In this document: in pieces, positions 1-64,000 of the stretch
Layout: the number at the start of each line of letters is the position of its first letter
Numbering within the stretch: position 1 is the first letter of the stretch
Source of the DNA: Candidatus Tagabacteria bacterium
GTDB taxonomy: Bacteria > Patescibacteriota > Minisyncoccia > GCA-002779875
Length of the DNA stretch: 64,000 nucleotides
Reading direction: 5' to 3'
Assembly: GCA_963820595.1 (NCBI GenBank)
Contig: CAWGAO010000005.1
Location: 3,853 to 67,852 of the forward strand
Position numbers and translations under genes: made by a program
The notes under the pieces: generated by a model
Seen by the model: only the letters and a program-made list of their open reading frames with translations
Told to the model about the DNA's origin: nothing
Database searches by the model: none

Positions 1-1
1 T

Positions 2-313
2 ATTTTATCCGTTTATGGATTTCCGGGCATGGCAGGAAATTCAAGTTATGACCCGAGCCGCATCGCCAGCCAGATTGTCGTCGGTATCGGTTTTATCGGC
101 GCGGGCATGATTATTCTAAGAGAAAATAAAGTGGAAGGATTGACGACCGCGGCCAGCGTCTGGACAACGGCCGCTGTCGCGATGGCCGTGGGTTTTGGTT
201 TTTATTTTGTCGCCATTTTTACCGCTCTTTTAGTTCTTGGAGTTTTGGAGGCTCTCGGTTTCCTGATAAAGAGAAGGTCTCTTAGGAATAAGAATGAACA
301 AGAGCAATCTTAA
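2..313 (+). CDS. MgtC/SapB family membrane protein (5' end cut by window edge)
   Basis: Frame is open to position 2. DPSRIASQIVVGIGFIGAGMIL and GLTTAASVWTTAA motifs are typical of the MgtC family. Confidence 0.7.
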   Translation: MLSVYGFPGMAGNSSYDPSRIASQIVVGIGFIGAGMIILRENKVEGLTTAASVWTTAAVAMAVGFGFYFVAIFTALLVLGVLEALGFLIKRRSLRNKNEQEQS

Positions 314-1430
314 AGGTATCGGAATGCTTGTCGGGATGATTTTCGGGGCAGGCGTTTTCGTCTTGCCTTTTGCCGTTGTTAAGGCGGGGATTTTTTGGGG
401 AATTTTGCATTTTTTTTTGGCGTTGATCTTGGTGATTTTTCTTCATCTTTGGTACGGAGAAGTTGCTTATTTTACAGAAGGGAAACATTGCTTTACCGGC
501 TATGCAAAAATACTGATAGGGGAAAGAGCTAAGTGGCCCGCTTTTTTAATCACGATTTTTACCGATTACGGCGCCTTGCTCGTTTACGGCCTTTTAGGCG
601 GGATATTCTTGGCAAACTTTTTTCATTTGCCGCCGATTATTTTATCTATTTTTGTTTTTGCGGGCGGGAGCATTCTTGTTTTGTTCCACTTTGAAAAAGT
701 CGCCAGCATTAATTTTTATCTTACCGTCGCTCTTTCGGGAATGGTTGCGGTTCTTTTCGTGATTGCTCTCCCTTATATTAAAATAGCCAACTTCCCAGTC
801 GGCAATTTAAAATTTTCTTTTTCTTCCGATTGGTTTTTGCCTTACGGTATTTGGTTATTTTCTCTGGCGGGATTTTCCGTATTGCCGGAGGTGCGCGACA
901 TTTTTTCAAAATACCCTATAAAAAATCTGAAGAGAGTCATTTTAATCAGTCTTTCATTGTGCGCTCTTTTATATTTGATTTTTATTTTTACGATTGTGGG
1001 CGTTAGCGGGAGGTTAACGACCAAAGACGCGCTTACGGGTATGACTAAAATTTTAGGCAGCCCTGCGCTTATAATCGGTTCACTTTTCGGCTTTTTGGCA
1101 ATTTTCACTTCTTTTATCGCGCTTGGTGCAGATTTGAAAAACATTTTCCGTTACGATTTCCATTTTCCGAAATGGCTGGCGTGGCTTAGCGTTGTTGTTC
1201 CGCCAATTGCGCTTTTCCTTTCGGGCGCGAAAAACTTCGTCGGCATCCTGGGAGTAATCGGTTCAGTCGGCCTCGGCCTTATAGGTATTTTTATCATTTT
1301 GATGGTAAGAAAAATAAGGCAAAAACGCGGGGAGAACGGGAGATTTTTAATATTAAGTTCGGTTGTCGGCATTTTAATTATGGCGGGGGTAATTGCGGCG
1401 GTTATTTCCGAAGTGCAGTCTTTGTTTTAG
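294..1430 (+). CDS. polytopic amino-acid permease-like transporter (Trp/Tyr-permease or APC-like)
   Basis: 378-aa ORF with about 11 hydrophobic helices. The N-terminal GMLVGMIFGAGVFVLPFAV resembles amino-acid transporter signatures. It overlaps the upstream gene by 20 nt. Confidence 0.45.
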   Translation: MNKSNLKGIGMLVGMIFGAGVFVLPFAVVKAGIFWGILHFFLALILVIFLHLWYGEVAYFTEGKHCFTGYAKILIGERAKWPAFLITIFTDYGALLVYGLLGGIFLANFFHLPPIILSIFVFAGGSILVLFHFEKVASINFYLTVALSGMVAVLFVIALPYIKIANFPVGNLKFSFSSDWFLPYGIWLFSLAGFSVLPEVRDIFSKYPIKNLKRVILISLSLCALLYLIFIFTIVGVSGRLTTKDALTGMTKILGSPALIIGSLFGFLAIFTSFIALGADLKNIFRYDFHFPKWLAWLSVVVPPIALFLSGAKNFVGILGVIGSVGLGLIGIFIILMVRKIRQKRGENGRFLILSSVVGILIMAGVIAAVISEVQSLF

Positions 1431-1473
1431 TTTGTCTTGACCGGCAGGACTATTTTTGCTAGCCTCGCAGTAG

Positions 1474-1526
1474 GCCCGCCCGCTTGGACTTCGTCCATGC
1501 GAAGTCGGGCGGGCTAGTTTTGTTTC
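1474..1526 (+). terminator. rho-independent terminator-like hairpin
   Basis: GCCCGCCCG(cttg)GACTTCG-tccat-CGAAGTCGGGCGGGC followed by TAGTTTTGTTTC. Confidence 0.5.
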
Positions 1527-1691
1527 TTTGAAAATAAAAAAGAAGAGGAAAGAGGAGAAAATAATAGAAAGATCAAAATTCAGACCGGCAAATTCCGGGA
1601 AAAACCCGTCCGAAAAAATATCGCAGGAAAGTCTTAGTTTCCCAAAGAGATTAGTTGAATTTCTGAAAAAAGCGACGAATAGGAGGGAGGA

Positions 1692-2975
1692 ATGAAAATC
1701 ATCGAGCGAAATGCTTCATCTAGTAATCTCAAGATTATTTTGGCGCCGAGGGCGGGCGCAGAATCGGTAACTGGAATTTTTGCGGTTCGCGCAGGCAGTA
1801 AATACGAAACAACCGAGAATAAAGGAATCGCGCATTTTTGGGAACACATGTCGTTTAAGGGCACGCAAAAACGGCCAACGCCTTTGGACATTACGAAGGA
1901 AATAGAGGGGCGGGGCGGAGATTACAACGCTTTTACTTCGAAAGAAATGACTTGGTATTACATAAAAATTCTTCCTAAGTATCTGGAAGTTGTTTGCGAC
2001 GTTCTCTCCGATATACTGCTGAATTCCGTTATCGACCCGGCAGAAATCGAGAAAGAAAAAGGGGTTATTGTCCAAGAGATCATGAGAGGCCAAGACGACC
2101 CCGAAAATTATGTTATTTCAAAAATGTGGCCCGAATTGCTTTACGGAGACCAGCCTGCCGGTTGGGATATTCTTGGCACCGAAGAAAGCGTTAAAGCGAT
2201 GACCAGAGAAAATTTCACGGAATTTTTGGGAAATCTTTACACTGACGAAAACGCCGTATTCTGTTTAGCGGGGAAAATATCGGACGAAGAAAAAGCATTC
2301 GCCGCAGTTAGTAATTTTTTTTGTGGAATCAGAAAAGGGAAGCTAAAAATCATAAAGCAGCTGACGACCGAAAAGCAGGAAAAACCGGCTCTTCTTGTGA
2401 AAGTTCAAGATACCCAGCAGAGCCATATTGTTTTGGGGGTAAGGGCTTGTAATATCTTTGACCCCAGAAAATACATCTTTCAGGTGCTAGACATTATTCT
2501 GGGCGGAAATACCTGCTCCCGTCTCTTTACGGAAATCAGGGAAAAAAGGGGTTTGGCATATGGCGTATATTCTTTTTTAAGCTGGCAATCGGACATCGGC
2601 TATCTTGCTACATCAACTGGCGTTAATAAAGAAAAAGCGGAAGAAACTGTAAAGGTCATCATTGATGAATGTAAAAAGCTTTGCGACGCTAAAGTTTCCG
2701 ACGAGGAACTGCAAAGAGCGAAAGATTGTCTTATCAGTTCTTCGAAGATGGATATGGAATCTTCTTATGGCGTTGCTTCTTTTGTCGCCAGGCAATGGGT
2801 ATACTACGACAAGATTTTTCCTCTTTCGGAAATAGCAAAAAAAATAGAAGCGGTTACGGCCGAAGATGTACAGACGGTTGCGCGGGAAATTTTTATAGAC
2901 AAAGGGTTGAATTTGGCCATCATCGGTCCTCATGCCGGTATGGAAGAAGAATTTTTGAAAATTCTCAAATTTTAA
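1692..2975 (+). CDS. M16 (pitrilysin/insulinase) family zinc peptidase
   Basis: HxxEH motif (AHFWEHMSFKGT) near the N-terminus. 427 aa. AGGAGGGAGG Shine-Dalgarno directly upstream. Confidence 0.85.
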   Translation: MKIIERNASSSNLKIILAPRAGAESVTGIFAVRAGSKYETTENKGIAHFWEHMSFKGTQKRPTPLDITKEIEGRGGDYNAFTSKEMTWYYIKILPKYLEVVCDVLSDILLNSVIDPAEIEKEKGVIVQEIMRGQDDPENYVISKMWPELLYGDQPAGWDILGTEESVKAMTRENFTEFLGNLYTDENAVFCLAGKISDEEKAFAAVSNFFCGIRKGKLKIIKQLTTEKQEKPALLVKVQDTQQSHIVLGVRACNIFDPRKYIFQVLDIILGGNTCSRLFTEIREKRGLAYGVYSFLSWQSDIGYLATSTGVNKEKAEETVKVIIDECKKLCDAKVSDEELQRAKDCLISSSKMDMESSYGVASFVARQWVYYDKIFPLSEIAKKIEAVTAEDVQTVAREIFIDKGLNLAIIGPHAGMEEEFLKILKF

Positions 2976-2977
2976 TA

Positions 2978-3010
2978 AAAATCCCGCGAGATGCAATCTC
3001 GCGGGATTTT
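2978..3010 (+). terminator. rho-independent terminator
   Basis: AAATCCCGCGAG-atgcaat-CTCGCGGGATTTT immediately after the stop codon. Confidence 0.75.
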
Positions 3011-3012
3011 AC

Positions 3013-3041
3013 TTGCCCACCCCCGATTTTTATTGTAAACT
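3013..3041 (+). promoter_or_regulatory. candidate sigma70-type promoter
   Basis: TTGCCC-17 nt-TAAACT, 35 nt upstream of the 3076 ORF. Confidence 0.3.
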
Positions 3042-3075
3042 TAAAATAACTGCAAATCGTCGTTACTAAATTTTA

Positions 3076-4224
3076 ATGTATAGCCATATGAAAAAAATTT
3101 TACTTTTGCTAAGTCTGTGTGCGATTTTTTTTCCTGCCTCGTCATTTGCTGCTTATTTTAAGACGGGCAGCGGCGTGTTCGTAAACTCGTCGGAAACAAT
3201 ACGGGATAATGTCTACGTTGTAGGCGGAAACGTAGCCGTCTCAAGCGCGATAGACGGAGATATTTTTGCGGCAGGCAGCATGCTTTTCATTTCCGGCAAA
3301 GAGAATGGGGATATTACGGCGGTCGGCGGAACCGTAAATATTGCCGGCGCATCGGCTGAAGACATCCGTCTTATCGGAGGAAACGTGACCATAGGAGGAA
3401 ATTTTAGCGGCGAAGTCATGGTAATCGGAGGGCAAATTATGGTTACGCCGGATACGCAAATCAAGAAAGATTCGCATATAATCGGGGGAATGCTCAGTTT
3501 TAGCGGGAACGCATCGGGCAATTTATCCATGTCGGGCGGGACGATATACATAAACGGCACCATTGAAAAAAATTTGACGATCAAAACCGCAAAAAAAGTG
3601 GTAATCGGTTCAGGCGCGGTGATAAAAGGCAATTTGGAATATTCCGCCCTCTCGGAAGCTTCCATTGAAGAGGGTGCGCAAATACTCGGGATTACCACAT
3701 TTCACAAAATAGAAAAGGCGGGCGCCGGCAGAAATTCCGGTGCTGTGTTCGGATTTTTATTCGGATTATTCGCCTTGTCGTATTTAATTAAATTATTATT
3801 GATTCTTACTGCCACTTATCTTCTGTGGTATATCTGGAGAAAGGATTCGGCTGATATCGTTCGGTTGGCAAAATCGCATTTCGGCCATTCTCTTTTCCGG
3901 GGATTTGTTTTTCTCGTCGCCGTGCCGGCGGCGGCCATTATATCTCTTGTCACCGTTATCGGGGCGTTCGCCGGATTATTCGGCCTTCTGCTCTATGCGG
4001 CAATTCTTATTCTTGCCGTTCCGGTTGCGGTGTTGCTCGCAGCTTCTTTACTTATGAAAAATAGGGCTGATTTCAAGTGGTTCCATATTCTTCTCGGCGC
4101 GGTAGTGTTAATGGCGGTAAACATAATTCCTTTCGTTGGCTGGATTGCCGCGCTAATTGTGTATCTTGCCGCGTTGGGAGCACTGCTTGGCGTTTTACGG
4201 CCCAAATTCCAGCGTTCCGCCTGA
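3076..4224 (+). CDS. membrane protein with signal peptide, bactofilin-like (polymer-forming) beta-helical repeats and a C-terminal multi-TM region
   Basis: N-terminal MKKILLLLSLCAIFFPASSFA. Repeated G-x-V/I-x-I-x-G units (GDITAVGGTVNIAG, IRLIGGNVTIGG, VMVIGGQIMV). Four to five C-terminal hydrophobic helices. Confidence 0.45.
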   Translation: MYSHMKKILLLLSLCAIFFPASSFAAYFKTGSGVFVNSSETIRDNVYVVGGNVAVSSAIDGDIFAAGSMLFISGKENGDITAVGGTVNIAGASAEDIRLIGGNVTIGGNFSGEVMVIGGQIMVTPDTQIKKDSHIIGGMLSFSGNASGNLSMSGGTIYINGTIEKNLTIKTAKKVVIGSGAVIKGNLEYSALSEASIEEGAQILGITTFHKIEKAGAGRNSGAVFGFLFGLFALSYLIKLLLILTATYLLWYIWRKDSADIVRLAKSHFGHSLFRGFVFLVAVPAAAIISLVTVIGAFAGLFGLLLYAAILILAVPVAVLLAASLLMKNRADFKWFHILLGAVVLMAVNIIPFVGWIAALIVYLAALGALLGVLRPKFQRSA

Positions 4225-4296
4225 TGTTGTTCTAGTGAAGTCAAAAAGTAATTAAAAAATCACAAACCACTATTCTATCGATATCGGACATCGATA

Positions 4297-4368
4297 GGCC
4301 TGAACTTGGCCGTTGTCGGCCCGCATAAGGGTATAGAAGAGGAATTTTTGAAGACTCTCAAATTTTAA
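4297..4368 (+). pseudogene. orphan 3' fragment (23 codons plus stop) of an M16 peptidase gene
   Basis: Translates to GLNLAVVGPHKGIEEEFLKTLKF*, compared with GLNLAIIGPHAGMEEEFLKILKF* at the end of the 1692-2975 gene. 57/72 nt are identical. No upstream coding continuation. Confidence 0.65.
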
Positions 4369-4378
4369 AAAAATAAAA

Positions 4379-4401
4379 ATGCCGCGATTTAATCACGGCA
4401 T
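4379..4401. terminator. weak bidirectional hairpin between convergent genes
   Basis: ATGCCG-cgatttaatca-CGGCAT flanked by an A-run and a T-run. Confidence 0.4.
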
Positions 4402-4411
4402 TTCTGTATTT

Positions 4412-5629
4412 TTAATCTTTTTTAAAGACGCCGTTTTCGTAGATTACGACAGTGCCTCCGGTTTTGAGATGAGCGGTCATTTTTTTTCTTTCGGTATTTA
4501 TCAAATCCCAATGGATAGCTGAATCATTGAATCCGATTTCCTTTTTCATTTTTTTCGTCAGTTCTTTCGGGTTGCCGCTGTAAGTATCGGAATAACTTGC
4601 GCCTACGGCGATATGGCAATTGCCTTCTTCGCCTCCGACATTTTCGTCAAACAGGGTATGGGCCATAAATTTGCGAATGGGCGAAAATCTTTTGTCGGTA
4701 AAAGATATTTCTCCGATACGCCCTGCTCCTTTATCCGTTGCCAGCATCTTTTTGACGAATTCTTCTCCTATTTTTGCATTTATTCCTACGGCATTCCCTT
4801 TTTTAAAGACCAATCGGACACCCTCAACGTAATTTCCCATTACAAATGACGGCATGTTGGCGTAATAAATTCCTTTCGTTCCCCGCCAGTCGGGAGAAGT
4901 AAAGATTTCAAAACTGGGAATATTGTGTCCGCTTACTCCCAGCCACTTTCTTTTTGAGCCGGGCGTTATCATAAGGTCGGTATTTTCGGATTCAATATGG
5001 AGATGGTCAATGTCTTCTTCGAGTTCGTTCAGCCATGTTTTTATGGCGATGCTTTCTTTGTATAATTTTTCCCATTCGGTTACCGGATTTTCCTTATCCA
5101 GATAACAGGCCCTGATAATCTCTTCGCCGTATTCTTCGACACTCATATTGGCTTTTTCCGCCAGGGCTTTGGTCGGCATCATGCAAAGAGTCCAGCCGAA
5201 TTCTCCCTTTTCCTCTCGTTTATTTCTGATTGTACATAAGAGTTTACCGACCCTTGCCGTAACGGCAAATTTCTTCGGGTCAATGCTCGATAAATGGGTA
5301 AGCGAAGCCGGCGCTCCTAGCCAGATAGAACCGTTCAAATGCTTGTAAAGTGTTTTATTCCAGGGCGCCAAAAATTTCAGCTGTTCTTCATTCGCCACGT
5401 CAAAAAAATCAAACTCCATTTTCGGAGTGTCGTCCATTTTCATTACTACATGAAATCCTTTTTCCAGCAGTTTCCGGTGTAAAATTTCGGCTAATTTCAG
5501 AGAATCGAGCTCGTAGCGAACAATAATAATGTCGCCCTTTTTGAATTCGCCACCCGTGGTTTTTCTGGCCGTTTCCAATCCCCAAATCAGGACGTCGGCA
5601 TATTTATTCAGTACGGTTTCGTCAAACAT
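4412..5629 (-). CDS. M29 family aminopeptidase (AmpS/PepS-like)
   Basis: 405-aa ORF with overall resemblance to thermophilic metalloaminopeptidase family M29 (from memory, not searched). GAAAGGAG SD upstream. Confidence 0.6.
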   Translation of the reverse strand: MFDETVLNKYADVLIWGLETARKTTGGEFKKGDIIIVRYELDSLKLAEILHRKLLEKGFHVVMKMDDTPKMEFDFFDVANEEQLKFLAPWNKTLYKHLNGSIWLGAPASLTHLSSIDPKKFAVTARVGKLLCTIRNKREEKGEFGWTLCMMPTKALAEKANMSVEEYGEEIIRACYLDKENPVTEWEKLYKESIAIKTWLNELEEDIDHLHIESENTDLMITPGSKRKWLGVSGHNIPSFEIFTSPDWRGTKGIYYANMPSFVMGNYVEGVRLVFKKGNAVGINAKIGEEFVKKMLATDKGAGRIGEISFTDKRFSPIRKFMAHTLFDENVGGEEGNCHIAVGASYSDTYSGNPKELTKKMKKEIGFNDSAIHWDLINTERKKMTAHLKTGGTVVIYENGVFKKD

Positions 5630-5668
5630 CTGTTTTTTCTCCTTTCAAACAACTAATAATCTGCGCGA

Positions 5669-5696
5669 ATTATAGCAAACAGTCAACTTTTGGCAA
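5669..5696 (-). promoter_or_regulatory. candidate promoter for the aminopeptidase gene
   Basis: On the minus strand: TTGCCA-16 nt-TATAAT, about 35 nt upstream of the SD/ATG. Confidence 0.45.
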
Positions 5697-5743
5697 GATT
5701 TGTGATATTCTTAAAATAATGCGTATCATTGCCGACCCCGCCC

Positions 5744-5840
5744 TAATTTTACGAGGTAGAACCATAGCGAGACGCTTCGCGCAAAAGGCCTGCCTGCCGG
5801 CAGGCAGGGATGCGCTATTCGCGCCCGCGCCTCGCGAGAC
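5744..5840. repeat. partial copy (H) of the GC-rich palindromic element core
   Basis: About 88% identical by eye to the reverse complement of 15197-15302. Contains ACCCCGCCCTAATTTTAC and the 20-bp perfect palindrome CCTGCCTGCCGGCAGGCAGG (5789-5808). Confidence 0.85.
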
Positions 5841-5920
5841 AGAATTAAGTTTCATTTTTTTTGTTTAAATTCAAATCCGTTTCCAACGGTAAAATTAAAG
5901 CGGGATTAAAGATTTTATTT

Positions 5921-7156
5921 ATGAAATTAATTGCCGACTTTCATATTCATTCAAAATATTCGCGGGCGGTTTCTCAAGATATGACCTTGGAGAATCTTGA
6001 TATTTGGGCGCGGAAAAAAGGAATTCAGGTGATGGGCACGGGCGATTTCACTCATCCCGCATTGGTTTAATGACATTAAAACAAAACTCGAACCGGCGGA
6101 GCCCGGACTTTAATCCGATATCCTAAAGTCGAACGAAGCGTCGGGACTAAATCAGACTTCGACGCGTTTTATGCTTACGGTCGAGATTTCCAGCATTTAT
6201 TCAAAAGGCGGAAAAGTACGGCGCGTGCATAATATTATTTTCTGCTCCATCTATTGAAACTGCGGAAAAAATTAATACAACTTTATCTTTAATCGGTAAT
6301 ATAAAAAGCGACGGCCGGCCTATTTTAGGCCTTGATTCGAAAAAACTTCTTCAGATAATTCTTGGAATTGACCCGAGATGCGTTTTAGTGCCAGCCCACG
6401 CCTGGACGCCGTGGTTTTCAATATTCGGCTCGATGTCCGGGTTCGATTCTATCGAAGAATGTTTTGAGGAATTGAGCGGAAACATTTTTGCCATTGAAAC
6501 AGGGCTTTCGTCGGACCCGGCAATGAATTGGCGGCTTTCAAAACTGGACAAAATCGCGCTAATTTCCAATTCCGATTCCCATTCGCCGCAAAAAATCGGC
6601 AGGGAAGCGAATGTTTTTGACTGCGAACTTTCCTATGACGGGATAATTGATGCAATCAAATCTCATGACCCTGAAAAATTTCTTTTCACTATTGAATTTT
6701 TCCCCGAAGAAGGAAAATATCATTACGACGGCCACCGGGCTCTGCAACGTTTCGATGTCGCCGGAAGAAACCAAAAAAAACAAAGGCATTTGTCCCGTTT
6801 GCCATCGGCCTTTGACTATCGGCGTTTTGTATCGGGTTGATCAAGTTGGCCGACAGACCGGTTGGAGAAGGCGGAAACGGAAAAATTCCTTTTCGAAATC
6901 TGATTCCTTTGAATGAAATTATAGCCGACATTTTTGGATTTGGCGTCGCTTCAATGGCAATTAGAAAGGAATACGAAAAACTTATCAACGCCGTCGGGAA
7001 TGAGTTCAAAATTTTACTGGATGCCGATTATCAGACGCTTAGCAGGGTAACTTCGCTGGCTATCGCCAGGGCATCGTCAGCGTACGCGAAGGGAAAGTCG
7101 AACTGATTCCCGGCTACGACGGCGAATACGGTAAAATTAAAATGTTTAAAGGATGA
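5921..7156 (+). pseudogene. endonuclease Q-like PHP-domain nuclease, multiply frameshifted
   Basis: Pieces lie in three frames. They are MKLIADFHIHSKYSRAVS..GTGDFTHP (5921-6070), PAHAWTPWFSIFGS..SDSHSP..GKYHYDGHRA (6388-6840), CPVCHRPLTIGVLYRV, 6837-7106, and the C-terminal IPGYDGEYGKIKMFKG* (TGA 7154-7156). At least 5 frame changes. Confidence 0.7.
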
Positions 7157-7198
7157 GAAGGAAAAAACAACCAGTCCCATCAATCCCGCCTCTTTTAG

Positions 7199-7394
7199 AA
7201 AAATAAGGAGCCCCGACGTAAGGCGGGACGACTATATTTTTCTTACCCCCTCACTCAAATTTTCATTTAGTTCCTAAGTAATTATTAAATTTAAAAATTA
7301 ATACTCGATTAAAAATGATTTTTTTGAGATAATTTTGATTATGAGTGAGGGGGTGCTCAAAATTATTATTCACTAACGTTCATATAATTTTGGC
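7199..7394 (+). repeat. modular palindromic intergenic element, copy A (M + long C5/G5 stem + M')
   Basis: M is GAAAAATAAGGAGC-ccgacgtaaggcggga-CGACTATATTTTTC (7199-7242). The stem is CCCCCTCACTCA (7246-7257) paired with TGAGTGAGGGGG (7342-7353). M' (7354-7394) ends at the ATG at 7395. Confidence 0.9.
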
Positions 7395-8054
7395 ATGAAT
7401 ATAAAAAAGTTTTTCTTGCCGATAAATAAAATTATTAAGGTTTTGATGTTGTCCGACTTTATTATTATTTCGGCTTTTGGGTTTGTGGCGCCGATTTTTG
7501 CCCTTTTTCTTACCGATAAAATTCAAGGCGGAACGATAGAAACCGTCGGTTATGCCGCGGCTATTTATTGGGTTGCGGCAGTTTTAACCCGTTTGCCTAT
7601 TGCCAGACGTATAGATAAAACCAAATCGGAAAAAGATGACTTCTATTTTATGATTTTCGGCTCTATTTTGATTGCTGTCGTGCCTTTTCTTTGGATTTTT
7701 AGCACTAAAATTTGGCATATTTATTGCATTGAAGCGCTTTACGGTTTGGGATATTCTTTGCGTCTTCCGGGTTGGTATGGTATGTTTACCCGCCATATCG
7801 ATAAGGGTCACGAAGGTTACGAATGGAGTTTCGATTCTTTGGTGTCCGGTGTCGGTTCCGGCATTACGGCGGCTTTGGGCGGAATTATGGCTGCAAGGAT
7901 GGGTTTCAATGCTTTATTCATTGTTATCGGAGCTCTTTCGATTATCGGTTCGGCTGTTTTAATTTTTCTTTATTATATCGTCGAGCCGGATCACCGGCGC
8001 AATGATAATATTCCGGGTTTAAGTTTAAATAATGATGGAGATAAAAAACAATAG
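7395..8054 (+). CDS. six-TM MFS-like half-size transporter
   Basis: 219 aa with six hydrophobic helices. The loop motif RLPIARRIDK resembles the MFS D-R-x-G-R-K-type loop. Confidence 0.4.
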   Translation: MNIKKFFLPINKIIKVLMLSDFIIISAFGFVAPIFALFLTDKIQGGTIETVGYAAAIYWVAAVLTRLPIARRIDKTKSEKDDFYFMIFGSILIAVVPFLWIFSTKIWHIYCIEALYGLGYSLRLPGWYGMFTRHIDKGHEGYEWSFDSLVSGVGSGITAALGGIMAARMGFNALFIVIGALSIIGSAVLIFLYYIVEPDHRRNDNIPGLSLNNDGDKKQ

Positions 8055-8069
8055 GAACCCGGCTCATCT

Positions 8070-8098
8070 TTGCGAATAAGAAAATAAAATAGTATACT
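8070..8098 (+). promoter_or_regulatory. candidate promoter
   Basis: TTGCGA-17 nt-TATACT, 30 nt upstream of the ATG at 8128. Confidence 0.4.
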
Positions 8099-8127
8099 AT
8101 TTTATATCCTCATTAATTAATCATTTT

Positions 8128-8931
8128 ATGAAAAAGTTTTTTTTCTTTCTTATAATGTTCGGTTTAATAATCGGCGGAATCGATTGGCTTTTAAGACCGG
8201 ATGCCGTTCTGGGCATTACGTCTTCGACAGGTTTTTATATTAACGGTTATGTTAAGGATCAGTTGGGCAACGGCATACCCGGGGTGATTATCACGGTTCC
8301 AGAGGCTCAGGAAAATTCCGATTCTTGCCCGAAGGCCATGCCGGCTTTTTCAACCGCTACCACAAACGGGAATGGCTATTACGCTCTAATGGTGGTGACC
8401 GAGGGCGGAGGATGGACGGGAGCGTGTAATTATATTACGGTTAAAATTTCAAAACCGAACTGCACATTTGTTTCTCCTCAGCGACTTTTGCTTCAGAGTC
8501 CGCGCATAAATATCAATGGAACCTGCGTTAAACCTCCGCCGGTTTCGACATCTACTCCTTCTACTTCTCAGGTTACCGGCTTTGCGACTTCTACCGCAAC
8601 GATTGCCACCTCCGCTTTGCTGCCCGGCGAGTGTATTAATTGCGGCACGAATGAACGCATTTCGTTGGAGACGGGGCAGGAAAAAACCTATGTTGCGAAA
8701 ATAGAGAATTCTACGCTGACATCCCTGCGGGTGGAGGTTGTTGGTTTGACCAACGGGACATACGCCGAGATTTCTTTGATATTTCCGGACGGCCGCGTTT
8801 TTCCGACCGGAGCAACGGGTCAAAATCACGTTATAGGCGTTTCCTCGAATGGTACCGTGGATATTCGGACTCAAAAGAATCCTCAAGGCGGCAATGTTTC
8901 CGACCAGTACCTGCCGGCCAGGATTTTATAA
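8128..8931 (+). CDS. secreted/anchored hypothetical protein with carboxypeptidase-regulatory-like beta-sandwich and Ser/Thr-rich linker
   Basis: N-terminal hydrophobic helix. GYVKDQLGNGIPGVIITV motif. PPVSTSTPSTSQVTGFATSTATIATS linker. Confidence 0.4.
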   Translation: MKKFFFFLIMFGLIIGGIDWLLRPDAVLGITSSTGFYINGYVKDQLGNGIPGVIITVPEAQENSDSCPKAMPAFSTATTNGNGYYALMVVTEGGGWTGACNYITVKISKPNCTFVSPQRLLLQSPRININGTCVKPPPVSTSTPSTSQVTGFATSTATIATSALLPGECINCGTNERISLETGQEKTYVAKIENSTLTSLRVEVVGLTNGTYAEISLIFPDGRVFPTGATGQNHVIGVSSNGTVDIRTQKNPQGGNVSDQYLPARIL

Positions 8932-9338
8932 CCTGAAAATAAAAGCGCTGACTGCCAGCAAGGTCCGTCTCAGCAGTTTCACAACACTAAAATTATACAA
9001 GCCCCAGTAAAATATTTTTCCTTAAAAAAATCCCTTTCGGGTTACCCAAGGGGATTTTTTATAAATAAAATGGCCCCGCTTTTGGCAGGGCCTTGTTTGA
9101 TTTAGAATATTTTAAAAGACCAATGGTATGAAAAAGAAGAACAAGGAAAGGCAAAAGCCACGGTATGATAAGTGCTCTGACAAAACAAGCGTTTGTAAGT
9201 GAGCCTAATTGGGGCTCGCCTTTCTTCAATCTCTATTTTCCAAAAACAGAAATCTACTTTAAGAATACGTCAATGGCAGAAATAAACAACTTCAAATAGT
9301 AAAGGTGGATAATTTTTTATGTTATCATATAACTACCA

Positions 9339-11114
9339 ATGAAAAACGAAGAAATCGCAAAAATACTTTACGAAATGGCGCTTTATTTGGAAATAAAAGA
9401 AGCGCCTTTTAAGCCGCGCGCATATGAAAAAGCGGCTCAGTCCGTAGAAGCTCTCGGAGAAGACGTTGGCGATATTTATAAAAAAGGAGGATTAAAAGCA
9501 GTTGAAGAAATTCCCGCGATAGGAAAAGGCATCGGCGAAAGAATCGAGGAATATTTGAAAACCAGCCATATCAAAGATTACGAAAAATTAAAAAAGCAGA
9601 TACCAGTTGACATACAGGCCCTTTCGGAAATAGAGGGCGTCGGTCCGAAGCTGATAAAACTTTTTTACCAGAAACTGAAAATAAAAAATATCGGCGATTT
9701 GGAGAAAGCGGCAAGAGCGGGGAAATTGGCGAAATTGCCGCGCAGCGGCGAACGCCTGCAGGCAAAAATTTTAAGCGGAATAGAGTTTTACAAGCGTTCC
9801 CAATCCAGATTTTTACTGGGTTCCGTTTTACCTTTGGCTCAAGAAATCGAAGCGCGCCTGCAGAAGGTCAAAAGCGTTGCAAAGGCTGCCACCGCCGGTT
9901 CGGTGAGGAGAAGACAGGAAACAATCGGCGATTTGGACTTTTTGGTCGTTTCTCCGAAACCCGAAGAAGTGACGAAGTTTTTCGTTTCAATGCCCGAAGT
10001 TGCTCATATTCTCGCAAAAGGCCCCACAAAAACGATGGTTCAGCTTAAAGGCGGAATCGGAGCGGATTTGCGGGTGGTGGATAAAAAATCTTTCGGCGCC
10101 GCCCTCCAATATTTTACCGGCAACAAAGACCACAACATAGCATTGAGAAAAATCGCGATTAAGCACGGCTGGAAACTTAATGAATACGGAATCTTTTCGG
10201 CCCAAGGCCGATCCGCCTCGGGCGGAAAGGGCCGATGGAAGCAGATTGCCGGCGAAACAGAAGATGGCGTATACAAAAAACTTGGAATGAATTGGGTGCC
10301 TCCGGAAATTCGGACGAACAGCGGGGAGATAGAAGCGGCTCAAAAACATAAACTGCCGAAATTGATAATGCCGAAAGACATCAAGGGTGATTTACAGGTT
10401 CACAGCAATTGGACCGATGGTTCGAATTCAATCGAGGAGATGGCGACTGCCGCCTATAAACTCGGTTATCAATATATTGCCATTACCGACCATACGAAAG
10501 ATTTGGCGATGACGCACGGCAACGATGAGAAGAAACTGCTCAAAGAGATGGCTGCGATAGAAAAAATAAATGAAAAATTTTGGAAAAAAGGAGAGTTCAG
10601 AATTTTAAAAGGAGCGGAAGTAAATATCAGGAAAGACGGCTCGCTTGATATTAAAGATGAAGTTTTGGCGAAACTTGACGTTGTCGGCGCGGCGGTTCAT
10701 TCCTATTTTAATATTATGAAAGACGAACAAACCAAAAGACTAATCAGGGTGATAGAAAATCCGCATGTTGATATTATTCTGCATCTGACCGGCCGTTTAA
10801 TACAAGAACGGCAGGGGATTGAATTTGACGAAGACGAAGTTTTTGAAGCGGCGAAAAAAACCGGAACAATATTTGAAATAAACGCGTGTCCGAACCGGCT
10901 TGATTTGAGCGATGAGCATATCCGCCGCGCAAAGAATATGGGTATAAAGATGTCCATCGGCACGGATTCGCACGCAGCGCACGAATTTTTGTACATGTCT
11001 TATGGCGTTAGTCAGGCCCGCCGCGGCTGGGTCGAGAAAAAAGATGTTATCAATACGTTTTCTTTGGAAGAAATTTTGGAATTTTTGAAGAAGCCGAAAA
11101 GTAAGAGGTTTTGA
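9339..11114 (+). CDS. polX: family X DNA polymerase with C-terminal PHP domain
   Basis: 591 aa. N-terminal HhH region ([16 protein letters not shown]), pol-beta-like core ([17 protein letters not shown]) and a PHP region ([12 protein letters not shown] .. GTDSHA). Confidence 0.9.
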
Positions 11115-11176
11115 ATAGACTAACAATAAGATTAAAAACCTCTTAAAATAAGGGGGTTTTGAGCATTTAGTTATGC

Positions 11177-11206
11177 TTGACAAAATCATTTTAATCGTGG
11201 TATATT
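11177..11206 (+). promoter_or_regulatory. candidate promoter (extended -10)
   Basis: TTGACA-18 nt-TATATT with TGg directly upstream of the -10. AAGGAGG SD follows. Confidence 0.45.
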
Positions 11207-11249
11207 TAAAAAGGAAAATAGAGGGTTTTTAAAAGGAGGTAAAAAGAAA

Positions 11250-11441
11250 ATGAGAGGAAGACTTACCAGAATTTATTATAGATATCCTGGAACTATGAGA
11301 GCCGTCATTCGAGACGTTTGGGAAGAAGCAACGAATCTTCTTAAAGAGAAGGAGAAGTTGGAAAATCGGCTAGCCGAAATTAATAAAAGACTTACTGTAC
11401 TTGAAAAGAAGCCCAGTAAGATTGTCGAACATCGCGCTTGA
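11250..11441 (+). CDS. hypothetical small coiled-coil protein
   Basis: 63-aa ORF with a strong SD (AAAAGGAGG) and a terminator downstream. Confidence 0.35.
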   Translation: MRGRLTRIYYRYPGTMRAVIRDVWEEATNLLKEKEKLENRLAEINKRLTVLEKKPSKIVEHRA

Positions 11442-11533
11442 CTAAACTCCTATCGCGGTAAAGATTGATGTTGCTTCGGGAATTGTAATAAATCCAAACA
11501 TAAGTTTTTAAAGACTGTAAACCTCTCTGACTA

Positions 11534-11569
11534 TTAAGGGGATCCGACGTGAATCCCCTTAATTTTTTT
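11534..11569 (+). terminator. rho-independent terminator
   Basis: TTAAGGGGAT-ccgacgtga-ATCCCCTTAA followed by T7. Confidence 0.75.
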
Positions 11570-11704
11570 CTAAATTGTGCTAAAATAAAAATAACGGGAG
11601 GAGATAAAAACTTTGCAATTGTTTTATGAAATATTCGAATTACAAAACTTCTGAAGAAGTGTTTATTAAGGAAATGAGAAAATTTGAAGTAAAAAATCCA
11701 CTTT

Positions 11705-12448
11705 ATGGAAAATTTAGATAAAAATATGATTTCAAAAGAAAACATTCTTCGACCGCCGGAGAAAAAATTCTGGAAGCTTATTTCCGAAGAGCCGGCTTTT
11801 GTCAGTATTTTGAGCGAGAAAGACCCATCCGATATCGAGTGGTATAAGAAATTGGACAAAAGCCCGGAGGTGCAGAAATGGATGATTGAAGACGGGGAAG
11901 AAATGACGGAAGAAGACATAAAACATATCATCGCCCATCACCCTCAAAAATGGCTGTTCTATGCCGTCAGTGGCGAAAAAAGCGGAAGCGAAGTGGAAGG
12001 CTGGATTCAAATGTGGCCGGAGGAAGAAGAAATTGCCGATAGAATCAGGAAAAAATTTTCTGCAGATTTGCCAAAAGACAATCTAATATTGGAATTGAGC
12101 TACGCCAGATACAAGGACCCCAATATACCGAAAGAAAAACGCGAAAAGGGAATTATCTCGAGCGGCCTAAGGCAAGTGTGTTATTTGCTCGGTTTGCATC
12201 TGACCGGAGAGGACGCGGAAACCAAGGCGGCAAAAAAACCGTTATTGAAACCAAAATTAAATATTGTGGCCTATACCGATCCGGAGAACGAACCTTCCGA
12301 AAAAGTTTTGGAAAAGTCCGGATTTAAAATTGTCGGCAAGATTAAATACGAGCCTGGCAGCGGAAAAGAAGACAACTTCTGGGTGCTTGATTGGGATAAA
12401 TTGAGAGATTTTTACGCAAAAATAGACGAAGAAAGAATAAAAAAATAA
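11705..12448 (+). CDS. GNAT-family acetyltransferase-like protein
   Basis: C-terminal NIVAYTDPENEPSEKVLEKSGFKIVGK resembles the GNAT beta-strand/helix motif (N-x-x-S-x-x-x-x-EK-x-GF). The start is uncertain; an upstream ATG at 11626 lies in another frame. Confidence 0.45.
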   Translation: MENLDKNMISKENILRPPEKKFWKLISEEPAFVSILSEKDPSDIEWYKKLDKSPEVQKWMIEDGEEMTEEDIKHIIAHHPQKWLFYAVSGEKSGSEVEGWIQMWPEEEEIADRIRKKFSADLPKDNLILELSYARYKDPNIPKEKREKGIISSGLRQVCYLLGLHLTGEDAETKAAKKPLLKPKLNIVAYTDPENEPSEKVLEKSGFKIVGKIKYEPGSGKEDNFWVLDWDKLRDFYAKIDEERIKK

Positions 12449-12489
12449 ATTCTCGCATATTTTTTCTAAAAAGTGTTAAAATTAAGAAG

Positions 12490-13224
12490 ATGGCCGACGA
12501 AATCATTCTTTCGGTAAAAAATTTGACGGTGGAATTTAACGGCGTTGCCGTTTTAAGCGATGTTTCTTTTTCCGTAAAAAAAGGGGAAATATTCGTCGTT
12601 ATCGGACCAAATGGCGCGGGAAAAACGGTTCTTTTCAGGGCCTTGCTCGGGCTTATTCCCTATAAAGGCGAAATTAAATGGGCGGAAAATTCGCACATTG
12701 GTTACGTGCCCCAGCGGCTTGGCGTTAACCGAGATTTTCCTTTAACCGTCGAAGAATTTTTGCAATTGGTTCCGCCTAAAAATTCCAAAGGCGAACTTTA
12801 CCGCATTTTGAACCTTGTGGGTTTTGAGGGAGATGTGCATCATCTGGAGCACCACGTTTTAAGCAGGAAGCTCGGCGTGCTTTCGGGCGGTCAGCTGCAG
12901 CGAGTTTTGATTGCGTTCGCCATGCTCGATAAGCCGGAAGTTTTGTTGTTTGATGAGCCAACCAGCGGAGTTGATATCGGTTCAGAAGAGATAATTTATG
13001 AACGTATTAAAAAACTGAACAAAGAAGAAAATTTTACGATGCTTTTGATATCCCATGATTTAAGCGTTGTCCATAGATGGGCTACAAACGTTTTATGTCT
13101 TAATCGCAAGGCTCTCTGCGTCGGCGAGCCGCACACGGTGATAGGGGCAGACGTTTTAAAAGAGCTTTACGGCGGCGAAAAGGCGATTTATAGGCATCAT
13201 CACGAGCACGAAAATAAATTTTAA
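12490..13224 (+). CDS. metal (Zn/Mn-type) ABC transporter ATP-binding protein
   Basis: Walker A GPNGAGKT, signature LSGGQLQR, Walker B LLFDEP. Adjacent to an ABC-3 permease. Confidence 0.85.
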   Translation: MADEIILSVKNLTVEFNGVAVLSDVSFSVKKGEIFVVIGPNGAGKTVLFRALLGLIPYKGEIKWAENSHIGYVPQRLGVNRDFPLTVEEFLQLVPPKNSKGELYRILNLVGFEGDVHHLEHHVLSRKLGVLSGGQLQRVLIAFAMLDKPEVLLFDEPTSGVDIGSEEIIYERIKKLNKEENFTMLLISHDLSVVHRWATNVLCLNRKALCVGEPHTVIGADVLKELYGGEKAIYRHHHEHENKF

Positions 13225-13227
13225 ATT

Positions 13228-14001
13228 ATGTTTGCGGATTCACAATTTATAATGAGTTTGATTGTGGGAATCGCCGTTGGAGCGGCCAGCGGATTTTTGG
13301 GCGCGTTTTTGATTTTAAAAAGAATGGCTCTGGTTGGAGACGCAATGACTCATGTGGCTTTACCCGGCATCGGTCTCGCCTTTCTTTTCGGTATAAATCC
13401 GTTTTTAGGAGCGTTCGTTTTGCTGTTTGTCGCAATGGTTCTTGTTTGGAAATTGGAACAACGCACGGATTTGCCGGTTGAAACTCTGGTCGGGATTTTT
13501 TTCGCGACTAGCTTGGCCGCAGGCATTCTTTTGACTCCTCAATTGGAATTGTATGAAGCCCTTTTTGGAGACATTTCCCGCGTCGGAATTTGGGACGGAA
13601 TTTTTGCCGTGGCCGCCGCAATCGGAGTGTTCGCCATAATGATAAAAATCGCGGAAAAAATGCTGATGGGAATTATTTCCGAAGATTTGGCGGTTTCCTC
13701 CGGCATAAAAGTGCGCAAATTGAATTTTATTTTTCTTTTGCTCGTTGCGATAGTCGTGGCCTTGGGAGTAAAAGTGGTTGGAACTATGCTGATGGGTGGG
13801 CTTGTCGTTATCCCGGCCGCGGCGGCGAAAAATATCAGCCGGAGTTTCCGCCAGTACGCGTTTTGGAGCAGTTTATTGGGATTTGTCTGCGCCGGCGTTG
13901 GTATTTTTGTCGGCAAAAATATTTTCAATTTCGCCGGGACCCGCGGTAGTGCTTTCAAGTACGCATTTTTTCTGATTACATTGGCGTTCAAGCGGCGGTA
14001 A
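13228..14001 (+). CDS. metal ABC transporter permease (ABC-3 family), probable frameshift near the 3' end
   Basis: Polytopic with a ZnuB/MntB-like layout. After about 13930 an alternative frame gives SPGPAVVLSSTHFF*, which fits the family C-terminus better. Confidence 0.8.
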   Translation: MFADSQFIMSLIVGIAVGAASGFLGAFLILKRMALVGDAMTHVALPGIGLAFLFGINPFLGAFVLLFVAMVLVWKLEQRTDLPVETLVGIFFATSLAAGILLTPQLELYEALFGDISRVGIWDGIFAVAAAIGVFAIMIKIAEKMLMGIISEDLAVSSGIKVRKLNFIFLLLVAIVVALGVKVVGTMLMGGLVVIPAAAAKNISRSFRQYAFWSSLLGFVCAGVGIFVGKNIFNFAGTRGSAFKYAFFLITLAFKRR

Positions 14002-14027
14002 AAACCCTAATCTTCTTAAGGAGTTGC

Positions 14028-14058
14028 AAATAGCATAGAAGTGTGCTATTTTTGTTTT
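14028..14058 (+). terminator. rho-independent terminator
   Basis: AAATAGCA-tagaagtg-TGCTATTT followed by TTGTTTT. Confidence 0.6.
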
Positions 14059-14261
14059 GAACTGAAAGTTTAAAAAACAAAGGAGGAATTAAAATGGCGG
14101 TATGTGAACCTATTCGTAAATACTAAAAAAGAAAAGAAAGATGCGATCAAATTGCGCCTTGGCGAGGTATTATTACTTTTATTCTCACTCTATTATTGTG
14201 CCATTTCTGCCGTTCTTCCATTCAAAATAAACTCAAAAATTATTTGAAAAGGAGGAAAATT

Positions 14262-14454
14262 ATGAAAGTTGAGATGTTGTTACGCAAAATCGAACATCGA
14301 ACACATTTTAATCTTTGAAATGAATAGAAAGCTGGCCGAGTGGGAGTCCAAACACTCAAATGCCGAAATTATGCACGTTGACCAAAAAATAACTTTCGTG
14401 CCTGACATCGGTTGCCCGAATCTTCTTTTAACCCTTGTGATTGTATATCGTTAA
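14262..14454 (+). CDS. small hypothetical protein, apparently frameshifted
   Basis: AAAGGAGGA SD then ATG 14262 (MKVEMLLRKIEHRTHFNL*). It continues in the frame of ORF 14269-14454. Confidence 0.25.
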
Positions 14455-14496
14455 TTTTGAAAAAATAAAAAAACCCGACAATTCCTTGTCGGGTTT

Positions 14497-14841
14497 TTAC
14501 TTTACTTTTTTTACAATCTCTTCAAAAACTTCAGGGTGATTTTCGGCAAGCTCGGAAAGAACTTTCCTATTCAGGCCGATTTTGGCGCGGTTTAATTTGT
14601 GTATGAAAACACTGTAAGACATTCCGTGCTGGCGGCTGGCGGCGTTGATTTTTATCTGCCACAATTTTCTGAAATTTCTTTTTTTCTTTCGGAGGTCCTG
14701 GAATCTGTGGACGCCGGCGTGAAGAAGCGCTTCTTTTGCAAAGCGTTCTTTCGATTTCCGGCCCCACTTATAACCTTTCGTTTGTTTTAAGATTTTCCGC
14801 CGGTGTTTTAGCGATATTATTCCTCTTTTAACTCGCGTCAT
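14497..14841 (-). CDS. rplT: 50S ribosomal protein L20
   Basis: MTRVKRGIISLKHRRKILKQTKGY... is a canonical L20 N-terminus. Confidence 0.95.
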   Translation of the reverse strand: MTRVKRGIISLKHRRKILKQTKGYKWGRKSKERFAKEALLHAGVHRFQDLRKKKRNFRKLWQIKINAASRQHGMSYSVFIHKLNRAKIGLNRKVLSELAENHPEVFEEIVKKVK

Positions 14842-14903
14842 AAATTTTTACTCTTGCTTGCCCCGTAGCTCCGCCGAAGGCGGATGGTTCGGGGTCATAT
14901 ATT

Positions 14904-15095
14904 TTAGCGAATATAAGGCAATAGTTGTTTTAATTGTTTTCTGCTGATTTTAAGTTCCCTCCATTTTTTCGAGGCAAGCTCTTTTTTCCTTTTTTTCTTC
15001 GCCCGAAAATGAATTAAGCCGCCTTTACGGATTAATACTTTTCCTTTGCGCGTTATTTTTACGCGCTTTAATAATGCTTTGTTGGTCTTTGCCAT
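14904..15095 (-). CDS. rpmI: 50S ribosomal protein L35
   Basis: 63 aa, highly basic (MAKTNKALLKRVKITRKGKV). Position is between infC and rplT. Confidence 0.9.
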   Translation of the reverse strand: MAKTNKALLKRVKITRKGKVLIRKGGLIHFRAKKKRKKELASKKWRELKISRKQLKQLLPYIR

Positions 15096-15302
15096 TTTTA
15101 TTATGAGCGGAGCGAATTATAAAAATGAGCACCCCGCTCTAATTTTACCGTTAAAATCAAAATTGTCATTTATTGAACTAAAGAACCTATTTTAATCTCG
15201 CGAGGTGCGGGCGCGAATAGCGCATCCCTGCCTGCCGGCAGGCAGGCTTTTAGCGCGAAACGCCTCGCCGTTGTTCTATCTTGTAAAATTAGGGCGTGGG
15301 TT
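15096..15302 (-). repeat. modular palindromic intergenic element, copy G (between infC and rpmI)
   Basis: M' abuts the rpmI ATG (sense: GGGGTGCTCATTTTTATAATTCGCTCCGCTCATAATAAAAATG). Outer stem is 15130-15148 paired with 15283-15302 (CCCCGCTCTAATTTTAC / GTAAAATTAGGGCGTGGG). The GC-rich core carries CCTGCCTGCCGGCAGGCAGG (15227-15246). Confidence 0.9.
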
Positions 15303-15318
15303 GCCCTCCTTTTAGCCC

Positions 15319-15828
15319 TTATTTAATTCTTTCTATGATGATGTTGATGCCTGTCGGGCCGGATTTTGGGCCTTCAACCACTTTACAATTTTCCGTTATT
15401 AAAGGCAAGATGCGTTCAATTCTCGGCTTTAAAAAATTTCTATCAAGAAATTTCGCCTGACCTCTTAAAATGAGATCAACTTTTATCCGATGGCCTTCTT
15501 TTAAGAACTCCGAAGCTTGTTTTGCTTTTACTTCCAGGTCGTGTTGGGATGTGCCCAGTTTGAGCCGGATGCTTTTTGTTTCGACTTCGCGCGCTTTTTT
15601 TGAGGCTTCCTGCGCTTTCTTTTTCTCTTTGTACTGATATTTTCCGTAATCCATTATCTTGGCAATCGGAGGATTCGCAGTCGGGGATATTTCTATCAGA
15701 TCAAGTCCTTTATCTTTTGCCATTTGGAGCGCGGCCGCAATTTCAAGAACTCCCAGATTATTTCCTTCTTCATCTATCACCCTTAAGGGCGAAACCGCTA
15801 TTTGATTGTTGATGCGTACTTTTTTAAT
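15319..15828 (-). CDS. infC: translation initiation factor IF-3 (probable AUU start)
   Basis: IKKVRINNQIAVSPLRVIDEEGNNLGV... The reading frame extends upstream of the first ATG to ATT at 15828, which is preceded by an in-frame TAA. An AUU start is classical for infC. Confidence 0.9.
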   Translation of the reverse strand: MKKVRINNQIAVSPLRVIDEEGNNLGVLEIAAALQMAKDKGLDLIEISPTANPPIAKIMDYGKYQYKEKKKAQEASKKAREVETKSIRLKLGTSQHDLEVKAKQASEFLKEGHRIKVDLILRGQAKFLDRNFLKPRIERILPLITENCKVVEGPKSGPTGINIIIERIK

Positions 15829-15900
15829 CAGATGTTTTTATTTTAGCGGATTTATGATTTTACGCAAGAATACCGAATAAAGTGATTGTTTCGTCATATG

Positions 15901-16208
15901 TAGCCCCGTACAAATTTTGCGAGATTTGCCTACAAGTCCTCAAAAATCATAGTCGCTTCACTCCTTGATTTTTGGGCTCGCAGGCCGCCCCTCGCCCCGC
16001 CTGCGGCGGGGCTGCGGTCTTCAAATCTCGCTCCAGCTATTCGTGAAAAAGTAGCCCCAGCACAGCAGTTTGCGAGATTTTTCACCGGCAAGCCGCTTCG
16101 CCCTTAAGGGATGTGCCTATTCGGCACGCGCGGCTTGCGAAAGAAATTCTTACTTAGTGATATTGCAATAATTTTTGTAAAAACAATATGGCAAACTGTG
16201 TGCGGGGC
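15901..16208. repeat. compound nested-hairpin repeat region (J) downstream of tmRNA
   Basis: Direct repeat GTAGCCCC(g/a)..TTTGCGAGATTT at 15901-15930 and 16051-16086. Hairpins at 15920-16031, 15995-16013, 16088-16138 and 16054-16208. Confidence 0.8.
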
Positions 16209-16221
16209 AAAGGTTTCGCAA

Positions 16222-16257
16222 CCAAAAATCTGGCACCGCATGGCGCCAGATTTTTGG
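16222..16257 (-). terminator. tmRNA terminator hairpin
   Basis: CCAAAAATCTGGC / GCCAGATTTTTGG form a 13-bp stem directly 3' of the tmRNA end (minus-strand sense). Confidence 0.7.
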
Positions 16258-16269
16258 GCGAATTCACTT

Positions 16270-16614
16270 TGGAGATGGCGAGATTTGAACTCGCGTCAAG
16301 AAGTTAAATGCATTATCGTCTACAAGCTTGTTTCGGTTGAATAAGATTGCGGTTAGAACCGAAAGAAAAACGCAAAATTTTTCCTTCTTTTTAGTCGCTC
16401 TATATCGAAGGTTTATAGAGTCTAGCCCGATAATGACGTCTCGGTCTTTCTATCGTGCATCAAAAGAGAGACGGCTTTTGCTTAAATTTTAAGCAAAAGC
16501 GTAAGCAGGTTGATTCACTGCATTTACATTTGTTGAACGGATTTTAAAGAGGTAACCGATCATCCTCTGCCTGCGAATAACGCATTTTGACTCCCTTCGA
16601 AGCCTTTCATCCCC
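16270..16614 (-). ncRNA. ssrA: tmRNA (SsrA)
   Basis: 5' end GGGGAUGAAAGGCUUCGAAGGG, 3' end GACGCGAGUUCAAAUCUCGCCAUCUCCA. The acceptor stem has a G3:U pair. Tag ORF GCA GUG AAU CAA CCU GCU UAC GCU UUU GCU UAA encodes AVNQPAYAFA*. A helix (GCUUUUGCUUAAA/UUUAAGCAAAAGC) spans the stop. It lies next to smpB. Confidence 0.85.
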
Positions 16615-16657
16615 AAAATTTTCTTTGAAAATTTTGCCCTCGAGTCTTATCGAAGGG

Positions 16658-17101
16658 CTACTCTGTTTTCAATTCTCTTTCAATTTTTCTCTTCGCTTCT
16701 CTTTCTTTCATTCGCTCGCGCTTGTCGTATTTTTTAAGTCCGCGGCAAACTCCGAAAGAAAGCTTTAAAAAACCTTTTTTAATATACATCGCAAGGGGTA
16801 TCAAAGTCAAGCCTTGCTGCTGGCTTTTACCGCCTAAATACGAGATTTCTTTCTTGCTGAGGAGTAATCGGCGGGTGCGCAGGGAGTCGTAATCACTTGG
16901 CGTGTTTGCGGCTTGGTAGGGTGGAATGTCTATACCGACAACATAAGCCTCGCCGCCCCGGATGATGACTCGGCTTCCGACAAGGGACCCGCGTCCGTTT
17001 TTCAGGGCTTTTACTTCGAATCCTTTCAATTCCAAGCCCGCCTCGAACTTCTCGAGGATTTCGTAGTCGTGATATGCTTTTCGATTCTCGATAAGTGCCA
17101 T
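16658..17101 (-). CDS. smpB: SsrA-binding protein
   Basis: MALIENRKAYHDYEILEKFEAGLELKGFEVK is a canonical SmpB N-terminus. Confidence 0.95.
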   Translation of the reverse strand: MALIENRKAYHDYEILEKFEAGLELKGFEVKALKNGRGSLVGSRVIIRGGEAYVVGIDIPPYQAANTPSDYDSLRTRRLLLSKKEISYLGGKSQQQGLTLIPLAMYIKKGFLKLSFGVCRGLKKYDKRERMKEREAKRKIERELKTE

Positions 17102-17179
17102 TTTCTAAATACTATCATATCTTGTTTTCCATTCAATTTGTATTTTCAAAAGATTTTTTACGTTGTATTATTAAATAAT

Positions 17180-17506
17180 CATGAAGAATTCGAATACGAA
17201 GGAGAAAAATATCAAATAGACGCTTCGAAAAGAGTTGATGGCGGCGGAGATTTAGATCTGGCTACCAAAACTATTTTGGTGGATAAGGATGTCCCGGAGA
17301 AATTCCACGAGGGAATTGCGGTACACGAAATCGAAGAAAGAAAATACCTTTTGAAGGGGCATAGCTATGTGTATTCCCATAATGAAGCGCAGAAAAAAGA
17401 GCTTGAATTTTATGAAAAAGTTTACGGAAAAGACAAAGGAGTGCAAACGCTTGAAGAAGAGGAGATCTCTCGTTTTAACCATTACCCGCCGGCATTCTTC
17501 CCCTAA
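17180..17506 (+). CDS. hypothetical protein, tandem paralog 1 (start unclear or frameshifted)
   Basis: EFEYEGEKYQIDASKR..ILVDKDVPEKFHEGIAVHEIEERKYL. ATG 17181 is +1 relative to the ORF frame. An in-frame TTG is at 17138. Confidence 0.35.
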   Translation, partial: HEEFEYEGEKYQIDASKRVDGGGDLDLATKTILVDKDVPEKFHEGIAVHEIEERKYLLKGHSYVYSHNEAQKKELEFYEKVYGKDKGVQTLEEEEISRFNHYPPAFFP

Positions 17507-17579
17507 TTCGAGAAAGAGCAAGATAATCAAGGCGGAGGAAGAATCGCAAGAAGTTTCGAACAACGTTTTTCAAATTGAG

Positions 17580-17975
17580 ATGCGAACGGTGCCGGAGGTA
17601 GCTTTTGAGGGGAGGCAGTATATTATTGACCATAGCGAAAGATTGATAGGTACGCTGGTAGACGTTTATGAAAACGGAAAAGTAATTTATATTGACCGCG
17701 ATGTGCCGGAAAGATTTTTTGAAGGGCTTGCATTGAGCGAGTTAGTCACAAGAAAATTTTTAAAAAAAGGCATGGGTTGGTCTGAGGCGAGTGATGAGGC
17801 CAATAGAGCGGAAAAAGATTACTACGTTTCAAAATACGGCCCAGCCGAAGGTGCGGAGCTTTTTAATGACGAATTAAAATTCCAAGCTTGGAAATTTGAG
17901 CAGGAGAAAAAGGAACTGAAAGAAGAAGGCGGCCACAAAGTTATTTACGAAAAGGGTGAGATTTTGCCGAAATAA
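17580..17975 (+). CDS. hypothetical protein, tandem paralog 2
   Basis: MRTVPEVAFEGRQYIIDHSERL..IYIDRDVPERFFEGLALSELVTRKFL shares its motif order with paralog 1. Confidence 0.4.
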   Translation: MRTVPEVAFEGRQYIIDHSERLIGTLVDVYENGKVIYIDRDVPERFFEGLALSELVTRKFLKKGMGWSEASDEANRAEKDYYVSKYGPAEGAELFNDELKFQAWKFEQEKKELKEEGGHKVIYEKGEILPK

Positions 17976-18029
17976 AGCGCGACGCCGAGAAGCGTTTCGA
18001 ATTCAACAAAAAGAGCTCCTCTAACGGGC

Positions 18030-18058
18030 TTGACTCGCTCTCGGGGATAAGCTAGTAT
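18030..18058 (+). promoter_or_regulatory. candidate promoter upstream of secE
   Basis: TTGACT-17 nt-TAGTAT. Confidence 0.45.
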
Positions 18059-18123
18059 TAAAAAAAGACCCGGGAAGGGGGCTTTTTAGATTAAGGAAAG
18101 ATAAGATTATACTAATTATTTAT

Positions 18124-18321
18124 ATGTCGCTTACAGGAAAATTAGTTAATTATCTGAAGGAAACAAAAGTTGAATTAAAGCACGTTAATTGGCCGACCAG
18201 AAAAACGACCATCCGTTTTACGCTCCTCGTAATAGGCATTTCGTTTGCTATCTCGCTTTTTTTGGGATTTTTCGACGCGATTTTCAAATATTTGTTAGAC
18301 ACTTTTATTTTTAAGGTTTAA
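18124..18321 (+). CDS. secE: preprotein translocase subunit SecE
   Basis: 65 aa. KVELKHVNWPTRKTTIRFTLLVIGISF (KV.WP motif plus a single TM). Lies upstream of nusG. Confidence 0.8.
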   Translation: MSLTGKLVNYLKETKVELKHVNWPTRKTTIRFTLLVIGISFAISLFLGFFDAIFKYLLDTFIFKV

Positions 18322-18531
18322 TTTCTAAGGTGGGCGACCCCGCACAAATTTTGCGGGATAAATTAATGGCAGACCGCTGCGCCCAAAAAGGATGAAGCTA
18401 TTCGCTTCCCGCGGTCTGCGAGAGCAAAAATTTATTATTTTATTAAAGGTTTAATTTATAGCGTGAGGGGGTGGCAAAATTTGAGCGGGGTGCTCATTTT
18501 TGCGACTACTCGCTGACGCTTGCAGGCAAAA
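18322..18531 (+). repeat. modular palindromic intergenic element, copy I (secE-nusG gap)
   Basis: Outer stem is GACCCCGCACAAATTTTGC (18336-18354) paired with GGCAAAATTTGAGCGGGGTG (18473-18492). Inner stem is GCAGACCGC/GCGGTCTGC (18369-18377/18411-18419). An M'-like tail (CTCATTTTTGCGACTACTCGCT...) runs to ATG 18532. Confidence 0.85.
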
Positions 18532-19078
18532 ATGGCAAAACAAACATCGGAATTCGGGAGAAATTGGTACGCGGTGCATACCTACGCCGGTTACGAAGAT
18601 GCGGTTGCGCGCAATTTGAAGCAGCGCATCGAATCTTTGGGAATGGAAGACAAGATTTTTAACGTCTTGGTTCCTACCGAAAAGAAAATCCGTATTAAAG
18701 GAGGAAAGCGGAGAACGGTGGAAGAAAAAGTTTATCCCGGCTATGTTCTCGTTGAAATGATAGTCGCCGACGACTCCTGGTATATCGTGCGAAACACTCC
18801 TAGAGTTACTGGTTTCGTCGGTTCGGGCACTACGCCCATACCTCTCCAGAAAGAAGAGGTGGATATGTTGTTTCAGCGGATGGGAGCCAAAGAGCCGAAA
18901 TACAAGTTCGATATCGCGAGTCGGCGATACGGCCAGAATTTTTGACGGACCATTTAAGGATTTCGAAGGAAAAGTACACGCAATTGACGAAGAGCGCGGA
19001 AAGATAAAGGTTCTGGTTTCAATATTCGGCCGGGAGACGCCGGTTGAATTGGACTTTTTGCAGGTGAAAAAGATTTAG
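18532..19078 (+). pseudogene. nusG: transcription termination/antitermination factor NusG, one frameshift near 18925
   Basis: MAKQTSEFGRNWYAVHTYAGYE (NGN domain) runs to 18945. The KOW part, [52 protein letters not shown], is in another frame and ends with TAG at 19076-19078. Confidence 0.85.
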
Positions 19079-19150
19079 AAAAATAAGGAGCGATAGCGAC
19101 TATATTTTTCGTAAAAAATTATTATTCACTAACGTTTATATAATTTTGGC
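19079..19150 (+). repeat. modular palindromic intergenic element, minimal copy B (M directly abutting M')
   Basis: AAAAATAAGGAGCgataGCGACTATATTTTTC is followed by GTAAAAAATTATTATTCACTAACGTTTATATAATTTTGGC, then the ATG of rplK. Confidence 0.9.
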
Positions 19151-19577
19151 ATGGCAAAGAAGATTAAAACAATAATAAAACTTCAGATTCCCGCCGGAAA
19201 AGCGAATCCCGCCCCTCCGGTCGGGCCGGCTTTGGGCCAGCACGGCCTCAATATTGGCGAGTTCGTTTCGAGATTCAATGAAGCTACAAAGGAGATGGGA
19301 GATGATATTATTCCCGTTGAAATCACGGTTTATGAAGACCGCACTTATCAGTTTAAACTGAAAACCCCGCCAGCATCGGATTTATTGCGCAAAGCAGCCG
19401 GCATCGAAAAGGGCGCAAGCAACCCTTTAACTTCCAAAGTCGGAAAAATATCAAAGGCCAAAATTCGTGAAATTGCCGAACGAAAAATGGAAGATTTGAA
19501 CGCCAACGATATCGATGCGGCGCAAGAAAATTATAATGGGCACCGCGCGGAGTATGGGGATAGAGATTAAAGATTAA
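19151..19577 (+). CDS. rplK: 50S ribosomal protein L11 (frameshift about 50 nt before the end)
   Basis: [32 protein letters not shown] is canonical. After about 19525 the conserved C-terminus [15 protein letters not shown] is in the +1 frame and ends at 19577. Confidence 0.9.
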
Positions 19578-19670
19578 GCATGTTCCGATTCTGGCTTTGT
19601 CAGAATCGAGAGTCCTCGATTTCGTAAGGCGAAATCGGGAGGAATTGAAATCAAGGATTAAAATTTTTTC

Positions 19671-19699
19671 TTGACGAAAATTACAAAGCCTGCTATACA
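19671..19699 (+). promoter_or_regulatory. candidate sigma70-type promoter
   Basis: TTGACG-17 nt-TATACA. Confidence 0.5.
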
Positions 19700-19719
19700 A
19701 ATAGCGGGTTTTATTTTTT

Positions 19720-19783
19720 GTCCCGACGCTTCATTGTAGTTCTTTTAAAATAAAGAAGTCGGGATCCCGGCTTTACGTCGGGA
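19720..19783. repeat. 64-bp palindromic repeat, copy 1 (inverted partner at 44650-44713)
   Basis: GTCCCGACGCTTCATTGTAGTTCTTTTAAAATAAAGAAGTCGGGATCCCGGCTTTACGTCGGGA matches the reverse complement of 44650-44713 at 59/64 positions. Confidence 0.9.
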
Positions 19784-19889
19784 AAAACCCGAAAATTCTG
19801 GCGGAAAATCTGCGGATTTTCTAAGCCGGGCTCTTTCCGTGCGCGGAGAGAGAATCTACTCGCGTCTGTGGACGCAAAAGGAGGAGTTT

Positions 19890-20967
19890 ATGGAAGAGAA
19901 GGAAGAAGGGAAAGGAAAGTGTCCTAGTTTGTTGGCAGATTATCTTTTCGGCAGAATGTCGCCAGAAGAACGACTCAAAGTTTTGCAAGAAATTTTTATG
20001 ATGGCGGAAACAAAAAAACATAATGACGACGTGGCAACAAAATTGATAAACATGATTTACAATGAATATTCAGAAATAGAAAACGGAGATTGCCGGAGAA
20101 ACTGATCGTGATTATGGCCATGCTGCTATGCGCGCCTACTCCAAAAATTGCGACTATTTTAAAGATGTTTATTGGCAATTCCCAGAAAATTTAGGCAGAA
20201 GGTCGATAAATTGTAGCGATTTGATTAATTATCCAACTTTAATCCAGACAAAATTGGAAATAATCAGATTGTGGATGAGGCAGTGGCAGAGATATGCCTG
20301 CGATTTTCAAGATAAAGATGAAGAAGCTATTGAGGCATTTCGTTTTTTAATCTCCGCTTATACGGGGAAACTCGAAGACGATATAGAAGTAAGTCTTTAT
20401 GTTTCTCAAGACGAGAAAGAGGGCATCCTTAAACTTTTCCGCGAATATACGGATTCCAGCTTTACTCCGGAAATTGCCGAAAAATGGTTGAAGCAGCCGA
20501 ATGTGCCTGAAGAAATTAGGAAGATTTTCAGAATGGCCTGGATACGGAACGGCGGGCAGGAACTATTTGACCGCTGTATGAAAAACGCCGAACTCTTGAA
20601 ACCGCTTGATGTGGAAAATCGTTCGGAAGCTGAATTGGAATTCTGTCAAAAGTTTTTTAGAGAGCTGGAAAAAGTCGGCGGCAGGGTCCAAAAATTGATA
20701 AAGGAACTTAAGGAAGGCCCTTGTCTGAAAGCGGAAAAATTTGAGGCAATTTTTCACAAATTGGATGATATTACGCTTCATATCCATTACAAAAAAGAGG
20801 ATTTAATTTCCGACTCAGTGGTGCGGAAATTTATTCAAGACATTCGTTCTTTTGTTTCGCAATGCAAAAGTGGACGTTATGCCGAGATTTGGTTTATTTT
20901 ATGGGGAGATCAAGCGCAGAGAGATCATGTGGCGAATTTCAAGGAGATGGTTTATTTCGGCCCTTAA
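19890..20967 (+). pseudogene. hypothetical protein of about 359 aa, one frameshift near 20085
   Basis: AAAGGAGG SD and ATG at 19890. ORF 19890-20105 continues as EIAGETDRDYGHAAMRAYSKNCDYFKDVYW in the frame of ORF 20128-20967. Confidence 0.4.
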
Positions 20968-20988
20968 CGAACAGTAAATTTAAATTTA

Positions 20989-21020
20989 ATGCAGGTCCTA
21001 GAAACTGGGCCTGCATTTTT
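20989..21020 (+). terminator. rho-independent terminator
   Basis: ATGCAGG(t)CC-tagaaact-GGGCCTGCAT followed by TTTTT. Confidence 0.6.
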
Positions 21021-21113
21021 GTTCTTGCATTTAATATGGTTTTTTGCTAAAAATAGGAAAAGCATGTTTTTTGAGAGAAAAATAAAAATCGGCTATGATA
21101 AAGAGGTAAAAAG

Positions 21114-22016
21114 ATGGGAAATAGCCAAACAAATCCATTTATCGTTCTTGAAGGCACTGACGGTTCGGGAAAAACCGAACAGTTTAAATTGCTGATTAAA
21201 AGACTGGGAGAAGAAGGATATCCGATCGCGACTTTTGATTTTCCCCAGTACGGCAAGCCGTCCGCTTTTTTCGTTGAACAATATTTAAATGGCAAATACG
21301 GCGGATGGGAAGACGTAGGTCCTTACAAGGCGTCTGTTTTTTACGCCCTTGACCGTTTTGATGTCGGTTTAAAAATCACGGAAGCTTTAAAGGCAGGTAA
21401 AATTGTCGTATCTAACAGGTATGTCGGCTCCAATATGGGACATCAGGGAGCCAAGATTACTGACCGGAAAGAACTGATGAAGTTTTTGAAGTGGGTTTAT
21501 CGGTTTGAATACGAAATAATGGGAATTCCGCGTCCGGCCATCTCAATTATTCTTCATATGCCGGCCGAAATCGCCCAGGGATTTGTTGATAAAAAAGGAG
21601 CTCGCGAATATGTCGGTGGAATAAAACGCGATATTCACGAAGCGGATATAAAACATTTAGAGCGAGCCGAACAGACTTATCTTAAAATCGCCGAGTTATT
21701 CCCGAAAGATTTCGCGGTCGTTGAGTGCTATGAAAACGGTCGGGTTTTATCCATAGACGAGATTCACCAAAAAGTTTACGAAATTGTAGAAAAAATTCTA
21801 AAACGATTCAAAGGAGGCTTGTCCTCCGAAACTTTAGAGAAGGAGGAAAATAATATGCCGTATGTTCCAAGCGAGAAAACTTATCCATCAGCCGGCGGCA
21901 AAATAGAGAATATTTCTTATTGCGAATGTCCGTTTCCCGAAGGAGTTGTCAGTAGTCCGGTTGATACCGTCGAGACTTGTAAATATTGCGGTAAAATCAT
22001 CAAGGACAAGGATTAA
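21114..22016 (+). CDS. tmk: thymidylate kinase with an ~85-aa C-terminal Cys-rich extension
   Basis: P-loop FIVLEGTDGSGKT, DRF motif (YALDRFD), and a lid region. The extension carries CEC...CKYCG. An internal SD+ATG lies at 21841-21857. Confidence 0.8.
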   Translation: MGNSQTNPFIVLEGTDGSGKTEQFKLLIKRLGEEGYPIATFDFPQYGKPSAFFVEQYLNGKYGGWEDVGPYKASVFYALDRFDVGLKITEALKAGKIVVSNRYVGSNMGHQGAKITDRKELMKFLKWVYRFEYEIMGIPRPAISIILHMPAEIAQGFVDKKGAREYVGGIKRDIHEADIKHLERAEQTYLKIAELFPKDFAVVECYENGRVLSIDEIHQKVYEIVEKILKRFKGGLSSETLEKEENNMPYVPSEKTYPSAGGKIENISYCECPFPEGVVSSPVDTVETCKYCGKIIKDKD

Positions 22017-22031
22017 AGGAGAAAAATAATC

Positions 22032-22490
22032 ATGCCGTATATTAAACAGGAAAGCAGACCGCAATTTAATCCCGTTATCGCGCTGATGGTAATAAAAGGC
22101 GTGAGGCCGGATGAAAATTTAAAAGATATTCTTTTTGAATTTTGCAAACTGTATGTTCTGCCCTCTTATAATAATTTCAAAAATTTCCGCGGGGAATTAA
22201 AAGAGTGTGCAGATGAAATTACCAGAAGGCACAAAGAATTCATCAGACCATTATGGCCTAAAGATACTTTAAAGGATGAAGGATCAAAGAAAGAGATTAT
22301 TCAGAAAATGAAAGATGTGGGTGTTAAAGTAGACGGCGATTTGAATTATATTCTTTTTGCTTTCTGCAGATATTATGTGCCTAAATGGAAAAAGTTTTGC
22401 CGAATTTTGAGGCAATGCCATAAAGAAATTGGCGAAAAGTTAATAGCTCGTTATGAAGATCAAAAAATTGGAGCAAACGGAGACGTTTAA
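22032..22490 (+). CDS. hypothetical protein with an internal duplication
   Basis: Two roughly 55-aa repeats (DENLKDILFEFCKLYVLP...ECADEITRR and DGDLNYILFAFCRYYVP...CHKEIGEKLIARYEDQKIGANGDV). SD GGAGAAAAA upstream. Confidence 0.4.
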   Translation: MPYIKQESRPQFNPVIALMVIKGVRPDENLKDILFEFCKLYVLPSYNNFKNFRGELKECADEITRRHKEFIRPLWPKDTLKDEGSKKEIIQKMKDVGVKVDGDLNYILFAFCRYYVPKWKKFCRILRQCHKEIGEKLIARYEDQKIGANGDV

Positions 22491-22503
22491 ATTGTGACTA
22501 CAG

Positions 22504-22533
22504 GCCCGTTCGCCAGCTGGCGAACGGGCTTTT
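22504..22533 (+). terminator. rho-independent terminator
   Basis: Perfect palindrome GCCCGTTCGCCAGCTGGCGAACGGGC followed by TTTT. Confidence 0.8.
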
Positions 22534-22574
22534 AAATTTCCAATTATTCGACATTGAATGCCGAAGATAGTCAC

Positions 22575-22603
22575 TTGCCGTTTTTTTCTACTTCTGCTAA
22601 ATT
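22575..22603 (+). promoter_or_regulatory. candidate promoter
   Basis: TTGCCG-17 nt-TAAATT. Confidence 0.4.
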
Positions 22604-22679
22604 TGTTTTAGAAGATTTTTGAAAACCAGGAAAAAGCCCTCTTACGCATAAAGCTACGGACGGGGCAAGGAGACGAAAA

Positions 22680-23786
22680 ATGGCGGGAAAGCTTGTGATT
22701 ACAACGGGAATTTCCAGTTGTGGCAGAAAGGAAATATTTTTTCCTTCTTTTTTAGATCTGTGCGCTCAGAAAAATGTGAAAGTCAAAATGTATAATGTCG
22801 GCGATATGATTCCGGAATGGGCTTGGAAATACGCTCGCGAGAAATTACCGCAGAAAACTATTTTGTACATCAATAAGCTGGCTATGACTCTCGCCCAGGC
22901 GGGCGTCCATCAGCTTATTCTATCTCATCTTCAAAAAGATTTGGAAGAAAATGATATCATTTTAATTAATCTGCATACCCGGTTTCCGTGGTGGAAAGGA
23001 AACGTTTATATTCCGGTTTATAACGAAATTTTTATCCAGAATTTGATAAAAAGCGGTTTTGAGCCCGACATGTTCGTTTGTTTTATCGATAATGCAAACG
23101 ATATTTTAAGGCGCTTGAATGAAAAAGAGCAGTGGAAGGGCGAGAATCTAAATGAAAAAGATGTTTATCTTTGGCAGAACGAAGAAGTAAATGTCACGAA
23201 AGCATATAGGCTTCTTTCGGATAACGATATCAGATTTTTCGTTATGCCGGTAAGACAGCCGCCAGAAACCTTACTATTTTTGCTTTCCGAACCGTGGAGA
23301 CCTGTTGTTTACGCCCAAATGCCTCTTAGTCATATAAAAGTCAATGAGCTGAAAAAGGTCATTAAGCTTATTGAAGATCTGCGGAAATGTTCTGTCGTTT
23401 TCGATCCCATGACGATAGAAACGGGGATAGTGGAGCGGCAGGAACTTGAAAAAGCAGATGACGATACCGAGGTAATGGTTCGTCATACGCAAACCGGTTA
23501 TAGGGATACCGAGTGGTTTATACCGCAAGTGGATGTCTGTCTGGCTTACTATGTTAAGATGGTTCTCACAATCGGGACAGTCGATGAAACCGCCACTGCT
23601 TCCGGATTGGGCAAACAGACATGGGCGATTTTCCCGGGAAACATCAGTCCATTTATGCCGTTTCGCGTGTCTCCGGAAAGAATATTTCAAAATCCCGAAG
23701 AATGCTTTGCGGCTTTTAAAACATATGCCGAAGAATTGGAAAAGGCATACAAAGAACAGCAAGGTAAGGCGCAGGATGCCATATAA
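22680..23786 (+). CDS. two-domain hypothetical protein: degenerate P-loop kinase-like N-domain plus nucleoside 2-deoxyribosyltransferase-like (Rossmann/SLOG-like) C-domain
   Basis: N-terminus is KLVITTGISSCGRKE (GxxxxGRK). The C-half has VVYAQMPLS ... DVCLAYY ... TVDETATASGLGKQTW, resembling the NDT-like pattern (YxAGP...D...GTxxExGxAxxxGK). The assignment is from motif memory only. Confidence 0.3.
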   Translation: MAGKLVITTGISSCGRKEIFFPSFLDLCAQKNVKVKMYNVGDMIPEWAWKYAREKLPQKTILYINKLAMTLAQAGVHQLILSHLQKDLEENDIILINLHTRFPWWKGNVYIPVYNEIFIQNLIKSGFEPDMFVCFIDNANDILRRLNEKEQWKGENLNEKDVYLWQNEEVNVTKAYRLLSDNDIRFFVMPVRQPPETLLFLLSEPWRPVVYAQMPLSHIKVNELKKVIKLIEDLRKCSVVFDPMTIETGIVERQELEKADDDTEVMVRHTQTGYRDTEWFIPQVDVCLAYYVKMVLTIGTVDETATASGLGKQTWAIFPGNISPFMPFRVSPERIFQNPEECFAAFKTYAEELEKAYKEQQGKAQDAI

Positions 23787-23790
23787 AAAA

Positions 23791-23815
23791 ATCCTCCCCC
23801 GAAAGGGAGGATTTT
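23791..23815 (+). terminator. rho-independent terminator
   Basis: ATCCTCCC-ccgaaa-GGGAGGAT followed by TTTT. Confidence 0.75.
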
Positions 23816-23881
23816 CACCCGCGACACTCATGCATGAGTGTAGGGGTTTATTTTTCCCATTTTTCCGCTATTATTGAGGTT

Positions 23882-25509
23882 ATGATAAGAGATATTTTGT
23901 CGAGACGAAATTAGAAAAGGCGCTTAAAGCTCTTTATCCGGATATTGCTTATCCCGAAATTTCTGTTATCCGGAACGAGAATCCCGTTTTCGGAGATTAT
24001 GGCTTTGCCGTGATTGCTTTGGCTTCAAGAATAGGCAAGAATCCAAGAGAGATTGCCGAAGAATTTAAAGAGAAAATTTCGGCTTCGTCAAAAATCAGCC
24101 GCTATGTTTCAAAAATTGAAGTCGCCGGTCTGGGCTTTTTGAATTTTTGGCTTTCGGAAAAAGGTCTAGAAGAAGGATTAAAGAATCTAGACAAAAAGTT
24201 TACCCGCCAAGGGCGGGAAAAAATTTCCCTCGATTATCTTGATGCCAACCCGACCGGGCCGGTTCATTTGGGTCATGCCAGAAGCGGTTTTTATGGCGAC
24301 GTTTTGGCTAATATTTTGGAATTTTACGGCCATAAAGTTTCGAGGGAATTTTACGTCAATAACGCAAAATCGAGTCGGTACAAATTCAATCTCTTGGAAA
24401 AACAGCATTGGGGCAGGGGGAAGAATACAAGCACGAACAGCTTTTGAAAATTTTGGAAAAGCCGGAAGTAAAAAAGAAATTAAAAACGTTCAAGGAAGTA
24501 AAAGAGGCGAGTTTGCTCGCCGAAGCTTCAGCGAAGGCGGGATTTTATATCGCAGGATTGATTCAAAAAGAAAACGAAAAATTTTTGAAAAAATGTCGCC
24601 AAAATAAAATTTGATTTATTTTTTGAGGAGGAAAAAGTTTATTCATCGGGTAAGGTAAAAGAAATCATTGAAAAACTAAAGAAAGCAGACGTGACGTATG
24701 AAAAAGACGGCGCTTTGTGGTTTAAATCAACGCAATACGGCGATAGTGAAGACAAGGTGATTATAAGAAGCACGGGCGAGCCGACTTATTTTGTGCCGGA
24801 CATATATTATCATTTGGACAGGTTGATTAAGAGAAAGAACGACAAAGTTATCAATATATTCGGCGCTGACCATTACGGCGCCATTGCCAGAGTAAAAGGC
24901 GCTTTGGCGGCTTTGGGAATTGATACAGAAAAAATAGTTTATCTTTTGGTCCAGATGGTGCGCTTGATAAAAGGCGGCGAAGAGCTGAAAATGCAAAAAA
25001 GAAAAGGCGTGTTCGTGACCTTGGAAGAATTGATTAAAGATGTTGGCCTGGACGCTGCAAGGTTTTTCTTTCTAATGCGGTCGTTGGATACGCATTTGGA
25101 TTTTGATTTGGATTTGGCGAAGGAGCGTTCCAAAAAGAATCCGGTTTATTATGTCCAGTATGCCCATGCCCGGGCGTGTTCGATAATAAGAAAGTCAAAA
25201 GTCTCCGTCCGAGGCGGATTCGTCTTCAGCGGAAAAATTCAAAATTCAAAAGAGAGAAATTTAATTTTAAAACTCATCCAATTTCCGGAAGTTGTTGAAG
25301 ACATCGCCAAAGATTATCAAGTTCATCGCTTAACGACTTACGCATACGAATTCGCGCAGGTTTTTACGGATTTTTACGAAAATGTTCCGGTTTTGACTGC
25401 CGAAACGGAGGAACTGAAAAAATCCCGCCTTGTCTTGGTTTCCATTGCCAGAAAAATTTTAGAGAGAAGTCTATCATTGATGGGTATTTCCGCTCCGGAG
25501 AAGATGTAG
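23882..25509 (+). pseudogene. argS: arginyl-tRNA synthetase, at least 3 frameshifts
   Basis: Fragments are 23882 (MIRDILS), 24010-24447 (NPTGPVHLGHARSG, a HIGH-type motif), 24408-24614, and 24691-25509 (GADHYG..., C-terminal anticodon-binding part ending ISAPEKM*). Confidence 0.85.
25477..25508 (+). repeat. 32-bp direct repeat, copy 1 (native argS 3' end)
   Basis: TTGATGGGTATTTCCGCTCCGGAGAAGATGTA. The second copy at 26453-26484 differs at 1 nt. Confidence 0.95.
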
Positions 25510-25530
25510 CGGAAAATTACCCTATATTAC

Positions 25531-25558
25531 TTGACAAAAATATTTTTGGGTGTATCTT
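25531..25558 (+). promoter_or_regulatory. candidate promoter of the inserted gene
   Basis: TTGACA-16 nt-TATCTT, followed by a leader of about 120 nt and a GAAAGGAGG SD. Confidence 0.45.
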
Positions 25559-25685
25559 TGTAATCAAATTAAGTACCTTTATTAAATTTGTGGATTTGCG
25601 TGACGTATTTGCGATGCAATGATGAGTCAGGGGTTCTGGCATAGGGCAGAATGAGGGACGAGTCATAACCGAAAGGAGGAACGTT

Positions 25686-26309
25686 ATGGGAAAGAAGAAT
25701 GTAAGTTTGGTTGTTTCTGGGGCAGGGTGGCTTGCGAGTTTTGCTGATGGATTCATTATTAAGGCTCTTCGCGAGCGCGGGGTTTCGGACGAGGCAATCC
25801 ATAGCCTTGCAACCGAAGGTGACGAATTAACGATTGGCAAGATTGAGGACGCGCTTGCTGAAGTTGAACAACGGGCGAAAAATATTTTTCGTCTTATGGT
25901 CGGTGAAAACCGTACCACAGAAGAAGTGGTCAAAGCGGGGAAATATGACTGGGTCAATAATTATGTAACCGGTAGGAACTTCCCGATGAGATCAAGGGCT
26001 GGCGGTAAGGTTACGATTGAACTCGTTGATTTCGGCCGAGACATATCTTCGGAGGAAGCGATTAAGAAAGCGCGCAGGCGCGGATTTGAACGACCTTCTT
26101 ATGAAGACGCCTTGTTTTTCGGGGAGCAGTTTCCTGAGAAGCAAAGAGAACGACCGATCATTTTTCTGCACGAACCCTGGCAGGAGGACCCGGACTGTCT
26201 TCCTTTCGTGCTTGTTCTCTACGGCTGGTCCTCGCAACGCCGCCTGTACTTGTGCTGGTTTGCCGCTGAGTGGTGTCGCGACTACGTGTTTGCTTTCGTC
26301 CGCAAGTAG
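25686..26309 (+). CDS. hypothetical protein (cargo 1 at the argS/dedA junction)
   Basis: 207-aa ORF with a strong SD. Visibly GC-richer than its neighbours. Has its own promoter and terminator. Confidence 0.45.
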   Translation: MGKKNVSLVVSGAGWLASFADGFIIKALRERGVSDEAIHSLATEGDELTIGKIEDALAEVEQRAKNIFRLMVGENRTTEEVVKAGKYDWVNNYVTGRNFPMRSRAGGKVTIELVDFGRDISSEEAIKKARRRGFERPSYEDALFFGEQFPEKQRERPIIFLHEPWQEDPDCLPFVLVLYGWSSQRRLYLCWFAAEWCRDYVFAFVRK

Positions 26310-26315
26310 CAACTT

Positions 26316-26366
26316 GGGACCCTGGATTCCTTTTTTCTTGGGAATCCTTGGTCCCTTGAATTTTTT
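26316..26366 (+). terminator. terminator-like hairpin
   Basis: GGGACCCTGGATTCC-ttttttctt-GGGAATCCTTGGTCCC followed by TTGAATTTTTT. Confidence 0.55.
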
Positions 26367-26388
26367 GCCCCTTGGTTTTTAGCGAGGG

Positions 26389-26448
26389 TTTTTTTATTTT
26401 TAAATGTCGTTTGGAAACTAAGTCTCCAATTTATTTTTTCGTCAGATG
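26389..26448 (-). pseudogene. decayed duplicate of the dedA 3' end plus its downstream sequence
   Basis: About 85% identical to 27064-27122 (TTTTTTATTTTTAAAT[G/C]TCGTTTGGAAACTAAG[T/C]CTCC...). The remnant has an in-frame stop. Confidence 0.8.
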
Positions 26449-26452
26449 GTCC

Positions 26453-26484
26453 TTGATGGGCATTTCCGCTCCGGAGAAGATGTA
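26453..26484 (+). repeat. 32-bp direct repeat, copy 2 (orphan argS 3' end)
   Basis: TTGATGGGCATTTCCGCTCCGGAGAAGATGTA. 31/32 identical to 25477-25508. It ends in TAA where the native copy has TAG. Confidence 0.95.
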
Positions 26485-26508
26485 AGGAGGGGTTTTTATA
26501 ATTTGAAG

Positions 26509-26537
26509 TTGACAGGTAGCACTATATACGCTACTCT
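26509..26537 (+). promoter_or_regulatory. candidate promoter
   Basis: TTGACA-17 nt-TACTCT. The same -10 hexamer occurs at 44809-44814. Confidence 0.5.
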
Positions 26538-26569
26538 GGTTTTAGATTAAAACTCCTAAGGAGGTAACT

Positions 26570-27013
26570 ATGGGCAGTAAACCCAAGCAAATACAAAATT
26601 CAAAAGGCGTACAAATGCATTTTGCTGTCGGGGCGGTGATTGAAGTCGCCGGAAAATATTTATTGATTGACCGCGACATGGAGCCATTCGGCTTTGCCGG
26701 AATTGCCGGTCATATTGACGAAGGAGAAACTCCCGAAGAAGCACTTTTCCGCAAAGTAAAAGAAGAGAGCGGCTTAAAAATTGAAAGCTATTCCTTGCTT
26801 TTTGAAGAAGAAGTTGAATGGAATTGGTGCAGAGTAGGAATCCAATCTCACTATTGGTATATGTATAAATGCGAAGTTGAAGGGAAGGCGCAAAATAATC
26901 CGGAAGCATCTAAGTCTATCGGATGGCATACTACGGAGGAGATTAGAACATTAAAAATGGAGCCGGTATGGAAATACTGGTTTGAAAAACTAGGCATTTT
27001 AACAAAAACGTAA
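26570..27013 (+). CDS. NUDIX hydrolase (cargo 2 at the argS/dedA junction)
   Basis: Nudix box GHIDEGETPEEALFRKVKEESGL (GX5EX7REUXEEXGU). AAGGAGG SD. Confidence 0.85.
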   Translation: MGSKPKQIQNSKGVQMHFAVGAVIEVAGKYLLIDRDMEPFGFAGIAGHIDEGETPEEALFRKVKEESGLKIESYSLLFEEEVEWNWCRVGIQSHYWYMYKCEVEGKAQNNPEASKSIGWHTTEEIRTLKMEPVWKYWFEKLGILTKT

Positions 27014-27040
27014 AACCTTTTATTTTAAGTTTGCATTATA

Positions 27041-27070
27041 ATCCGTTGGCACATCGCAACGGATTTTTTA
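27041..27070. terminator. bidirectional rho-independent terminator
   Basis: ATCCGTTG-gcacatcg-CAACGGAT followed by T6. Confidence 0.75.
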
Positions 27071-27091
27071 TTTTTAAATCTCGTTTGGAAA

Positions 27092-27747
27092 CTAAGCCTC
27101 CGAGTTGTTTTTTTGTCGGATGCCCCGCAGAAATTCAATAATAGCGGGCAGGATTGAAATGATAATGATAGCGAAAATAACCAAAGAAAAATTTTGTTTG
27201 ATTAGCGGAATATTTCCGAAATAATATCCGCCGAAAATGAAAAGCGCCGGCCAGGTTATGCCGCCAATAATATTGTAGCTGATGAAACGCCAATAACTCA
27301 TTTGTCCGATGCCCGCGACAAACGGCGCGAAAGTGCGGATAATAGGAATGAAGCGGGCGATAATAATCGTTTTTCCGCCGTGTTTTTCATAAAATTGATG
27401 GGTGCGCTCCAGATATTTCTTATTTAAAAAACGGAGATTTTCTTCTGTGAGAATATTTTCGGGCCGACAAAACGGCCTAGCCAATAATTTACAGTGTCGC
27501 CCAAAACAGCCGCGAGAGCCAAAATAATGAAAAGCCAAACTACATTGAAAGAGCCGACGGCCGCGAAAGCGCCGGCGGCAAAAAGGATGGAATCGCCCGG
27601 CAGAAACGGAATTACAACCAGTCCGGTTTCGCAGAAAATAATCAGAAAAAGAAGCGAATAAGTCCAAGCCCCGTATATTTGAATAATCGCGCCCAAGTGT
27701 TTGTCGAGATGGAGTGCAAAACTGATAATCGTTTTTATTAAATCCAT
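27092..27747 (-). pseudogene. dedA: DedA family membrane protein, one frameshift near 27435
   Basis: The N-terminal fragment 27424-27747 (..[22 protein letters not shown]..) and the C-terminal fragment ([35 protein letters not shown]..) are in different frames. Confidence 0.8.
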
Positions 27748-27833
27748 TATTTCAAGATTATCACAATGCGCGCGAAAGGAAAAACAAAAAAGGTATTCTA
27801 GTTGCGAGAATTAATAAAGGTGATAACCTGAAA

Positions 27834-28211
27834 ATGAAAAGGTCTTTTGAAAAATCCAAAAATAAGGCGGTAAAAATGGAAAATATTCAGAAAGCCAGAG
27901 AATTGGTTGAACGAAAAAAAGAATTGATAAAAAGAAATACAAAATTATTTTTAGAAAACAGAGTTTATGCCGGAGCCGACGGTAATCCGGAAGAATACGA
28001 GGAAAAACTTCAGGAGTTAATAAAAGAGTCAAAAAGGATTTCTGTAGAACGGATTAAAATAGTGGAAGAAGCCAGGCAGATTTTAAAGATTTTGGAAGAG
28101 GAATTTTTTACCGTGGTTCGTGAAGAAGGCGAGAAGGCGCAGGAAGAAATAAGAAACGCAATAATAGAGAGAACCACTAAAAACTCGGAAGAAAAGGAAC
28201 TCCCCAGTTGA
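27834..28211 (+). CDS. hypothetical Lys/Glu-rich coiled-coil protein
   Basis: 125-aa ORF followed by a clean terminator. An alternative start is at 27876. Confidence 0.35.
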   Translation: MKRSFEKSKNKAVKMENIQKARELVERKKELIKRNTKLFLENRVYAGADGNPEEYEEKLQELIKESKRISVERIKIVEEARQILKILEEEFFTVVREEGEKAQEEIRNAIIERTTKNSEEKELPS

Positions 28212-28214
28212 GAG

Positions 28215-28247
28215 AAAGTCCGTTTGAAAAACTTGAACGGACTTTTT
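28215..28247 (+). terminator. rho-independent terminator
   Basis: AAAGTCCGTT-tgaaaaacttg-AACGGACTTT followed by TT. Confidence 0.7.
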
Positions 28248-28253
28248 AATTTT

Positions 28254-28483
28254 CCAAAAATTAAGAAAGTCGCTTTTATGCGACCGACTATAATTTTTGA
28301 GAACCCCGCTCTAATTTTGCCGTAGATGTTTCAATAAAGGTTTAACAAATCTAAAAAGGCCGAGTTGTTCTCATGGCGCAGAGCCGAAATAGGCCGAGCG
28401 AAGCGAGTGCGCCACCGTAGCAATATTTCGCAAAATTAGGGCGGGGTTGAAAGGGCTGTTAAATTAAGTACTATTAACATTAT
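28254..28483 (+). repeat. modular palindromic intergenic element, copy F (upstream of ileS)
   Basis: M-like CCAAAAATTAAGAAAGTCGCttttatGCGACCGACTATAATTTTTGAG. Stem is AACCCCGCTCTAATTTTGC (28301-28320) paired with GCAAAATTAGGGCGGGGTT (28430-28448). The tail runs to ATG 28484. Confidence 0.85.
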
Positions 28484-31400
28484 ATGCAAGGAAAGGAGGA
28501 AAAATTAAGTTTTCCCGAGCGGGAAGAGAAGATTTTGGAGTTCTGGAAAAAGAACAAGATTTTTGAAAAATCCGTTGAGCAGAGGAAGGGCGAAAAAGAA
28601 ATTCGTTTTTTACGAAGGCCCGCCGACGGCCAACGGCCAGCCAGGCATTCACAGCATGGAAGCGCGTGTTTTTAAAGATATTGTTTTGCGCTATAAAGCA
28701 ATGCGGGGATTTTATTGCAAGCGAAAAGCCGGCTGGGACACCCACGGTTTGCCCGTAGAAATCCAGGTTGAAAAAGAACTTGGTTTAAAAAATAAAAAAG
28801 AAATTGAGGAATATGGCATTGAAAAATTTATAGAGAAATGCAAGGAAAGCGTTTGGCGTTACAGGAATGAGTGGGAAAATACTGACATACCGGATGGCTT
28901 ACTGGCTGGATATGAAAAACGCTTACGCGACAATGACGAACGATTACATCGAAACTCTTTGGTGGATTTTCAAAGAGATCGACAAGCGAAAATTGCTTTA
29001 CGAGGATTATAAAATCGTTCCTTGGTGTCCGCGTTGCGGAACCGCTCTTTCTTCGCACGAGGTCAGCCAGGGTTATCGCAAAATAAAAGAAGATTCCGTT
29101 TATATAAAATTTCCCGTGAAAGGAAGACCGAATACTTATTTTTTGGTTTGGACAACTACGCCCTGGACATTGCCGTCCAATGTTGCTTTGGCGATAAATC
29201 CCAAAATAACGTATACCATAATCGAAAAAGACGGACGAGCGCTTGATTTTGGCGAAAAATCGCCTTTCCGTTATCGATGGTGAATACAGGATTGGCGAAG
29301 AAAAACCGGGAACTGATTTAATCGGCAGAGAGTATGACCCCTTATACTCGCGGAGCGCTTAACCCAGACCAAGTCGAGGGGCTTATAAAATTTATGCCGC
29401 GGATTTTGTTTCCGCTGACGACGGCACGGGTATTGTCCATATTGCTCCGGCTTTCGGCGAAGACGATATGAAACTGGGCAAAGCGAATAATCTCCCGGTT
29501 TTAAGTCTTGTCGACGAAGAAGGAAAAATGCTGACGCCGAATTACAAATGGAACGGAATGTTTATCAAAGACGCCGACCCGTTGATTGTCGAAGATTTGC
29601 GCCAAAGAAATCTTCTTTATAAAACCGAAAGCTACGAGCATGATTATCCTTTTTGCTGGCGCTGCGACAGTCCTTTGATGTATTATGCCAAAACTTCCTG
29701 GTGGCTGAAGACAACAGGCGTAAAACAGCAGATGATTAAGGAAAATAAAAAAATTCACTGGCACCCGGATTATTTGAAAGACGGCCGTTTCGGCGAATGG
29801 CTGAACGAGTTGCGGGATTGGGCGATTTCGCGCGAGCGTTATTGGGGAACGCCGCTTCCGATATGGCGATGTCCTGATTGCAAGCGTTACGAAGTTATCG
29901 GCTCAAGAGAAGAGTTGAAGAAAAAAACCGTGAAATCGGGAAACAATTATTTTTTGATGAGGCATGGATTTTCGGAAGCCAATCAGAAAAATATCAATAA
30001 TTCAAATATCGAAACAAATCATTACAAACTGACTCCAAAAGGCAAAAAAGAAGTTTTGAAAGCGGCCCAAAAATTGAAAGAAGCAAAAAATAGATTTGAT
30101 TTTCTCCTCCGATTTTTTGAGAACAAAGGAAACGGCGCTGTTGGCGGCTGAAACTTTGGGCATTCCAGAAAAGGATGTTGTTTTTGACGAACGATTGCGC
30201 GAAATAAATACGGGAATTTTCGACGGAAAATCCCGCGCCGAATATCACAAATATTTTTCTTCGCTTCTGGAAAAATTCACCAAAACCCCGCCTCAAGGCG
30301 AAAATTTAACCGAATTGAAAAATCGCATCACGCAGTTTTTGTATGAAATAGAAAATAAGTACAAAGGTAAAAACATTTTGATTGTCAGCCATGAATATCC
30401 GATTTGGATGTTAACTGCGGGAGCAAAAGGAATGACTAACGAGGAAGCGGTGGCGACTAAAGGGGAAAAAAGACGATTTTATTAAAACAGCCGAAGTTAT
30501 GAAACTGGATTTTACGCCTTTGCCTCATGACAAGAATTTTGTTTTGGATTTTCACCGGCCATATATAGATAAAATCATATTGAAATGCGACAAATGCGGC
30601 GGCGACATGATTCGCATTAAAGATGTTTGTGATGTTTGGTTTGATTCCGGTTCGATGCCGTTCGCCCAAAATCACTTTCCATTTTCTATCCCTAAAAAAA
30701 ATTTACTCTATCCGGCGGACTATATTTGTGAAGCGATTGACCAGACAAGAGGGTGGTTTTATACGCTGCTTGCGGTTGCGATTTTGTTGGGACGAAAAGC
30801 GCCTTATAAAAACGTGCTTTCTTTGGGTTTGGTTTTGGACGCCGAGGGGCAAAAAATGTCAAAATCGCGCGGCAACGTGGTGGTGCCAGGAGAATTGATG
30901 AACAAATACGGCGCCGATGCGGTGCGCTGGTATTTTTATACCATCAATCAGCCGTGGGACGAAAAATTATTTAAAGAGGAGGATGTCCAGGCGGCTTTGC
31001 GAAGATTTATTTTGATTTTTTGGAATTGCTTTTCCTATTGGAAAATGTACGCGGGTAAAAATTTTAAAATCAATCCGCCAGCTGGCGGACCCAAATTGGT
31101 TATCAATAAATGGCTGCTGGCGAAATTTAATCAAATTGCCTTAGAAGTTCCCAAATTACTCGATAATTACGATATCGTTTCAGCGGCGCGGTTGATAGAA
31201 GATTTTGTAATTGAAGATATCTCTCATTGGTATATTCGCCGCATGCGCGGAAATAACTGAAAAATTCCGGTTCCCGAGAAGCCAAAGAAATAAATGCGGT
31301 TTTGGGCCAAGTGATTATGGACACAGCAAAATTACTTGCGCCGTTTATGCCTTTTGTTTCAGAAACGGTTTACCGGGAAACGGGCGGGAAAAAGAAAAGC

Positions 31401-31947
31401 ATTCATTTGGAGAATTTCCCGACGGTCCAAAAATCCTGACGGTAAAAGAAAAACAGCTTTTAAAGAAAATGGAGAAGCGTGAGAGATGACGTTTCCCAGA
31501 GCATTGGAGGTAAGGGCAAGAGCGGGGATAAAAGTGAGACAGCCGTTGTCGGAAATGGCTACCAAAATCAAAAATCCTAAAATTGAAAACTGGGCAAGAG
31601 ATTATTAGATTGACGAGGAGAGGCGAATTTCAAAAAGATCGTTTTCGACAAGAATTTAAAGATGAAATAAAAATTAACACCGATGATCACTGAAGAATTG
31701 AAAGAAGAAGGAATTTTGCGGGATTTAATCCGTCAATTTCAGGATATCCGCAAAAAAGAAGGCCGTAAGCCCAATGAAATGCTGATTTTTTACGTTGCCG
31801 TCGATGTGAAAGGAAAAGAATTTTTGATTAAATATGCAAAAGAATCTGAAAAAGGCGATTAGCGCGAAATCCATCGTGGTCCGCGCCAACATTGAAGATG
31901 GATACGAAGTCAAAGCGGGAGAATTGAATTTTAAGGTCAAATTATGA
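28484..31947 (+). pseudogene. ileS: isoleucyl-tRNA synthetase with an inserted histidine-phosphatase domain, at least 7 frameshifts
   Basis: Fragments are 28484 ([21 protein letters not shown]), 28563-29012 ([12 protein letters not shown]), 28867-29283, 29468-30151, 30096-30485 and 30499-31260 (KMSKSRGN). The tail pieces end at TGA 31945-31947. Confidence 0.9.
29925..30495 (+). other. histidine phosphatase (PGAM-superfamily) domain embedded in ileS
   Basis: [12 protein letters not shown] (RHGxxxxN), [24 protein letters not shown] and LIVSHEYPI. It lies between the IleRS motifs [18 protein letters not shown] and DFHRPYIDKIILKCDKCGG. Confidence 0.75.
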
Positions 31948-32686
31948 ACTTTTTCGAAGATATCAAAAAGCAGATAGAGCAGGATAAACTATTTTTAATC
32001 GCTTATTACGGGGCTTCGACGACCAGCGCGGAGTATTGTTTTCCGAATTGGGGAGAAATAATCAGATATGTTTTGAAAGACACCTTGGAAGAGAGTATGG
32101 GTGTTTACAAAAAGGCGTACTGGGATTTACAGACGATGAATATTGGGCTCAATGGCGCCTTTTCCGCAGATTTACTGGAAAGATTTGATTTTTGGGTTTT
32201 GGACAAAAATCCAAACTTGATTTTTTTAAACGTGGGCAAAAATGACCCTTATCACAATATAGACAAAGAAATTATCGAGAAAAATACTAAAACAATAATT
32301 GAAAAAGCCCTGGAAAAGAACATAAAAGTAGTTTTTACCAATAATATCCCGTCATTGCGAGATGATTTAAATAAAAAGAGTTATTGATTATACCAAAGTA
32401 GACCAAGAAGTCGCGGAATATTTTAACGGGAATAAAAATTTTATTTTTGTTGATTTGTTCAATATTTTCCCAAAAGAGTTGATAAAGAGATCTTATACGC
32501 TTATTGCAGAAGAAAATAAGGATGTCGGAGTTAAAGAAGGGAGAAATAGATCCCATACATTATAACAGATACGGGAACGCGATAGTGGCAAAGATTTTAC
32601 TGAAAAAAGTTTTCAGCGTAGATTTTGATGAAGAAAAATTTTTAGAAGATTTGGCAAATCCGATCGTGAAATGGCCGCGTTATTAA
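31944..32686 (+). pseudogene. SGNH/GDSL-like hydrolase, frameshifted
   Basis: The N-terminal part is 31944-32387 (LIAYYGASTT.., NVGKNDP). The C-terminal part is 32504-32686 and carries a DPIHYN (DxxH) motif. The segments between are in another frame. Confidence 0.5.
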
Positions 32687-32713
32687 CGCATGATATATCG
32701 TGATATTTAATCT

Positions 32714-33313
32714 ATGAAACGCGTTTTTATAATTCACGGCTGGGGGAAACATCCGGAAGAAGGATGGTATCCATGGCTCAAAAAAGAATTAGAAAAAAAC
32801 GGCTTTGAAGTTTTTGTTCCGGCAATGCCGAATACGGATGAACCGAAAATTAATGAATGGGTAGATTTTCTCTCAAATTTAGTCGGCGAACCGGATGAAA
32901 ATACTTATTTTGTTGGGCATAGCATAGGTTGCCAAGCGATTTTACGCTATTTGGAAAAAGTAATGAATAAAAAAGTTGGCGGCGCGATATTCGTATCAGG
33001 ATGGTTTAATTTGAGCGAGTATTCTTTTAAGGAAGACCCACTAAATGAGGAAGAATCGAGAAATATCGCCAAACCTTGGTTAGAAACGCCTATAAATTTT
33101 GAAGAAGTAAAAAAGACCACGAATAATTTTGTTGCTATTTTTTCCGATAGTGATCCTTATGTGCCGATTGAAGATAAAAATATTTTTAAAGAAAAATTAG
33201 GCGCAGAAATTATTATCGAACACAATAAAGGGCATTTCGATAGCAGCGACGGTGTAATAGAATTACCCAGCGCCCTTAATTCATTATTTAAAATGAGTAC
33301 AAGAAAAACTTAG
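32714..33313 (+). CDS. alpha/beta hydrolase (YdeN/RBBP9-like serine hydrolase)
   Basis: VFIIHGWG.., nucleophile elbow GHSIGC, and a C-terminal GHF motif. Confidence 0.7.
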   Translation: MKRVFIIHGWGKHPEEGWYPWLKKELEKNGFEVFVPAMPNTDEPKINEWVDFLSNLVGEPDENTYFVGHSIGCQAILRYLEKVMNKKVGGAIFVSGWFNLSEYSFKEDPLNEEESRNIAKPWLETPINFEEVKKTTNNFVAIFSDSDPYVPIEDKNIFKEKLGAEIIIEHNKGHFDSSDGVIELPSALNSLFKMSTRKT

Positions 33314-33314
33314 G

Positions 33315-33986
33315 ATGATGATAAAAAATAACAAAGAAAAAAATATTTTTGTTTTTGGAGATAGCTGCGTGCAGGGATTTTGGGACAGCCGAGGCGGTTG
33401 GGCTACAAGACTCAAACAATATTTTGATGCTTTAATGGTTTCAGCCCCTAAATTTCCTCACCACGGTTTTTATTATATGGTTTATCCTCTTGGTATAACT
33501 GATGATACTACTAGAAGCATTCTGGAAAGATTTGAGTTTGAAGTGGAAAAAAGAATGGTGTGGGGAACTACTGAAGAAATACTTATTTTTTCTATAGGCG
33601 GAAATGATACAGCTATTTTAGATATGAACGAATTCAGAAGGAATATCAGGGACATAATTAAGCGCGCGAAGAGATTTTCGGATGAAATAGCTTTTTTGGA
33701 GATTGAACCAGTTGATGAAAAATTTACTCAGCCCGTCCCGTGGGATAGTAGATTTTATTACAATAATAAAAAGATCGCCGAATTCAACAAACTTCTTAAC
33801 GAATTAGCAGAGGAAAATAATATTAAAATAATCGGGCTTTTTGAAGAATGGAAGAAAATTAATTATACCAAACTGCTTGCCGATGGAGTACATCCGAATG
33901 ACGCAGGGCATGAGTATATTTTTGAAAAAGTTAAAAGTTTCCTGATTAAAAATTATTTTAAAAATTTCAAAATAAAAAATATTTAA
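33315..33986 (+). CDS. SGNH/GDSL family hydrolase
   Basis: Block I FVFGDSCVQG, GGND, and block V DGVHPNDAGH. Confidence 0.7.
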   Translation: MMIKNNKEKNIFVFGDSCVQGFWDSRGGWATRLKQYFDALMVSAPKFPHHGFYYMVYPLGITDDTTRSILERFEFEVEKRMVWGTTEEILIFSIGGNDTAILDMNEFRRNIRDIIKRAKRFSDEIAFLEIEPVDEKFTQPVPWDSRFYYNNKKIAEFNKLLNELAEENNIKIIGLFEEWKKINYTKLLADGVHPNDAGHEYIFEKVKSFLIKNYFKNFKIKNI

Positions 33987-33987
33987 A

Positions 33988-34560
33988 GTGTCTTATCATA
34001 TTTATCAAACCGAGGGGATCATTCTCGGAAAAAATGATGTCGGCGAAGCGGACCGCCGTTTCAGTATTTTGACGGCTGAATTCGGCCGGATAGACGCGGC
34101 GGCGCAAGGCGTGCGTTATCTCAAATCCAAACTTCGCTATAGTCTCGATATTTTCGTCCATGCGAGATTGGGGCTCGTAATGACGAGGGAAGATTCTTGG
34201 CGAATCGTTGATGCCGAAGAATTAAACAGCTGGTCGCAAATTCGCGCGAATCCCGAAAAATTGGCCGCGGCTTTCCGGATTGCCGATTTAATCAATCGGA
34301 TGGTGCGAGGCCAGGAATCTGATGCCGTCCTTTGGGAGGAGGTTAAAAAATCTTTTATTTTTTTGGAGCAAGCCAAAGATTCGGATGACAAAAAAATATT
34401 GCAGGCTTTCGAACTGCTGACGCAGTTGAAAATTCTTTCCCATTTGGGATATGTGGCCGAACAAGATAAATGGCTGAATATGCCGCTTGAAGAGGCTCAA
34501 AAAAAAGAATCTTTGATGGTATCCACAATCAACAAAGCCATCGAAGAAAGTCAGCTTTAG
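33988..34560 (+). CDS. recO: DNA repair protein RecO (short form, GTG start)
   Basis: YQTEGIILGKNDVGEADRRFSILTAEFGRIDAAAQGVR is typical of the RecO N-terminal OB fold. Confidence 0.8.
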   Translation: MSYHIYQTEGIILGKNDVGEADRRFSILTAEFGRIDAAAQGVRYLKSKLRYSLDIFVHARLGLVMTREDSWRIVDAEELNSWSQIRANPEKLAAAFRIADLINRMVRGQESDAVLWEEVKKSFIFLEQAKDSDDKKILQAFELLTQLKILSHLGYVAEQDKWLNMPLEEAQKKESLMVSTINKAIEESQL

Positions 34561-34772
34561 AAAAATAATGAGCCCTGCCTGCCGGCAGGCAGGGAAGCGA
34601 CTATATTTTTCTTAACCCCCATCTTTTACACCCGACCATTTTAAGGTTAATATTAAAGATATTCTATGATGCAAACTTTTATGCAAACTTCAATGTTGTA
34701 TATATTCTGGTCGGTGTTAAAAGAGGGGGTGATAATTTTATAAAATTCACTTCGTTCGCTAGTAAAATTATC
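34561..34772 (+). repeat. modular palindromic intergenic element, copy C
   Basis: M is AAAAATAATGAGC-CCTGCCTGCCGGCAGGCAGG-GAAGCGACTATATTTTTC. Stem is CCCCCATCTTTTACACCCGACCA (34616-34638) paired with TGGTCGGTGTTAAAAGAGGGGG (34708-34729). M' runs to ATG 34773. Confidence 0.9.
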
Positions 34773-36689
34773 ATGGATAACGACGAGATAGAGAGATTAA
34801 AAAAACGGCTTTATAGAAAAGGGGAAACTTTCAGGGAAAGAGAAATACGTTCGCCTCTTACTCCAACTTCCCAGAAAGCCAAAACATATTGGGAGGAAGC
34901 TTCTCCGGAAGAAGGCCGCTTGTCCTTTCCGGAACAGCCAAAATCAACCCTCGTTAAAAAACTTGTTATCGCCGCCGTGGTTGTGGTTTCTTTGGCGATT
35001 GCGGGAATTGTCGCTTATTTTTTAGCAGGAGGGATGTCCGTAGTATCATCCAGTAATATTGATATAAGCCTGGGAGGCCCGACAAGTATTAAAGGCGGTG
35101 AGTCGGGAAATTGGCAAGTCGCAATCACGAATAAAAATAAAACCAATCTGGAATTAGCCGACTTGATTATTGATTATCCCGAGGGCGCCCGGCCGATTTC
35201 CGGCGCCGTCAGCGGCACGAAAGCTTTTTCCGAACGCCGGTCTATCGGTCAGATTGGGGCCGGTCAAACCGTTACCGAAGCGATAGGCGCATATCTTTTC
35301 GGAGAAAAAGATACCGACCAAGTTTTTAAATTCACGCTTGAGTATCGCCCTCAAGGTTCAAACGCCATTTTGGCAAAGACGGCGGAGCAGTCTGTCCATT
35401 TGTTGCAATCTCCGGTGGAGGTATCCATTAATCTGCCCGACAGAATCAAACTCGGGAGAAGAGATTACTGCGGAGATAAAGATTATCTCAAATGCCCAAA
35501 CCATAATAAAAGATTTGACGCTGAAAATGGATTATCCATCAGGTTTTCAATATCAGTGATTCGGATTTAAAGCCGACTTCGGGCGACAACATTTGGCGTT
35601 TTGGCGATCTTGAGCCAAATAAAGGACGTACTATTAAAATTACAGGTACGCTTGAAGGACAGGACCAAATGAATCTTGTTTTTCATGCTTCGGCCGGCCC
35701 GCTCGATGAAAACGGAGAGGTTATCCCTTACGGAATTGCGGTTCAGAATATCACCCTTAAAAAACCGTTTTTGAGCATGGAAGTTAAGGTTAACGATAAA
35801 TCGGGAGAAACAATCGCGTCTGCCGGTAGCGATTTAAACTTGGCTATCAATTGGCAAAATACGCTGCCCGATAAAATTTATAATGCCGTTATTGAGGCGA
35901 AGCTAAACAGCCCGATAATTGATCAGCACACAATTTCCGCCACTAAAGGATTTTACAGAGGTTTTGACCAAGTCTTGGTTTGGAATCAATCAAGTTATCC
36001 CGATTTGGCGGAAATCGATCCGTTAGCTACGGGCGAAGCGTTGTTTAAATTTTCCGTTCTCGATTCTCTTTCGAATAGCGTTATTAAGCAAGGTAATCCG
36101 GTGATTTCCATAGATATAAAAATAAGCGGCGAAAGGGTGACCCAAGATCAAGGACGCATACAAGTCACAAATCATCTGACTAAAGAAATAAAAATCGCCA
36201 CTTTATTCCAGCTTAGCCGTCGGGGATTGTATTATTCGGGCCCGTTTAAAAATAGCGGACCATTGCCGCCAAAAGTCGGAAAGGAAACGACATATACGGT
36301 TGTTTGGTCATTGACCAATACTTCAAATAATGTTTCGGATGCCACTGTCAGCGCCTTTTTGCCTTCATATGTTAAGTGGCTGGGCGTGATTAATCCGGAA
36401 AATGCCAATATTTCTTATGACCAGTCGACGGGGCAGATAGTCTGGCAGGCGGGAACAGTTTCTGCCGGTAGCGGGGATTATTGCGCCAGCGCAGGAATTG
36501 GCGTTTCAAATTTCTTTTATGCCCAGCGCTTCTCAAACGGGAAACCAGCCGGTTTTGGTTTCCGAAGCCGCAGTCGGCGGCAAAGATACGTTTACCGGCA
36601 TCTTTTTCCACGACGTAAAACCGGCACTTACCACTTTTCTTGATACCGATCCGCAGTTTCAATATAATGAATCTTTTGTGAAGCAATAA
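34773..36689 (+). pseudogene. membrane-anchored hypothetical protein (~638 aa) with beta-sandwich-like repeats, 3-4 frameshifts
   Basis: Fragments are 34773-35570 (N-terminal TM LVIAAVVVVSLAIAGIVAYFLAG), 35338-35559, 35669-36643 and 36498-36689. Adjacent fragments read on into one another once the frame is shifted. Confidence 0.5.
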
Positions 36690-36693
36690 AAAA

Positions 36694-37992
36694 ATGGAAT
36701 CAAAATTGGACAAAATTGTTTCATTGGCAAAGAGGCGGGGTTTTATTTATCCCGGTTCGGAAATTTACGGCGGCTTGGCTGGCACGTGGGATTACGGCCC
36801 CTTGGGAAGCGAGCTAAAATTTAATCTTAAAGATGAATGGTGGAAAACAATGGTTAGAAATAGGGAGGATGTTGTTGGAGTGAGCGCCGCGATTTTAATG
36901 AATCCAAAAGTTTGGGAAGCATCTGGTCATCTTACGGCCGGTTTCGCCGATTTACTTGTTGAATGTAAAAAATGTCATAAAAGATTTAGAACCGAAGATT
37001 TGCGGGAGAAAAAATGTCCCGAGTGCGCCGGCGATTTAACCGAGCCGAAAAAATTTAATTTGATGATGAAAACTTTTGTCGGCGCAGTTGAGGATGAATC
37101 AACGACAACTTACCTTCGCGGAGAAATTACCCAGGGCGTTCATGTTAATTTTAAAAATGTTCTTAATTCCTCGCGCTTAAAAATCCCATTTGGCATAGCT
37201 CAAATCGGCAGAGCTTTCCGCAATGAAATTACGCCCGGAAATTTTACTTATCGCTCCAGGGAATTTGAACAAATGGAATTGCAATTTTACGTAAAACCGG
37301 ACGAAAAAGAAGAAAAGAAATGGTTTGAATATTGGAAATTGCAAAGAATGGATTGGTACAAAAATTTGGGAATGAAAAAAGAAAATTTGAGATTTAGAAA
37401 GCATGAGACAGATGAAAGGGCCCACTATGCCAAAGACGCTTGGGATATTGAATACAACACTCCTTTTGGCGGATGGAAAGAAATGGAGGGTATTCATGAT
37501 AGGGGAGATTGGGATTTGTCCCAGCACACAAAATATTCGAAACAGGACCTGAGTTATTTTGACGAAGAGATAAAAGAAAGATATATTCCATTTGTGATAG
37601 AGACTTCCGGTGGGGTGGATAGGGCAATGCTTTTCTTTTTAATAGATGCTTATGCCGAAGATGGCGACCGCGTAATTTTAAAACTGCATCCAAAACTGGC
37701 ACCGTATAAGGCCGCGGTTTTTCCGCTTTTGGCAAATAAACCGCAACTAGTGGAAAAGGCGAGAGGGATTTATAATGATTTGCGTAAAGAGTTTAATGTA
37801 GCTTGGGACGATAGGGGTAATATTGGCAAGCGTTATTATTCCCAGGATGAAATCGGCACTCCATGGTGCGTCACTGTTGATTTTGATACCTTGGAAAATA
37901 ATACCGTCACCATCCGCGACCGCGACACTGGAAAACAGGAAAGAGTTGACATAAAAGATCTTAACTGCTATCTTCTCAAAAGATTGAAATAA
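36694..37992 (+). CDS. glyQS: glycyl-tRNA synthetase (dimeric class II type)
   Basis: IVSLAKRRGFIYPGSEIYGGLAGTWDYGPLG is a canonical GlyRS N-terminus. 432 aa. Confidence 0.95.
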   Translation: MESKLDKIVSLAKRRGFIYPGSEIYGGLAGTWDYGPLGSELKFNLKDEWWKTMVRNREDVVGVSAAILMNPKVWEASGHLTAGFADLLVECKKCHKRFRTEDLREKKCPECAGDLTEPKKFNLMMKTFVGAVEDESTTTYLRGEITQGVHVNFKNVLNSSRLKIPFGIAQIGRAFRNEITPGNFTYRSREFEQMELQFYVKPDEKEEKKWFEYWKLQRMDWYKNLGMKKENLRFRKHETDERAHYAKDAWDIEYNTPFGGWKEMEGIHDRGDWDLSQHTKYSKQDLSYFDEEIKERYIPFVIETSGGVDRAMLFFLIDAYAEDGDRVILKLHPKLAPYKAAVFPLLANKPQLVEKARGIYNDLRKEFNVAWDDRGNIGKRYYSQDEIGTPWCVTVDFDTLENNTVTIRDRDTGKQERVDIKDLNCYLLKRLK

Positions 37993-38032
37993 GGGCTTTT
38001 GTCCAAAATTCTTTGAAAAAGGAGAATTAAAA

Positions 38033-38206
38033 ATGAAACATATTTTATCGCTTTCCGATAAAAACGACTTAAGGAGAATATGTAAACTTATGACTAAATA
38101 CGCCGAGATTATGAAAATTTTGAACGAGGATAGCAAGAAATCAACTGAAGGCGGGGCGTTCATGGAATATGAAGTTAAGATTGAACTTAAAGAGAAGTGG
38201 GCGTAA
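38033..38206 (+). CDS. small hypothetical protein (57 aa)
   Basis: AAAAGGAGA SD 7 nt upstream of the ATG. A strong terminator follows. Not in the ORF track because it is under 60 aa. Confidence 0.4.
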   Translation: MKHILSLSDKNDLRRICKLMTKYAEIMKILNEDSKKSTEGGAFMEYEVKIELKEKWA

Positions 38207-38249
38207 AACGAAAAATAAAATTTAATAAGCCATTTTTTCTTTTTGGATG

Positions 38250-38276
38250 GCGGGCCTTCGGCCCGCTTTTTGTTTT
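38250..38276 (+). terminator. rho-independent terminator
   Basis: GCGGGCC-ttcg-GGCCCGC followed by TTTTTGTTTTT. Confidence 0.85.
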
Positions 38277-38303
38277 TCAAGATTTTCATGTTAGATTTAA
38301 TTT

Positions 38304-39587
38304 ATGAAATACGAGAGAAAAGTTTTCAAAAATGGTCTTAGGGCGATTGTGGTGCCGATGGAAAACACCGAAGCGGTTACGCTTTTGGTTTTAGTGGGCA
38401 CGGGTTCGCGATATGAAGATAAGGATATCGGCGGCATCTCCCATTTCTTGGAACATTTGTTTTTTAAAGGAACTAAAAGCCGGCCGACACCCGGTCAAAT
38501 TTCGCGTACATTGGATAAAATCGGCGCCGTATACAACGCTTTTACTTCAAAGGAATTTACGGGTTTTTGGGTTAAATCGGCTTTTTCGGAGTTCGACATC
38601 GCTTTGGATATAGTTTCCGATATTTTACTTGAACCCATTTTTAAGAAAGAAGAAATTGAGAAAGAGCGCGGCGTTATTTTCCAGGAAAAAAATATGCGGG
38701 AAGACATGCCATACGCGAGAGCCGCGGACATTCTGGAAAATGTTTTATACGGCGACACGCCTCTCGGCCGCGATATCATCGGAACCGAAGAGAGCATCGG
38801 AAAAATAAAGCGCGACCAAATCGTAAATTATCTAAAGGCTTATTATTTCGGTTCGAATGCGGTTGTCGCGGTAGCGGGAAATATCGGCGCAAAAGATGCT
38901 TTTGTGAAGTTAGAGAAAGCGTTCAGAAAAATGCCGCGAGGAAAAATCAGACCGAAAAAAAAAGTCGGCGATGTCCAAAAAGCCCCGCAGATTAAACTGA
39001 TTGAAAAGCAGACAGACCAGATGCATTTTGCGATGGCACTTCGCGCTTACAATATGTTTGACGAAAAGAAATACGCGTTGGGCCTGTTGTCCACTATTTT
39101 TGGGGGTAATCTTTCCAGCCGTTTATGGATGGAAATCAGAGAAAAACTCGGCCTCGCCTATTATGTCGGTTCGAGCGGCGAACAGTACACCGATGTCGGG
39201 TATTTGGCCATCAAAGCCGGCGTGCCTCACGAAAAACTCGGAAAAGTTCTGGAAAAAGTTGTTGAAATTATCAAAAATATAAAGAGAGTCGGGGTTTCCG
39301 AAAGAGAGTTAAAAGACGCTAAAAGTTTTACGCGCGGTCGTTTCGCCTTGAGCCTTGAATCTTCGGACGAAGTCGCCATGTTTTATGCGGAGCAGGAGTT
39401 GTTGTTAGAAGAGATTCTTCAGCCCGAGGATATTTTAGAAAAGATTGGAAAAGTTTCTAAAAGTGATATTCTTAAGATAGAAACCGATATTTTCAGGTCG
39501 GGAAAAAGCAATCTGGTGGCGATTGGCCGACACGGAAATATAAAAAATCAAGAGCAGCTGTATAAAAAAATATTCGATAAAATATGA
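38304..39587 (+). CDS. M16 family zinc peptidase (second copy)
   Basis: HxxEH motif SHFLEHLFFKGT. 427 aa. Paralogous to 1692-2975. Confidence 0.85.
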   Translation: MKYERKVFKNGLRAIVVPMENTEAVTLLVLVGTGSRYEDKDIGGISHFLEHLFFKGTKSRPTPGQISRTLDKIGAVYNAFTSKEFTGFWVKSAFSEFDIALDIVSDILLEPIFKKEEIEKERGVIFQEKNMREDMPYARAADILENVLYGDTPLGRDIIGTEESIGKIKRDQIVNYLKAYYFGSNAVVAVAGNIGAKDAFVKLEKAFRKMPRGKIRPKKKVGDVQKAPQIKLIEKQTDQMHFAMALRAYNMFDEKKYALGLLSTIFGGNLSSRLWMEIREKLGLAYYVGSSGEQYTDVGYLAIKAGVPHEKLGKVLEKVVEIIKNIKRVGVSERELKDAKSFTRGRFALSLESSDEVAMFYAEQELLLEEILQPEDILEKIGKVSKSDILKIETDIFRSGKSNLVAIGRHGNIKNQEQLYKKIFDKI

Positions 39588-40630
39588 GTCCCGATAAAAA
39601 AGATAACTTTAAAATTGAGATTACTACCGGCACAATTATCCGCGTCTTTCTTTTGGCATTGTTGGTGGTTTTTCTTTATCTTTTGCGTCACATTTTGGCT
39701 ATATTCCTGTTCGCCGTGGTAATCGCTTCTGCCATTGAACCGGTTGCCCACTGGGGCAAGCGTCATCATATCCCCCGGGTTTTATCGGTTATAGGTATTT
39801 ACGTTGGCGCCATCGGTTTGCTGAGTATGGTTTTTTACCTGATTATTCCTACTCTCTTTTCGGAGTTTCTTGATTTTGTAAATAACATTTCTTCCGGATT
39901 GGTCGCGAAATCTCAAATTCAAACCTTATTCGGTTTGGTGCCAAATTTGCCGGAAGCCCTTTCCGGAGCGTTGGTACAGCTCTTTGTCGGTTTGCAGGGC
40001 ACGATTGAAAATTTTACTTCCGGATTTTTTGAAACTGCCGCTACCGTTTTCGGAGGAGCTTTTTCTTTAATTTTGATTGTGGTAGTTTCCTTTTATTTGT
40101 CGGTTCAAGAGCACGGCATCGAAAAGTTCCTAAGGATAGTTGTGCCGGCTAAATATGAAAATTATATTCTTGATCTCTGGCTTCGTTCCCAGTACAAAAT
40201 AGGACGTTGGCTTCAGGGCCAGATTTTGCTTGGAGTTTTGTTGGGCGTTTTAGTTTTTCTTGGTTTGACGATTTTGGGCATCAAGTACGCGTTGATGCTC
40301 GCAATACTGACGGCCGTATTCTCATTGATTCCCCTCTTCGGTTCAATTTTATCGGCTTTGCCGGCTGTCGGTATCGCTTTTCTTCAGAGCCCTTCCCTGG
40401 CATTGGTAGTTATCGTTTTGTATATTATTATCCATCAATTTGAAAGCCATCTTATTTATCCGGTTGTAATGAGGCAGATAATCGGCGTACCTTCCATTTT
40501 GGTAATACTTGCCATGATTATCGGCGGGACGCTTGGCGGGCTCTGGGGCATTATTTTAGCCGTTCCCGTAACTGCCGTTGTCATTGAATTTCTAAACGAT
40601 GTTTCCGCCAAGAAGCAGTCTCTAATTTAA
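39584..40630 (+). CDS. AI-2E family transporter (PerM/UPF0118)
   Basis: 348 aa with about 8 TM helices. Family-typical LIPLFGSILSALPAVGIAFL and IYPVVM segments. 4-nt overlap with the upstream gene. Confidence 0.75.
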   Translation: MSPDKKDNFKIEITTGTIIRVFLLALLVVFLYLLRHILAIFLFAVVIASAIEPVAHWGKRHHIPRVLSVIGIYVGAIGLLSMVFYLIIPTLFSEFLDFVNNISSGLVAKSQIQTLFGLVPNLPEALSGALVQLFVGLQGTIENFTSGFFETAATVFGGAFSLILIVVVSFYLSVQEHGIEKFLRIVVPAKYENYILDLWLRSQYKIGRWLQGQILLGVLLGVLVFLGLTILGIKYALMLAILTAVFSLIPLFGSILSALPAVGIAFLQSPSLALVVIVLYIIIHQFESHLIYPVVMRQIIGVPSILVILAMIIGGTLGGLWGIILAVPVTAVVIEFLNDVSAKKQSLI

Positions 40631-40632
40631 AG

Positions 40633-40808
40633 GAAAAATAAGAAGCGTTAGCGATTATATTTTTCCCAACCCCCTCTTTTACACCCAAATATTCTTTTTA
40701 TAGCTATATGTAAAAACCAAAAATAATTACTGAAATTGACATTAGATTAAAATTTTGGGGTTAAAAGAGGGGGTTCTCATAAATTATATTCGTTTCGCTC
40801 ATTAATTT
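40633..40808 (+). repeat. modular palindromic intergenic element, copy D
   Basis: M is GAAAAATAAGAAGCgttaGCGATTATATTTTTC. Stem is CCCCCTCTTTTACACCC (40670-40686) paired with GGGGTTAAAAGAGGGGG (40757-40773). M' (TCTCATAAATTATATTCGTTTCGCTCATTAATTT) runs to ATG 40809. Confidence 0.9.
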
Positions 40809-42233
40809 ATGGAAAAATTCTACGTTACAACTGCTATTGATTATGTAAACGCGGCGCCTCATTTGGGTCATGCTCTCGAAAAGACGCAGGCGGATATAAT
40901 AGCGCGATACCAAAGGCTTCTAGGAAAAGACGTCTTTTTTTTGACGGGCACCGATGAACACGGCGCAAAAGTTGCTAAAGCGGCAGCACTTCAGAATAAA
41001 GAGCCGGAAGATTTTGTCGATGAAATCGTTGAGAATTACAAAAAGCTGGTCAAGGAATTAAATATTTCAAACGATGATTTTATCAGAACCTCGGATAAAG
41101 CCCGCCACTGGCCCGGCGCCGAGGCGCTTTGGAAAAAACTCGCCGCCAAAGGAGATATTTATAAGGCTAATTATAAAGGTCTTTATTGCGTTGGATGCGA
41201 AGCGTTTATTACAAAAAAAGATTTAGTCAACGGAAAGTGCGCGATTCATAATCAGGAACCGGAAGAGATAAATGAGGAAAATTATTTCTTTAAATTATCG
41301 GCATATCAGGAAAAGATTAAAAGCGCCATAACTTCCGGAAGGTTGAATATTATTCCCGAATCGAGAAAAAACGAAGTGCTCGGGATGATTGCCGTAGGAT
41401 TAGAAGATGTTAGTTTTTCAAGGCCGGCAAAAGATATTCCTTGGGGCATTCCGGTGCCGGGCGACAAATCGCAAACGATGTATGTCTGGGCCGACGCCTT
41501 AACAAATTACATTTCCGCTCTCGGCTACGGCTCAAAAGATGAATCAAAATTTAAAAAATATTGGCCTGCCGACGTTCAGGTAATCGGCAAGGACATTTTG
41601 CGCTTCCATGCTTTGATTTTGCCGGCGATGCTTATTTCGGCTGGCATTGAATTGCCGAAAAATATTCTTGTGCACGGTCACCTTACGGTTGATGGCAAAA
41701 AAATGTCCAAATCTTTGGGTAATGTCATTGATCCGTTTGACCTTATCGCGCGGTACGGTACTGACGCGGTGCGTTATTATTTGTCCCGCGAAATTTTGAC
41801 AGCCGAAGACGGGGACATCACCGAGGAAAAATTTAAAACTGCGTATAACGCTAATTTGGCGAACGGCTTGGGAAATCTGGTAAGTAGAATTATGAAGATG
41901 GCCGCGAGCTACCTTGAAGTTTGCCCGGAGTTGCCCGAGAAGTCTATCCCCGAAAACTTTATCGAAGCCTTGGCTAATTATGAAATTAATAAAGCAGCCG
42001 ATATTATTTGGCGAAAGATTGGCGAATTAGACGGTAAAATTCAAACAACAGAGCCGTTCAAATTAATCAAAACCGACAAAGAAGCGGCTATTAAAATTGT
42101 TAAAGAGCTGGTTATTGACCTCTATACCATTGGTCGGATGCTCAATCCGATTATGCCGGCGACTTCGGCCATCATCAAATCGACGGTCAAATCCAACAAA
42201 ATGCCCGAACCGCTGTTTGTAAGAAAAGAATAA
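40809..42233 (+). CDS. metG: methionyl-tRNA synthetase (short form)
   Basis: AIDYVNAAPHLGHALEK (HIGH-type motif) and KMSKSLGN. Confidence 0.95.
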   Translation: MEKFYVTTAIDYVNAAPHLGHALEKTQADIIARYQRLLGKDVFFLTGTDEHGAKVAKAAALQNKEPEDFVDEIVENYKKLVKELNISNDDFIRTSDKARHWPGAEALWKKLAAKGDIYKANYKGLYCVGCEAFITKKDLVNGKCAIHNQEPEEINEENYFFKLSAYQEKIKSAITSGRLNIIPESRKNEVLGMIAVGLEDVSFSRPAKDIPWGIPVPGDKSQTMYVWADALTNYISALGYGSKDESKFKKYWPADVQVIGKDILRFHALILPAMLISAGIELPKNILVHGHLTVDGKKMSKSLGNVIDPFDLIARYGTDAVRYYLSREILTAEDGDITEEKFKTAYNANLANGLGNLVSRIMKMAASYLEVCPELPEKSIPENFIEALANYEINKAADIIWRKIGELDGKIQTTEPFKLIKTDKEAAIKIVKELVIDLYTIGRMLNPIMPATSAIIKSTVKSNKMPEPLFVRKE

Positions 42234-42290
42234 TTTTGTTATTCTTTTAGCGAGATAGAAGCTTGAAAAATTTAATGGAGGGCGGATATT

Positions 42291-42650
42291 ATGGAGATAA
42301 TCCAGAAAGAAGTTTTTTGCAGGATAGGCAGAGACCATCAGAGCGGTTATTTGTTCATTGGAAAATTGAGAATCGGTAATCTTGACGAGAAAATTGCGGA
42401 TTTGGTGTGCCAGAGACTTGGCATGGATCCGAAAGAGCTTCATGACAAAACATGCATTATTAAAAAATTCGACGTGCAGAGCATTGTCGGAGACGATTAT
42501 CTGGCGGAAAAGGTTGTGAAGCTTAAATTTGCTATAGCGATATCGGTTGAAGAATGCGAGCTTGTTGATGATAAGGAGGCTAAAGATGAAAAAGAGGAAC
42601 TTAAGAAGCTTCCCGAAAGCCCTACTTTGGTTGAAGAAAAGGAATCCTAA
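42291..42650 (+). CDS. hypothetical acidic protein
   Basis: 119-aa ORF. GGAGGG SD. Terminator downstream. Confidence 0.35.
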   Translation: MEIIQKEVFCRIGRDHQSGYLFIGKLRIGNLDEKIADLVCQRLGMDPKELHDKTCIIKKFDVQSIVGDDYLAEKVVKLKFAIAISVEECELVDDKEAKDEKEELKKLPESPTLVEEKES

Positions 42651-42668
42651 TAAATAAGTTAAAAATAC

Positions 42669-42699
42669 AGACGCCCGCAAAGGGCGTCTTTGTGTTTTG
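42669..42699 (+). terminator. rho-independent terminator
   Basis: AGACGCCC-gcaaa-GGGCGTCT followed by TTGTGTTTT. Confidence 0.75.
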
Positions 42700-42747
42700 T
42701 GTAAAATCGAAAGTCGGATAAAATAATAATTGTTAGCAGATAATTTT

Positions 42748-43527
42748 ATGCTAATAGATACCCATTGCCATTTGGATTTTCAAGATTTTGATTCGGACAG
42801 AGATGAGGTAATTAAGCGCGCTTATGAAGGCGGCGTGACGAAAATGATTACCATTGGTTGCAGTGCGGACTTGGAAAAGACAAGAAAAACCATTGAAATT
42901 GCGAAAAGCCGCGATTTCATTTTTGCCGCTTGCGGGCTTCATCCTCAAGAAGCGGGAAAGGGCGATGAAAAATTTTTCTCGCAATTGAGAAAATTAATAT
43001 CTGGGCCGAAAGTCGTCGCGATAGGCGAATGCGGTTTGGAGTATTACGGAATTCATAATAATCCCGAGGCGCGCGAAAAACAAAAAGAAGTATTTTTGAA
43101 GCATCTTGATTTGGCAAAAAAAAATGACAAACCGGTGATTATCCATTCCCGCAGGGCTTATCCGGAAATTATGGAAATTTTAAAAAAAGAAAAAGAAAAA
43201 AATCCGGGACTTTCGGGCGTAGTCCATTGTTTTGTCGGCCGCTTTTCCCAGGCGGAAGAATTTTTGAAATTGGGATTTTTAATTTCTTTTACCGGCATTA
43301 TTACTTATGCCAGGGATTACGATAAAGTCATAAAAGCCATTCCGCTTGAAAAAATTATGATTGAAACCGATGCGCCTTTAATTTCGCCCGAACCTTATCG
43401 CGGCAAAAGAAACGAACCGCTTTATGTAAAATACGTCGCCGAAAAAATCGCCGAGATAAAAGGATTAAGCTTTGAAGAAGTTTCAGCGGCGACAACAAAA
43501 AACGCCGAAAAATTGTTCGGCATCTGA
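42748..43527 (+). CDS. tatD: TatD family metal-dependent hydrolase
   Basis: MLIDTHCHLDF, GECGLEY, IHSR, HCF and ETDAP motifs. Confidence 0.9.
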   Translation: MLIDTHCHLDFQDFDSDRDEVIKRAYEGGVTKMITIGCSADLEKTRKTIEIAKSRDFIFAACGLHPQEAGKGDEKFFSQLRKLISGPKVVAIGECGLEYYGIHNNPEAREKQKEVFLKHLDLAKKNDKPVIIHSRRAYPEIMEILKKEKEKNPGLSGVVHCFVGRFSQAEEFLKLGFLISFTGIITYARDYDKVIKAIPLEKIMIETDAPLISPEPYRGKRNEPLYVKYVAEKIAEIKGLSFEEVSAATTKNAEKLFGI

Positions 43528-43555
43528 TTTCAAAATTTGTTTTCCTGCGCAATAA

Positions 43556-43585
43556 AAACCCGTTGATTTCTCAACGGGTTTTTTA
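43556..43585. terminator. bidirectional rho-independent terminator
   Basis: AAACCCGTTGA-tttc-TCAACGGGTTT flanked by A/T runs, between convergent tatD and ald. Confidence 0.8.
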
Positions 43586-43593
43586 TATTTTAT

Positions 43594-44634
43594 CTATTCG
43601 ATTTTTGCCGCTTGGGCCAAAACCGGATTTTCTTCCAAGGCCTTTTCCCAGCCTTTATTGGCAACTTCCAGGATATACGGAAGCGTTTTTTCCACGAGAG
43701 TCGGTGTTGAACTCCTGGGAACCGCGCCGGGCATATTGGCGACGCAGTAATGGATTACGCCTTCTTCGACGAAAACAGGATTATCATGCGTGGTCGGCCG
43801 GGATGTTTCAGCGCATCCACCTTCGTCAATGGAAGGGTCCACAATAACCGAACCCTGCTGCATTGACTTCACCATTTCGCGAGTTATCAATTTTGGCGCA
43901 CCCTCTCCTTTCGCGGCCGCGGCGCAAATGATGAGGTCGGTGAAGGGAATAATTTTTTTAATGCGTTGTTCGACAGAAGTAATTCTTTTTTCTAATAGTC
44001 CCGATCCGAATTCCATAAAGCCGGAACTGACCGGTATTAATTCTTCATTTTTATCAAAACCGATGGCGCAACTTCCCCTCTCTCTTAAAAGCCTAAAAGC
44101 TGTTTTACCTAAAGACCCTTTGCAGCCTATAACTATTGCTGCGGCATTTTTTAGCAATATGCCTTTTCCGCCGTTTTCTCTTCTTAAGTAATGCGCGGCG
44201 GCGTCAACGGAAATTTCCGCTGCGACTTCACTCATTGCTTTTAAAATCGGCCGGGAGCCGTCAGGAAGCTGGATGTTTTCATAAGGCAGAGTTCTGATTT
44301 TTTTCTCCAGAATAATTTTTTTAAGTGACATATTCGCCGGGAAATGGAAAAAGGCGAAAAGAATTAAGTTTTCACTTAGGAATGGATATTCTTCGGCAAG
44401 CGGCTCTTTTACCTTGATGACCATGCCTGAGTTCCGCCAGACATCTTGGCGATTAGTGACTAAAGCACCTGCTCGCTCGAAATCGCCATCAGAAAAACCG
44501 CTTCCAAGTCCCGCTCCATTCTCTATTAGAACTACAATATGATAATTTACAACAAGAGTTTTAACCACATTAGGGGTTAGTCCCACCCGATATTCATGAT
44601 TTTTAATCTCTTTCGGTATTCCGATTACCACCAT
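43594..44634 (-). CDS. ald: alanine dehydrogenase / PNT-family dehydrogenase
   Basis: VIGIPKEIKNHEYRVGLTPNVVKTL N-terminus and an NAD-binding VIGCKGSLGKTA segment. Confidence 0.8.
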   Translation of the reverse strand: MVVIGIPKEIKNHEYRVGLTPNVVKTLVVNYHIVVLIENGAGLGSGFSDGDFERAGALVTNRQDVWRNSGMVIKVKEPLAEEYPFLSENLILFAFFHFPANMSLKKIILEKKIRTLPYENIQLPDGSRPILKAMSEVAAEISVDAAAHYLRRENGGKGILLKNAAAIVIGCKGSLGKTAFRLLRERGSCAIGFDKNEELIPVSSGFMEFGSGLLEKRITSVEQRIKKIIPFTDLIICAAAAKGEGAPKLITREMVKSMQQGSVIVDPSIDEGGCAETSRPTTHDNPVFVEEGVIHYCVANMPGAVPRSSTPTLVEKTLPYILEVANKGWEKALEENPVLAQAAKIE

Positions 44635-44649
44635 TGTTTTTACTCCTTT

Positions 44650-44713
44650 TCCCGACGTGAAGTCGGGATCCCGACTTCTTTATTTTAAAAGAACTATTAT
44701 GAAGCGGCGGGAC
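44650..44713. repeat. 64-bp palindromic repeat, copy 2 (inverted relative to 19720-19783)
   Basis: Contains the 20-bp perfect palindrome GAAGTCGGGATCCCGACTTC (44659-44678). Lies directly upstream of the ald SD. Confidence 0.9.
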
Positions 44714-44785
44714 AATGAGCTTTTATTTAAAACTTTTGCTGAAATTCTACCTTTTGTCTATAAAAAAGTCAAGTATCATATTCTC

Positions 44786-44814
44786 TTGACAGATTTTTTA
44801 GCGGTTGCTACTCT
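44786..44814 (+). promoter_or_regulatory. candidate promoter of the secreted-protein operon
   Basis: TTGACA-17 nt-TACTCT. Confidence 0.5.
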
Positions 44815-44884
44815 CTTTTTAGATGGTATTGCCCCGGCTATAGACATGCGGGCGAAACCGAAGAAAGGAAAGGGCAGTTGAGCT

Positions 44885-44937
44885 AAACTCGACATCGACT
44901 CTATCCCTAGCGGGTAGATTTTGGTGTCGAGTTTTTT
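44885..44937 (+). promoter_or_regulatory. terminator-like hairpin inside a 5' leader (possible attenuator or unknown riboswitch expression platform)
   Basis: AAACTCGACA (44885-44894) pairs with TGTCGAGTTT (44925-44934), followed by TTT. It lies between the promoter at 44786 and ATG 44987. Confidence 0.4.
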
Positions 44938-44986
44938 GTAAGTAAGATTGTCCTGTTCTTTGAAAAAAGAAAGAGAGGTAAAGACA

Positions 44987-46753
44987 ATGAAGAAGCGCAT
45001 TTCCAGTTTTTTAGTTTTGTTGTTTTGCCTGTTTTTTGCCAGCGGCAACGGATTTTATGCCAAGGCGGCAGAAGCAGAAAAGGGAACGGATGTTCAGGAG
45101 GCGGTTTCCGCAATAGGCATTCCTTATAAATCCGTCACAGTGACGGAGATTGAAAACGATATCCTGAATCCGGTAATGCCAAAAGGCGATATGTTCACTA
45201 ATGAGGAAAAAAATGAATTGTATCGGATTCCCGACAGGCCTCATTACCTTTTAGGCCTCCAACAGTTTCCCGAACCGGTTTATGAGCGTAGGATTGAGCT
45301 TCAAAAGCTCTACCAGATGCGGGAAATGTTCTATTCTTACAATGGCGGCCTTTACATCGACAAGGCTGCGGAGTGGTTGGGGCTTAATAAGAATTCCAAC
45401 TATCTCCAACTCACATCAGAGATAGAGGTGTCAGGGAAGAGGGTGTTTGTAATCTATCCTCTGCATCTACTGAGCGACACAAAGGAGAAATTGTTTATTT
45501 ACATTTCTCCGACAGGCCCGAAAAATTTGGCTGAATATTCTCCTCTTTACGAGAAATACAAGGTCCAATGGGCGCTTGGGAAAATCTCGAACGAAAAGTG
45601 GGTTGCGGCCCAAAGAATTTTGGGATGGGCGCAGTTTAGGGCTCTTAAAGACCACCTTTTCAAGAGATTCCATGATTCCTTGACTTGGGATATGAATGTG
45701 CATAAGGATCTGGTCAACGGCGTCATTGAAAATCAGACAAAACTGCTCAATGACCCGGATTACGCCAAAAAGCAAAATGAGCCGATTTCCGATCTTAAGG
45801 GATTTACCGTTAGAGATATTATGAGAATCCCTAAAGTTGGGGCTAACGAGTTCACCCCGAATATTTTCATATTCGGCCCTTTAAAGGAAGCATGGGGTTT
45901 GACTCATTCTTGGCGGACTCCCGGTTCGGAAAGCATTGTCTGGCTCGATATTTTAGGCGACGCTTACGATTATATCCGGGCACAGTCGCTTATTCTGGCT
46001 CATGAATTCACTCACGGCAATCCTTATCTTCAGGGAACGCCGATAGATTTCTACTTCGATGTGGAGATGTGGACTGCACTCTCTACGGACATCTTCGACG
46101 ATATGATGTACTTTACCCATCCTTACTTAGCTGTAGTGGCCGATACGGCGCATACGTATTTCGGCTATAACGCTAGAGAGGCCTATAACAGAATATGGCC
46201 CAGTGGGTTTACAAATCTGCGGGATTTCAGAAGGGAAGAATACGAAGAAAACATGAAGCGGGTTAAAGAAATAAACCAGGCATTCAAAGATTTCATTCCG
46301 AAATTCATGCAGATTTTTTACGCCGACCAACATTTCTGGAACAGCGTTAATCTGAAGTGGTGCGACACGGCTGCGGTCTGGCGCATCGTCATGGCTTTTG
46401 AGTTCGAGCCAAGTGTCATTTTTGATTCTAAGAAGATTGATCCGGTTACCGGAAAACCTATTCCTCCGTCTGTACAGACAAAACAATGGTTGTCAGAGCA
46501 GGAAGCTGCTGGAAAAATCCAGAGGTTGGCTGAAAAAGCCATGGAGAAAACCGGCGAGCTGACTGATATGGGAGAGAAGATGTCTAAGATTGAGGATTTT
46601 GCCGGATTAGTGAAGTGTCCCAGTAATAGCGGCTGGTTTGATATGCCATCCAAACAGCAGAAGTATGTTCGCGAAATGATCGAACGGCTTCTCAAAGAAA
46701 ATGACCCGAGATTTTTAAATTTTTTGGGCCATTGGAACAGAATTCAGAAATAA
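44987..46753 (+). CDS. secreted hypothetical protein with a zincin HExxH motif
   Basis: Signal peptide MKKRISSFLVLLFCLFFASGNGFYAKA. LILAHEFTHGNPY (HEFTH at 46001-46015) with a Glu 21 residues downstream. Confidence 0.5.
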   Translation: MKKRISSFLVLLFCLFFASGNGFYAKAAEAEKGTDVQEAVSAIGIPYKSVTVTEIENDILNPVMPKGDMFTNEEKNELYRIPDRPHYLLGLQQFPEPVYERRIELQKLYQMREMFYSYNGGLYIDKAAEWLGLNKNSNYLQLTSEIEVSGKRVFVIYPLHLLSDTKEKLFIYISPTGPKNLAEYSPLYEKYKVQWALGKISNEKWVAAQRILGWAQFRALKDHLFKRFHDSLTWDMNVHKDLVNGVIENQTKLLNDPDYAKKQNEPISDLKGFTVRDIMRIPKVGANEFTPNIFIFGPLKEAWGLTHSWRTPGSESIVWLDILGDAYDYIRAQSLILAHEFTHGNPYLQGTPIDFYFDVEMWTALSTDIFDDMMYFTHPYLAVVADTAHTYFGYNAREAYNRIWPSGFTNLRDFRREEYEENMKRVKEINQAFKDFIPKFMQIFYADQHFWNSVNLKWCDTAAVWRIVMAFEFEPSVIFDSKKIDPVTGKPIPPSVQTKQWLSEQEAAGKIQRLAEKAMEKTGELTDMGEKMSKIEDFAGLVKCPSNSGWFDMPSKQQKYVREMIERLLKENDPRFLNFLGHWNRIQK

Positions 46754-46759
46754 ATTCCG

Positions 46760-46799
46760 AAGAGGAATTCTGCTTAAAACTTAGAGCAGAATTCCTCTT
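46760..46799 (+). other. perfect 14-bp stem hairpin between the two secreted-protein genes
   Basis: AAGAGGAATTCTGC-ttaaaacttaga-GCAGAATTCCTCTT with no clear T-run. Confidence 0.6.
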
Positions 46800-46838
46800 T
46801 CCTGATATTAAAGTCTAAATCTATTGAAGGAGGATAGG

Positions 46839-48377
46839 ATGGGAAAGCTTAAACTTTTTTGCTTAATGATTTTTTTGGGCGCTTTAACGGTTTTAAACAT
46901 CTCCTGTACCATGCCCTTTGTCAATTCTTGCCGGAACTTGGCGCAAGATCCCAAGGAAGAATGGGGGTATTCGGCAGAGCAGGCGAAAGCGGCTTGCGAA
47001 GACGCCAATCGCTTTCTAGCGGGAAAGTTCGATGCCGATAAGGGCATCTGGGAAATTGATTATACCAAGATTCTGACATTGGAAGATGTCGCAAAATATC
47101 TAAAGGATCAACTCGCATCCATTGACGTCATGCTTAGTTATAAGCACGATGACCTGGCCCGGGAGATTGATTTCTTTAAAGGATTGAGGCCGGGACTGGA
47201 AGGAGAGGAAAAAAACCTGAAATGGGTGCTTCAGCGGATTAATTATTTCATTAACTATAATGAGTTCGCGGAAGCCGTTGGTGAGTCTCCTGCCAATAAA
47301 GAAATATTGGGCAAGCTGATGCCTTATGGCAGGAAGGCCTACTCGCTTCGGTTGCTTTACCCGATTTATGACCTGAAAAAGCTTACTTTCGCGGCCGATT
47401 ATGTGGAATCCGCGAAAAAGGCAGGGATCTTAAAGCAGGTAAGCGAATTCCCGATAGTGAAAAAGAAGGAATTCGCCGAAAAGATAATTAATAAGGATGA
47501 TCCCAATAAGTTTACCTGGAAGAAGCATTATCGCGGGTGGCTTATTAAGGGCTATAAGATCGTGCCTGGAGGGGAGACTCCGGCAAATCCGAATGTAGAC
47601 TATTTGGAAATATACAAAGCGAAGTTCAGCGATGCAGATGCCAAGTTCGAAGGCTATGAAAAAGATTTTGTAGTGAGTGGCTTTAAGTCTAAAGGTAAGG
47701 GTGCCGTTGACCTGTTCGTGATAAATTACAATCTCGACGGGCTGAAGGAATTTACCCCCGACAAAATTTTCAGCACTTTGGTTGAGGTGGTTTACGGAGA
47801 TGAGATTTACGTCAATGAAAGCCTCCGTCAAGAGATACTGGAAGTACTCTACGATCCGCCGGTTGCGCAGGTAAAAGAGTACCGCAAAAAGCCCCCGGAA
47901 AAACCTCTTTATATTGAAATCGCCAAGATGGGCGAGGTCAATGTGGAGATGTGGGAGAATGGAACATTCAGCGTGCCCTTCGGCTATTCTGATAAAGGAC
48001 CGGCCAAATTTCACACTAAATTGGATATCAAATGGGTTGTACCTAAAGACCCAAAAATGGAAGATGAAGGCGGGTTGAAACGCATTGAATTTTTCAAGAT
48101 TAAATATTCAATAGGGGGAAACATAAAAGTAGTTGAATATTACGCCCCCAAATCAGAATTTGCGGAAAAGAATATTAAGGAAGGCCGGGTCGGTTATGAT
48201 ACTTTTGTCATTCGGAGAGTCGGCTTTCCCGAGAATTCCGCGGATGTGAAGTTCTTTGCCGATAAGATCAGAATGATCGATTACGAATACGGTGGCCGTT
48301 GGTACCGTATTCTGGACAAGGACGGCGATGGCGTTTTTGAAAAAATGCGCAAAATCGCCAATCCATCTTCGGAATAA
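46839..48377 (+). CDS. secreted or lipoprotein-like hypothetical protein
   Basis: GAAGGAGGA SD. MGKLKLFCLMIFLGALTVLNISC is signal- or lipobox-like. 512 aa. Confidence 0.45.
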   Translation: MGKLKLFCLMIFLGALTVLNISCTMPFVNSCRNLAQDPKEEWGYSAEQAKAACEDANRFLAGKFDADKGIWEIDYTKILTLEDVAKYLKDQLASIDVMLSYKHDDLAREIDFFKGLRPGLEGEEKNLKWVLQRINYFINYNEFAEAVGESPANKEILGKLMPYGRKAYSLRLLYPIYDLKKLTFAADYVESAKKAGILKQVSEFPIVKKKEFAEKIINKDDPNKFTWKKHYRGWLIKGYKIVPGGETPANPNVDYLEIYKAKFSDADAKFEGYEKDFVVSGFKSKGKGAVDLFVINYNLDGLKEFTPDKIFSTLVEVVYGDEIYVNESLRQEILEVLYDPPVAQVKEYRKKPPEKPLYIEIAKMGEVNVEMWENGTFSVPFGYSDKGPAKFHTKLDIKWVVPKDPKMEDEGGLKRIEFFKIKYSIGGNIKVVEYYAPKSEFAEKNIKEGRVGYDTFVIRRVGFPENSADVKFFADKIRMIDYEYGGRWYRILDKDGDGVFEKMRKIANPSSE

Positions 48378-48412
48378 GCAGGAACATAGAACCAGTAAAA
48401 ATAATGAGATAC

Positions 48413-48446
48413 ATGCGGGGGTAAAACACCCTCGCATTTTTGTTTT
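48413..48446 (+). terminator. rho-independent terminator
   Basis: ATGCGGGGGT-aaaac-ACCCTCGCAT followed by TTTTTGTTTTT. Confidence 0.7.
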
Positions 48447-48480
48447 TAGCTATATCGAGCTATAATAATGGTGTGATTCG

Positions 48481-50647
48481 ATGAAAAATAATAAATCCAA
48501 CAAAAAAACAAAACAAAATAATGAGCGTTGGCACGATGGTTTGAAGTCGGAAACAAAACATTCGATTTCGGCTATAATTTTTTTTGGTTTGGCGGTATTT
48601 TTCACCTTGGCCGCTTTCGGGAAAGCCGGCCTTGTGGGAAATTCAACCTATAAAGCTTTAAATTTCGCTTTCGGCTCGGCATTCTTTTTGGTGCCGGCTT
48701 TCTTTTTTCTGGGAAGCGCGATTTTTTTCCTTTCATTAAGGAAGAATCTTGTTTTAACGACGGCAATCGGAGGCGTTATTTTTCTTTTAAGTACATTGGG
48801 TCTTGCTGATATTATTTTCGGCGGGAAAACTGGAGGACATATTGGCTTTTGGCTTGCTTGGCCGTTTTTAAAACTCTTCGATTTTTGGGCGAGCCTTGTT
48901 TTGTTTTTCGTGCTTTTTGTCACCGGCCTTTTAATAATGTTTAATATCCCCTTAAGATTTAGGAGAGAAAAAAAAGAGGAAGAGGCGCTCGCCGGGGTTT
49001 CGGAGGGCGAGGGAAAAGAAAGTATTCTTTCTTCTTTTAGAGAGCTACTCACCGATTTTAAAAATACTCTTGGTGAAAAAGAAAAAGGTTTGCGTCCCGA
49101 AAGCCCGATTGAGATGCCTCAAGACAGAAAAATTATAGAAGACAGAGATGATAAGGAAGATATCCCATTACGGCAACCCAAAAGAATGCCTTCTCGTAAT
49201 TTCCATTCTCCGCCTCTTGATCTTTTCGAGGGGGACCGTGGAAAACCTTCGAGTGGCGACATCAAGGCCAACGCCAATATCATCAAGCGTACGCTTCAGA
49301 ATTTCGGCGTCAGCGTTGAAATGGGAGAAGTTACTATCGGCCCTTCGATTACCCAATATACCCTGAAGCCGGCGGAGGGAATTAAACTTTCGCGCATCAC
49401 CGCTCTTCAAAATGATTTGTCTCTTGCTCTGGGCGGTCATCAGATCCGGATAGAGGCGCCCATTCCCGGAAAATCGTTAGTCGGCATAGAAGTTCCGAAC
49501 AGCGCGGCATCTTTGGTGGGGCTTCACCATCTTTTTGCCCAAGAGGAGTTTCTGAAGTCGGACCGCCCTTTGCTTTTGGCTCTCGGCCGCAATGTTCAAG
49601 GCCAGCCGGTTTACGCGGATCTTTCTAAGATGCCTCACCTCATGATCGCCGGCGCCACCGGTACTGGCAAGTCGGTTGCCATTCACGCAATAATTTGCAG
49701 TCTTCTTTTTCGCAATTCTCCAGAAATTCTGCGCTTTTTACTCATTGATCCGAAGCGTGTCGAGCTTACGGGCTACAACGAATTGCCCCATTTATTGACT
49801 CCGGTGATAACCGAGCCAAAAAAAGCAATTCCGGTATTAAAGTGGCTTACGAAAGAAATGGAACGGCGCTATGATGTTCTTTTGAAAGCTAAGGCGCGCG
49901 ATATCGGCGTTTATCATCAAATAATTGCAGAAGCGGGGGCTGACGGAAAAAGCGAGAACGATCCGATGCCATACATCGTGGTTATCATTGACGAATTGGC
50001 GGACCTAATGGCGACCTATCCCCGTGAATTTGAAGCTTCAATCGTCAGGCTTGCCCAGATGTCCCGCGCAGTCGGCATTCATCTGGTTCTTTCCACGCAG
50101 AGGCCGTCGGTTGAAGTATTGACCGGTCTTATTAAAGCGAATATTACTTCCAGAATGGCTTTTCAGGTTGCCACACAGGTCGACTCGCGAACTGTTTTGG
50201 ATATGGCCGGCGCGGAGAAATTGTTGGGCAACGGCGACATGCTTTATCTTGCCGGTGACGTCGCAAAGCCGCGAAGAGTCCAGGGCGCTTTTGTTTCCGA
50301 CAAGGAGATTAAGCGTTTGGTAAATTACTTGGCCGATGAATACGAAGATGCCGATACTGAAGAATTGGAAATTATGCCGCCTGAAGTCGAGAACGGTTCC
50401 CTTTTTGACGATAATTCGGAAGACGTGGACGACGAACTTTATAAAGAAGCCCGGGAGTTGATTATCCAAGCCCAGAAAGCATCGTCTTCTTATCTGCAGC
50501 GGCGCTTGAAGATAGGATACGCGCGGGCGGCGCGCTTGCTGGATATACTCGAGGAAAGAGGGGTGGTTGGGCCGGGAGAAGGCGCGAAAGCCACGAGAGG
50601 TATTTATCAAGCCTTTTTCGGCAGAAGATAGCGGAGAGCATGAGTAA
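48481..50647 (+). CDS. ftsK: DNA translocase FtsK/SpoIIIE (frameshift about 50 nt before the end)
   Basis: N-terminal TM helices. Walker A GATGTGKS. A gamma-domain winged helix (SSSYLQRRLKIGYARAARLLD). The conserved tail KPREVFIKP... is in the +1 frame after about 50590 and ends at 50647. Confidence 0.9.
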
Positions 50648-50978
50648 GATTAATATAAAATTAGTTTTAATTATCCTCACTATGATATTTTTAGGAGGAT
50701 ATTTTTTGTACCAAGCAAGAGGATATTTGCTCGGTCCGAAAATTGTTATCGAATCGCCGCAGTCGGGCGAAGTTATCCGCGGCGCATACCTTACGGTAAA
50801 AGGTCAGGCGTTAAATATTTCTTCTTTATCGCTGAACGGCCGCCAAATTTTTACAGACGAGCACGGATTTTTTAACGAAGGGTTGCTTTTAGCAAGAGGT
50901 TATAATATTATTGAACTGACCGCGACCGACAAATTTGGCCGTGTCAAAAAAGAAAAAAGAGAAGTGATTTTAGAGTAA
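50640..50978 (+). CDS. hypothetical single-TM protein with a small beta-sandwich-like ectodomain
   Basis: 112 aa. N-terminal TM LVLIILTMIFLGGYFLY. Confidence 0.4.
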   Translation: MSKINIKLVLIILTMIFLGGYFLYQARGYLLGPKIVIESPQSGEVIRGAYLTVKGQALNISSLSLNGRQIFTDEHGFFNEGLLLARGYNIIELTATDKFGRVKKEKREVILE

Positions 50979-51027
50979 AATTTGAGGAGCGGGCGCATTT
51001 TTGATGATGAATACGAACTCAAAAATC

Positions 51028-51059
51028 GGCGCTATCCTGTTTTCGGATAGCGCCTTTTT
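51028..51059 (+). terminator. rho-independent terminator
   Basis: GGCGCTATCC-tgttttc-GGATAGCGCC followed by TTTTT. Confidence 0.8.
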
Positions 51060-51063
51060 GTTC

Positions 51064-51178
51064 GCCCCGTTAGAAGTTTTTAATTTAACTACAGTTTAGT
51101 TAACAGTCAAAACCGTGAGGTGGATTCGCTTTCTAAATATTATTTAACCTCAAGACATCGCTGAACTTCTAACGGGGT
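51064..51178 (+). repeat. long-stem intergenic element, copy K (class CCCGTTAGAAGT)
   Basis: GCCCCGTTAGAAGTT (51064-51078) pairs with AACTTCTAACGGGGT (51164-51178) around an 85-nt AT-rich loop. Confidence 0.85.
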
Positions 51179-51235
51179 TTGCAAAGATTATTGGGTTATA
51201 GTAGTGTTAGAATATTAAAATTTAACTTTTAAAAC

Positions 51236-52252
51236 ATGACGAAGAAAATCGAAAAAATCGAAAAAGGTAAAAAAATGGATGAGCTCGAAGAAACCATCCA
51301 AAGCATCAAATCAAGATATGGCGAGGGCTCGATTATGAAATTGGGCGAGGCGCCGAGAGTTGACGTTGATGTCATTCCCACGGGTTCTTTATCTTTGGAT
51401 TTGGCTTTGGGCGTAGGCGGGATTCCCCGAGGAAGAGTAATTGAAATTTTCGGGCCGGAAGCATCGGGAAAAACAACGCTTGCCCTCCAAATCATTGCCC
51501 AGGCCCAGAAGAAGGGCGGACTTTGCGCTTTTATTGATGCCGAACACGCTCTTGATCCGGAATATGCCAAAAAACTCGGCGTGAAAGTTGATGATATTTT
51601 GATCTCCCAGCCTGATACCGGCGAACAAGCCCTTGAGATTACCGAAAGTTTGGTGCGGTCAAGTAAAATTGACGTTATCGTTATTGACTCGGTGGCGGCC
51701 TTGACTCCGCAGGCGGAAATTGAAGGAGAAATGGGCGCTCACCATATCGGGCTTCAGGCGCGGCTGATGTCTCAAGCCTTGCGCAAACTCACTGCCATCA
51801 CCGCCAAGTCAAAAACAATCGTTATTTTCATAAATCAAATCAGGATGCAGATTGGCGTGATGTTCGGCAACCCCGAAACAACCACAGGCGGTAAAGCTTT
51901 GAAATTTTATTCGTCAGTGAGAATTGAAGTAAGGAGGATCGCTCAAATCAAAAAAGGAGATGAGATTATCGGGAACAGAGTGCGGGCGAAAGTGGTGAAA
52001 AACAAAGTGGCCGCGCCTTTCAAAGTTGCCGAATTTGACCTGATTTCAAACGAGGGAATCTCTTTAGCCGGCGAAATTCTGACTTTTGGCGAAAAGAAAG
52101 GCGTTATCAAAAAATCCGGCGCAACTTATTCTTACGATTCCCAGAAATTGGGCGCGGGCTACGAAAAAGCGAAACAATTCCTGAAAGAAAATCCGCAATT
52201 GATGGACGAAATAATAAAAAAGATAAAAGAAGCGGCAGCCGAAGAGGAGTAG
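51236..52252 (+). CDS. recA: recombinase RecA
   Basis: [16 protein letters not shown] (Walker A) and canonical RecA sequence throughout. Confidence 0.97.
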
Positions 52253-52277
52253 GGCAAAATGTAATCTGGATTAAAAA

Positions 52278-52308
52278 AACCGTTAGGGATTTCTCCTAGC
52301 GGTTTTTA
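52278..52308 (+). terminator. rho-independent terminator
   Basis: AACCGTTAGGGA-tttc-TCCTAGCGGTT followed by TTT. Confidence 0.65.
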
Positions 52309-52427
52309 ATGTGCGATTTTAATCTTAGAGTAATAATTCCTGGAATATTTCCATTTCATCCATTTCTTTGAGTAAATGCAATACTTAGGTAAAATTTACC
52401 AATCTATTAAGAATTATTCTTCCTGCC

Positions 52428-52461
52428 CGACACGATTTGTCCATATGGACAAATCGTGTCG
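52428..52461. repeat. 34-bp perfect palindrome
   Basis: CGACACGATTTGTCCAT|ATGGACAAATCGTGTCG in an ORF-free 370-bp gap. Confidence 0.95.
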
Positions 52462-52529
52462 TCTATTTTCCTGACTTTTAGTTTCTAAACTTTTTCTCCT
52501 AACTTCCCTGTAGAATATTAATCTGTTCC

Positions 52530-52566
52530 TAATAAAATCTGCGGGGAGTTCAACTTCCCGCAGATT
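52530..52566 (-). terminator. rho-independent terminator of the rpsF-ssb-rpsR operon
   Basis: Minus-strand sense: AATCTGCGGGAA-gttgaac-TCCCCGCAGATT followed by TTTATT. Confidence 0.7.
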
Positions 52567-52626
52567 ATAATTTCTATGAACCCTGAAGCGCTTTGTAGTC
52601 CGGGTGTCGGGGCTATTCTCTAGTTT

Positions 52627-52833
52627 TTAGTGGCTGACGAAAGGCAGGAGGCCCATGATGCGGCTGCGTTTTATCGCTTTGGCGAGTTTCCGCTGGTGTT
52701 TCGCGCAGACATCGCTTCTTTTTCTCGCGACAATTTTTGCTTGCGGATCTATGAAGCGTTTCAGCGTTTCAACGTCGGTATATTCGATTGTTCTTACGTT
52801 ATTTGTGCAAAAATAACAGTTTCTTTCTGCCAT
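52627..52833 (-). CDS. rpsR: 30S ribosomal protein S18
   Basis: MAERNCYFCTNNVRTIEYTDVETLKRFI... The start was chosen at the ATG at 52833 rather than at the ORF-track start. Confidence 0.9.
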   Translation of the reverse strand: MAERNCYFCTNNVRTIEYTDVETLKRFIDPQAKIVARKRSDVCAKHQRKLAKAIKRSRIMGLLPFVSH

Positions 52834-52948
52834 AATTTCCAAAAAATAAAGAGCGAAGCGATTATATTTTTTGAGAACCCCGCCTTTGGCGGGGTTAAGG
52901 TTTTGCAACCACGATTTGTCGCTTCATTCCAAATCGCGGGCAAATTCC
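52834..52948 (-). repeat. modular palindromic intergenic element, copy E (ssb-rpsR gap)
   Basis: Sense strand: AACCCCGCCaaaGGCGGGGTT followed by CTCAAAAAATATAATCGCTTCGCTCTTTATTTTTTGGAAATT and then the ATG of rpsR. An extra hairpin lies at 52911-52938. Confidence 0.85.
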
Positions 52949-53392
52949 TTAAAACGGTATATCTTCGGGATTTACTTCTTCTTCCGGGTATTCGATAGTC
53001 TCTAACGGTTCGGGAGCGGGAGCGGGCTTATTTCCTCCTTTTGATGTTGGTTCTTGCATCCCTGACCGTCGCGGTCCGAATTGCAGACGTTCGGATATTA
53101 TCTCTGTTTTGGAATGTTTTGTGCCGTCTTTAGCATCCCAATTTCTGGTTTGAATTCTTCCTTCAATTAAAACGGAACTGCCTTTTGTAAGGTATTGTTT
53201 GACTATTTCCGCCTGTTTTCCAAAAACAACGATATTGTGGAATTGGACATCTTCTTTTTTCTGTCCGCTTTTGTCTTTCCAAACGCGATTGGTAGCTACG
53301 CCGAATGACGTCACGGACACTCCCGAAGGAAGAGCTTTCAATTCTGGATCTCTTGTAAGATTTCCGATAATGAAAACTTTATTTAGATTCAT
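52949..53392 (-). CDS. ssb: single-stranded DNA-binding protein
   Basis: MNLNKVFIIGNLTRDPELK.. OB fold and an acidic tail ending DIPF. Confidence 0.95.
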   Translation of the reverse strand: MNLNKVFIIGNLTRDPELKALPSGVSVTSFGVATNRVWKDKSGQKKEDVQFHNIVVFGKQAEIVKQYLTKGSSVLIEGRIQTRNWDAKDGTKHSKTEIISERLQFGPRRSGMQEPTSKGGNKPAPAPEPLETIEYPEEEVNPEDIPF

Positions 53393-53529
53393 CCCGTTAG
53401 AAGTCTGTCTTTATATGACCAAAATAGTCAATTTCAGACAGCTTTATTTATGAAGTGAATGATCCCCGTTCGTTTCCAGCACAGAAAAATTTTATTAAAA
53501 TTTTTCTGCGCAAAGACTTCTAGCGGGAT
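53391..53529 (-). repeat. long-stem intergenic element, copy L (rpsF-ssb gap)
   Basis: ATCCCGTTAGAAGTCT (53391-53406) pairs with AGACTTCTAGCGGGAT (53514-53529). An inner perfect palindrome CAGAAAAATTTTATTAAAATTTTTCTG lies at 53482-53508. The element spans exactly from the rpsF stop to the ssb start. Confidence 0.85.
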
Positions 53530-54039
53530 TCATTGACCGAGTATTTCTTCTAATTTTTTGTCAATTTCTTCGACCTGAAGAGGTTCGCCTCGCTCGCCTC
53601 GCGTCGAAGCGGGCTTCGCGGGCGAAGCGGCTATCTTTGGTTTTGCCTCTTCTGTTGCTGATCCTAATGGGGCTTCTTTGCTCACTGACTGGCGGATCAC
53701 CCTCCTTTTAAGGGAACGCTTTGCCAGTTCGCCCTCATGTTTTGCTTGGCTTATCATTGAGCGCAGTAAATCAAATTTTTCAAGATTTTTTTTAAACGGT
53801 ACGATTTTTCCAACGGGAAAAATAAATTTCAGAAAACCGGCATAGCCGATTTTGTGATTTTTAATCGGGTAGCCTAAATTTTGTTTTTGGGGTTTATTTT
53901 CCTTAATAATTATGCCTTGTTCGTCTTCGAGCGCTTTTCGAATAAGTTCGCTTATCTCGAGCGCCTTTTCTTCCCCCAGATCTCCTTTTAAGACATAGCC
54001 AAATTCGTATAATCTCGTTTTTTCTTCCTTTTCTTCCAT
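53530..54039 (-). CDS. rpsF: 30S ribosomal protein S6 with an extended C-terminal tail
   Basis: RLYEFGYVL... has S6-like N-terminal domain spacing. Operon position is upstream of ssb-rpsR. 169 aa. Confidence 0.75.
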   Translation of the reverse strand: MEEKEEKTRLYEFGYVLKGDLGEEKALEISELIRKALEDEQGIIIKENKPQKQNLGYPIKNHKIGYAGFLKFIFPVGKIVPFKKNLEKFDLLRSMISQAKHEGELAKRSLKRRVIRQSVSKEAPLGSATEEAKPKIAASPAKPASTRGERGEPLQVEEIDKKLEEILGQ

Positions 54040-54113
54040 GAAATTTATGCTAACACGGCTCTAATTTCCGCGCAACCCCCTCCCCCGGCATCTAAAAACA
54101 AGACAAAAAGTCA

Positions 54114-54142
54114 TTGCGTAAAGGCAGAAAATTTGTTAAAAT
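54114..54142 (+). promoter_or_regulatory. candidate promoter of pheST
   Basis: TTGCGT-17 nt-TAAAAT. Confidence 0.4.
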
Positions 54143-54154
54143 TAAAAAATAAAT

Positions 54155-55168
54155 ATGGTGAAAGAACAGTCAATGGATATCTTCCAATCTCTCAGAAAAG
54201 ACGCATTTGAGGCCTTAGAAGAGGCCTCGGATTTTGAGTCTGTCCATAAGGTTGAGATAGATTATCTGGGGAAAAAGGGCAGACTTACAAACATTCTGAA
54301 AAGTCTGAAAGATATGCCGGCAGCGGAGCGAAAAGTTATGGGCAGCACCGCCAATGCCTTGAAAAAGGAGATAGAAGAAAAAATTAAAGAGAAAAAGAGC
54401 GAGCTCGGAGAAAAGCCCGCGATTCGATATAAAACCGGCTGGATAGATATTTCCGCTCCGGGGAAAAAGATTTCGCGAGGACATCTTCATCCGCTAAGCC
54501 GAATTACAAAAGAAGTGACGGATATTTTCGAATTAATGGGCTTTGAAGTCGTCGAGGGCCCGGAATTGGAAACCGAACATTATAATTTCGACGCGCTTAA
54601 TGTGCCGAAAAATCATCCAGCCCGAGATTTAATGGATACTTTTTGGCTGAAGCCTCTAGAGAGTCATTTACTTTTGCAGACCCATACTTCCCCGATGGAG
54701 ATTCGTTATATGGAAAAAAATAATCCGCCTTTGAGAATCGTAGCGCCGGGCAGATGCTTTCGCTATGAAGCCACGGACGCTACTCACGATATTCAATTTT
54801 ATCAATTGGAAGGTTTGGTGCTTGGAGAAAAAACAAACTTAGCGAACCTTAAGGGAACTTTGGAAATTTTTTTGAAACGCCTTTTCAAGAACAAAGAAGT
54901 TGAAATTAGATTTATACCGGCTTATTATCCTTTCGTTGAACCGGGGGTAGAAGTTGATTTCAGAATAAATAAAAATAGTGAATGGTTAGAGCTTGGTGGC
55001 GCCGGAATGACCCACCCCCAAGTTTTAAAAAATGTAAAACTGAATCCATTATTATGGCAAGGTTTTGCCTTCGGGCTGAGCTTGGATAGGCTTGCGATGC
55101 TCAAATACAAAATTAACGATATTCGCTTGTTTTATTCCGGCGATTTGAGATTTATCAGGCAATTCTAA
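54155..55168 (+). CDS. pheS: phenylalanyl-tRNA synthetase alpha subunit
   Basis: HPLSRITKEV.., HPARDLMDTFW, and class II motifs 2 and 3 (GRCFRYE, GFAFGLSLDRLAM). Confidence 0.95.
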   Translation: MVKEQSMDIFQSLRKDAFEALEEASDFESVHKVEIDYLGKKGRLTNILKSLKDMPAAERKVMGSTANALKKEIEEKIKEKKSELGEKPAIRYKTGWIDISAPGKKISRGHLHPLSRITKEVTDIFELMGFEVVEGPELETEHYNFDALNVPKNHPARDLMDTFWLKPLESHLLLQTHTSPMEIRYMEKNNPPLRIVAPGRCFRYEATDATHDIQFYQLEGLVLGEKTNLANLKGTLEIFLKRLFKNKEVEIRFIPAYYPFVEPGVEVDFRINKNSEWLELGGAGMTHPQVLKNVKLNPLLWQGFAFGLSLDRLAMLKYKINDIRLFYSGDLRFIRQF

Positions 55169-55175
55169 ATTTATC

Positions 55176-57160
55176 ATGCAATTTTCATACAATTGGCTGC
55201 AATCTTTTTTCGAGAAAAAAATTCCCGAGGCGGAAAAGCTGGCGGATGTTTTAACCATGCATTCTTTTGAAGTAAAAGGGTTTAAAAATATCAATTTGCC
55301 GTCGGGAACGCCGGATATTATATTTGATATCGATGTTTTGCCTAATCGCGCCCATGACTGTTTTTCTCATTTGGGCATAGCAAAAGAAATTTCCGCGCTT
55401 TTTAATATGCCGCTAAAAGTTGCTCCGCGGCCAAAATTGGAAATTTTGAAGGAAAGAGCGGAAAAATATTTGGAACTCGAAGTGCAGAATCCGGATTTAT
55501 GCAAAAGATACATTGCCGGCATAATGGTGGATATTAAAGTCGGCCCTTCTCCTTCCTGGATGCAGGAAAGATTGATGGCCGTAGGCCAAAAGCCGATTAA
55601 TAACATTGTCGATTCGGCAAATTACGTGATGTTAGAAACAGGTCAGCCCTTGCACGCTTTCGACATGAACAAATTAAACCCCCCCACCAAAAATTTTGGT
55701 GGGGGGTAAATCCCGTCCGGATTATCGTAAGGCGCGCAAAAAGCGGCGAGAGTATCGTTACTCTGGATAATAAAGAATGCCAGCTCGATAGCGGCATGCT
55801 GGTTATCGCCGACGATAAAGTGCCGCTTGCGATTGCCGGCATCAAGGGCGGGAAAAAGGCGGAAATAGACAAAAAGACCAAAAATATAATCATAGAATCG
55901 GCAAATTTCGAACCGACGAATATCAGGCTCACCTCGCAAAAATTGGGTTTGCGCACCGGCGCTTCGGTCGGTTTTGAAAACGAGATTTCTCCGAGTTTGG
56001 CTCCGAAGGCAATGGATAGGGTCATGGCTTTAATTCAAGAAACGGCCGGCGGCAAAATTATTTCTGATAAAATCGATTTTTATCCTAAAAAAGTTGGAGC
56101 AAGCCGCGTTTCTTTTAACCTGACCGACGTTTCGAAATTGCTCGGAGTCGTCATCAGCGAAAAAGAAATTATTTCAACGCTGGAACGGCTTGGCTTTGAA
56201 ATCAAAAAGACAAAAGGAGTTTTGGGCGTTACCGCTCCGATTGAGCGCTTGGATATAACAAATAAAGAAGATATCATAGAGGAAATCGTCAGAATTCACG
56301 GCTATGAAAAAATTCCGGCGAAAGTTCCGGAAGGAAATTTGGCGCCGGCGACGCGAAACGATAATTATTTTTACGAAAATGTCATCAGAGGTTTATTCGT
56401 TGAGGCGGGTTTTAGCGAAGTTTACAATTATTCTTTTATGTCCGAAGGTGAGGTGGAAATTCAGAATCCAATCGCCGAAGACAAAAAATATTTAAGAGCC
56501 AGTCTTCTGCCCGGCTTAATAGACAATGTCGGCCAGAATTTCAAAAACTTCAGCGAAGTCAAAATATTTGAAATAGGAAAAGTTTTCAAAAAATCAAAAG
56601 CTGGCATTGAAGAAAAAAATATGCTTGCCGGCATCATCGCGTATAAAAACGCAAAAACCAAAGCGGAGGAATTTTATGAGCTAAAAGGGATTCTTGAAGT
56701 TTTATTTTCAGGGATGGGAATCGACGATTATTGGTTTAGCGGACATCCGGAGAAGACGGCGGAGATAAAAATCGGGGAGAAGTCGGTGGGAACAATTGAA
56801 GAGAATGCGTTTGAAATAGATTTGGATGAGTTAATTCCTCTTGCCGACGAAGAGCTTGAGTTTCGGCCGGTTTCAAAGTATCCGGCCGTAATGAGGGATA
56901 TCGCTTTATTCGTTCCGCCGGAAACAAGAGTGATAGAGGTGCTGGATATTATCGAGAATGCGGCCGGGCCGCTTTTGATAGATACCGACTTATTCGATAT
57001 TTTCGAAGGCGAGGAGGTGGGGGACAACAGAAAAAGTTTTGCTTTTCATTTGATATTTCAAAGCAGTGAAAAAACTTTGAGCGACAAAGAAGTTAATGCT
57101 TTAATGGATAAGATTATCAAAGCGCTTGATGGAAACCTTGATTGGGAAGTCCGGAAGTAA
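55176..57160 (+). pseudogene. pheT: phenylalanyl-tRNA synthetase beta subunit (short form), one frame break inside a palindrome
   Basis: MQFSYNWLQSFF.. runs to 55709. The sequence NPVRIIVRRAKSGESIVTLDNKECQLDSGMLVIADD continues in another frame from about 55707 to 57160. Confidence 0.9.
55679..55706 (+). repeat. C7-ACC-A5/T4-GGT-G6 palindrome inside the pheT coding sequence
   Basis: The sequence is CCCCCCCACCAAAAATTTTGGTGGGGGG. The frame break maps to its homopolymer arms. Confidence 0.9.
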
Positions 57161-59261
<2,101 letters not shown>

Positions 59262-59291
59262 AATTTTATTTTCGGTAAGGGAGAATAGCAA

Positions 59292-59325
59292 AAGAAGATG
59301 CTCTGTAAAGCATCTTCTTATTTTA
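59292..59325. terminator. bidirectional terminator
   Basis: AAGAAGATGC-tctgtaaa-GCATCTTCTT followed by ATTTT. Confidence 0.7.
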
Positions 59326-59343
59326 CGTAAAACAGATTAAAAC

Positions 59344-60135
59344 TTACACTACAATATAACCGAATTTTTCTTTAAGAACTTGATTGATTTTATTTACCGC
59401 TTTGGCGGATTCTTTTTTCTGTTTTCTGGTTGTCGGGCAGCCGCCAATGTACATACAAATAATAAAACCGCCAGTGCCCGCCTTTTTCTTGTCAACGACT
59501 ACTTTTCCGAATTGAGTCCTTAAATTCAATAATTGTTCTTCTGACAAGCGGTTCAGATATCCATTGCATGTGCACGGGGCTTCATGTCGGCATTTAGGTT
59601 TACTTTTTTGATCCTTCCAGCGTATCAGTTCGGCAATATTCGCAATAAAGAAGGCTATATTCAAAATAAACCAAATCCATATTGCTAAGGCGCCGCTGTA
59701 AATAATAATCAGAGCGCCGCCGATGGCCATTATCACGAAACTTCTCTTTTTCGGTAATTGGGTAAGGCCTAAACCGATTCCAAGAAGGCCAAACGAACCG
59801 ATCCAATACCAGATTCCGTTAATTGAACCGGTAATTAACAGCAAAATGTAAGCTATTCCTGTTAGAATACCCACCATCAAGAGAGCGCTATCGCCCTTTT
59901 TGATTCTCAAAAGGTTTAAAGCGCCAGAAGAAGCGATAATGAATTGAAGGCAGTATAGAAGTGGATTATGAAGAAAAAACCAGGCATAGAACATTAAAGC
60001 CAGCGGTCCCCAAACAAAAAAATGATTTCGGTATTTTTTGGAAATTACGGCTACGATAATCACAATCATTCCGAGATAAGCCAGAAGATTCCAAAAAGTA
60101 CTCGTTAGACCGGTAAAGCCCAATAATTCAAACAT
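59344..60135 (-). CDS. hypothetical polytopic membrane protein with a Cys-rich soluble C-terminal domain
   Basis: AAGGAGG SD before MFELLGFTG (ATG 60135). Six to seven TM helices. The C-terminus carries CRHEAPCTC and GGCP. Confidence 0.45.
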   Translation of the reverse strand: MFELLGFTGLTSTFWNLLAYLGMIVIIVAVISKKYRNHFFVWGPLALMFYAWFFLHNPLLYCLQFIIASSGALNLLRIKKGDSALLMVGILTGIAYILLLITGSINGIWYWIGSFGLLGIGLGLTQLPKKRSFVIMAIGGALIIIYSGALAIWIWFILNIAFFIANIAELIRWKDQKSKPKCRHEAPCTCNGYLNRLSEEQLLNLRTQFGKVVVDKKKAGTGGFIICMYIGGCPTTRKQKKESAKAVNKINQVLKEKFGYIVV

Positions 60136-60213
60136 TTTTCGTGCCTCCTTGATTGATTTAGCAAAGCGCCATTCGCTGTTTATATTAACGGGCGTTGAAA
60201 ATTTTGTCAATTA

Positions 60214-60240
60214 TAAAAGGCGCCGCGAAGCGCCTTTTTA
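60214..60240. terminator. small GC hairpin flanked by A/T runs
   Basis: AAAAGGCGC-cgcgaa-GCGCCTTTTT. Confidence 0.55.
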
Positions 60241-60258
60241 GTTTTTATCAAAATATTT

Positions 60259-60432
60259 TTACGATTGTTCTCGCCACTTGTCGAATTTTTCCTTGAGCCA
60301 GTTTTTTGGTTTATCTTCTTTTTTTAGCCGTTCGACAAAGTGCGGCATTTCTGCTTTTGCCGATTTCTTTTGATATTTTTCTTTTTTGTCGCCTATTTTT
60401 TCTTTAGGCATTTTTGGAAATTCCTCTGTCAT
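60259..60432 (-). CDS. possible small Lys-rich protein (57 aa)
   Basis: MTEEFPKMPKEKIGDKKEKYQKKSAKAEMPHFVERLKKEDKPKNWLKEKFDKWREQS*. No SD. Lies between thrS and a terminator. Confidence 0.3.
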   Translation of the reverse strand: MTEEFPKMPKEKIGDKKEKYQKKSAKAEMPHFVERLKKEDKPKNWLKEKFDKWREQS

Positions 60433-60443
60433 ATTTTCTTATA

Positions 60444-62216
60444 TTATTTATTAATAATTATGATTCTACTTTCTATTTCCAGTTTAATTTTTCCGATAAA
60501 ATTGTCAATCTCCATCGCTCCCAAATCTCCTTTGCCGCGTTCGCGCACGGCAACCGTTCCTGATTTTTCTTCCTTGTCGCCGACAACCAAAAGATAGGGG
60601 ATTTTCTGCAATTCGCCTTCGCGAATTTTTTTGCCGAGAGTTTCGTTGCCGTCGTTTATTTCAGGACGGAGATTTTCTTTTTTAAGCAGCTCAAAAATCT
60701 TTTTTGCGTAATCGTTGAATTTTTCGCTTACCGGAATTATTTCCGCCTGCACCGGCGCGAGCCAAACCGGAAAAGCCCCGGCATAATGTTCAATCAATAC
60801 TCCCAAAAATCTGTCCGGCGAACCGATAATCGCGGAATGAATCATAACCGGCGTTTCTTTTTGTCCGTCCTTTCCTGTATATTCGAGGGAAAATCGTTGG
60901 GGCATGTTGAAGTCCAATTGGATTGTGGATAATTGCCATTCGCGGCCAAGCGAATCTTTTGCTATCAAGTCCATTTTCGGGCCGTAAAAAGCCGCTTCTC
61001 CCTCCGTTCGGAAATATTTAATCTTTTTTTCTTTCAGAATATCCTCGAGGATTTTTTGGGATTTTTCCCAAATTTTGTCGTCGCCGAGATATTTTTCCTT
61101 ATTCTTTTTATCGCGCAGCGAGAGCCGGATGAAATATTCCATTTTATAAGTTTTCATCGCCTCCTCTATCACGGAAAGCAGAAAGCCGAATTCATCCATG
61201 ATTTGGTCCTCGCGGCAGAAACTGTGGCCGTCGTCCTGGGCAAAAGCCCTTAGTCGCATCAGGCCGCTTAGTTCGCCGGTTTTTTCGTCGCGGTAAAGGT
61301 TGGCCGAATCGGCTATCCGTATCGGCAAATCGCGATAGCTTCTCATTCGCGCCGCGTAAATCTGCGTGTGCTGGGGGCAGTTCATCGGTTTCAGATAATA
61401 TTCTTCTTCGGAATAATTTGAAACGACTTTGAACATGCTGTCTTTGTATTTTTCGTAATGGCCGGAAATTTTGAAAAGTTCCGCCTTGTTCATTTGCGGC
61501 GTATGGACTTCTTCGTAGCCGATTTATTTTCTCAATTTTGAGGAGTAATCCGTTATAGTTTTTCTGATAAACGCGCCTTTAAACGTGTAAAGCGGGAGGC
61601 CCGGGCCGACCAAGTCCGAGAAAACAAAAAGTTCCAGTTCCTTGCCGAGTTTTCGGTGGTCTCTTTTTTCGGCTTCTTCCTGGATGCGGAGATAATTTTT
61701 CAGTTCTTCCAAAGAATCGAAAGCAACGGCGTAAATTCTGGTGAGCATCGGATTTTTTTCCGAACCTTTCCAGTATGCGCCGGCGATTTTTGTGAGTTTG
61801 AAGCTGACGTTTCTTAAATCTTCGGTAGATTCGACGTGCGGACCGGCGCACAAATCGATAAATTCGCCGGACCGCCAGCCGGCGGGCAAGTTTTGTAAAT
61901 CGTGATCGGCTGTTTGTTATTTTCCAATTCTTCGACAATCGCCAGTTTGAAGGGCTGGTTTTCGAATATTTTCTCTTGCTTTTTCCGGCGGAATTTCTTC
62001 GTGTTCGAATTTAAATTCGGATTTTATAAATTCTCCCATCCGTTCCTGGATTTCTTCCAAGTCATCCGATGTAATCTTTTTTCTGAAATCGAAATCGTAA
62101 TAAAAGCCGTTTTCGATTATCGGCCCGATGCCCATTTTCGTATCCGGACACAAATCCAAAACCGCCATTGCCAGGACATGGGCCAAGGAATGCCGTTTTG
62201 TTTCTATACTAGCCAT
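60444..62216 (-). pseudogene. thrS: threonyl-tRNA synthetase (no TGS domain), 2 frameshifts
   Basis: Fragments are 60444-61493 (class II core plus anticodon-binding domain), 61524-61889, and 61917-62216 (MASIETKRHSLAHVLAMAV..GFYYDF, the editing-domain start). Confidence 0.9.
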
Positions 62217-62290
62217 AAAATAACAATACCATAATCGATTATATTTCAAAATTATTCGCAATTTGGAGAGACTAAAGGAAAAATCTTTTT

Positions 62291-62330
62291 AACGGCTCAC
62301 CCGATTTTTTCGGTTGAGCCGTTGATTTTT
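62291..62330 (+). terminator. terminator-like hairpin at the edge of the AT-rich segment
   Basis: AACGGCTCACC-gattttttc-GGTTGAGCCGTT followed by GATTTTT. Confidence 0.4.
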
Positions 62331-62565
62331 CCGGGAGGGTTGCTAATGTAATTGAGGCTTTTACGTGGCCTTAAGTTTATTTTGGGAAGAGGAGATGGGA
62401 GATAAAAATAAAAATATGGCAAATAAAAATGACAATCGAATGGGATGGATCCGTAATATGGAAAAATTTACCAAGAAATAATTAATAGCCGTTTTTTCTT
62501 TTGATGTAAAGATGTAAAATTTAAATCAGACTAGTTTTAAATTAATCATATGAAAAATAAAGAAT

Positions 62566-63096
62566 ATGAGTATAGTTGTAATAGCTATTGATAAGAATAA
62601 GAAATTATATATAGCTTCTGATAAAGAAGAGAGGAAATGTAGTGGATTTATAACAGATGATTATCGTAAGATTTATCAAATAAAAGACAACATTTATTTT
62701 GGAATGACTGGGGTGTATGAGGTAGGGCTAGATATTTTAGACTTGATTAAAAAGATAGAGTGGGGCAATAGATTAGAATTGATTAAAAAAGTTAATTCCT
62801 GTTTTGATTCTTGTTGTATTGTTGCGAAGCCAGAAAAAATGACGATGGTAATTGCTGGAAAAGACGAAGAAGGATTTTTTATTTTACAAAGAAATATCCA
62901 AGGGGAGATAAAAATTGTTAACGGTTCAGATAACATCGAATTGGCTATCAATTCCACGAGTGGAATAAGTGATTTTCAAAAATATCTTGAAGGTAAAATA
63001 ATTTCTGGTGAAGGAATTAAGGACTCCATAATAAAAACCATTGAATATGCATCAACGATTGATGTAAGTATTTCTAAAGATTTTATTCTTATATGA
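62566..63096 (+). CDS. Ntn-hydrolase, proteasome beta/HslV-like, with Ser as putative N-terminal nucleophile
   Basis: MSIVVIAIDKNKKLYIASDKE..YRKIYQI..IYFGMTG has the spacing of Thr1/Asp17/Lys33 in proteasome-type subunits (here Ser1, Asp18, Lys34). Based on motif memory only. Confidence 0.4.
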   Translation: MSIVVIAIDKNKKLYIASDKEERKCSGFITDDYRKIYQIKDNIYFGMTGVYEVGLDILDLIKKIEWGNRLELIKKVNSCFDSCCIVAKPEKMTMVIAGKDEEGFFILQRNIQGEIKIVNGSDNIELAINSTSGISDFQKYLEGKIISGEGIKDSIIKTIEYASTIDVSISKDFILI

Positions 63097-63152
63097 AGTA
63101 TAAAATTTATGAGTTCGCAAGAGAAGAAATTAAAGTAATTTAATAACGAAAG

Positions 63153-63794
63153 ATGGTCGAAAATATTAAATATCTTGTATCTTTTTTCAATCAGAATGCC
63201 AGCAGAACGGCATTATTTACCGTTGTGCTAGCGATATTTACCGCTATCTATGTCATAGGAACACTTTTGATGTGGTGGGAGATGAGAAAAAATCGACAAA
63301 GATTAGATAGGCCAAAGATTCAAATTTCATTAGAGCCAGAGGCTCGTTGGGGAACTTTTTCGACCTCGTAGTTACAAATCATAGTAATGTATCGGTGTAT
63401 GACTTGCAGTTAGATATCAAGCCGAAGGGGTTGAAGATATAGGCGAAGAAAACTCGAGGATATAAACCTCTTTAAGAAACCGATACGGTTTGGGATAAGT
63501 CGAAAAGTTGAGCACATTTGCTATTGCCTATGTAGATTTTATGCACAGTAACCAGTCGAAACAAATTAGTTTTATTGCAAGATACAAAACTTCAAATGGA
63601 AAGAAAAAAACCAAAGATATGATTTCGATTTGGAAGTTTACGAAGGTATGTCGGCATCTTCAGAAGGTTCATTGAACGATGTGACAAAGCAAATTGAAAA
63701 ATTAACAAACGAGATGAATAAAATCTCCCGATATTATGAACAGAGAAGATTAAAGGAAATCATTTGTGATGATAAAGATAATATCTCTAAATAA
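63153..63794 (+). pseudogene. hypothetical single-TM protein (~210 aa), about 3 frameshifts
   Basis: 63153-63371 (TM ALFTVVLAIFTAIYVIGTLLMWW) continues as FDLVVTNHSNVSVYDLQLDIKPKG, ..FIARYKTSNGKKK.., and ..LNDVTKQIEKLTNEMNKISRYYEQRRLKEIICDDKDNISK* (stop at 63792-63794). Confidence 0.3.
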
Positions 63795-63835
63795 ACTTAT
63801 TTGCTCTATGATCTACGGACGGACGCAGTAAATTC

Positions 63836-64000
63836 ATGGAAAAAAGTTATTATTTAAGATTAAGAAATAAATATAAACCTGATAAAATGAAAAATCATTT
63901 CAGATCTTTTTTAAAGAAACATGGATTTTTGCCGTTGCGTCGCTGGAATTTTTTCAAGATAGAGCATGGCACAAAGACTATTTCCAAAAATAATATCGTA
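63836..64000 (+). CDS. partial ORF running off the window end
   Basis: MEKSYYLRLRNKYKPDKMKNHFRSFLKKHGFLPLRRWNFFKIEHG... is open to position 64000. Confidence 0.2.
   Translation, partial: MEKSYYLRLRNKYKPDKMKNHFRSFLKKHGFLPLRRWNFFKIEHGTKTISKNNIV

Follow-up and report, generated by a model that had tools for sequence, protein, structure and literature searches.

The question raised by this locus was whether its disrupted ileS gene encodes a single isoleucyl-tRNA synthetase (IleRS) with a phosphatase nested inside it, and what such a phosphatase would act on. The window (the whole 64,000-nt stretch of Candidatus Tagabacteria DNA that was analyzed) contains the following gene, delimited by three-frame translation and by tblastn against intact relatives; along it, the reading frames cycle.

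28484..31947, + strand: ileS, the gene for a type-2 IleRS

Approximately 18 single-base indels break ileS across 3.46 kb. Twelve were modelled explicitly and approximately six more, in the final 400 nt, were judged by eye; the 12 edits regained one reading frame to ~31605. The conceptual product after repair is ~1151 aa long, and the ileS stop codon overlaps the ATG of the next gene at 31944.

When the repaired middle part of the protein was compared with Pfam, His_Phos_1 was flanked on either side by tRNA-synt_1 (E = 7.5e-60). The PF00300 match (E = 7.1e-35) scored 120.9 bits against a gathering cutoff of 21.7, covered profile positions 2–166 of 194, and had an envelope at approximately 29951–30449 of the window. 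The initial annotation, which placed a PGAM-superfamily phosphatase in frame inside IleRS and proposed this HMM comparison, was thus borne out. The features of the insert are as follows.

29927..30543, + strand: histidine-phosphatase domain (His_Phos_1, branch 1; Pfam PF00300) with short linkers, nested in the CP3 region of IleRS
29960..29968, + strand: RHG motif, with the catalytic Arg and the phospho-accepting His, read from the sequence
30085..30090, + strand: A6 run, a frameshift within the insert from frame 2 to frame 0; removal of one A restores the frame
30120..30122, + strand: second catalytic Arg (in FLRTKET)
30300..30302, + strand: catalytic Glu (in GEN), the proton donor
30390..30392, + strand: second catalytic His (in VSHE)
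30466..30471, + strand: A6 run, a frameshift close to the distal end of the insert from frame 0 to frame 1; removal of one A restores the frame

The four catalytic motifs named in the initial annotation were all found, as were its two IleRS segments, the first read in frame 2 to 29926 and the second in frame 1 from ~30547. The claimed insert itself stood, with different dimensions: ~205 codons, rather than ~190, separate the segments, and the insert, of ~200 residues, reaches ~30543 and not 30495. ORF 29468–30151 runs from the IleRS core into the RHG motif without interruption or correction, as had been reported. The single-nucleotide correction proposed at the distal junction was also upheld; the frameshift at 30085–30090 had been overlooked, so two corrections are needed. 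At the first A6 run the relatives read KIDLIF in frame, and at the second they read ...DFIKTGE..LDF.P.PHN in frame. The family HMM matched the ORF fragments 29363–30148 and 30078–30482.

The RHG Arg and His were invariant, being present in 99/99 embedded domains and in 101/104 standalone homologues (the remaining three were gaps). The second Arg was found in 98/99 embedded and 104/104 standalone sequences, the Glu in 97/99 (the other two were gaps) and 103/104, and the second His in 99/99 and 102/104. In the predicted structure of one intact relative (P0124), the region homologous to the insert had pLDDT values of 85–97 and the expected alpha/beta pattern, and the model of a standalone homologue (P0025) had a pLDDT of 95.4 and TM scores of ~0.75–0.77 to PspA and PhoE. 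The cap region is kept in the predicted secondary structure. An intein or mobile element was rejected as the source of the insert: the His_Phos fold makes up the whole of it, its catalytic residues are conserved, and its diversity looks vertical.

Three further features place the insert within IleRS.

29870..29881, + strand: first CxxC (CPDC) of the CP3 zinc knuckle, directly before the insert, identified from the sequence and aligned to the C461/C464 region of Thermus thermophilus IleRS
30586..30597, + strand: second CxxC (CDKC) of the CP3 zinc knuckle, directly after the insert, identified from the sequence and the alignment with 1ILE
30853..30867, + strand: KMSKS signature of the IleRS catalytic domain, intact in the sequence

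The insert therefore occupies the zinc-knuckle surface loop of CP3, with a CxxC pair on each side, in the catalytic domain and ~100 residues ahead of KMSKS. The blocks on either side of the insert align with T. thermophilus IleRS (1ILE) at positions up to 482 and from 488 onward, with a natural gap of ~5–11 residues; the initial annotation had given ~15 residues for the Thermus enzyme. The repaired protein also contains the CP1 editing motif WTTTPWTLP. The intact relative P0124 exceeded the cutoff of the NCBIfam ileS equivalog TIGR00392 (903.8 bits; cutoff, 621.4), and its predicted structure (pLDDT 89.8, pTM 0.87) matched 8c8u and 1ile with TM scores of 0.84 and 0.85, respectively.

The CP3 region of the Thermus enzyme holds a zinc motif, and CP3 of IleRS is variable in structure and tolerates insertions (PMC7191050). 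Such tolerance would suit a domain that has no catalytic role and, as a structural part or a ligand sensor, does no more than modulate IleRS. We regard that reading as very improbable, given that the full catalytic set is kept in ~200 diverse sequences with a mean identity of only 34–46%, and in both copies of the tandem-domain forms. The conservation of all four catalytic residues makes it probable that the phosphatase is active.

The disruptions of the window gene could reflect decay. If ileS were a decaying pseudogene, the insert would have no current function in this organism, and the density of ~18 indels in 3.46 kb, compared with long intact ORFs in the stretches at 34–50 kb of the window, would be explained, as would one substitution in the signature motif of the synthetase.

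28641..28655, + strand: HIGH-equivalent motif, PGIHS, where relatives have PGIHH (H57S)

This substitution is one of five mismatches found in the repaired protein over 178 columns that are ≥90% conserved; the family median is the same. Nearly all disruptions are single-base length errors, most of them in homopolymer runs, and no substitution-type stop codons were seen in the window ileS. The genes for L11, NusG, and DedA in the same window are likewise damaged by indels, and comparable contigs of relatives carry similar errors. The neighborhood of ileS is conserved between the window and its relatives (L20, IF3, SmpB/tmRNA, argS ... ileS ... recO), so this is the housekeeping copy, at its syntenic position, of an ultra-small bacterium of the CPR/Patescibacteria. 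Decay is thus improbable. Because the repaired protein is conserved as well as its intact relatives, the indels look like assembly errors, judged from the assembled sequence. The H57S change could have arisen in assembly or be genuine; if PGIHS is real, the window's own copy of ileS could be impaired. In a search with the IleRS flanks without the insert, for which the matches listed were partial representatives of <700 aa, the closest relatives among those matches (62–63% identity) included a Candidatus Niyogibacteria MAG.

The initial annotation also proposed a survey of related CPR genomes for the same insert, and named as its refutation a separate phosphatase gene that splits ileS. In at least 22 GTDB species-representative genomes, the insert was found within one continuous ORF of 1063–1487 aa (a few of these ORFs end at a contig edge). 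Two intact proteins, P0121 (1162 aa) and P0124 (1193 aa, located on a 220-kb NCBI MAG contig of GCA_041643315.1), each showed the order tRNA-synt_1, His_Phos_1, tRNA-synt_1, and Anticodon_1 in a single ORF. An exhaustive homology search with a 272-aa query (junction, insert, and junction) returned 207 cluster representatives at E < 1e-30. Most of the best 150 representatives matched the entire query unbroken, with both junctions spanned, and many of these matches lay at approximately residues 450–750 of proteins of 1100–1275 aa. At 50% identity, over 100 protein clusters had the entire region within proteins of 1100–1275 aa. All but one of the carriers with a taxonomic label were CPR/Patescibacteria. 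The nested architecture therefore recurs in many CPR lineages, and sequences that carry it are plentiful in databases under automatic names. An assembly chimera was rejected because the same architecture occurs in independent datasets.

These data bear on the reading in which the phosphatase is a separate gene, IleRS is naturally split into two or three ORFs, and the read-through is an artefact of repair. Several ORFs are called in the window and at two further loci (L001 and L002) where ileS looks split, one of them beginning near the phosphatase start, and many database proteins of ~650–690 aa begin near the RHG motif. Both of those assemblies are ridden with frameshifts, however, and P0001/P0121, closely related to L001, has a frame that stays open throughout. 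The proteins of 650–690 aa start at scattered sites, often without the first beta-strand or a Met, and one begins with the adaptor-derived residues MCIRDR. With the N-junction in frame in the window itself (ORF 29468–30151) and both junctions read through in at least 22 genomes and in over 100 representatives of protein clusters, we consider a split gene extremely improbable.

A second arrangement was observed in sister lineages. All seven standalone homologues examined (~190 aa) were encoded directly upstream of an insert-less ileS, with an overlap of 4–10 nt or a gap of ≤14 nt. Among ~55 loci whose ileS has no insert, almost all of them non-CPR, none had a His_Phos ORF at a distance of up to 4 kb from ileS. 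Each of three IleRS subtypes included both split and embedded states. A distance-based comparison of the domains gave no resolution as to whether the embedded or the standalone state is ancestral. Because the two states alternate within the three subtypes, the phosphatase appears to be functionally tied to IleRS; we infer from these gene arrangements that it acts while physically associated with IleRS and that this association has been selected for through repeated switches of arrangement. The net charge of the standalone forms was +8 to +14 per 100 aa in six of seven, and that of the IleRS encoded beside them was 0 to 3.6 per 100 aa; the embedded inserts, in contrast to the strongly basic standalone forms, had a mean of +0.7. 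This pattern had exceptions: the net charge of one standalone form (L093) was just +2, and some embedded inserts were basic (L010, +10.6 per 100 aa).

Taken jointly, it is likely that IleRS and the nested phosphatase form one polypeptide that recurs in CPR, that the frameshifts in the window are assembly errors, and that the phosphatase is active and associated with IleRS.

With respect to what the phosphatase resembles, the best PDB matches of the domain were 4ij5/4ij6, 1h2e, 9mmh, 4pz9, and 6e4b. The closest solved structures were all small-molecule phosphatases (PspA, PhoE, HFP, GpgP, CobC, and dPGM; TM 0.73–0.78). No NCBIfam equivalog cutoff was reached by the domain; the best match was dPGM_arch (NF038349; 86 bits, cutoff 225), and other dPGM models scored far lower than NF038349. 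The segment after the second His reads SHEYPIW or SHGDPLW in the window domain and its relatives, not HGNSLR; we take HGNS.R to be the dPGM-specific motif expected at this position. Identity as dPGM was rejected on the score and on this motif. Identity as SixA was rejected (TIGR00249, 31.3 bits vs. 74.5, with only the N-terminal 70 residues aligned), as was identity as the alpha-ribazole phosphatase CobC (TIGR03162, 77.3 bits vs. 162.9).

Protein-directed activity has evolved several times in the histidine-phosphatase superfamily. By analogy with SixA, PGAM5, and Sts-1, the domain could be a protein phosphatase that removes an inhibitory phosphate from IleRS or another translation factor, one possible source of a phosphate on IleRS being a HipA-like kinase toxin. 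The recurrence of such activities, the weak match to the SixA HMM (E = 1.6e-7, under the cutoff), and the position of the insert in the catalytic domain, ~100 residues before KMSKS, agree with this reading. However, a kinase partner was absent from all loci examined, SixA-type enzymes are without the cap region that the domain keeps, and metabolite phosphatases were its best matches. We consider a protein substrate unlikely.

A small molecule of adenylate chemistry is a possible, although doubtful, substrate. In this case AMP, PPi, a terminal nucleotide phosphate, or a nucleotide-like 5′-phosphate would be hydrolyzed, the activation step would be pulled or policed, and the two enzymes would be tethered for the sake of co-expression or local clearance. 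The nearest sequences and structures (PspA, PhoE, riboflavin-pathway HFP, GpgP, and CobC) point in this direction. Fusion to Sua5/YrdC also occurs in this phosphatase family, close to a gene for a CCA-adding enzyme, and both confirmed fusion partners, IleRS and Sua5/YrdC, form an acyl-adenylate and release PPi. (Fusions to adenylate kinase, P0103, and to OTCase, P0027, were rejected as partial or spurious when rescanned.) On the other hand, a diffusible substrate gives little reason for the phosphatase to be nested in one aminoacyl-tRNA synthetase (aaRS), or to be strictly coupled in translation to ileS alone among aaRS genes. It also leaves the strong positive charge of most standalone forms unexplained, and hydrolysis of AMP would waste a salvaged nucleotide.

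Our committed guess, put forward tentatively, is that the phosphatase removes a phosphomonoester from an RNA held by IleRS, for example from a blocked end of tRNA(Ile). Tethered to IleRS in the embedded form, or acting as a co-translated partner in the operon form, it would strip the phosphomonoester from the RNA ligand bound by the synthetase. One such substrate could be an acceptor end of tRNA(Ile) blocked by a 2′/3′-terminal phosphate, and the fused enzyme would then be a repair-and-charge unit. In the sister lineages, the basic free-standing partner co-translated with IleRS would have the same role. The basic standalone forms and the Sua5/YrdC fusion near a CCA-adding gene lean toward RNA. 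Two observations stand against the guess: all nearest solved structures are small-molecule phosphatases, and the charge pattern is not absolute (L093 and L010). No histidine phosphatase with activity on RNA ends is known to us. After an RNA end, hydrolysis of a by-product of the adenine-nucleotide or PPi type is the next candidate in order of likelihood, although itself doubtful. It is possible, although doubtful, that the IleRS of many CPR bacteria is a two-active-site machine in which phosphate-blocked tRNA(Ile) ends, or another tRNA-borne phosphate, are cleared right before charging.

Few enzymes have been studied as much as the aminoacyl-tRNA synthetases, and extra catalytic domains in bacterial aaRS are rare and are usually editing modules. 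The initial annotation knew of no aaRS with a histidine-phosphatase domain, and our full-text literature searches likewise returned nothing relevant, neither on an IleRS-nested nor on an ileS-coupled phosphatase; a 2026 preprint on IleRS-wide evolution makes no mention of a phosphatase insert. The fused IleRS-phosphatase is real and, as far as the searchable literature goes, undescribed. To judge from its residues, an essential synthetase here carries an unrelated and catalytically intact enzyme inside its catalytic domain. A large part of the CPR/Patescibacteria radiation carries the nested phosphatase, and the operon-encoded split version is an independent tie between phosphatase and IleRS. 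The hosts have minimal genomes in which few dispensable functions are kept, and the association points to a step in the handling of tRNA(Ile), isoleucine, or adenylate that is absent from textbook translation. If the RNA-directed reading is true, the histidine-phosphatase superfamily would gain its first member that acts on RNA, and tRNA repair would for the first time be known as a built-in activity of an aaRS. Automatic annotation names the gene fragments PhoE or "histidine phosphatase family protein"; when the metabolism of CPR genomes is reconstructed, the fragments could therefore be counted wrongly as phosphoglycerate mutase or similar enzymes.

Compared with known systems, the domain shares its fold and the catalytic R-H, R, E, and H with the branch-1 group of PhoE, PspA, GpgP, and CobC. 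It differs from that group in its low identity (22–28%), in being embedded in an aaRS or coupled to one in an operon, and in the unusually basic character of most standalone homologues. A precedent for the combination of a branch-1 phosphatase with a nucleic-acid enzyme is the RNase HI/CobC-like protein of the Mycobacterium tuberculosis Rv2228c type (NF005567), which was the second-best NCBIfam match of the insert (E = 1.2e-23; 84 bits, cutoff 326); that fusion is end-to-end with RNase H, whereas the phosphatase described here is nested, and in an aaRS. Curators already know of an IleRS with an additional enzymatic domain (NF040702, ileS_w_GNAT), but that domain is GNAT and not His_Phos, and P0124 is not a member of the family (321 bits, cutoff 1999). 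The HD domain of the Escherichia coli CCA-adding enzyme has 2′,3′-cyclic phosphodiesterase, 2′-nucleotidase, and phosphatase activities. It offers a tRNA 3′-end enzyme with a phosphatase of its own, as in our leading guess; the likeness is one of logic only, and the HD fold and its host are unrelated to the nested phosphatase. At one locus (L096), the phosphatase family and a CCA-adding enzyme with the HD motif coexist. The host synthetase shares with the type-2 IleRS of T. thermophilus (1ILE) and Priestia megaterium (IleRS2, 8C8U) the Rossmann fold, CP1 editing (WTTTPWTLP and DGTGIVH.AP), the CP3 zinc knuckle, KMSKS, the anticodon-binding domain, and the DUF5915 C-terminus. Unlike 1ILE, it holds between the CP3 CxxC pairs, in place of the ~5–11 residues of the Thermus enzyme, ~200 residues with an independent enzyme fold.

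The ileS gene of the window was split among many ORFs, with frames cycling 2, 0, 1, 2 and so on (three-frame translation). Frame 2 ran unbroken from the IleRS core into the phosphatase insert, frame 0 carried GENLTELKNR ... LIVSHEYPIW, and frame 1 led past the insert through KMSKS to the anticodon-binding domain. The motifs and coordinates that the initial annotation had assigned to a histidine phosphatase inside IleRS were correct (ORF list, three-frame translation); the single frameshift that it had placed at the distal junction was in fact one of two, each arising where an A6 run has one A too many.

28484-31947, + strand: ileS (isoleucyl-tRNA synthetase), from the ORF list and three-frame translation
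29870-81, + strand: first CxxC (CPDC) of the CP3 subdomain, before the insert
30085-30090, + strand: A6 run with one A too many, first insert frameshift
30466-30471, + strand: A6 run with one A too many, second insert frameshift
30586-97, + strand: second CxxC (CDKC) of CP3, after the insert

When one A was deleted at each run, the repaired insert alone matched Pfam His_Phos_1 (E=7.1e-35), as proposed, and tRNA-synt_1 (E=7.5e-60) flanked it. Aligned with characterized IleRS, the flanks corresponded to residues ...482 and 488... of the Thermus thermophilus enzyme, so that approximately 200 residues replace a loop of approximately 5-11 residues. The insertion point lies between the two CxxC pairs; CP3 of Thermus IleRS bears a zinc motif, and CP3 topology varies among IleRSs (PMC7191050).

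The same fusion was found in relatives. The homology query was 272 aa long and took in the insert with its two junctions; several Patescibacteria proteins aligned to it over its full length, each from one ORF, and had PF00133 as well as PF00300. Full-length members of their clusters, P0121 (1162 aa) and P0124 (1193 aa, encoded on a 220-kb contig of GCA_041643315.1), showed the order tRNA-synt_1, His_Phos_1, tRNA-synt_1, Anticodon_1, DUF5915. When 1.84 billion cluster representatives were scanned exhaustively with HMMER, 207 matched at E<1e-30. Of the top 150, most aligned over query residues 1-272 without a break, and in many of these the match occupied roughly residues 450-750 of a 1100-1275-aa protein. 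In GTDB species genomes, the insert lay within one continuous ORF (1063-1487 aa, a few ending at a contig edge) at no fewer than 22 loci, labeled Minisyncoccia, Paceibacteria, Yanofskybacteria, Spechtbacterales, Peregrinibacteria/Peribacteria, Saccharibacteria, generic Patescibacteria or "bacterium," and in one case uncultured Gammaproteobacteria. At approximately 55 other ileS loci among the matches listed, nearly all from outside CPR (Clostridia, Bacilli, Actinomycetota and others), the loop was short and no His_Phos ORF was encoded within 4 kb.

Two other readings, a phosphatase gene splitting ileS and a chimera, were rejected on these continuous ORFs across relatives and on the observations that follow. 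The long contigs L001 and L002, which showed a split gene, are riddled with frameshifts in their other genes too, and the junction that looks split in L001 is read through in one of its close relatives. Database proteins of 650-690 aa starting at the phosphatase were truncated calls, with scattered starts, some lacking Met and one opening with adaptor-derived MCIRDR. Many ileS entries, P0171 among them, are interrupted at the N-terminal insert junction or close to it. Assembly or gene calling may fail frequently there owing to the lysine-rich (poly-A) linker or to paralogy with the standalone copies.

In the window itself, 12 single-base edits restored a continuous ileS frame from 28484 to about 31605, with about six more needed in the final 400 nt. 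The errors were mostly +1 in A runs, with a few in C4/G4 runs or outside homopolymers, and no substitution-type stop codon was present in the gene. The repaired IleRS (1151 aa) had 5 mismatches at the 178 columns conserved in at least 90% of 46 intact fused IleRSs, exactly the family median. Indel damage was patchy, affecting other genes and sparing the 34-50 kb stretch.

16270-16614, - strand: tmRNA gene (tag peptide AVNQPAYAFA), adjoining smpB
16658-17101: smpB, adjoining the tmRNA gene
18520-18945, - strand: NusG, apparently truncated
19151-19570, - strand: L11, C-terminus aberrant
27092-27747, - strand: DedA-family gene, split into two overlapping ORFs
31944-33986: three hydrolase genes (GDSL-like, apparently frameshifted; Ser_hydrolase; second GDSL-like)

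The neighborhood is that of the relatives (L20, IF3, tmRNA/SmpB, argS, ileS, recO). We conclude that this is probably the housekeeping copy and that its indels are probably assembly errors. The HIGH-equivalent motif (28641-28655) reads PGIHS vs. PGIHH, the last His being present in all relatives; this H-to-S change, one of the 5 conserved-column mismatches, is either an assembly substitution error or real and potentially inactivating. The three hydrolase genes directly 3′ of ileS occupy a low-GC stretch (0.34 vs. about 0.42), whereas the ileS-recO interval of relatives holds only a small ORF. The 64-kb window has no tRNA-like gene other than tmRNA. The overlapping or adjacent ORFs 16913-17506 and 17367-17975 have a repeated motif in common (DKDVPEKFHEGIAVHEIEERKYL and DRDVPERFFEGLALSELVTRKFL) and look like tandem paralogues that a frameshift may have joined or split.

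No standalone phosphatase copy was found in the window. Elsewhere, the first homology search returned many standalone Patescibacteria proteins of approximately 190 aa with 40-50% identity to the insert. The genes of all seven that were checked (P0025, P0066, P0060, P0069, P0099, P0115 and P0081) directly preceded an ileS lacking the insert (939-975 aa), overlapping it by 4-10 nt or separated by at most 14 nt, usually in the order argS, phosphatase, ileS, (small ORF), recO. Fused genomes L003 and L002 had argS and then ileS, with no standalone phosphatase gene. The CP3 span between flanking motifs was 72-78 residues in operon-type IleRSs vs. 270-284 in fused ones. Operon-type IleRSs fell into at least three body groups, each with fused relatives: that of L087 was closest to fused L003 and L004 (54-55%), that of L092 to fused L010 (55%), and the L084 group shared the WGLALPIFEC...DVGNPWLDAG subtype with fused P0263. 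Thus, phosphatase and IleRS stayed associated while the gene arrangement changed repeatedly, which, with the domain fusion, is strong comparative evidence that the two act together.

The RHG Arg and His, second Arg, Glu and second His were invariant in 23 of 23 diverse fused sequences, and invariant or nearly so across 99 embedded domains and 104 standalone ones, whose mean pairwise identity was only 34-46%; a noncatalytic insert is very improbable. The AlphaFold model of P0124 (pLDDT 89.8, pTM 0.87; insert 85-97) resembled type-2 IleRS structures in its body. The insert reached no NCBIfam equivalog cutoff (bits/cutoff: dPGM_arch 86/225, CobC 77/163, SixA 31/74.5), and scored 84 bits vs. a cutoff of 326 for the RNase H/acid phosphatase model. 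It is thus a branch-1 histidine phosphatase, probably active, and by these tests not dPGM, CobC or SixA.

Of the seven standalone proteins, six were strongly basic, with a net charge of +8 to +14 per 100 residues (much lower in the neighboring IleRS, 0 to 3.6, and ArgRS, 3 to 7). Embedded inserts averaged +0.7, like the IleRS body; exceptions to the trend were standalone L093 (+1.0) and embedded L010 (+10.6). This pattern fits a free protein that would need its own polyanion affinity and an embedded domain that would borrow the tRNA binding of IleRS. In two independent datasets, a member of the same family formed the C-terminal part of a fusion with Sua5/YrdC, the synthase that makes threonylcarbamoyl-AMP for t6A (L096 619-1758, L097 589-1728), at the position that the SUA5 domain usually takes in Sua5 proteins; L096 also encodes a CCA-adding enzyme 1.4 kb downstream (3154-3981). 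The fusion is a further association of the family with tRNA metabolism. From charge and this tie, we lean tentatively toward a tRNA-borne phosphate as candidate substrate. A nucleotide or PPi by-product is an almost equally likely candidate: adenylate-forming chemistry releasing PPi and AMP is common to IleRS and Sua5, and the phosphatase's close structural relatives all act on metabolites (the standalone P0025 model, pLDDT 95.4, was nearest PspA phosphoserine phosphatase, PhoE, riboflavin-pathway HFP, GpgP, CobC and dPGM). A protein phosphatase role is unlikely; the remaining weight falls to something else.

Elaborated forms were also observed. Two Peribacteria/Peregrinibacteria IleRS ORFs (L024 2483-6898, 1472 aa; L025 2453-6913, 1487 aa) had a pair of His_Phos domains in tandem at this insertion site in CP3, with RHG, R, E and H kept in both copies and the HRPYID/zinc-knuckle segment partly replaced. 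The 1395-aa fused IleRS P0264, from the exhaustive search, had in addition to the phosphatase a P-loop NTPase or kinase-like segment of approximately 190 aa (GACGAGKTT) between WFESGSMPYA and FHPADFIAEG, with matches to AAA_18, AAA_33 and Zeta_toxin (E 1e-5 to 1e-7). In this single case, a putative kinase and phosphatase in one aaRS are reminiscent of end-healing enzymes.

The phosphatase-IleRS fusion is real, widespread in CPR bacteria and undescribed in the literature searched: no description of a histidine phosphatase within IleRS or next to it was found there, nor does the insert appear in a 2026 survey of how IleRS domains evolved, although fused sequences are plentiful in public databases under automatic names. 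The fusion is tractable to experiment. Its host is an ordinary type-2 IleRS and its guest an ordinary histidine-phosphatase fold; the newness lies in the combination. Precedents of logic are the NCBI-curated IleRS NF040702, whose extra domain is GNAT, the mycobacterial Rv2228c type (NF005567), in which RNase HI is fused to a CobC-like histidine phosphatase, and the E. coli CCA-adding enzyme, with phosphatase activities in its HD domain.

Follow-up and report, generated by a model that had tools for sequence, protein, structure and literature searches.

The stop-to-start spacer between rpsF and ssb in a Candidatus Tagabacteria genome is very probably a MITE-like insertion from a CPR-wide family that lands on start codons

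We analyzed a 64,000-nucleotide stretch of a Candidatus Tagabacteria contig (hereafter the window) that carries an S6-SSB-S18 operon, in which both gaps between genes are filled by sequence able to form hairpins. The ORF list of the window places all three genes on the minus strand:

53530-54039, minus strand: rpsF (ribosomal protein S6) coding sequence, an ORF with its TGA stop at 53532-53530
52949-53392, minus strand: ssb coding sequence, an ORF
52627-52833, minus strand: rpsR (ribosomal protein S18) coding sequence, an ORF
52536-52566, minus strand: terminator-like hairpin 3' of rpsR, AATCTGCGGGGAAGTTGAACTCCCCGCAGATT, followed by TTTATT

The assignment of S6 rests on tblastn matches to S6 genes at related loci and on Pfam Ribosomal_S6 matches of the orthologues, and all homologues of the ssb product matched Pfam SSB. 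A look-up for contigs encoding exactly the same ssb product returned none. No intrinsic terminator (a GC-rich stem followed by a U-tract) was called on the minus strand inside either spacer, referred to below as L (rpsF-ssb) and E (ssb-rpsR). A Shine-Dalgarno-like motif was present for 15 of the 59 called genes of the window; with so few such sites, initiation without one is normal in this genome.

The rpsF-ssb gap contains the following features (TSD, target-site duplication):

53392-53528, minus strand: element L proper, 137 nt, type 1a, a probable non-autonomous, MITE-like insertion
53529-53532, minus strand: upstream TSD copy TGAA, containing the rpsF stop TGA; with its flanking bases it reads ATGAAT (53533-53528)
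53388-53391, minus strand: downstream TSD copy TGAA; with its flanking bases it reads ATGAAT (53392-53387)
53514-53529, unstranded: 5' arm (mRNA strand) of outer stem P1, partner of 53391-53406
53391-53406, unstranded: 3' arm (mRNA strand) of P1, including the A and T of the ssb ATG
53479-53511, unstranded: inner A/T-rich hairpin H1, GCGCAGAAAAATTTTA-A-TAAAATTTTTCTGTGC on the mRNA strand
53405-53441, unstranded: 3' domain adjoining the ssb start, made up of helix H2, an internal loop and hairpin H3, as seen in alignment A1 (below) and its pair counts
53495-53533, minus strand: relic start codon and 12-codon ORF, MNPARSLCAEKF followed by a stop; the old ssb ATG, overlapping the rpsF stop

On the mRNA strand L reads 5'-T CCCGCTAGAAGTC ... 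GACTTCTAACGGG A-3'. The original prediction had drawn its limits right behind the rpsF TGA and within the ssb ATG, whose A and T (53392 and 53391) it took in, and this two-nucleotide overlap with ssb is correct, as are the 16-bp outer stem and the inner 27-bp perfect palindrome that it described. The P1 arms are 16 nt each with a single mismatch, G·U on the plus strand and C·A on the mRNA strand, and the palindrome (13+1+13 = 27 nt) lies inside H1, within arms of 16 nt. H2 pairs CTGTCT with AGACAG around a conserved internal loop, GAAATT/ATATAA, that includes a -10-like TATAAA, and is completed by the small, covarying H3. The relic ORF runs through the 5' arm of P1, and the ssb ATG consists of the terminal A of L (53392) plus the TG of the downstream TGAA. 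Relative to shuffled sequences, L folded with z = -7.8 on the mRNA strand and -9.3 on the plus strand; these scores, together with the recurrence of the termini described below, rule out chance palindromes. A sigma-70 consensus scan of the mRNA strand of L produced nothing convincing as a promoter.

A second element, R, sits upstream of the conserved recA upstream region, and was correctly predicted to share the stem class of L:

51065-51177, unstranded: element R proper, 113 nt, C CCCGTTAGAAGTT ... AACTTCTAACGGG G, with termini as in L
51061-51064, unstranded: left flanking repeat TTCG, one base off the right repeat TTTG
51178-51181, unstranded: right flanking repeat TTTG, opening the conserved TTTGCAAAG... 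segment upstream of recA

The arms of R, CCCCGTTAGAAGTT/AACTTCTAACGGGG at 51065-51078 and 51164-51177, are perfect over 14 nt. L and R share their termini only, and their interiors are unrelated. The 12-mer of their arms is found, with no more than one mismatch, at four places that form two inverted pairs, against an arithmetic expectation for the exact 12-mer of ~0.01 per 128 kb of two-strand sequence. In a relative (L003) the recA upstream region is uninterrupted and reads ttttaTTTGCAAAAATTATCGGGTTATAGTAG... without an element, and R would have inserted in front of this conserved region. We had first grouped L and R, as a lineage-specific repeat, with four long-stem elements of the window (5737-5904, 15132-15299, 18337-18491 and 28302-28448), a grouping that we rejected; those elements have different arms and no clean 4-bp duplication.

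The ssb-rpsR spacer is built differently:

52834-52948, minus strand: ssb-rpsR spacer ('copy E'), consisting of hairpin 1, hairpin 2 and a promoter/leader-like cassette
52909-52939, unstranded: E hairpin 1 (CCCGCGATTTG ... CAAATCGTGG), within a stretch of ~46 nt missing from the L003 spacer
52876-52896, unstranded: E hairpin 2 (AACCCCGCC-AAA-GGCGGGGTT), from sequence and folding
52834-52875, minus strand: M' cassette, CTCAAAAAATATAATCGCTTCGCTC...ATG on the mRNA strand, with a -10-like TATAAT at 52867-52862

The TATAAT of M' lies 24 nt upstream of the rpsR ATG. The M' junction motif GGGRTKCTCAWWWWW occurs seven times in the window (1.25 expected), five of these copies being 31-43 nt upstream of a same-strand start codon, and among 129 fetched loci it was present only in L002-L004. 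The L003-type relative has an equivalent of hairpin 2 at the same position (AATCCCGCC-TTT-GGCGGGAT). E folded with z = -4.7 relative to shuffles and lacks any CCCGTTAGAAGT termini. Thus the prediction of palindromic sequence ending in a module at the rpsR start held for E, in the form of two separate hairpins followed by the TATAAT-containing module, but E is not a copy of L or R, and its 'edge-to-edge' fit, while real, is true by definition, its coordinates being those of the whole gap. Judged by its sequence, E is a different thing, a lineage-specific GC hairpin plus promoter/leader-like cassette outside the L/R family, and it probably gives rpsR its own transcription start.

To follow the termini of L and R beyond this genome, we scanned species-representative genomes with the pattern CCCGYTAGAAGT-N85-115-ACTTCTARCGGG, which returned at least 120 stretches. 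Almost all of the matches listed came from Patescibacteria/CPR lineages; among those listed were Kaiser-, Nealson-, Falkow-, Staskawicz-, Nomura-, Jorgensen-, Yanofsky-, Taylor- and Uhrbacteria, and further Kazan, Saccharibacteria and Paceibacterota MAGs. The fetched loci, 0.93 Mb in all, held about 170 short inverted pairs. Elements of the family are 109-139 nt long and end in conserved terminal inverted repeats, (Y)CCCGTTAGAAGT...ACTTCTAACGGG(R), with 13-nt inverted repeats YCCCGTTAGAAGT...ACTTCTAACGGGR. In 125 copies the 12-13-nt termini are identical and the interiors unrelated; copies were picked by exact termini, so this identity is partly built in, L and R having been found independently. 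The frequencies below likewise hold for this sample, chosen by exact termini only (at least 120 stretches), with gene starts derived from ORFs and not from annotation. L aligned with 19 copies from other CPR genomes (alignment A1), and the interior of R had no relatives among the 125 sampled copies. The only reading frames inside the elements are relic ORFs of 6-43 codons.

The copies are flanked by short direct repeats. A 4-bp duplication was exact in 96 of 125 copies and had at most one mismatch in 105, compared with 0-3 in shifted-register controls. It has the form T-N-N-A and comprises 22 different 4-mers, mainly TGAA/TTCA (39 copies) and TGGA/TCCA (12); TTAA is not in this table, and a single variant-arm copy, in L089, is flanked by it. 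We considered and rejected a 6-bp duplication: within the flanking hexamers, position 1 agrees in 57/125 and position 6 in 48/125 copies, no more than base composition would give, and the two positions are mutually complementary rather than identical, indicating a 4-bp duplication plus the terminal base pair of the element. This terminal pair tracks subfamily: C:G closes 24 of the 28 type 1a copies, and T:A closes 44 of the 51 type 2 copies.

Comparison with relatives revealed the empty allele of L. In the closest one (L128, 92.8% identical over 950 nt and 95.6% over 91 nt), rpsF and ssb overlap, the element is exactly missing and a single ATGAAT remains. Three others have short rpsF-ssb spacers without stems, of 1 nt (L001), 13 nt (L003) and 10 nt (L005). 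Two metagenome matches to the predicted empty-site sequence (L127 and L129) proved to be chance matches and not relatives. The original prediction had named unrelated, stemless spacers in relatives as evidence against itself, and this is what the closest relatives have at the S6-SSB-S18 cluster. L is very probably a recent insertion. The same operon was hit independently in four other CPR genomes, at the ssb start (L064 and L106), at the ssb start and again at the rpsR start, one element lying inside another (L126), and at the rpsF start (L054).

The family is thus short and non-coding, shares terminal inverted repeats, differs in target duplication from copy to copy and is present or absent at orthologous sites, as MITEs are. 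No Rfam family matched at gathering scores or at a permissive E-value, the only matches in the window being to tmRNA, and matches around L, E and R were at chance level, far below cut-offs. A search of 2.9 million viral contigs for phage carriage gave no match, and we found no description of the family in Rfam or the searchable literature. Nor did the fetched 0.93 Mb or the window contain an autonomous partner or transposase with these termini: the ORFs flanked by termini there encode a HisF-like protein, DnaB and one unknown protein. Distant end pairs, considered as candidate autonomous copies, enclosed only housekeeping genes between two separate small elements, and a 1.6-kb pair in L089 was two short variant copies.

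About two thirds of the sampled copies (82/123) sit exactly on a start codon, in the configuration ATGNAY-element-RTGNA, with the start codon regenerated, and 79 of these 82 have an ORF of 60 aa or more (or one running off the locus) that begins at the regenerated ATG or GTG. When the duplication is TG[AG]A, 48 of 51 copies are at real ORF starts, whereas chance would put ~11% there if every TG[AG]A site of the window that is non-coding or at a start codon had the same probability (binomial p about 2e-42). Eleven of the 82 occupy ATGA stop/start overlaps, as L does. The relic ATG is mostly kept upstream of the element (A in 68, T in 65 and G in 66 of 82), and a short relic ORF, found for 59 of the 79, always ends inside the element. 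Polarity relative to the gene is almost fixed, at 27:0 for type 1a and 37:1 for type 2, and an all-against-all comparison gave 112 same-orientation and 14 opposite pairs. A second tolerated target is marked by a TTGA-type duplication (14 copies); in seven of these a TAnnnT hexamer lies 15-18 nt past the sixth base of the regenerated -35-like hexamer (six by the stricter TA..[AT]T, the seventh being TATCAT). The preference for start codons could reflect target recognition, purifying selection or both. Strand-specific insertion of the IS200/IS605 type would explain the polarity, and we rejected it on account of flanking 4-mers that differ from copy to copy yet match within a copy, and of ends that are true inverted repeats. 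The near-absolute orientation bias suggests that the interior acts on the downstream gene in a polar way, and this strict bias together with interior hairpins conserved across phyla is more than a purely selfish, decaying MITE needs.

Mobility, duplication of the target, association with start codons, empty alleles and a bias in orientation are all evident in these data, and we consider it very likely that L and R are non-autonomous, MITE-like mobile elements that are spread across the CPR and that land on start codons and rebuild them. Copies lie overwhelmingly where the duplicated tetranucleotide is the TGAA of the start context A-TGAA, and the A or G that closes the element combines with the duplicated TG into a new ATG or GTG. 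At rpsF-ssb, the overlap of TGA and ATG (caATGAat) would have been split by L, leaving the 6-nt repeat ATGAAT: the upstream TGAA would still end rpsF, and A plus the downstream TGAA would still start ssb. Because the upstream copy keeps whatever ended there and the start is rebuilt, both neighboring genes would stay intact. Insertion at an ATGA stop/start overlap, with duplication of TGAA and an ATG-rebuilding base, produces the edge-to-edge fit. The exact stop-to-start occupancy was therefore rightly singled out as meaningful, and the elements are clearly tolerated inside a core operon, as had been proposed; the fit, however, is a footprint of transposition and not a selected RNA spacer, and as such is no evidence of an evolved operon regulator.

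For ssb to be expressed, ribosomes ending rpsF or translating the 12-codon relic ORF could unwind the 5' arm of the terminal stem and so expose the ssb AUG in the 3' arm. Instead of this, or as well, the gene-proximal 3' domain with its TATAAA loop may provide a transcription start. A bolder extension, which we put forward only tentatively and think rather unlikely, is that this mobile element, found throughout a superphylum, has adapted to translation start codons as its niche and in effect serves as a transposable 5' leader, with ribosomes opening the flush stem or shunting across it. The flush terminal stem would set the old stop/start and the regenerated start side by side at the base of the helix; ribosomes at its 5' foot, whether terminating or initiating on the relic start, would then start at its 3' foot, and the gene-proximal domain would act in one orientation only. 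If so, the element preserves, and could tune, translational coupling in organisms with few Shine-Dalgarno sites.

Mobility need not mean neutrality, and the alternative that fares best holds that the elements are portable, orientation-dependent expression cassettes, carrying an outward promoter and/or a start-unmasking stem and retained by the host for driving or tuning the downstream gene. This is possible, though we doubt it. Polarity is nearly absolute (27:0 and 37:1) despite symmetric termini, the conserved 3' domain has its TATAAA loop at a distance of 17 nt from the start codon, and the relic ATG is kept in most copies, its ORF continuing through the 5' arm in every case; elements of the IS1380 family, moreover, carry strong outward promoters (PMC9330008). 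However, there is no -35 element at the proper distance from this loop, the consensus scan found no promoter there, and the bias could come from polar damage done by wrongly oriented copies instead of an advantage conferred by the others.

We also weighed the explanation closest to the original prediction, that the spacers are selected cis-acting RNA structures of the S6-SSB-S18 operon, setting differential cistron stability or serving as RNase III sites, so that their fit reflects function. The folds are very stable (z = -7.8 for L and -4.7 for E), long perfect stems are plausible RNase III substrates by analogy with the Correia elements of Neisseria, and elements occur at start codons of the same operon in four other CPR genomes. 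The helices are also conserved and covary. In the family alignment 94% of helix cells are paired, compared with at most 52% in slid registers, and 14 pairs show double changes, compared with 6.2 ± 1.5 in shuffles, none of 500 shuffles reaching 14. Helix 1 (P1) is invariant in sequence, helix 2 (H1) is kept with double changes in 6 of 12 pairs, and helix 4, in the 3' domain, has them in all four of its pairs. Compensatory changes are equally expected for a DNA palindrome, however, and G·U cells (17) do not exceed A·C/C·A cells (18); without a G·U excess on the mRNA strand over the antisense strand, the pattern argues against selection specifically on RNA. Furthermore, the element is missing in the closest relatives, one of them ~93-96% identical, while the same element is found at dozens of unrelated genes; its target-site duplications are a mark of insertion, and the interiors of L and R are unrelated. 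We therefore regard selected RNA structure as unlikely, whereas on RNase III processing of the stems or an effect on cistron stability as such the data speak neither for nor against.

Integron-like recombination sites resembling folded attC hairpins have a similar size (109-139 nt) and imperfect-palindrome architecture, and the arms hold GTTAGAA and TTCTAAC, each one base off the R-box consensus GTTRRRY/RYYYAAC. The order of the boxes is reversed, however (5'-RYYYAAC...GTTRRRY-3' in attC, 5'-GTTAGAA...TTCTAAC-3' here), the copies are dispersed in both genome orientations beside core genes rather than in cassette arrays, the 4-bp duplications vary and the window has no integrase, making this reading most improbable. 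Equally hard to credit is the idea that the insert never takes part in expression, either because ribosomes bypass it in the manner of T4 gene 60 or because it is excised like an intron, and that ssb truly starts at the upstream ATG-NAY. Direct repeats do flank a stable hairpin right after a start codon, superficially like take-off and landing sites, but the start codon is itself part of the repeat, the second codon, following the regenerated start, is often not that of the upstream NAY (position 6 agrees in 48/125), element lengths follow no frame rule, the alignment of SSB homologues begins with residue 1 at the downstream ATG, and the sequence matched neither a ribozyme nor an intron family.

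Taken as a MITE-like family that rebuilds start codons, the elements explain some of the oversized spacers in compact CPR operons and serve as an internal guide to true start codons where annotation is difficult. They also constitute a natural experiment in which translational coupling and initiation without a Shine-Dalgarno sequence survive a 135-nt hairpin, and they point to a transposase active across the radiation. The IS1380/piggyBac group of DDE transposons combines a 4-bp duplication with CC(C) termini, and the CPR family has both. piggyBac elements duplicate TTAA, with variants TAAA, TCAA and TATG, and their inverted repeats start CCCTT, CCCTC or CCCAT; IS1380 is their prokaryotic relative and has been used as an outgroup (PMC10813416), and its members have outward promoters (PMC9330008). 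The piggyBac target is TTAA, whereas the CPR family prefers TGAA/TGGA, and on these two end features IS1380/piggyBac is suggested only as a lead to the transposase source.

Among known small elements, Correia elements (CREE/NEMIS) of Neisseria come closest, together with ERIC/IRU and RUP: these too are non-coding and ~100-150 bp long, have terminal inverted repeats flanked by a short target duplication, lie beside or between genes at many dispersed sites and can form long hairpins once transcribed into mRNA. Elements of this type are co-transcribed with neighboring genes, and Correia elements carry promoter elements and are cut by RNase III. Correia elements, however, have 26-bp inverted repeats of the Neisseria type and a TA duplication, in contrast to the different termini and 4-bp TNNA duplication here. 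Correia-type MITEs are also confined to one genus, whereas the termini here are conserved across a superphylum, and they do not share the precise placement of the CPR family on start codons (and -35 boxes), with the signal regenerated and the orientation almost fixed. Integron attC sites are likewise imperfect palindromes of similar length with R-box-like heptamers, and differ in that the CPR family has reversed box polarity, variable target duplications and neither cassette arrays nor an integrase. Targeting of functional sites has precedents in group IIC introns, which insert behind terminators, and in IS1397 and ISKpn1, which insert in REP loops. Like these, the CPR family uses a recurrent signal at gene boundaries and does minimal damage, but its target is the start codon itself (or a -35 hexamer), rebuilt from the last base of the element and the duplication.

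The window carries rpsF, ssb and rpsR as neighboring minus-strand genes of a host whose SSB homologues place it in Patescibacteria/Paceibacterota. One palindromic element (L) lies in the 137-nt rpsF-ssb gap, another (R) lies upstream of recA, and a spacer that had been counted as the same kind of element (E) fills the ssb-rpsR gap:

54039..53530, minus strand, rpsF
53532-53529, upstream copy of a TGAA duplication, including the rpsF stop
53528..53392, minus strand, element L proper
53391-53406 and 53514-53529, outer arms of L, 16 nt with one mismatch
53479-53511, inner hairpin of L, containing a perfect 27-nt palindrome
53391-53388, downstream copy of the TGAA duplication
53392..52949, minus strand, ssb
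52834-52948, spacer E, two independent hairpins and a TATAAT-containing tail
52833..52627, minus strand, rpsR
51065-51177, element R, upstream of recA

With its 16-nt arms, its 27-nt palindrome and folding far better than that of shuffled sequence on either strand (z = -7.8 and -9.3), L is the palindromic element that the original prediction placed in this gap. The same stem class was also correctly seen upstream of recA, as R has perfect 14-nt arms of the same sequence as those of L. The interior of R is unrelated to that of L, and R is flanked by TTCG and TTTG in front of a conserved recA upstream segment.

We compared the operon with loci encoding close SSB homologues. In one of these (L001), a single base separates the rpsF stop from the ssb ATG (TAAaATG) and about 22 nt precede rpsR; three others (L002-L004) share the synteny pheT-pheS / rpsF-ssb-rpsR / recA with gaps of 13 nt and 72 nt; and in L005 and L006 the gap is 10 nt. 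From the flanks of L we predicted an empty site, GGTCAATGAATCTAAATAAAGT, and scanned a metagenome collection for it. One match, a contig of 1,034 nt (L128), shares 92.8% identity with the window across 950 nt of pheS-rpsF, and 95.6% across the first 91 nt of ssb. Precisely element L is missing from this contig, which has one ATGAAT and an rpsF TGA that overlaps the ssb ATG; the other two matches were rejected as relatives, being chance matches. Upstream of recA, L003 reads ttttaTTTGCAAAAATTATCGGGTTATAGTAGTCTTAGAAT, the window sequence that follows R, with no element before it. Because relatives carry neither L nor R, both are insertions, and L is a recent one. The spacers of the S6-SSB-S18 cluster therefore speak against the original prediction, since relatives have short or overlapping rpsF-ssb junctions without L.

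On the mRNA strand, the sequence across L reads ...ggtcaATGAAT, then CCCGCTAGAAGTC...GACTTCTAACGGG, then ATGAATctaaat, and the ssb ATG is rebuilt from the terminal A of L (53392) and the TG of the duplication. The edge-to-edge fit from stop to start arose because the insertion went into a 4-nt gene overlap. L is not an operon-specific RNA device but a recent insertion of a widespread mobile element.

A pattern scan of one genome per species for CCCGYTAGAAGT-N85-115-ACTTCTARCGGG returned at least 120 stretches. Among the matches listed, nearly all were MAGs labelled as CPR lineages (Kaiser-, Nealson-, Falkow-, Staskawicz-, Nomura-, Jorgensen-, Yanofsky-, Taylor- and Uhrbacteria, with further labels of Kazan, Saccharibacteria, Paceibacterota and Minisyncoccia), and copies of 109-139 nt fell into subfamilies with common termini and differing interiors. 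No elements of the L/R type were found in the viral collection. The 0.93 Mb of loci fetched from other genomes contained about 170 short inverted pairs with at most two arm mismatches. On this evidence it is very probable that L and R are mobile insertions of one CPR-wide family. A few copies sit on MAG contigs labelled Gammaproteobacteria (L032, L060, L108) or Nitrospirae (L061), which could reflect mis-binning or real spread beyond the radiation. Variant-arm copies in L089 (564-678 and 2068-2176; CCCCGTTAGAAGC..., CCCGTTAGAAAC...; flanks TTAA and TCAA(T)) indicate that the family is larger than the exact scan pattern. Two identical 128-nt copies in L023 (544-671 and 1248-1375), 704 nt apart with the same flanks (GTAAAC), suggest one local segmental duplication and not two insertion events.

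The four bases outside the terminal base pair were identical on both sides in 96 of 125 sampled copies, and matched with at most one mismatch in 105 of 125, compared with 0-3 in shifted-register controls. The outermost base pair, C:G in 64 copies and T:A in 59, tracks subfamily; together these define the element as Y-CCCG...CGGG-R with a 4-bp duplication. With reverse complements merged, the duplicated 4-mers of sampled copies were TGAA (39), TGGA (12), TTGA (11), TATG (10) and TAAA (7). The flanks took the form ATGNAY, element, RTGNA in 82 of 123 sampled copies, and in 79 of these 82 an ORF of at least 60 aa (or running off the locus) starts at the regenerated RTG; the N-termini of SSB, S18 and S6 homologues align at exactly this start. 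The window contains 1,211 TG[AG]A sites, of which 26 coincide with called start codons and 209 lie wholly between genes. If all non-coding and start sites were equally usable, about 11% of insertions would fall at starts, whereas 48 of 51 sampled copies with a TG[AG]A duplication did so (p about 2e-42). Stop/start overlaps of the ATGA type, as at L, account for 11 of the 82 start-codon copies, and in about 27 more the upstream gene ends at most 20 nt away.

Promoter -35 hexamers are a second, recurrent class of tolerated target. Of 14 sampled copies with a TTGA-type duplication, seven have a TAnnnT hexamer downstream of the regenerated TTGAC-like one, at canonical promoter spacing. Copies in which the TTGA duplication regenerates TTGAC(A) with a TATAAT-like box beyond occur in L049 (at 985), L052, L058, L089, L097, L099 and L113.

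The same operon has been hit in other genomes: at the ssb start in L064 (Jorgensenbacteria) and in L106 (overlap ttATGAat, as in the window), at both ssb and rpsR starts in L126 (Nealsonbacteria), and at the rpsF start in L054. As the window's close relatives are empty and subtypes differ between genomes, these insertions arose independently; ATGAAY, at the conserved start of ssb, makes a good target. At 2258-2521 of L126 (minus strand), an CCCCGTTAGAAAT...ATTTCTAACGGGG element is nested in the 5' part of the copy at the ssb start, a copy of the L-like subfamily (type 1a), and the type 1a copy at the rpsR start is near-identical to it.

Twenty aligned type 1a copies share a fold of four helices (a terminal stem, hairpin H1, helix H2 and small hairpin H3), the invariance of the terminal stem stemming partly from the selection of copies on it. 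Paired cells made up 94% of the alignment versus at most 52% in slid registers, and both-side changes occurred at 14 pairs versus 6.2 +/- 1.5 in shuffles, a value reached by none of 500. Counts of G·U on the gene-sense strand (17) and of A·C/C·A, equivalent to G·U on the other strand (18), were equal within one. The palindromes are therefore maintained, with no sign of selection on one RNA strand. Sampled copies almost always share one orientation to the downstream gene (27:0 for type 1a and 37:1 for type 2, another subfamily), and an all-against-all comparison gave 112 same-orientation and 14 opposite pairs. Since the termini are symmetric, this polarity most likely reflects selection on the interior's effect on the gene. 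In type 1a, the domain next to the gene includes a conserved internal loop whose TATAAA stands 17 nt ahead of the start codon; no -35 hexamer lies at the proper distance from it, and a consensus scan calls no promoter there.

How ssb is expressed behind L can be modeled from its layout. Of the 59 genes called in the window, only 15 have an SD-like motif, so starting without an SD site is normal here. The old ATG, kept in the upstream repeat of L, opens a 12-codon ORF (53533-53495) that reads across the terminal stem's entire 5' arm; relic ORFs of this kind occur in 59 of 79 start-codon copies, always end within the element, and in 16 cases stop at a TAA four bases before the new start. Ribosomes ending at the rpsF TGA, or on the relic ORF, would have to melt the 5' arm, freeing the 3' arm with the ssb AUG, and the stem would place stop and new start at the same helix foot. 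Transcription starting in the 3' domain could serve as an alternative or an addition. Through such routes ssb is probably still expressed, though our confidence in any particular mechanism is low. TATAAT (or TATAAA) followed by TTTGGC and ATG recurs at 7377-7397 and 19133-19153 and in L003 (1690-1716); such a -10-like box, just 6 nt away from the start codon, points to leaderless mRNAs.

For the ssb-rpsR gap the original claim holds only trivially, in that the gap is structured; E lacks the CCCGTTAGAAGT arms. A junction motif that links the 3' arm of a GC stem to what comes after it, GGGRTKCTCAWWWWW, has seven copies in the window (1.25 expected), five of them 31-43 nt upstream of a same-strand start codon (including rpsR, nusG and the genes at 7395 and 40809), and TATAAT followed by TCGCTYCGCTC is common to several. 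Of the 129 fetched loci, only L002-L004 contain the motif, and there at the orthologous spacer. E has an extra small hairpin within about 46 nt that is absent from L003. The motif's repetition and its confinement to these loci mark E as a lineage-specific hairpin and promoter/leader-like cassette, a local module unrelated to L, which may well give rpsR its own start. In this limited sense E fits the proposal of differential cistron expression. Downstream of rpsR, at 52428-52461, a perfect palindrome whose 18-nt arms overlap (CGACACGATTTGTCCATATGGACAAATCGTGTCG) shares CACGATTTGTC with hairpin 1 of the spacer (52905-52922).

The window holds further palindromes and features:

5737-5904 (plus), 15132-15299 (minus), 18337-18491 (plus) and 28302-28448 (minus), second class of long-stem palindromic elements, 147-168 nt
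7245-7354, 40668-40775 and about 34615-34700, third stem class (ACCCCCTCACTCA... / AACCCCCTCTTTTA...)
16269-16614, minus strand, tmRNA gene (Rfam), tag peptide AVNQPAYAFA

The second class has arms CCCCGC(N)C(T/A)AATTTT(G/A)C and a GC-rich inner helix holding a small hairpin with a UAUUC/UAUUUC loop, whose stem shows compensatory changes between copies (GCGC/GCGC, GAAGC/GCTTC, GCC/GGC). The hairpin CCTGCCTGCCGGCAGGCAGG is common to two copies and recurs at 34571-34599. The elements interrupt conserved gene pairs, following infC and preceding rplT, or separating a SecE-like ORF from nusG; the four copies show no clean 4-bp duplication. In the third class, GCGAYTATATTTTTC precedes on the upstream side with an inverted counterpart, CTCAWWWWTATWAT, on the other, so the palindrome may extend over these M/M' modules. 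At 19096-19153, the module GCGACTATATTTTTC of the upstream side runs straight into AAAAAATTATTATTCACTAACGTTTATATAATTTTGGCATG without an intervening stem, resembling 7228-7397 minus its 110-nt palindrome; by its sequence this may be an empty site of the third class. Rfam families in the window were limited to tmRNA. Where one class I aminoacyl-tRNA synthetase gene is expected (28563-31260), consecutive same-strand ORFs occur (28563-29012, which matches tRNA-synt_1, 29022-29246, 29468-30151 and 30499-31260); frameshifts, an assembly error or insertions within the gene could account for the split.

The original observation is thus real and its meaning changed: a recent mobile-element insertion stands beside an unrelated promoter-like module. 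Alternative readings of the L/R class (attC sites, translational bypass, introns, IS200/IS605-type insertion) were weighed and discarded. The 4-bp duplication and ends beginning CCC resemble those of piggyBac and the IS1380 family, its prokaryotic relatives (PMC10813416), whose members carry outward promoters (PMC9330008); as the elements target sequences other than TTAA and no transposase is in hand, such an origin is a lead only. The class has every structural feature of a MITE except a demonstrated autonomous partner, and searches of the fetched loci and the window found none. Full-text literature searches yielded nothing relevant on the 12-mer, on MITEs or inverted repeats in Patescibacteria, CPR or Saccharibacteria, or on MITEs at start codons. 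Like Correia, ERIC and RUP, the L/R elements are co-transcribed palindromic repeats, but they differ from these in termini, duplication, breadth and target, and apparently constitute an undescribed, widespread, start-codon-associated mobile element.

Follow-up and report, generated by a model that had tools for sequence, protein, structure and literature searches.

The palindrome that interrupts the reading frame of pheT at positions 55679-55706 of the window, that is, of the whole 64-kb stretch of DNA analysed here, is best explained by the recent insertion of a mobile repeat, non-coding and very short, that comprises little beyond two inverted arms, CCCCCCACCA...TGGTGGGGGG. There is strong reason to regard it as an inserted member of a dispersed family of palindromes that normally lie in frame within their host genes, and, judging from the coding sequences around them, its counterparts in related Patescibacteria are evidently translated as short Pro/Gly-rich loops in many housekeeping genes. 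On the frame break itself a more guarded view is appropriate: the odds lean somewhat towards a functional pheT that carries an in-frame C7...G7 form of the element in the cell, with the G missing from the assembled copy representing either an error or a non-representative variant.

The affected gene is preceded by an intact pheS (54155-55168, forward strand), encoding the PheRS alpha subunit, and the order S6 - pheS - pheT - gyrB is the same as in the orthologous loci L047, L049 and L051. On the same strand, pheT is divided into a 5' part in frame 0 (55176-55709), ending in ...AFDMNKLNPPTKNFGGG before the stop codon TAA at 55707-55709, and a 3' part in frame 2 (55709-57160), beginning with NPVRIIVRRAKSGE..., in which the gene resumes in the -1 frame and continues through 57160. 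Open codons number 176 and 483 on the two sides of this single lesion, and the reading frames, Pfam domains and orthologue alignment reveal no further damage in the 3' part. The exact 177-aa product of the 5' part is present as a separate protein in a public collection, and a 454-aa product (P0006), with the Pfam domains B3_4, B5, tRNA_synthFbeta and FDX-ACB, has been called from the first ATG of the 3' frame at 55796. Reading the two parts as a split protein was rejected, since a start at 55796 would lose 29 conserved residues of the B3_4 domain.

At the protein level, the palindrome falls between ...HAFDMNKL and NPVRIIVRRAKSGESIVTLD. The window sequence at 55679-55706, CCCCCCCACCAAAAATTTTGGTGGGGGG, follows the pattern C7-ACC-A5-T4-GGT-G6 and forms a 28-nt variant, with no strand assigned, of the canonical 26-nt C6ACCA4T4GGTG6 element. 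The original prediction had placed a palindrome inside pheT at its frame break, and a perfect one is indeed present there; the 28 nt that it gave for the symmetric C6ACCA4T4GGTG6 form was a miscount, the length of that form being 26 nt. A repeat finder delimited arms at 55680-55692 and 55694-55706, each of 13 nt, 100% complementary and separated by a 1-nt spacer, and in RNA folding of the region (-25.1 kcal/mol, z = -3.2) the hairpin dominates. By chance, 0 matches to the core pattern are expected in the window (100 shuffles), and no perfect hairpin exceeded 11 bp in 50 block shuffles. Rfam assigned no family to the pheT site or the related loci, where it returned sub-threshold matches only, of a kind that fits any hairpin. 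The window holds this one copy only, a search for a second pair of such arms having found none with 2 mismatches allowed per arm. A resemblance to the intergenic C5...G5 hairpins of the window (~105 nt), also suggested at the outset, was not upheld; kinship with them is rejected, as their stems differ in sequence.

That the palindrome is an addition to pheT becomes apparent from comparison with its orthologues. A search with the repaired PheT as query places the organism among the Patescibacteria (CPR), the best matches sharing 61-70% identity and one of them bearing the name Candidatus Tagabacteria. In an alignment of 120 homologues, the 20 closest read FDMDKLNP(V/A)KIVVRR, and removal of 32 nt from the window sequence suffices for them to align with its protein gap-free. 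The palindrome is absent from all close PheT orthologues aligned, in agreement with the initial suggestion of a lineage-specific insert. A few more distant homologues carry other inserts in the same loop, which indicates that the site tolerates extra residues.

At the DNA level, the element is flanked by a direct repeat, TAAA, with its left copy at 55675-55678 and its right copy at 55707-55710, both read on the forward strand; the first three bases of the right copy form the frame-0 stop codon. The empty site in the orthologous locus L051 reads GAT AAA TTA AAT CCC GTA, where the window has AAC AAA TTA AA[28 nt]TAAAT CCC GTC, that is, AAATTAAA[28 nt]TAAATCCC. Removing the palindrome together with one TAAA from the window restores the L051-type empty site (AAA TTA AAT CCC) exactly. 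The comparison shows that the palindrome entered pheT at TTAAAT and duplicated TAAA in the process.

The same palindrome recurs widely outside the window. An exact scan for the pattern CCCCCACCAAAA-N0-2-TTTTGGTGGGGG, covering bacterial and archaeal genomes with one genome per species together with JGI metagenomes, matched 46 public contigs (5 genome and 41 JGI metagenome contigs), most of them from low-GC Patescibacteria; by our own rough estimate, chance alone would produce ~0.01 matches in the genome collection. The five genome loci belong to a Saccharibacteria MAG (two loci), a Moranbacteria MAG, another low-GC MAG and a Hymenobacter MAG, the last being a terminator-like site. The majority of copies are the perfect 26-mer, CCCCCCACCAAAATTTTGGTGGGGGG, set in diverse flanking sequences on contigs with a GC content of 30-42%, the identical 26-nt sequence being found in unrelated genes as well as in intergenic DNA. 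Viral contigs yielded no copy of the palindrome, and a literature search returned no description of such palindromic, in-frame or MITE elements in Patescibacteria, nor of the encoded peptide.

Relaxing the scan to the arms alone (C5+ACCA...TGGTG5+) in the fetched loci revealed 60 elements at about 33 distinct sites, with lengths of 23-28, 35, 62-63 and 129 nt. The arms enclose 3-43 nt (3-8 nt in elements of 23-28 nt, 13-15 nt in those of 35 nt and about 42 nt in those of 62-63 nt) and in one case a tRNA gene: the 129-nt element, seen once, has its arms around a complete tRNA-Leu(TAG) gene. Terminal inverted repeats CCCCCCACCA and TGGTGGGGGG are common to elements of 23-129 nt, and several copies may share a locus: L024 has 5 within 10.6 kb, L015 has 4 and L020 has 3. 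An interpretation of CCCCCCACCA as a tRNA 3' end was rejected, ARAGORN having detected no tRNA at the palindromes in L001-L005.

Most of the copies lie inside genes. At each of 19 distinct sites within long ORFs of Patescibacteria contigs other than the window, the host frame continues across the element, which bears out the original proposal that a GC-rich hairpin is carried in frame inside essential genes in the manner seen in Rickettsia. The hosts include an ABC ATPase, MnmA, a DUF6938 protein (two sites), a BpsA_C-like protein, TsaD, an SLT-domain protein, a prepilin peptidase (two sites), a Dak2-DegV protein, ornithine carbamoyltransferase (OTC), MurB and RecG (three in-frame sites), the remaining sites lying in further ORFs. 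Among the host-gene sites with an exact core, 10 of 11 read (A/T/P/L)PHQNFGGG, while in-gene copies without the PHQNFGGG reading encode PPTK... or PPP.... In TsaD, one lineage has a 26-nt copy and two others a 27-nt copy whose extra length is offset by a 1-nt difference in the flank, which indicates that the frame is under selection. In all loci fetched, the window pheT is the only copy with long ORFs in differing frames on its two sides.

Several properties of the canonical 26-mer may account for this tolerance inside genes. None of its six frames contains a stop codon; the 26 nt together with a 4-bp duplication make 30 nt, a frame-neutral addition of 10 codons; and in every frame the C-run encodes Pro and the G-run Gly, which would give a flexible surface loop, usually xPHQNFGGG.

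Against this background, the pheT copy is a single base out of step. As assembled, the insertion amounts to 28 + 4 = 32 nt, shifting the frame by -1; given an A5T4 core and the 4-bp duplication, the C- and G-runs must sum to 14 for the frame to be preserved, and the window has 7 + 6. Both frame repairs put forward originally, namely conversion to the symmetric C6ACCA4T4GGTG6 form and addition of one G, do restore the pheT frame. With one extra G (C7...G7), 29 nt + 4 = 33 nt are inserted and the loop reads NPPTKNFGGGV; this in-frame form is one step away from the assembled copy, the canonical 26-mer two steps. The A5 core is not peculiar to pheT, as it also occurs in the in-frame copies of TsaD, L024:8251 and L036:807. 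A homopolymer miscall, as originally suspected, is the most economical reading, since one extra G yields the symmetric C7/G7 element of 33 nt, although homopolymers in this assembly are otherwise of good quality: 16 A/T runs of 8-9 nt stand inside intact ORFs of the window, which argues against an assembly generally error-prone at homopolymers and leaves a general error of that kind unsupported. Moreover, the run-length spectrum of the window resembles that of the other metagenome Patescibacteria contigs fetched. An error or variant at this one site is favoured by the position of pheT at its native locus without another lesion and by the conservation of frame in all other in-gene copies; that the missing base is a G, and that it is missing from the assembly only, is inferred.

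Were the 32-nt insertion real as assembled, pheT might still be expressed by recoding, an outcome that we consider unlikely for its three conceivable routes taken jointly. In the first, peptidyl-tRNA-Gly would re-pair one base back (a -1 slip) on the GGG GGG that precedes the TAA (55701-55709, forward strand, equally the candidate site for the extra G), to give ...NFGGG-V-NPVR; the second is a hop over the hairpin from AAC CCC (55677-55682) to AAT CCC (55709-55714), a candidate geometry read from the sequence that spans 55677-55714 on the forward strand and would give the ancestral ...KLNPVR; and the third is slippage of RNA polymerase on the C- and G-runs. The narrower proposition, that the assembly is correct and full-length PheRS beta is made through either the AAC CCC/AAT CCC hop or the GGG GGG slip at the TAA, appears quite improbable.

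The local sequence nevertheless shows several features of such mechanisms. A perfect site for -1 re-pairing stands directly before the stop codon; the TAAA duplication and the C-run together create the matched take-off and landing codons; a hairpin of 12-13 bp, within the -25.1 kcal/mol fold, begins at the C of the AAC take-off codon; and a G-rich stretch lies 5 nt 5' of the landing codon. For the T4 gene 60 bypass, the features listed include matched sites, an internal SD, a 5' stem-loop and a stop or hungry codon after take-off (10.1101/2022.08.31.505936). The good quality of homopolymers elsewhere in the assembly and the lack of any further decay of pheT are likewise compatible with recoding.

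On the opposite side stands the behaviour of the family: each of the 19 other in-gene copies keeps its frame, in some cases by compensating indels, which implies that the elements are normally translated and not skipped, and a second frame-breaking copy was not found among the fetched loci. At pheT, the codons are matched and a stem-loop is present at the take-off site, but neither a stop nor a hungry or rare codon follows directly, the next codon being CCC or ACC and the TAA lying at the 3' end of the gap. Programmed -1 frameshifting is equally poorly served, given that there is no canonical X XXY YYZ heptamer, that the zero-frame codons GGT GGG GGG TAA allow only a single P-site slip, and that the hairpin is upstream of or overlaps the site in place of a downstream stimulatory structure; a +1 slip was rejected because it leads into a closed frame. 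Furthermore, we know of no chromosomal translational bypassing in bacteria.

A real and inactivating frameshift is improbable for different reasons. In that case, pheT would have become a pseudogene very recently, or the contig would stand for a genotype that is defective or in the minority, and the function would come from a second copy or from cells of the population with the in-frame form. G/C homopolymers in hairpins are mutable by slipped-strand mispairing, and the window does contain other genuine gene remnants: an IleRS remnant at 28484-29950 has three frame changes and an in-frame TAA and lacks its C-terminal half, and the adjoining histidine-phosphatase (His_Phos_1) gene is broken at the A6 run at 30085-30090. 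PheRS beta, however, is essential and normally single-copy, its gene occupies the native S6 - pheS - pheT - gyrB locus beside an intact pheS, with all of its codons open apart from the one lesion, and a consensus assembly should represent the majority genotype, which is expected to be viable.

Whether the family moves by insertion was addressed through the flanks of its members. Of 31 sites, 2 have flanks that match perfectly (4/4), as opposed to 0 of 155 offset controls, and both are TAAA/TAAA (pheT and L024:8251); the latter site reads TCT AAA [CCC CCC ACC AAA AAT ATG GTG GGG GGT AAA] CCA and comprises 26 + 4 = 30 nt, a length that leaves the frame unchanged. At the other 29 sites, flanking duplications are at chance level. 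Read toward the element, the flanks on both sides share a T-T-A-R bias, with T at -4 in 31 of 62. The TAAA duplications and this bias point to a transposase-like insertion that generates a 4-bp duplication at TAAA-like targets.

Not every copy fits this scheme equally well. The palindrome-bearing loop of MnmA, APHQNFGGGS, is nearly equal in length to the ordinary EPEKDGLIGAS, and at the same site another lineage carries a 35-nt variant with the same arms; in OTC, the DUF6938 protein and a ComF-like gene, the element stands in place of 7-12 nt of native sequence; and at the RecG sites a 63-nt element in one lineage corresponds to a weakly similar segment of the same length in another. Since the loops of MnmA, OTC and others have about the length of their palindrome-free counterparts, simple cut-and-paste fails to account for all copies. 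No duplication or insertion length common to the whole family emerged from MnmA, TsaD, RecG, OTC and other host genes, where loops are too variable and several copies look like replacements. We interpret these sites, and those without a duplication, as old copies, since degraded or remodelled within variable loops.

The same observations lend some substance to the view that the palindromes are not transposed at all but arise or are renewed at their present sites, for example through gene conversion or template switching between loop sequences prone to form hairpins, the TAAA repeat at pheT being a coincidence. The nearly unchanged length of the MnmA loop and its 35-nt same-arm variant, the replacement of native sequence in OTC, DUF6938 and ComF-like copies, and the chance-level duplications at most flanks would all agree with such an origin. 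We nonetheless consider it quite improbable, as the pheT insert cleanly adds 32 nt to a loop whose length is constant across 20 orthologues and leaves an exactly restored empty site on removal, two independent perfect TAAA duplications contrast with none among the 155 controls, the identical 26-nt sequence appears in unrelated genes and intergenic DNA, and the T-T-A-R bias is common to both flanks. Finally, an assembly or library artefact absent from the organism can be given almost no weight, for although palindromes can confuse assemblers and this genome is represented in the protein collection by a single assembly, many independent projects contributed to the 46 contigs that contain the same sequence, copies occur at orthologous positions with diverged flanks and always in a frame-compatible manner, and the pheT palindrome carries a target-site duplication.

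Should this view of the family be correct, the element would constitute the shortest in-frame mobile palindrome known to us, 26 nt in length, open in six frames, frame-neutral together with its duplication and giving Pro...Gly loops in whichever orientation it inserts. It would then explain part of the lineage-specific loop insertions in the housekeeping proteins of Patescibacteria (TsaD, MnmA, RecG and PheT) and provide a simple marker of recent insertions in otherwise highly streamlined genomes. For annotation, palindrome sites represent places where genes can be wrongly split or called pseudogenes. The pheT copy additionally offers a concrete and inexpensive test case for the crossing of such hairpins by recoding, with predicted junction peptides FDMNKLNPPTKNFGGGVNPVR for read-through or a -1 slip, FDMNKLNPVR for a hop and a C-terminal ...NFGGG for truncation. 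Should recoding prove true, it would be a chromosomal, element-borne case in an essential bacterial gene and a natural intermediate between frame-neutral mobile hairpins and bypass elements.

Comparison with described systems places the family close to several of them. Short GC-rich hairpin inserts in the essential genes of AT-rich genomes are a feature that it shares with yeast mitochondrial GC clusters, byps and gene 60. Ribosomes pass over the Magnusiomyces byps and the T4 gene 60 gap, neither of which has to preserve a frame. The pheT copy resembles them in its matched take-off and landing codons and in its hairpin geometry, whereas every other Patescibacteria copy keeps the frame and is evidently translated, and the pheT take-off site has no stop or hungry codon. 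REPs, in turn, are extragenic with a conserved 5' tetranucleotide, and REPs and REPINs are mobilised by RAYT transposases. Like these, the Patescibacteria elements are imperfect palindromes of the 20-40 nt class with many dispersed copies, plausibly moved as DNA hairpins; unlike the extragenic REPs, they lie mostly inside genes.

Closer parallels are found among in-frame palindromes and MITEs. Rickettsia palindromic elements are in-frame palindromic selfish DNA in unrelated housekeeping genes, where the extra peptide is compatible with function; they measure about 100-150 bp, fall into ten sequence families (RPE-1 to RPE-10) and are confined to Rickettsia (PMC10969869). The likeness lies in insertion into unrelated ORFs in frame at 19 of 19 sites other than the window copy, which is one base off; the Patescibacteria element is 26 nt long (range 23-63), consists almost only of inverted arms and is unrelated in sequence. 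Differing in size, sequence and host, the pheT palindrome is not a member of RPE-1 to RPE-10. With MITEs such as Correia and Nezha, the element has in common that it is short, non-coding and multicopy, with terminal inverted repeats and, in the two apparently youngest copies, a TAAA duplication; it differs in being far below the usual MITE size, mostly intragenic and in frame, and in that many copies have no recognisable duplication. On its sequence organisation, the Patescibacteria palindrome may thus be classed as a structurally minimal MITE, little more than terminal inverted repeats, albeit one without a consistent duplication. Altogether, we would class the family as a new, extremely short form of in-frame palindromic (MITE/RPE-like) elements.

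Inverted arms of the type that form the pheT palindrome also occur in other genomic settings. At positions 10055-10183 of the fetched public locus L024, such arms (CCCCCCACCAAATT ... AATTGGTGGGGGG) enclose a complete tRNA-Leu(TAG) gene, so that its leader and trailer could pair over about 14 bp; the arms may have captured the gene as cargo or may serve as a processing stem, or the arrangement may be coincidental. In a Saccharibacteria MAG, a variant with C5/G5 arms is present in at least three intergenic copies (locus L001 at 2468; locus L004 at 3824 and 4388), lying within a more extensive conserved sequence, GGATGYGCTCCCCCACCAAAA-N-TTTTGGTGGGGGAGTGTRCC.

The window itself carries further perfect palindromes and longer hairpins. 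A GC-rich palindrome, CC(C)TGCCTGCCGGCAGGCAGG(G), constitutes a small family of its own, with three copies (5789-5808, 15227-15246 and 34573-34594), all apparently intergenic. Additional perfect palindromes include a 34-nt sequence, CGACACGATTTGTCCATATGGACAAATCGTGTCG, between recA and the rpsR-ssb-rpsF block (52428-52461), and a GC-rich 26-nt sequence, GCCCGTTCGCCAGCTGGCGAACGGGC, in another intergenic gap (22504-22529). Three intergenic hairpin elements of about 105 nt (7246-7353, 34616-34729 and 40670-40773), each preceded by a conserved GCGACTATATTTTTCTTA box, share CCCCC...GGGGG outer stems of about 18 bp, for example AACCCCCTCTTTTACACC / GGTGTTAAAAGAGGGGGT, and differ in sequence from the pheT arms.

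The minus strand of the window also encodes a tmRNA (16270-16614), whose tag peptide is AVNQPAYAFA. The region 28484-30485 holds the remnant of a class I aaRS (IleRS-like) gene, which lacks the KMSKS motif and the anticodon-binding half, changes frame three times (near 28595, 28890 and 29245) and contains an in-frame TAA near 29365; the His_Phos_1 gene that directly continues from it is also broken, at an A6 run (30085-30090). The window's gyrB gene (57237-59261) encodes 674 aa, against 783 residues for the longer gyrB product of L049, an orthologous locus with the order S6, pheS, pheT and gyrB. Weak Pfam intein-domain matches were found in relatives, both in gyrB (L049, 3470-4965) and in a NifU-like gene (locus L053, 1-231).

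Patescibacteria genes also carry in-frame sequences of other types. Heptanucleotide microsatellites (AAATCCC, AAAATCA, ATACAAA, ACAACTT and others), repeated three to five times, lie in frame within genes of fetched loci L015 (59-100 and 461-493), L017, L019 (936-974), L039 and L007, yielding peptides such as IPNPKSQIPK, KIKNQKSKIK and TTYNLQLTTYNLQ, and occupy the same variable loops as the palindrome, for example in TsaD. Further in-frame inserts recur in TsaD and MnmA homologues (proteins P0134, P0168, P0198, P0231; P0247, P0249, P0253, P0284, P0292), for example ...NRASIYGSEGEEEDGILFA... in the loop of TsaD and, close to the N-terminus of MnmA, ...GDELRSSSRFANARVF..., which is longer in some cases; these inserts may represent additional families of translated repeats.
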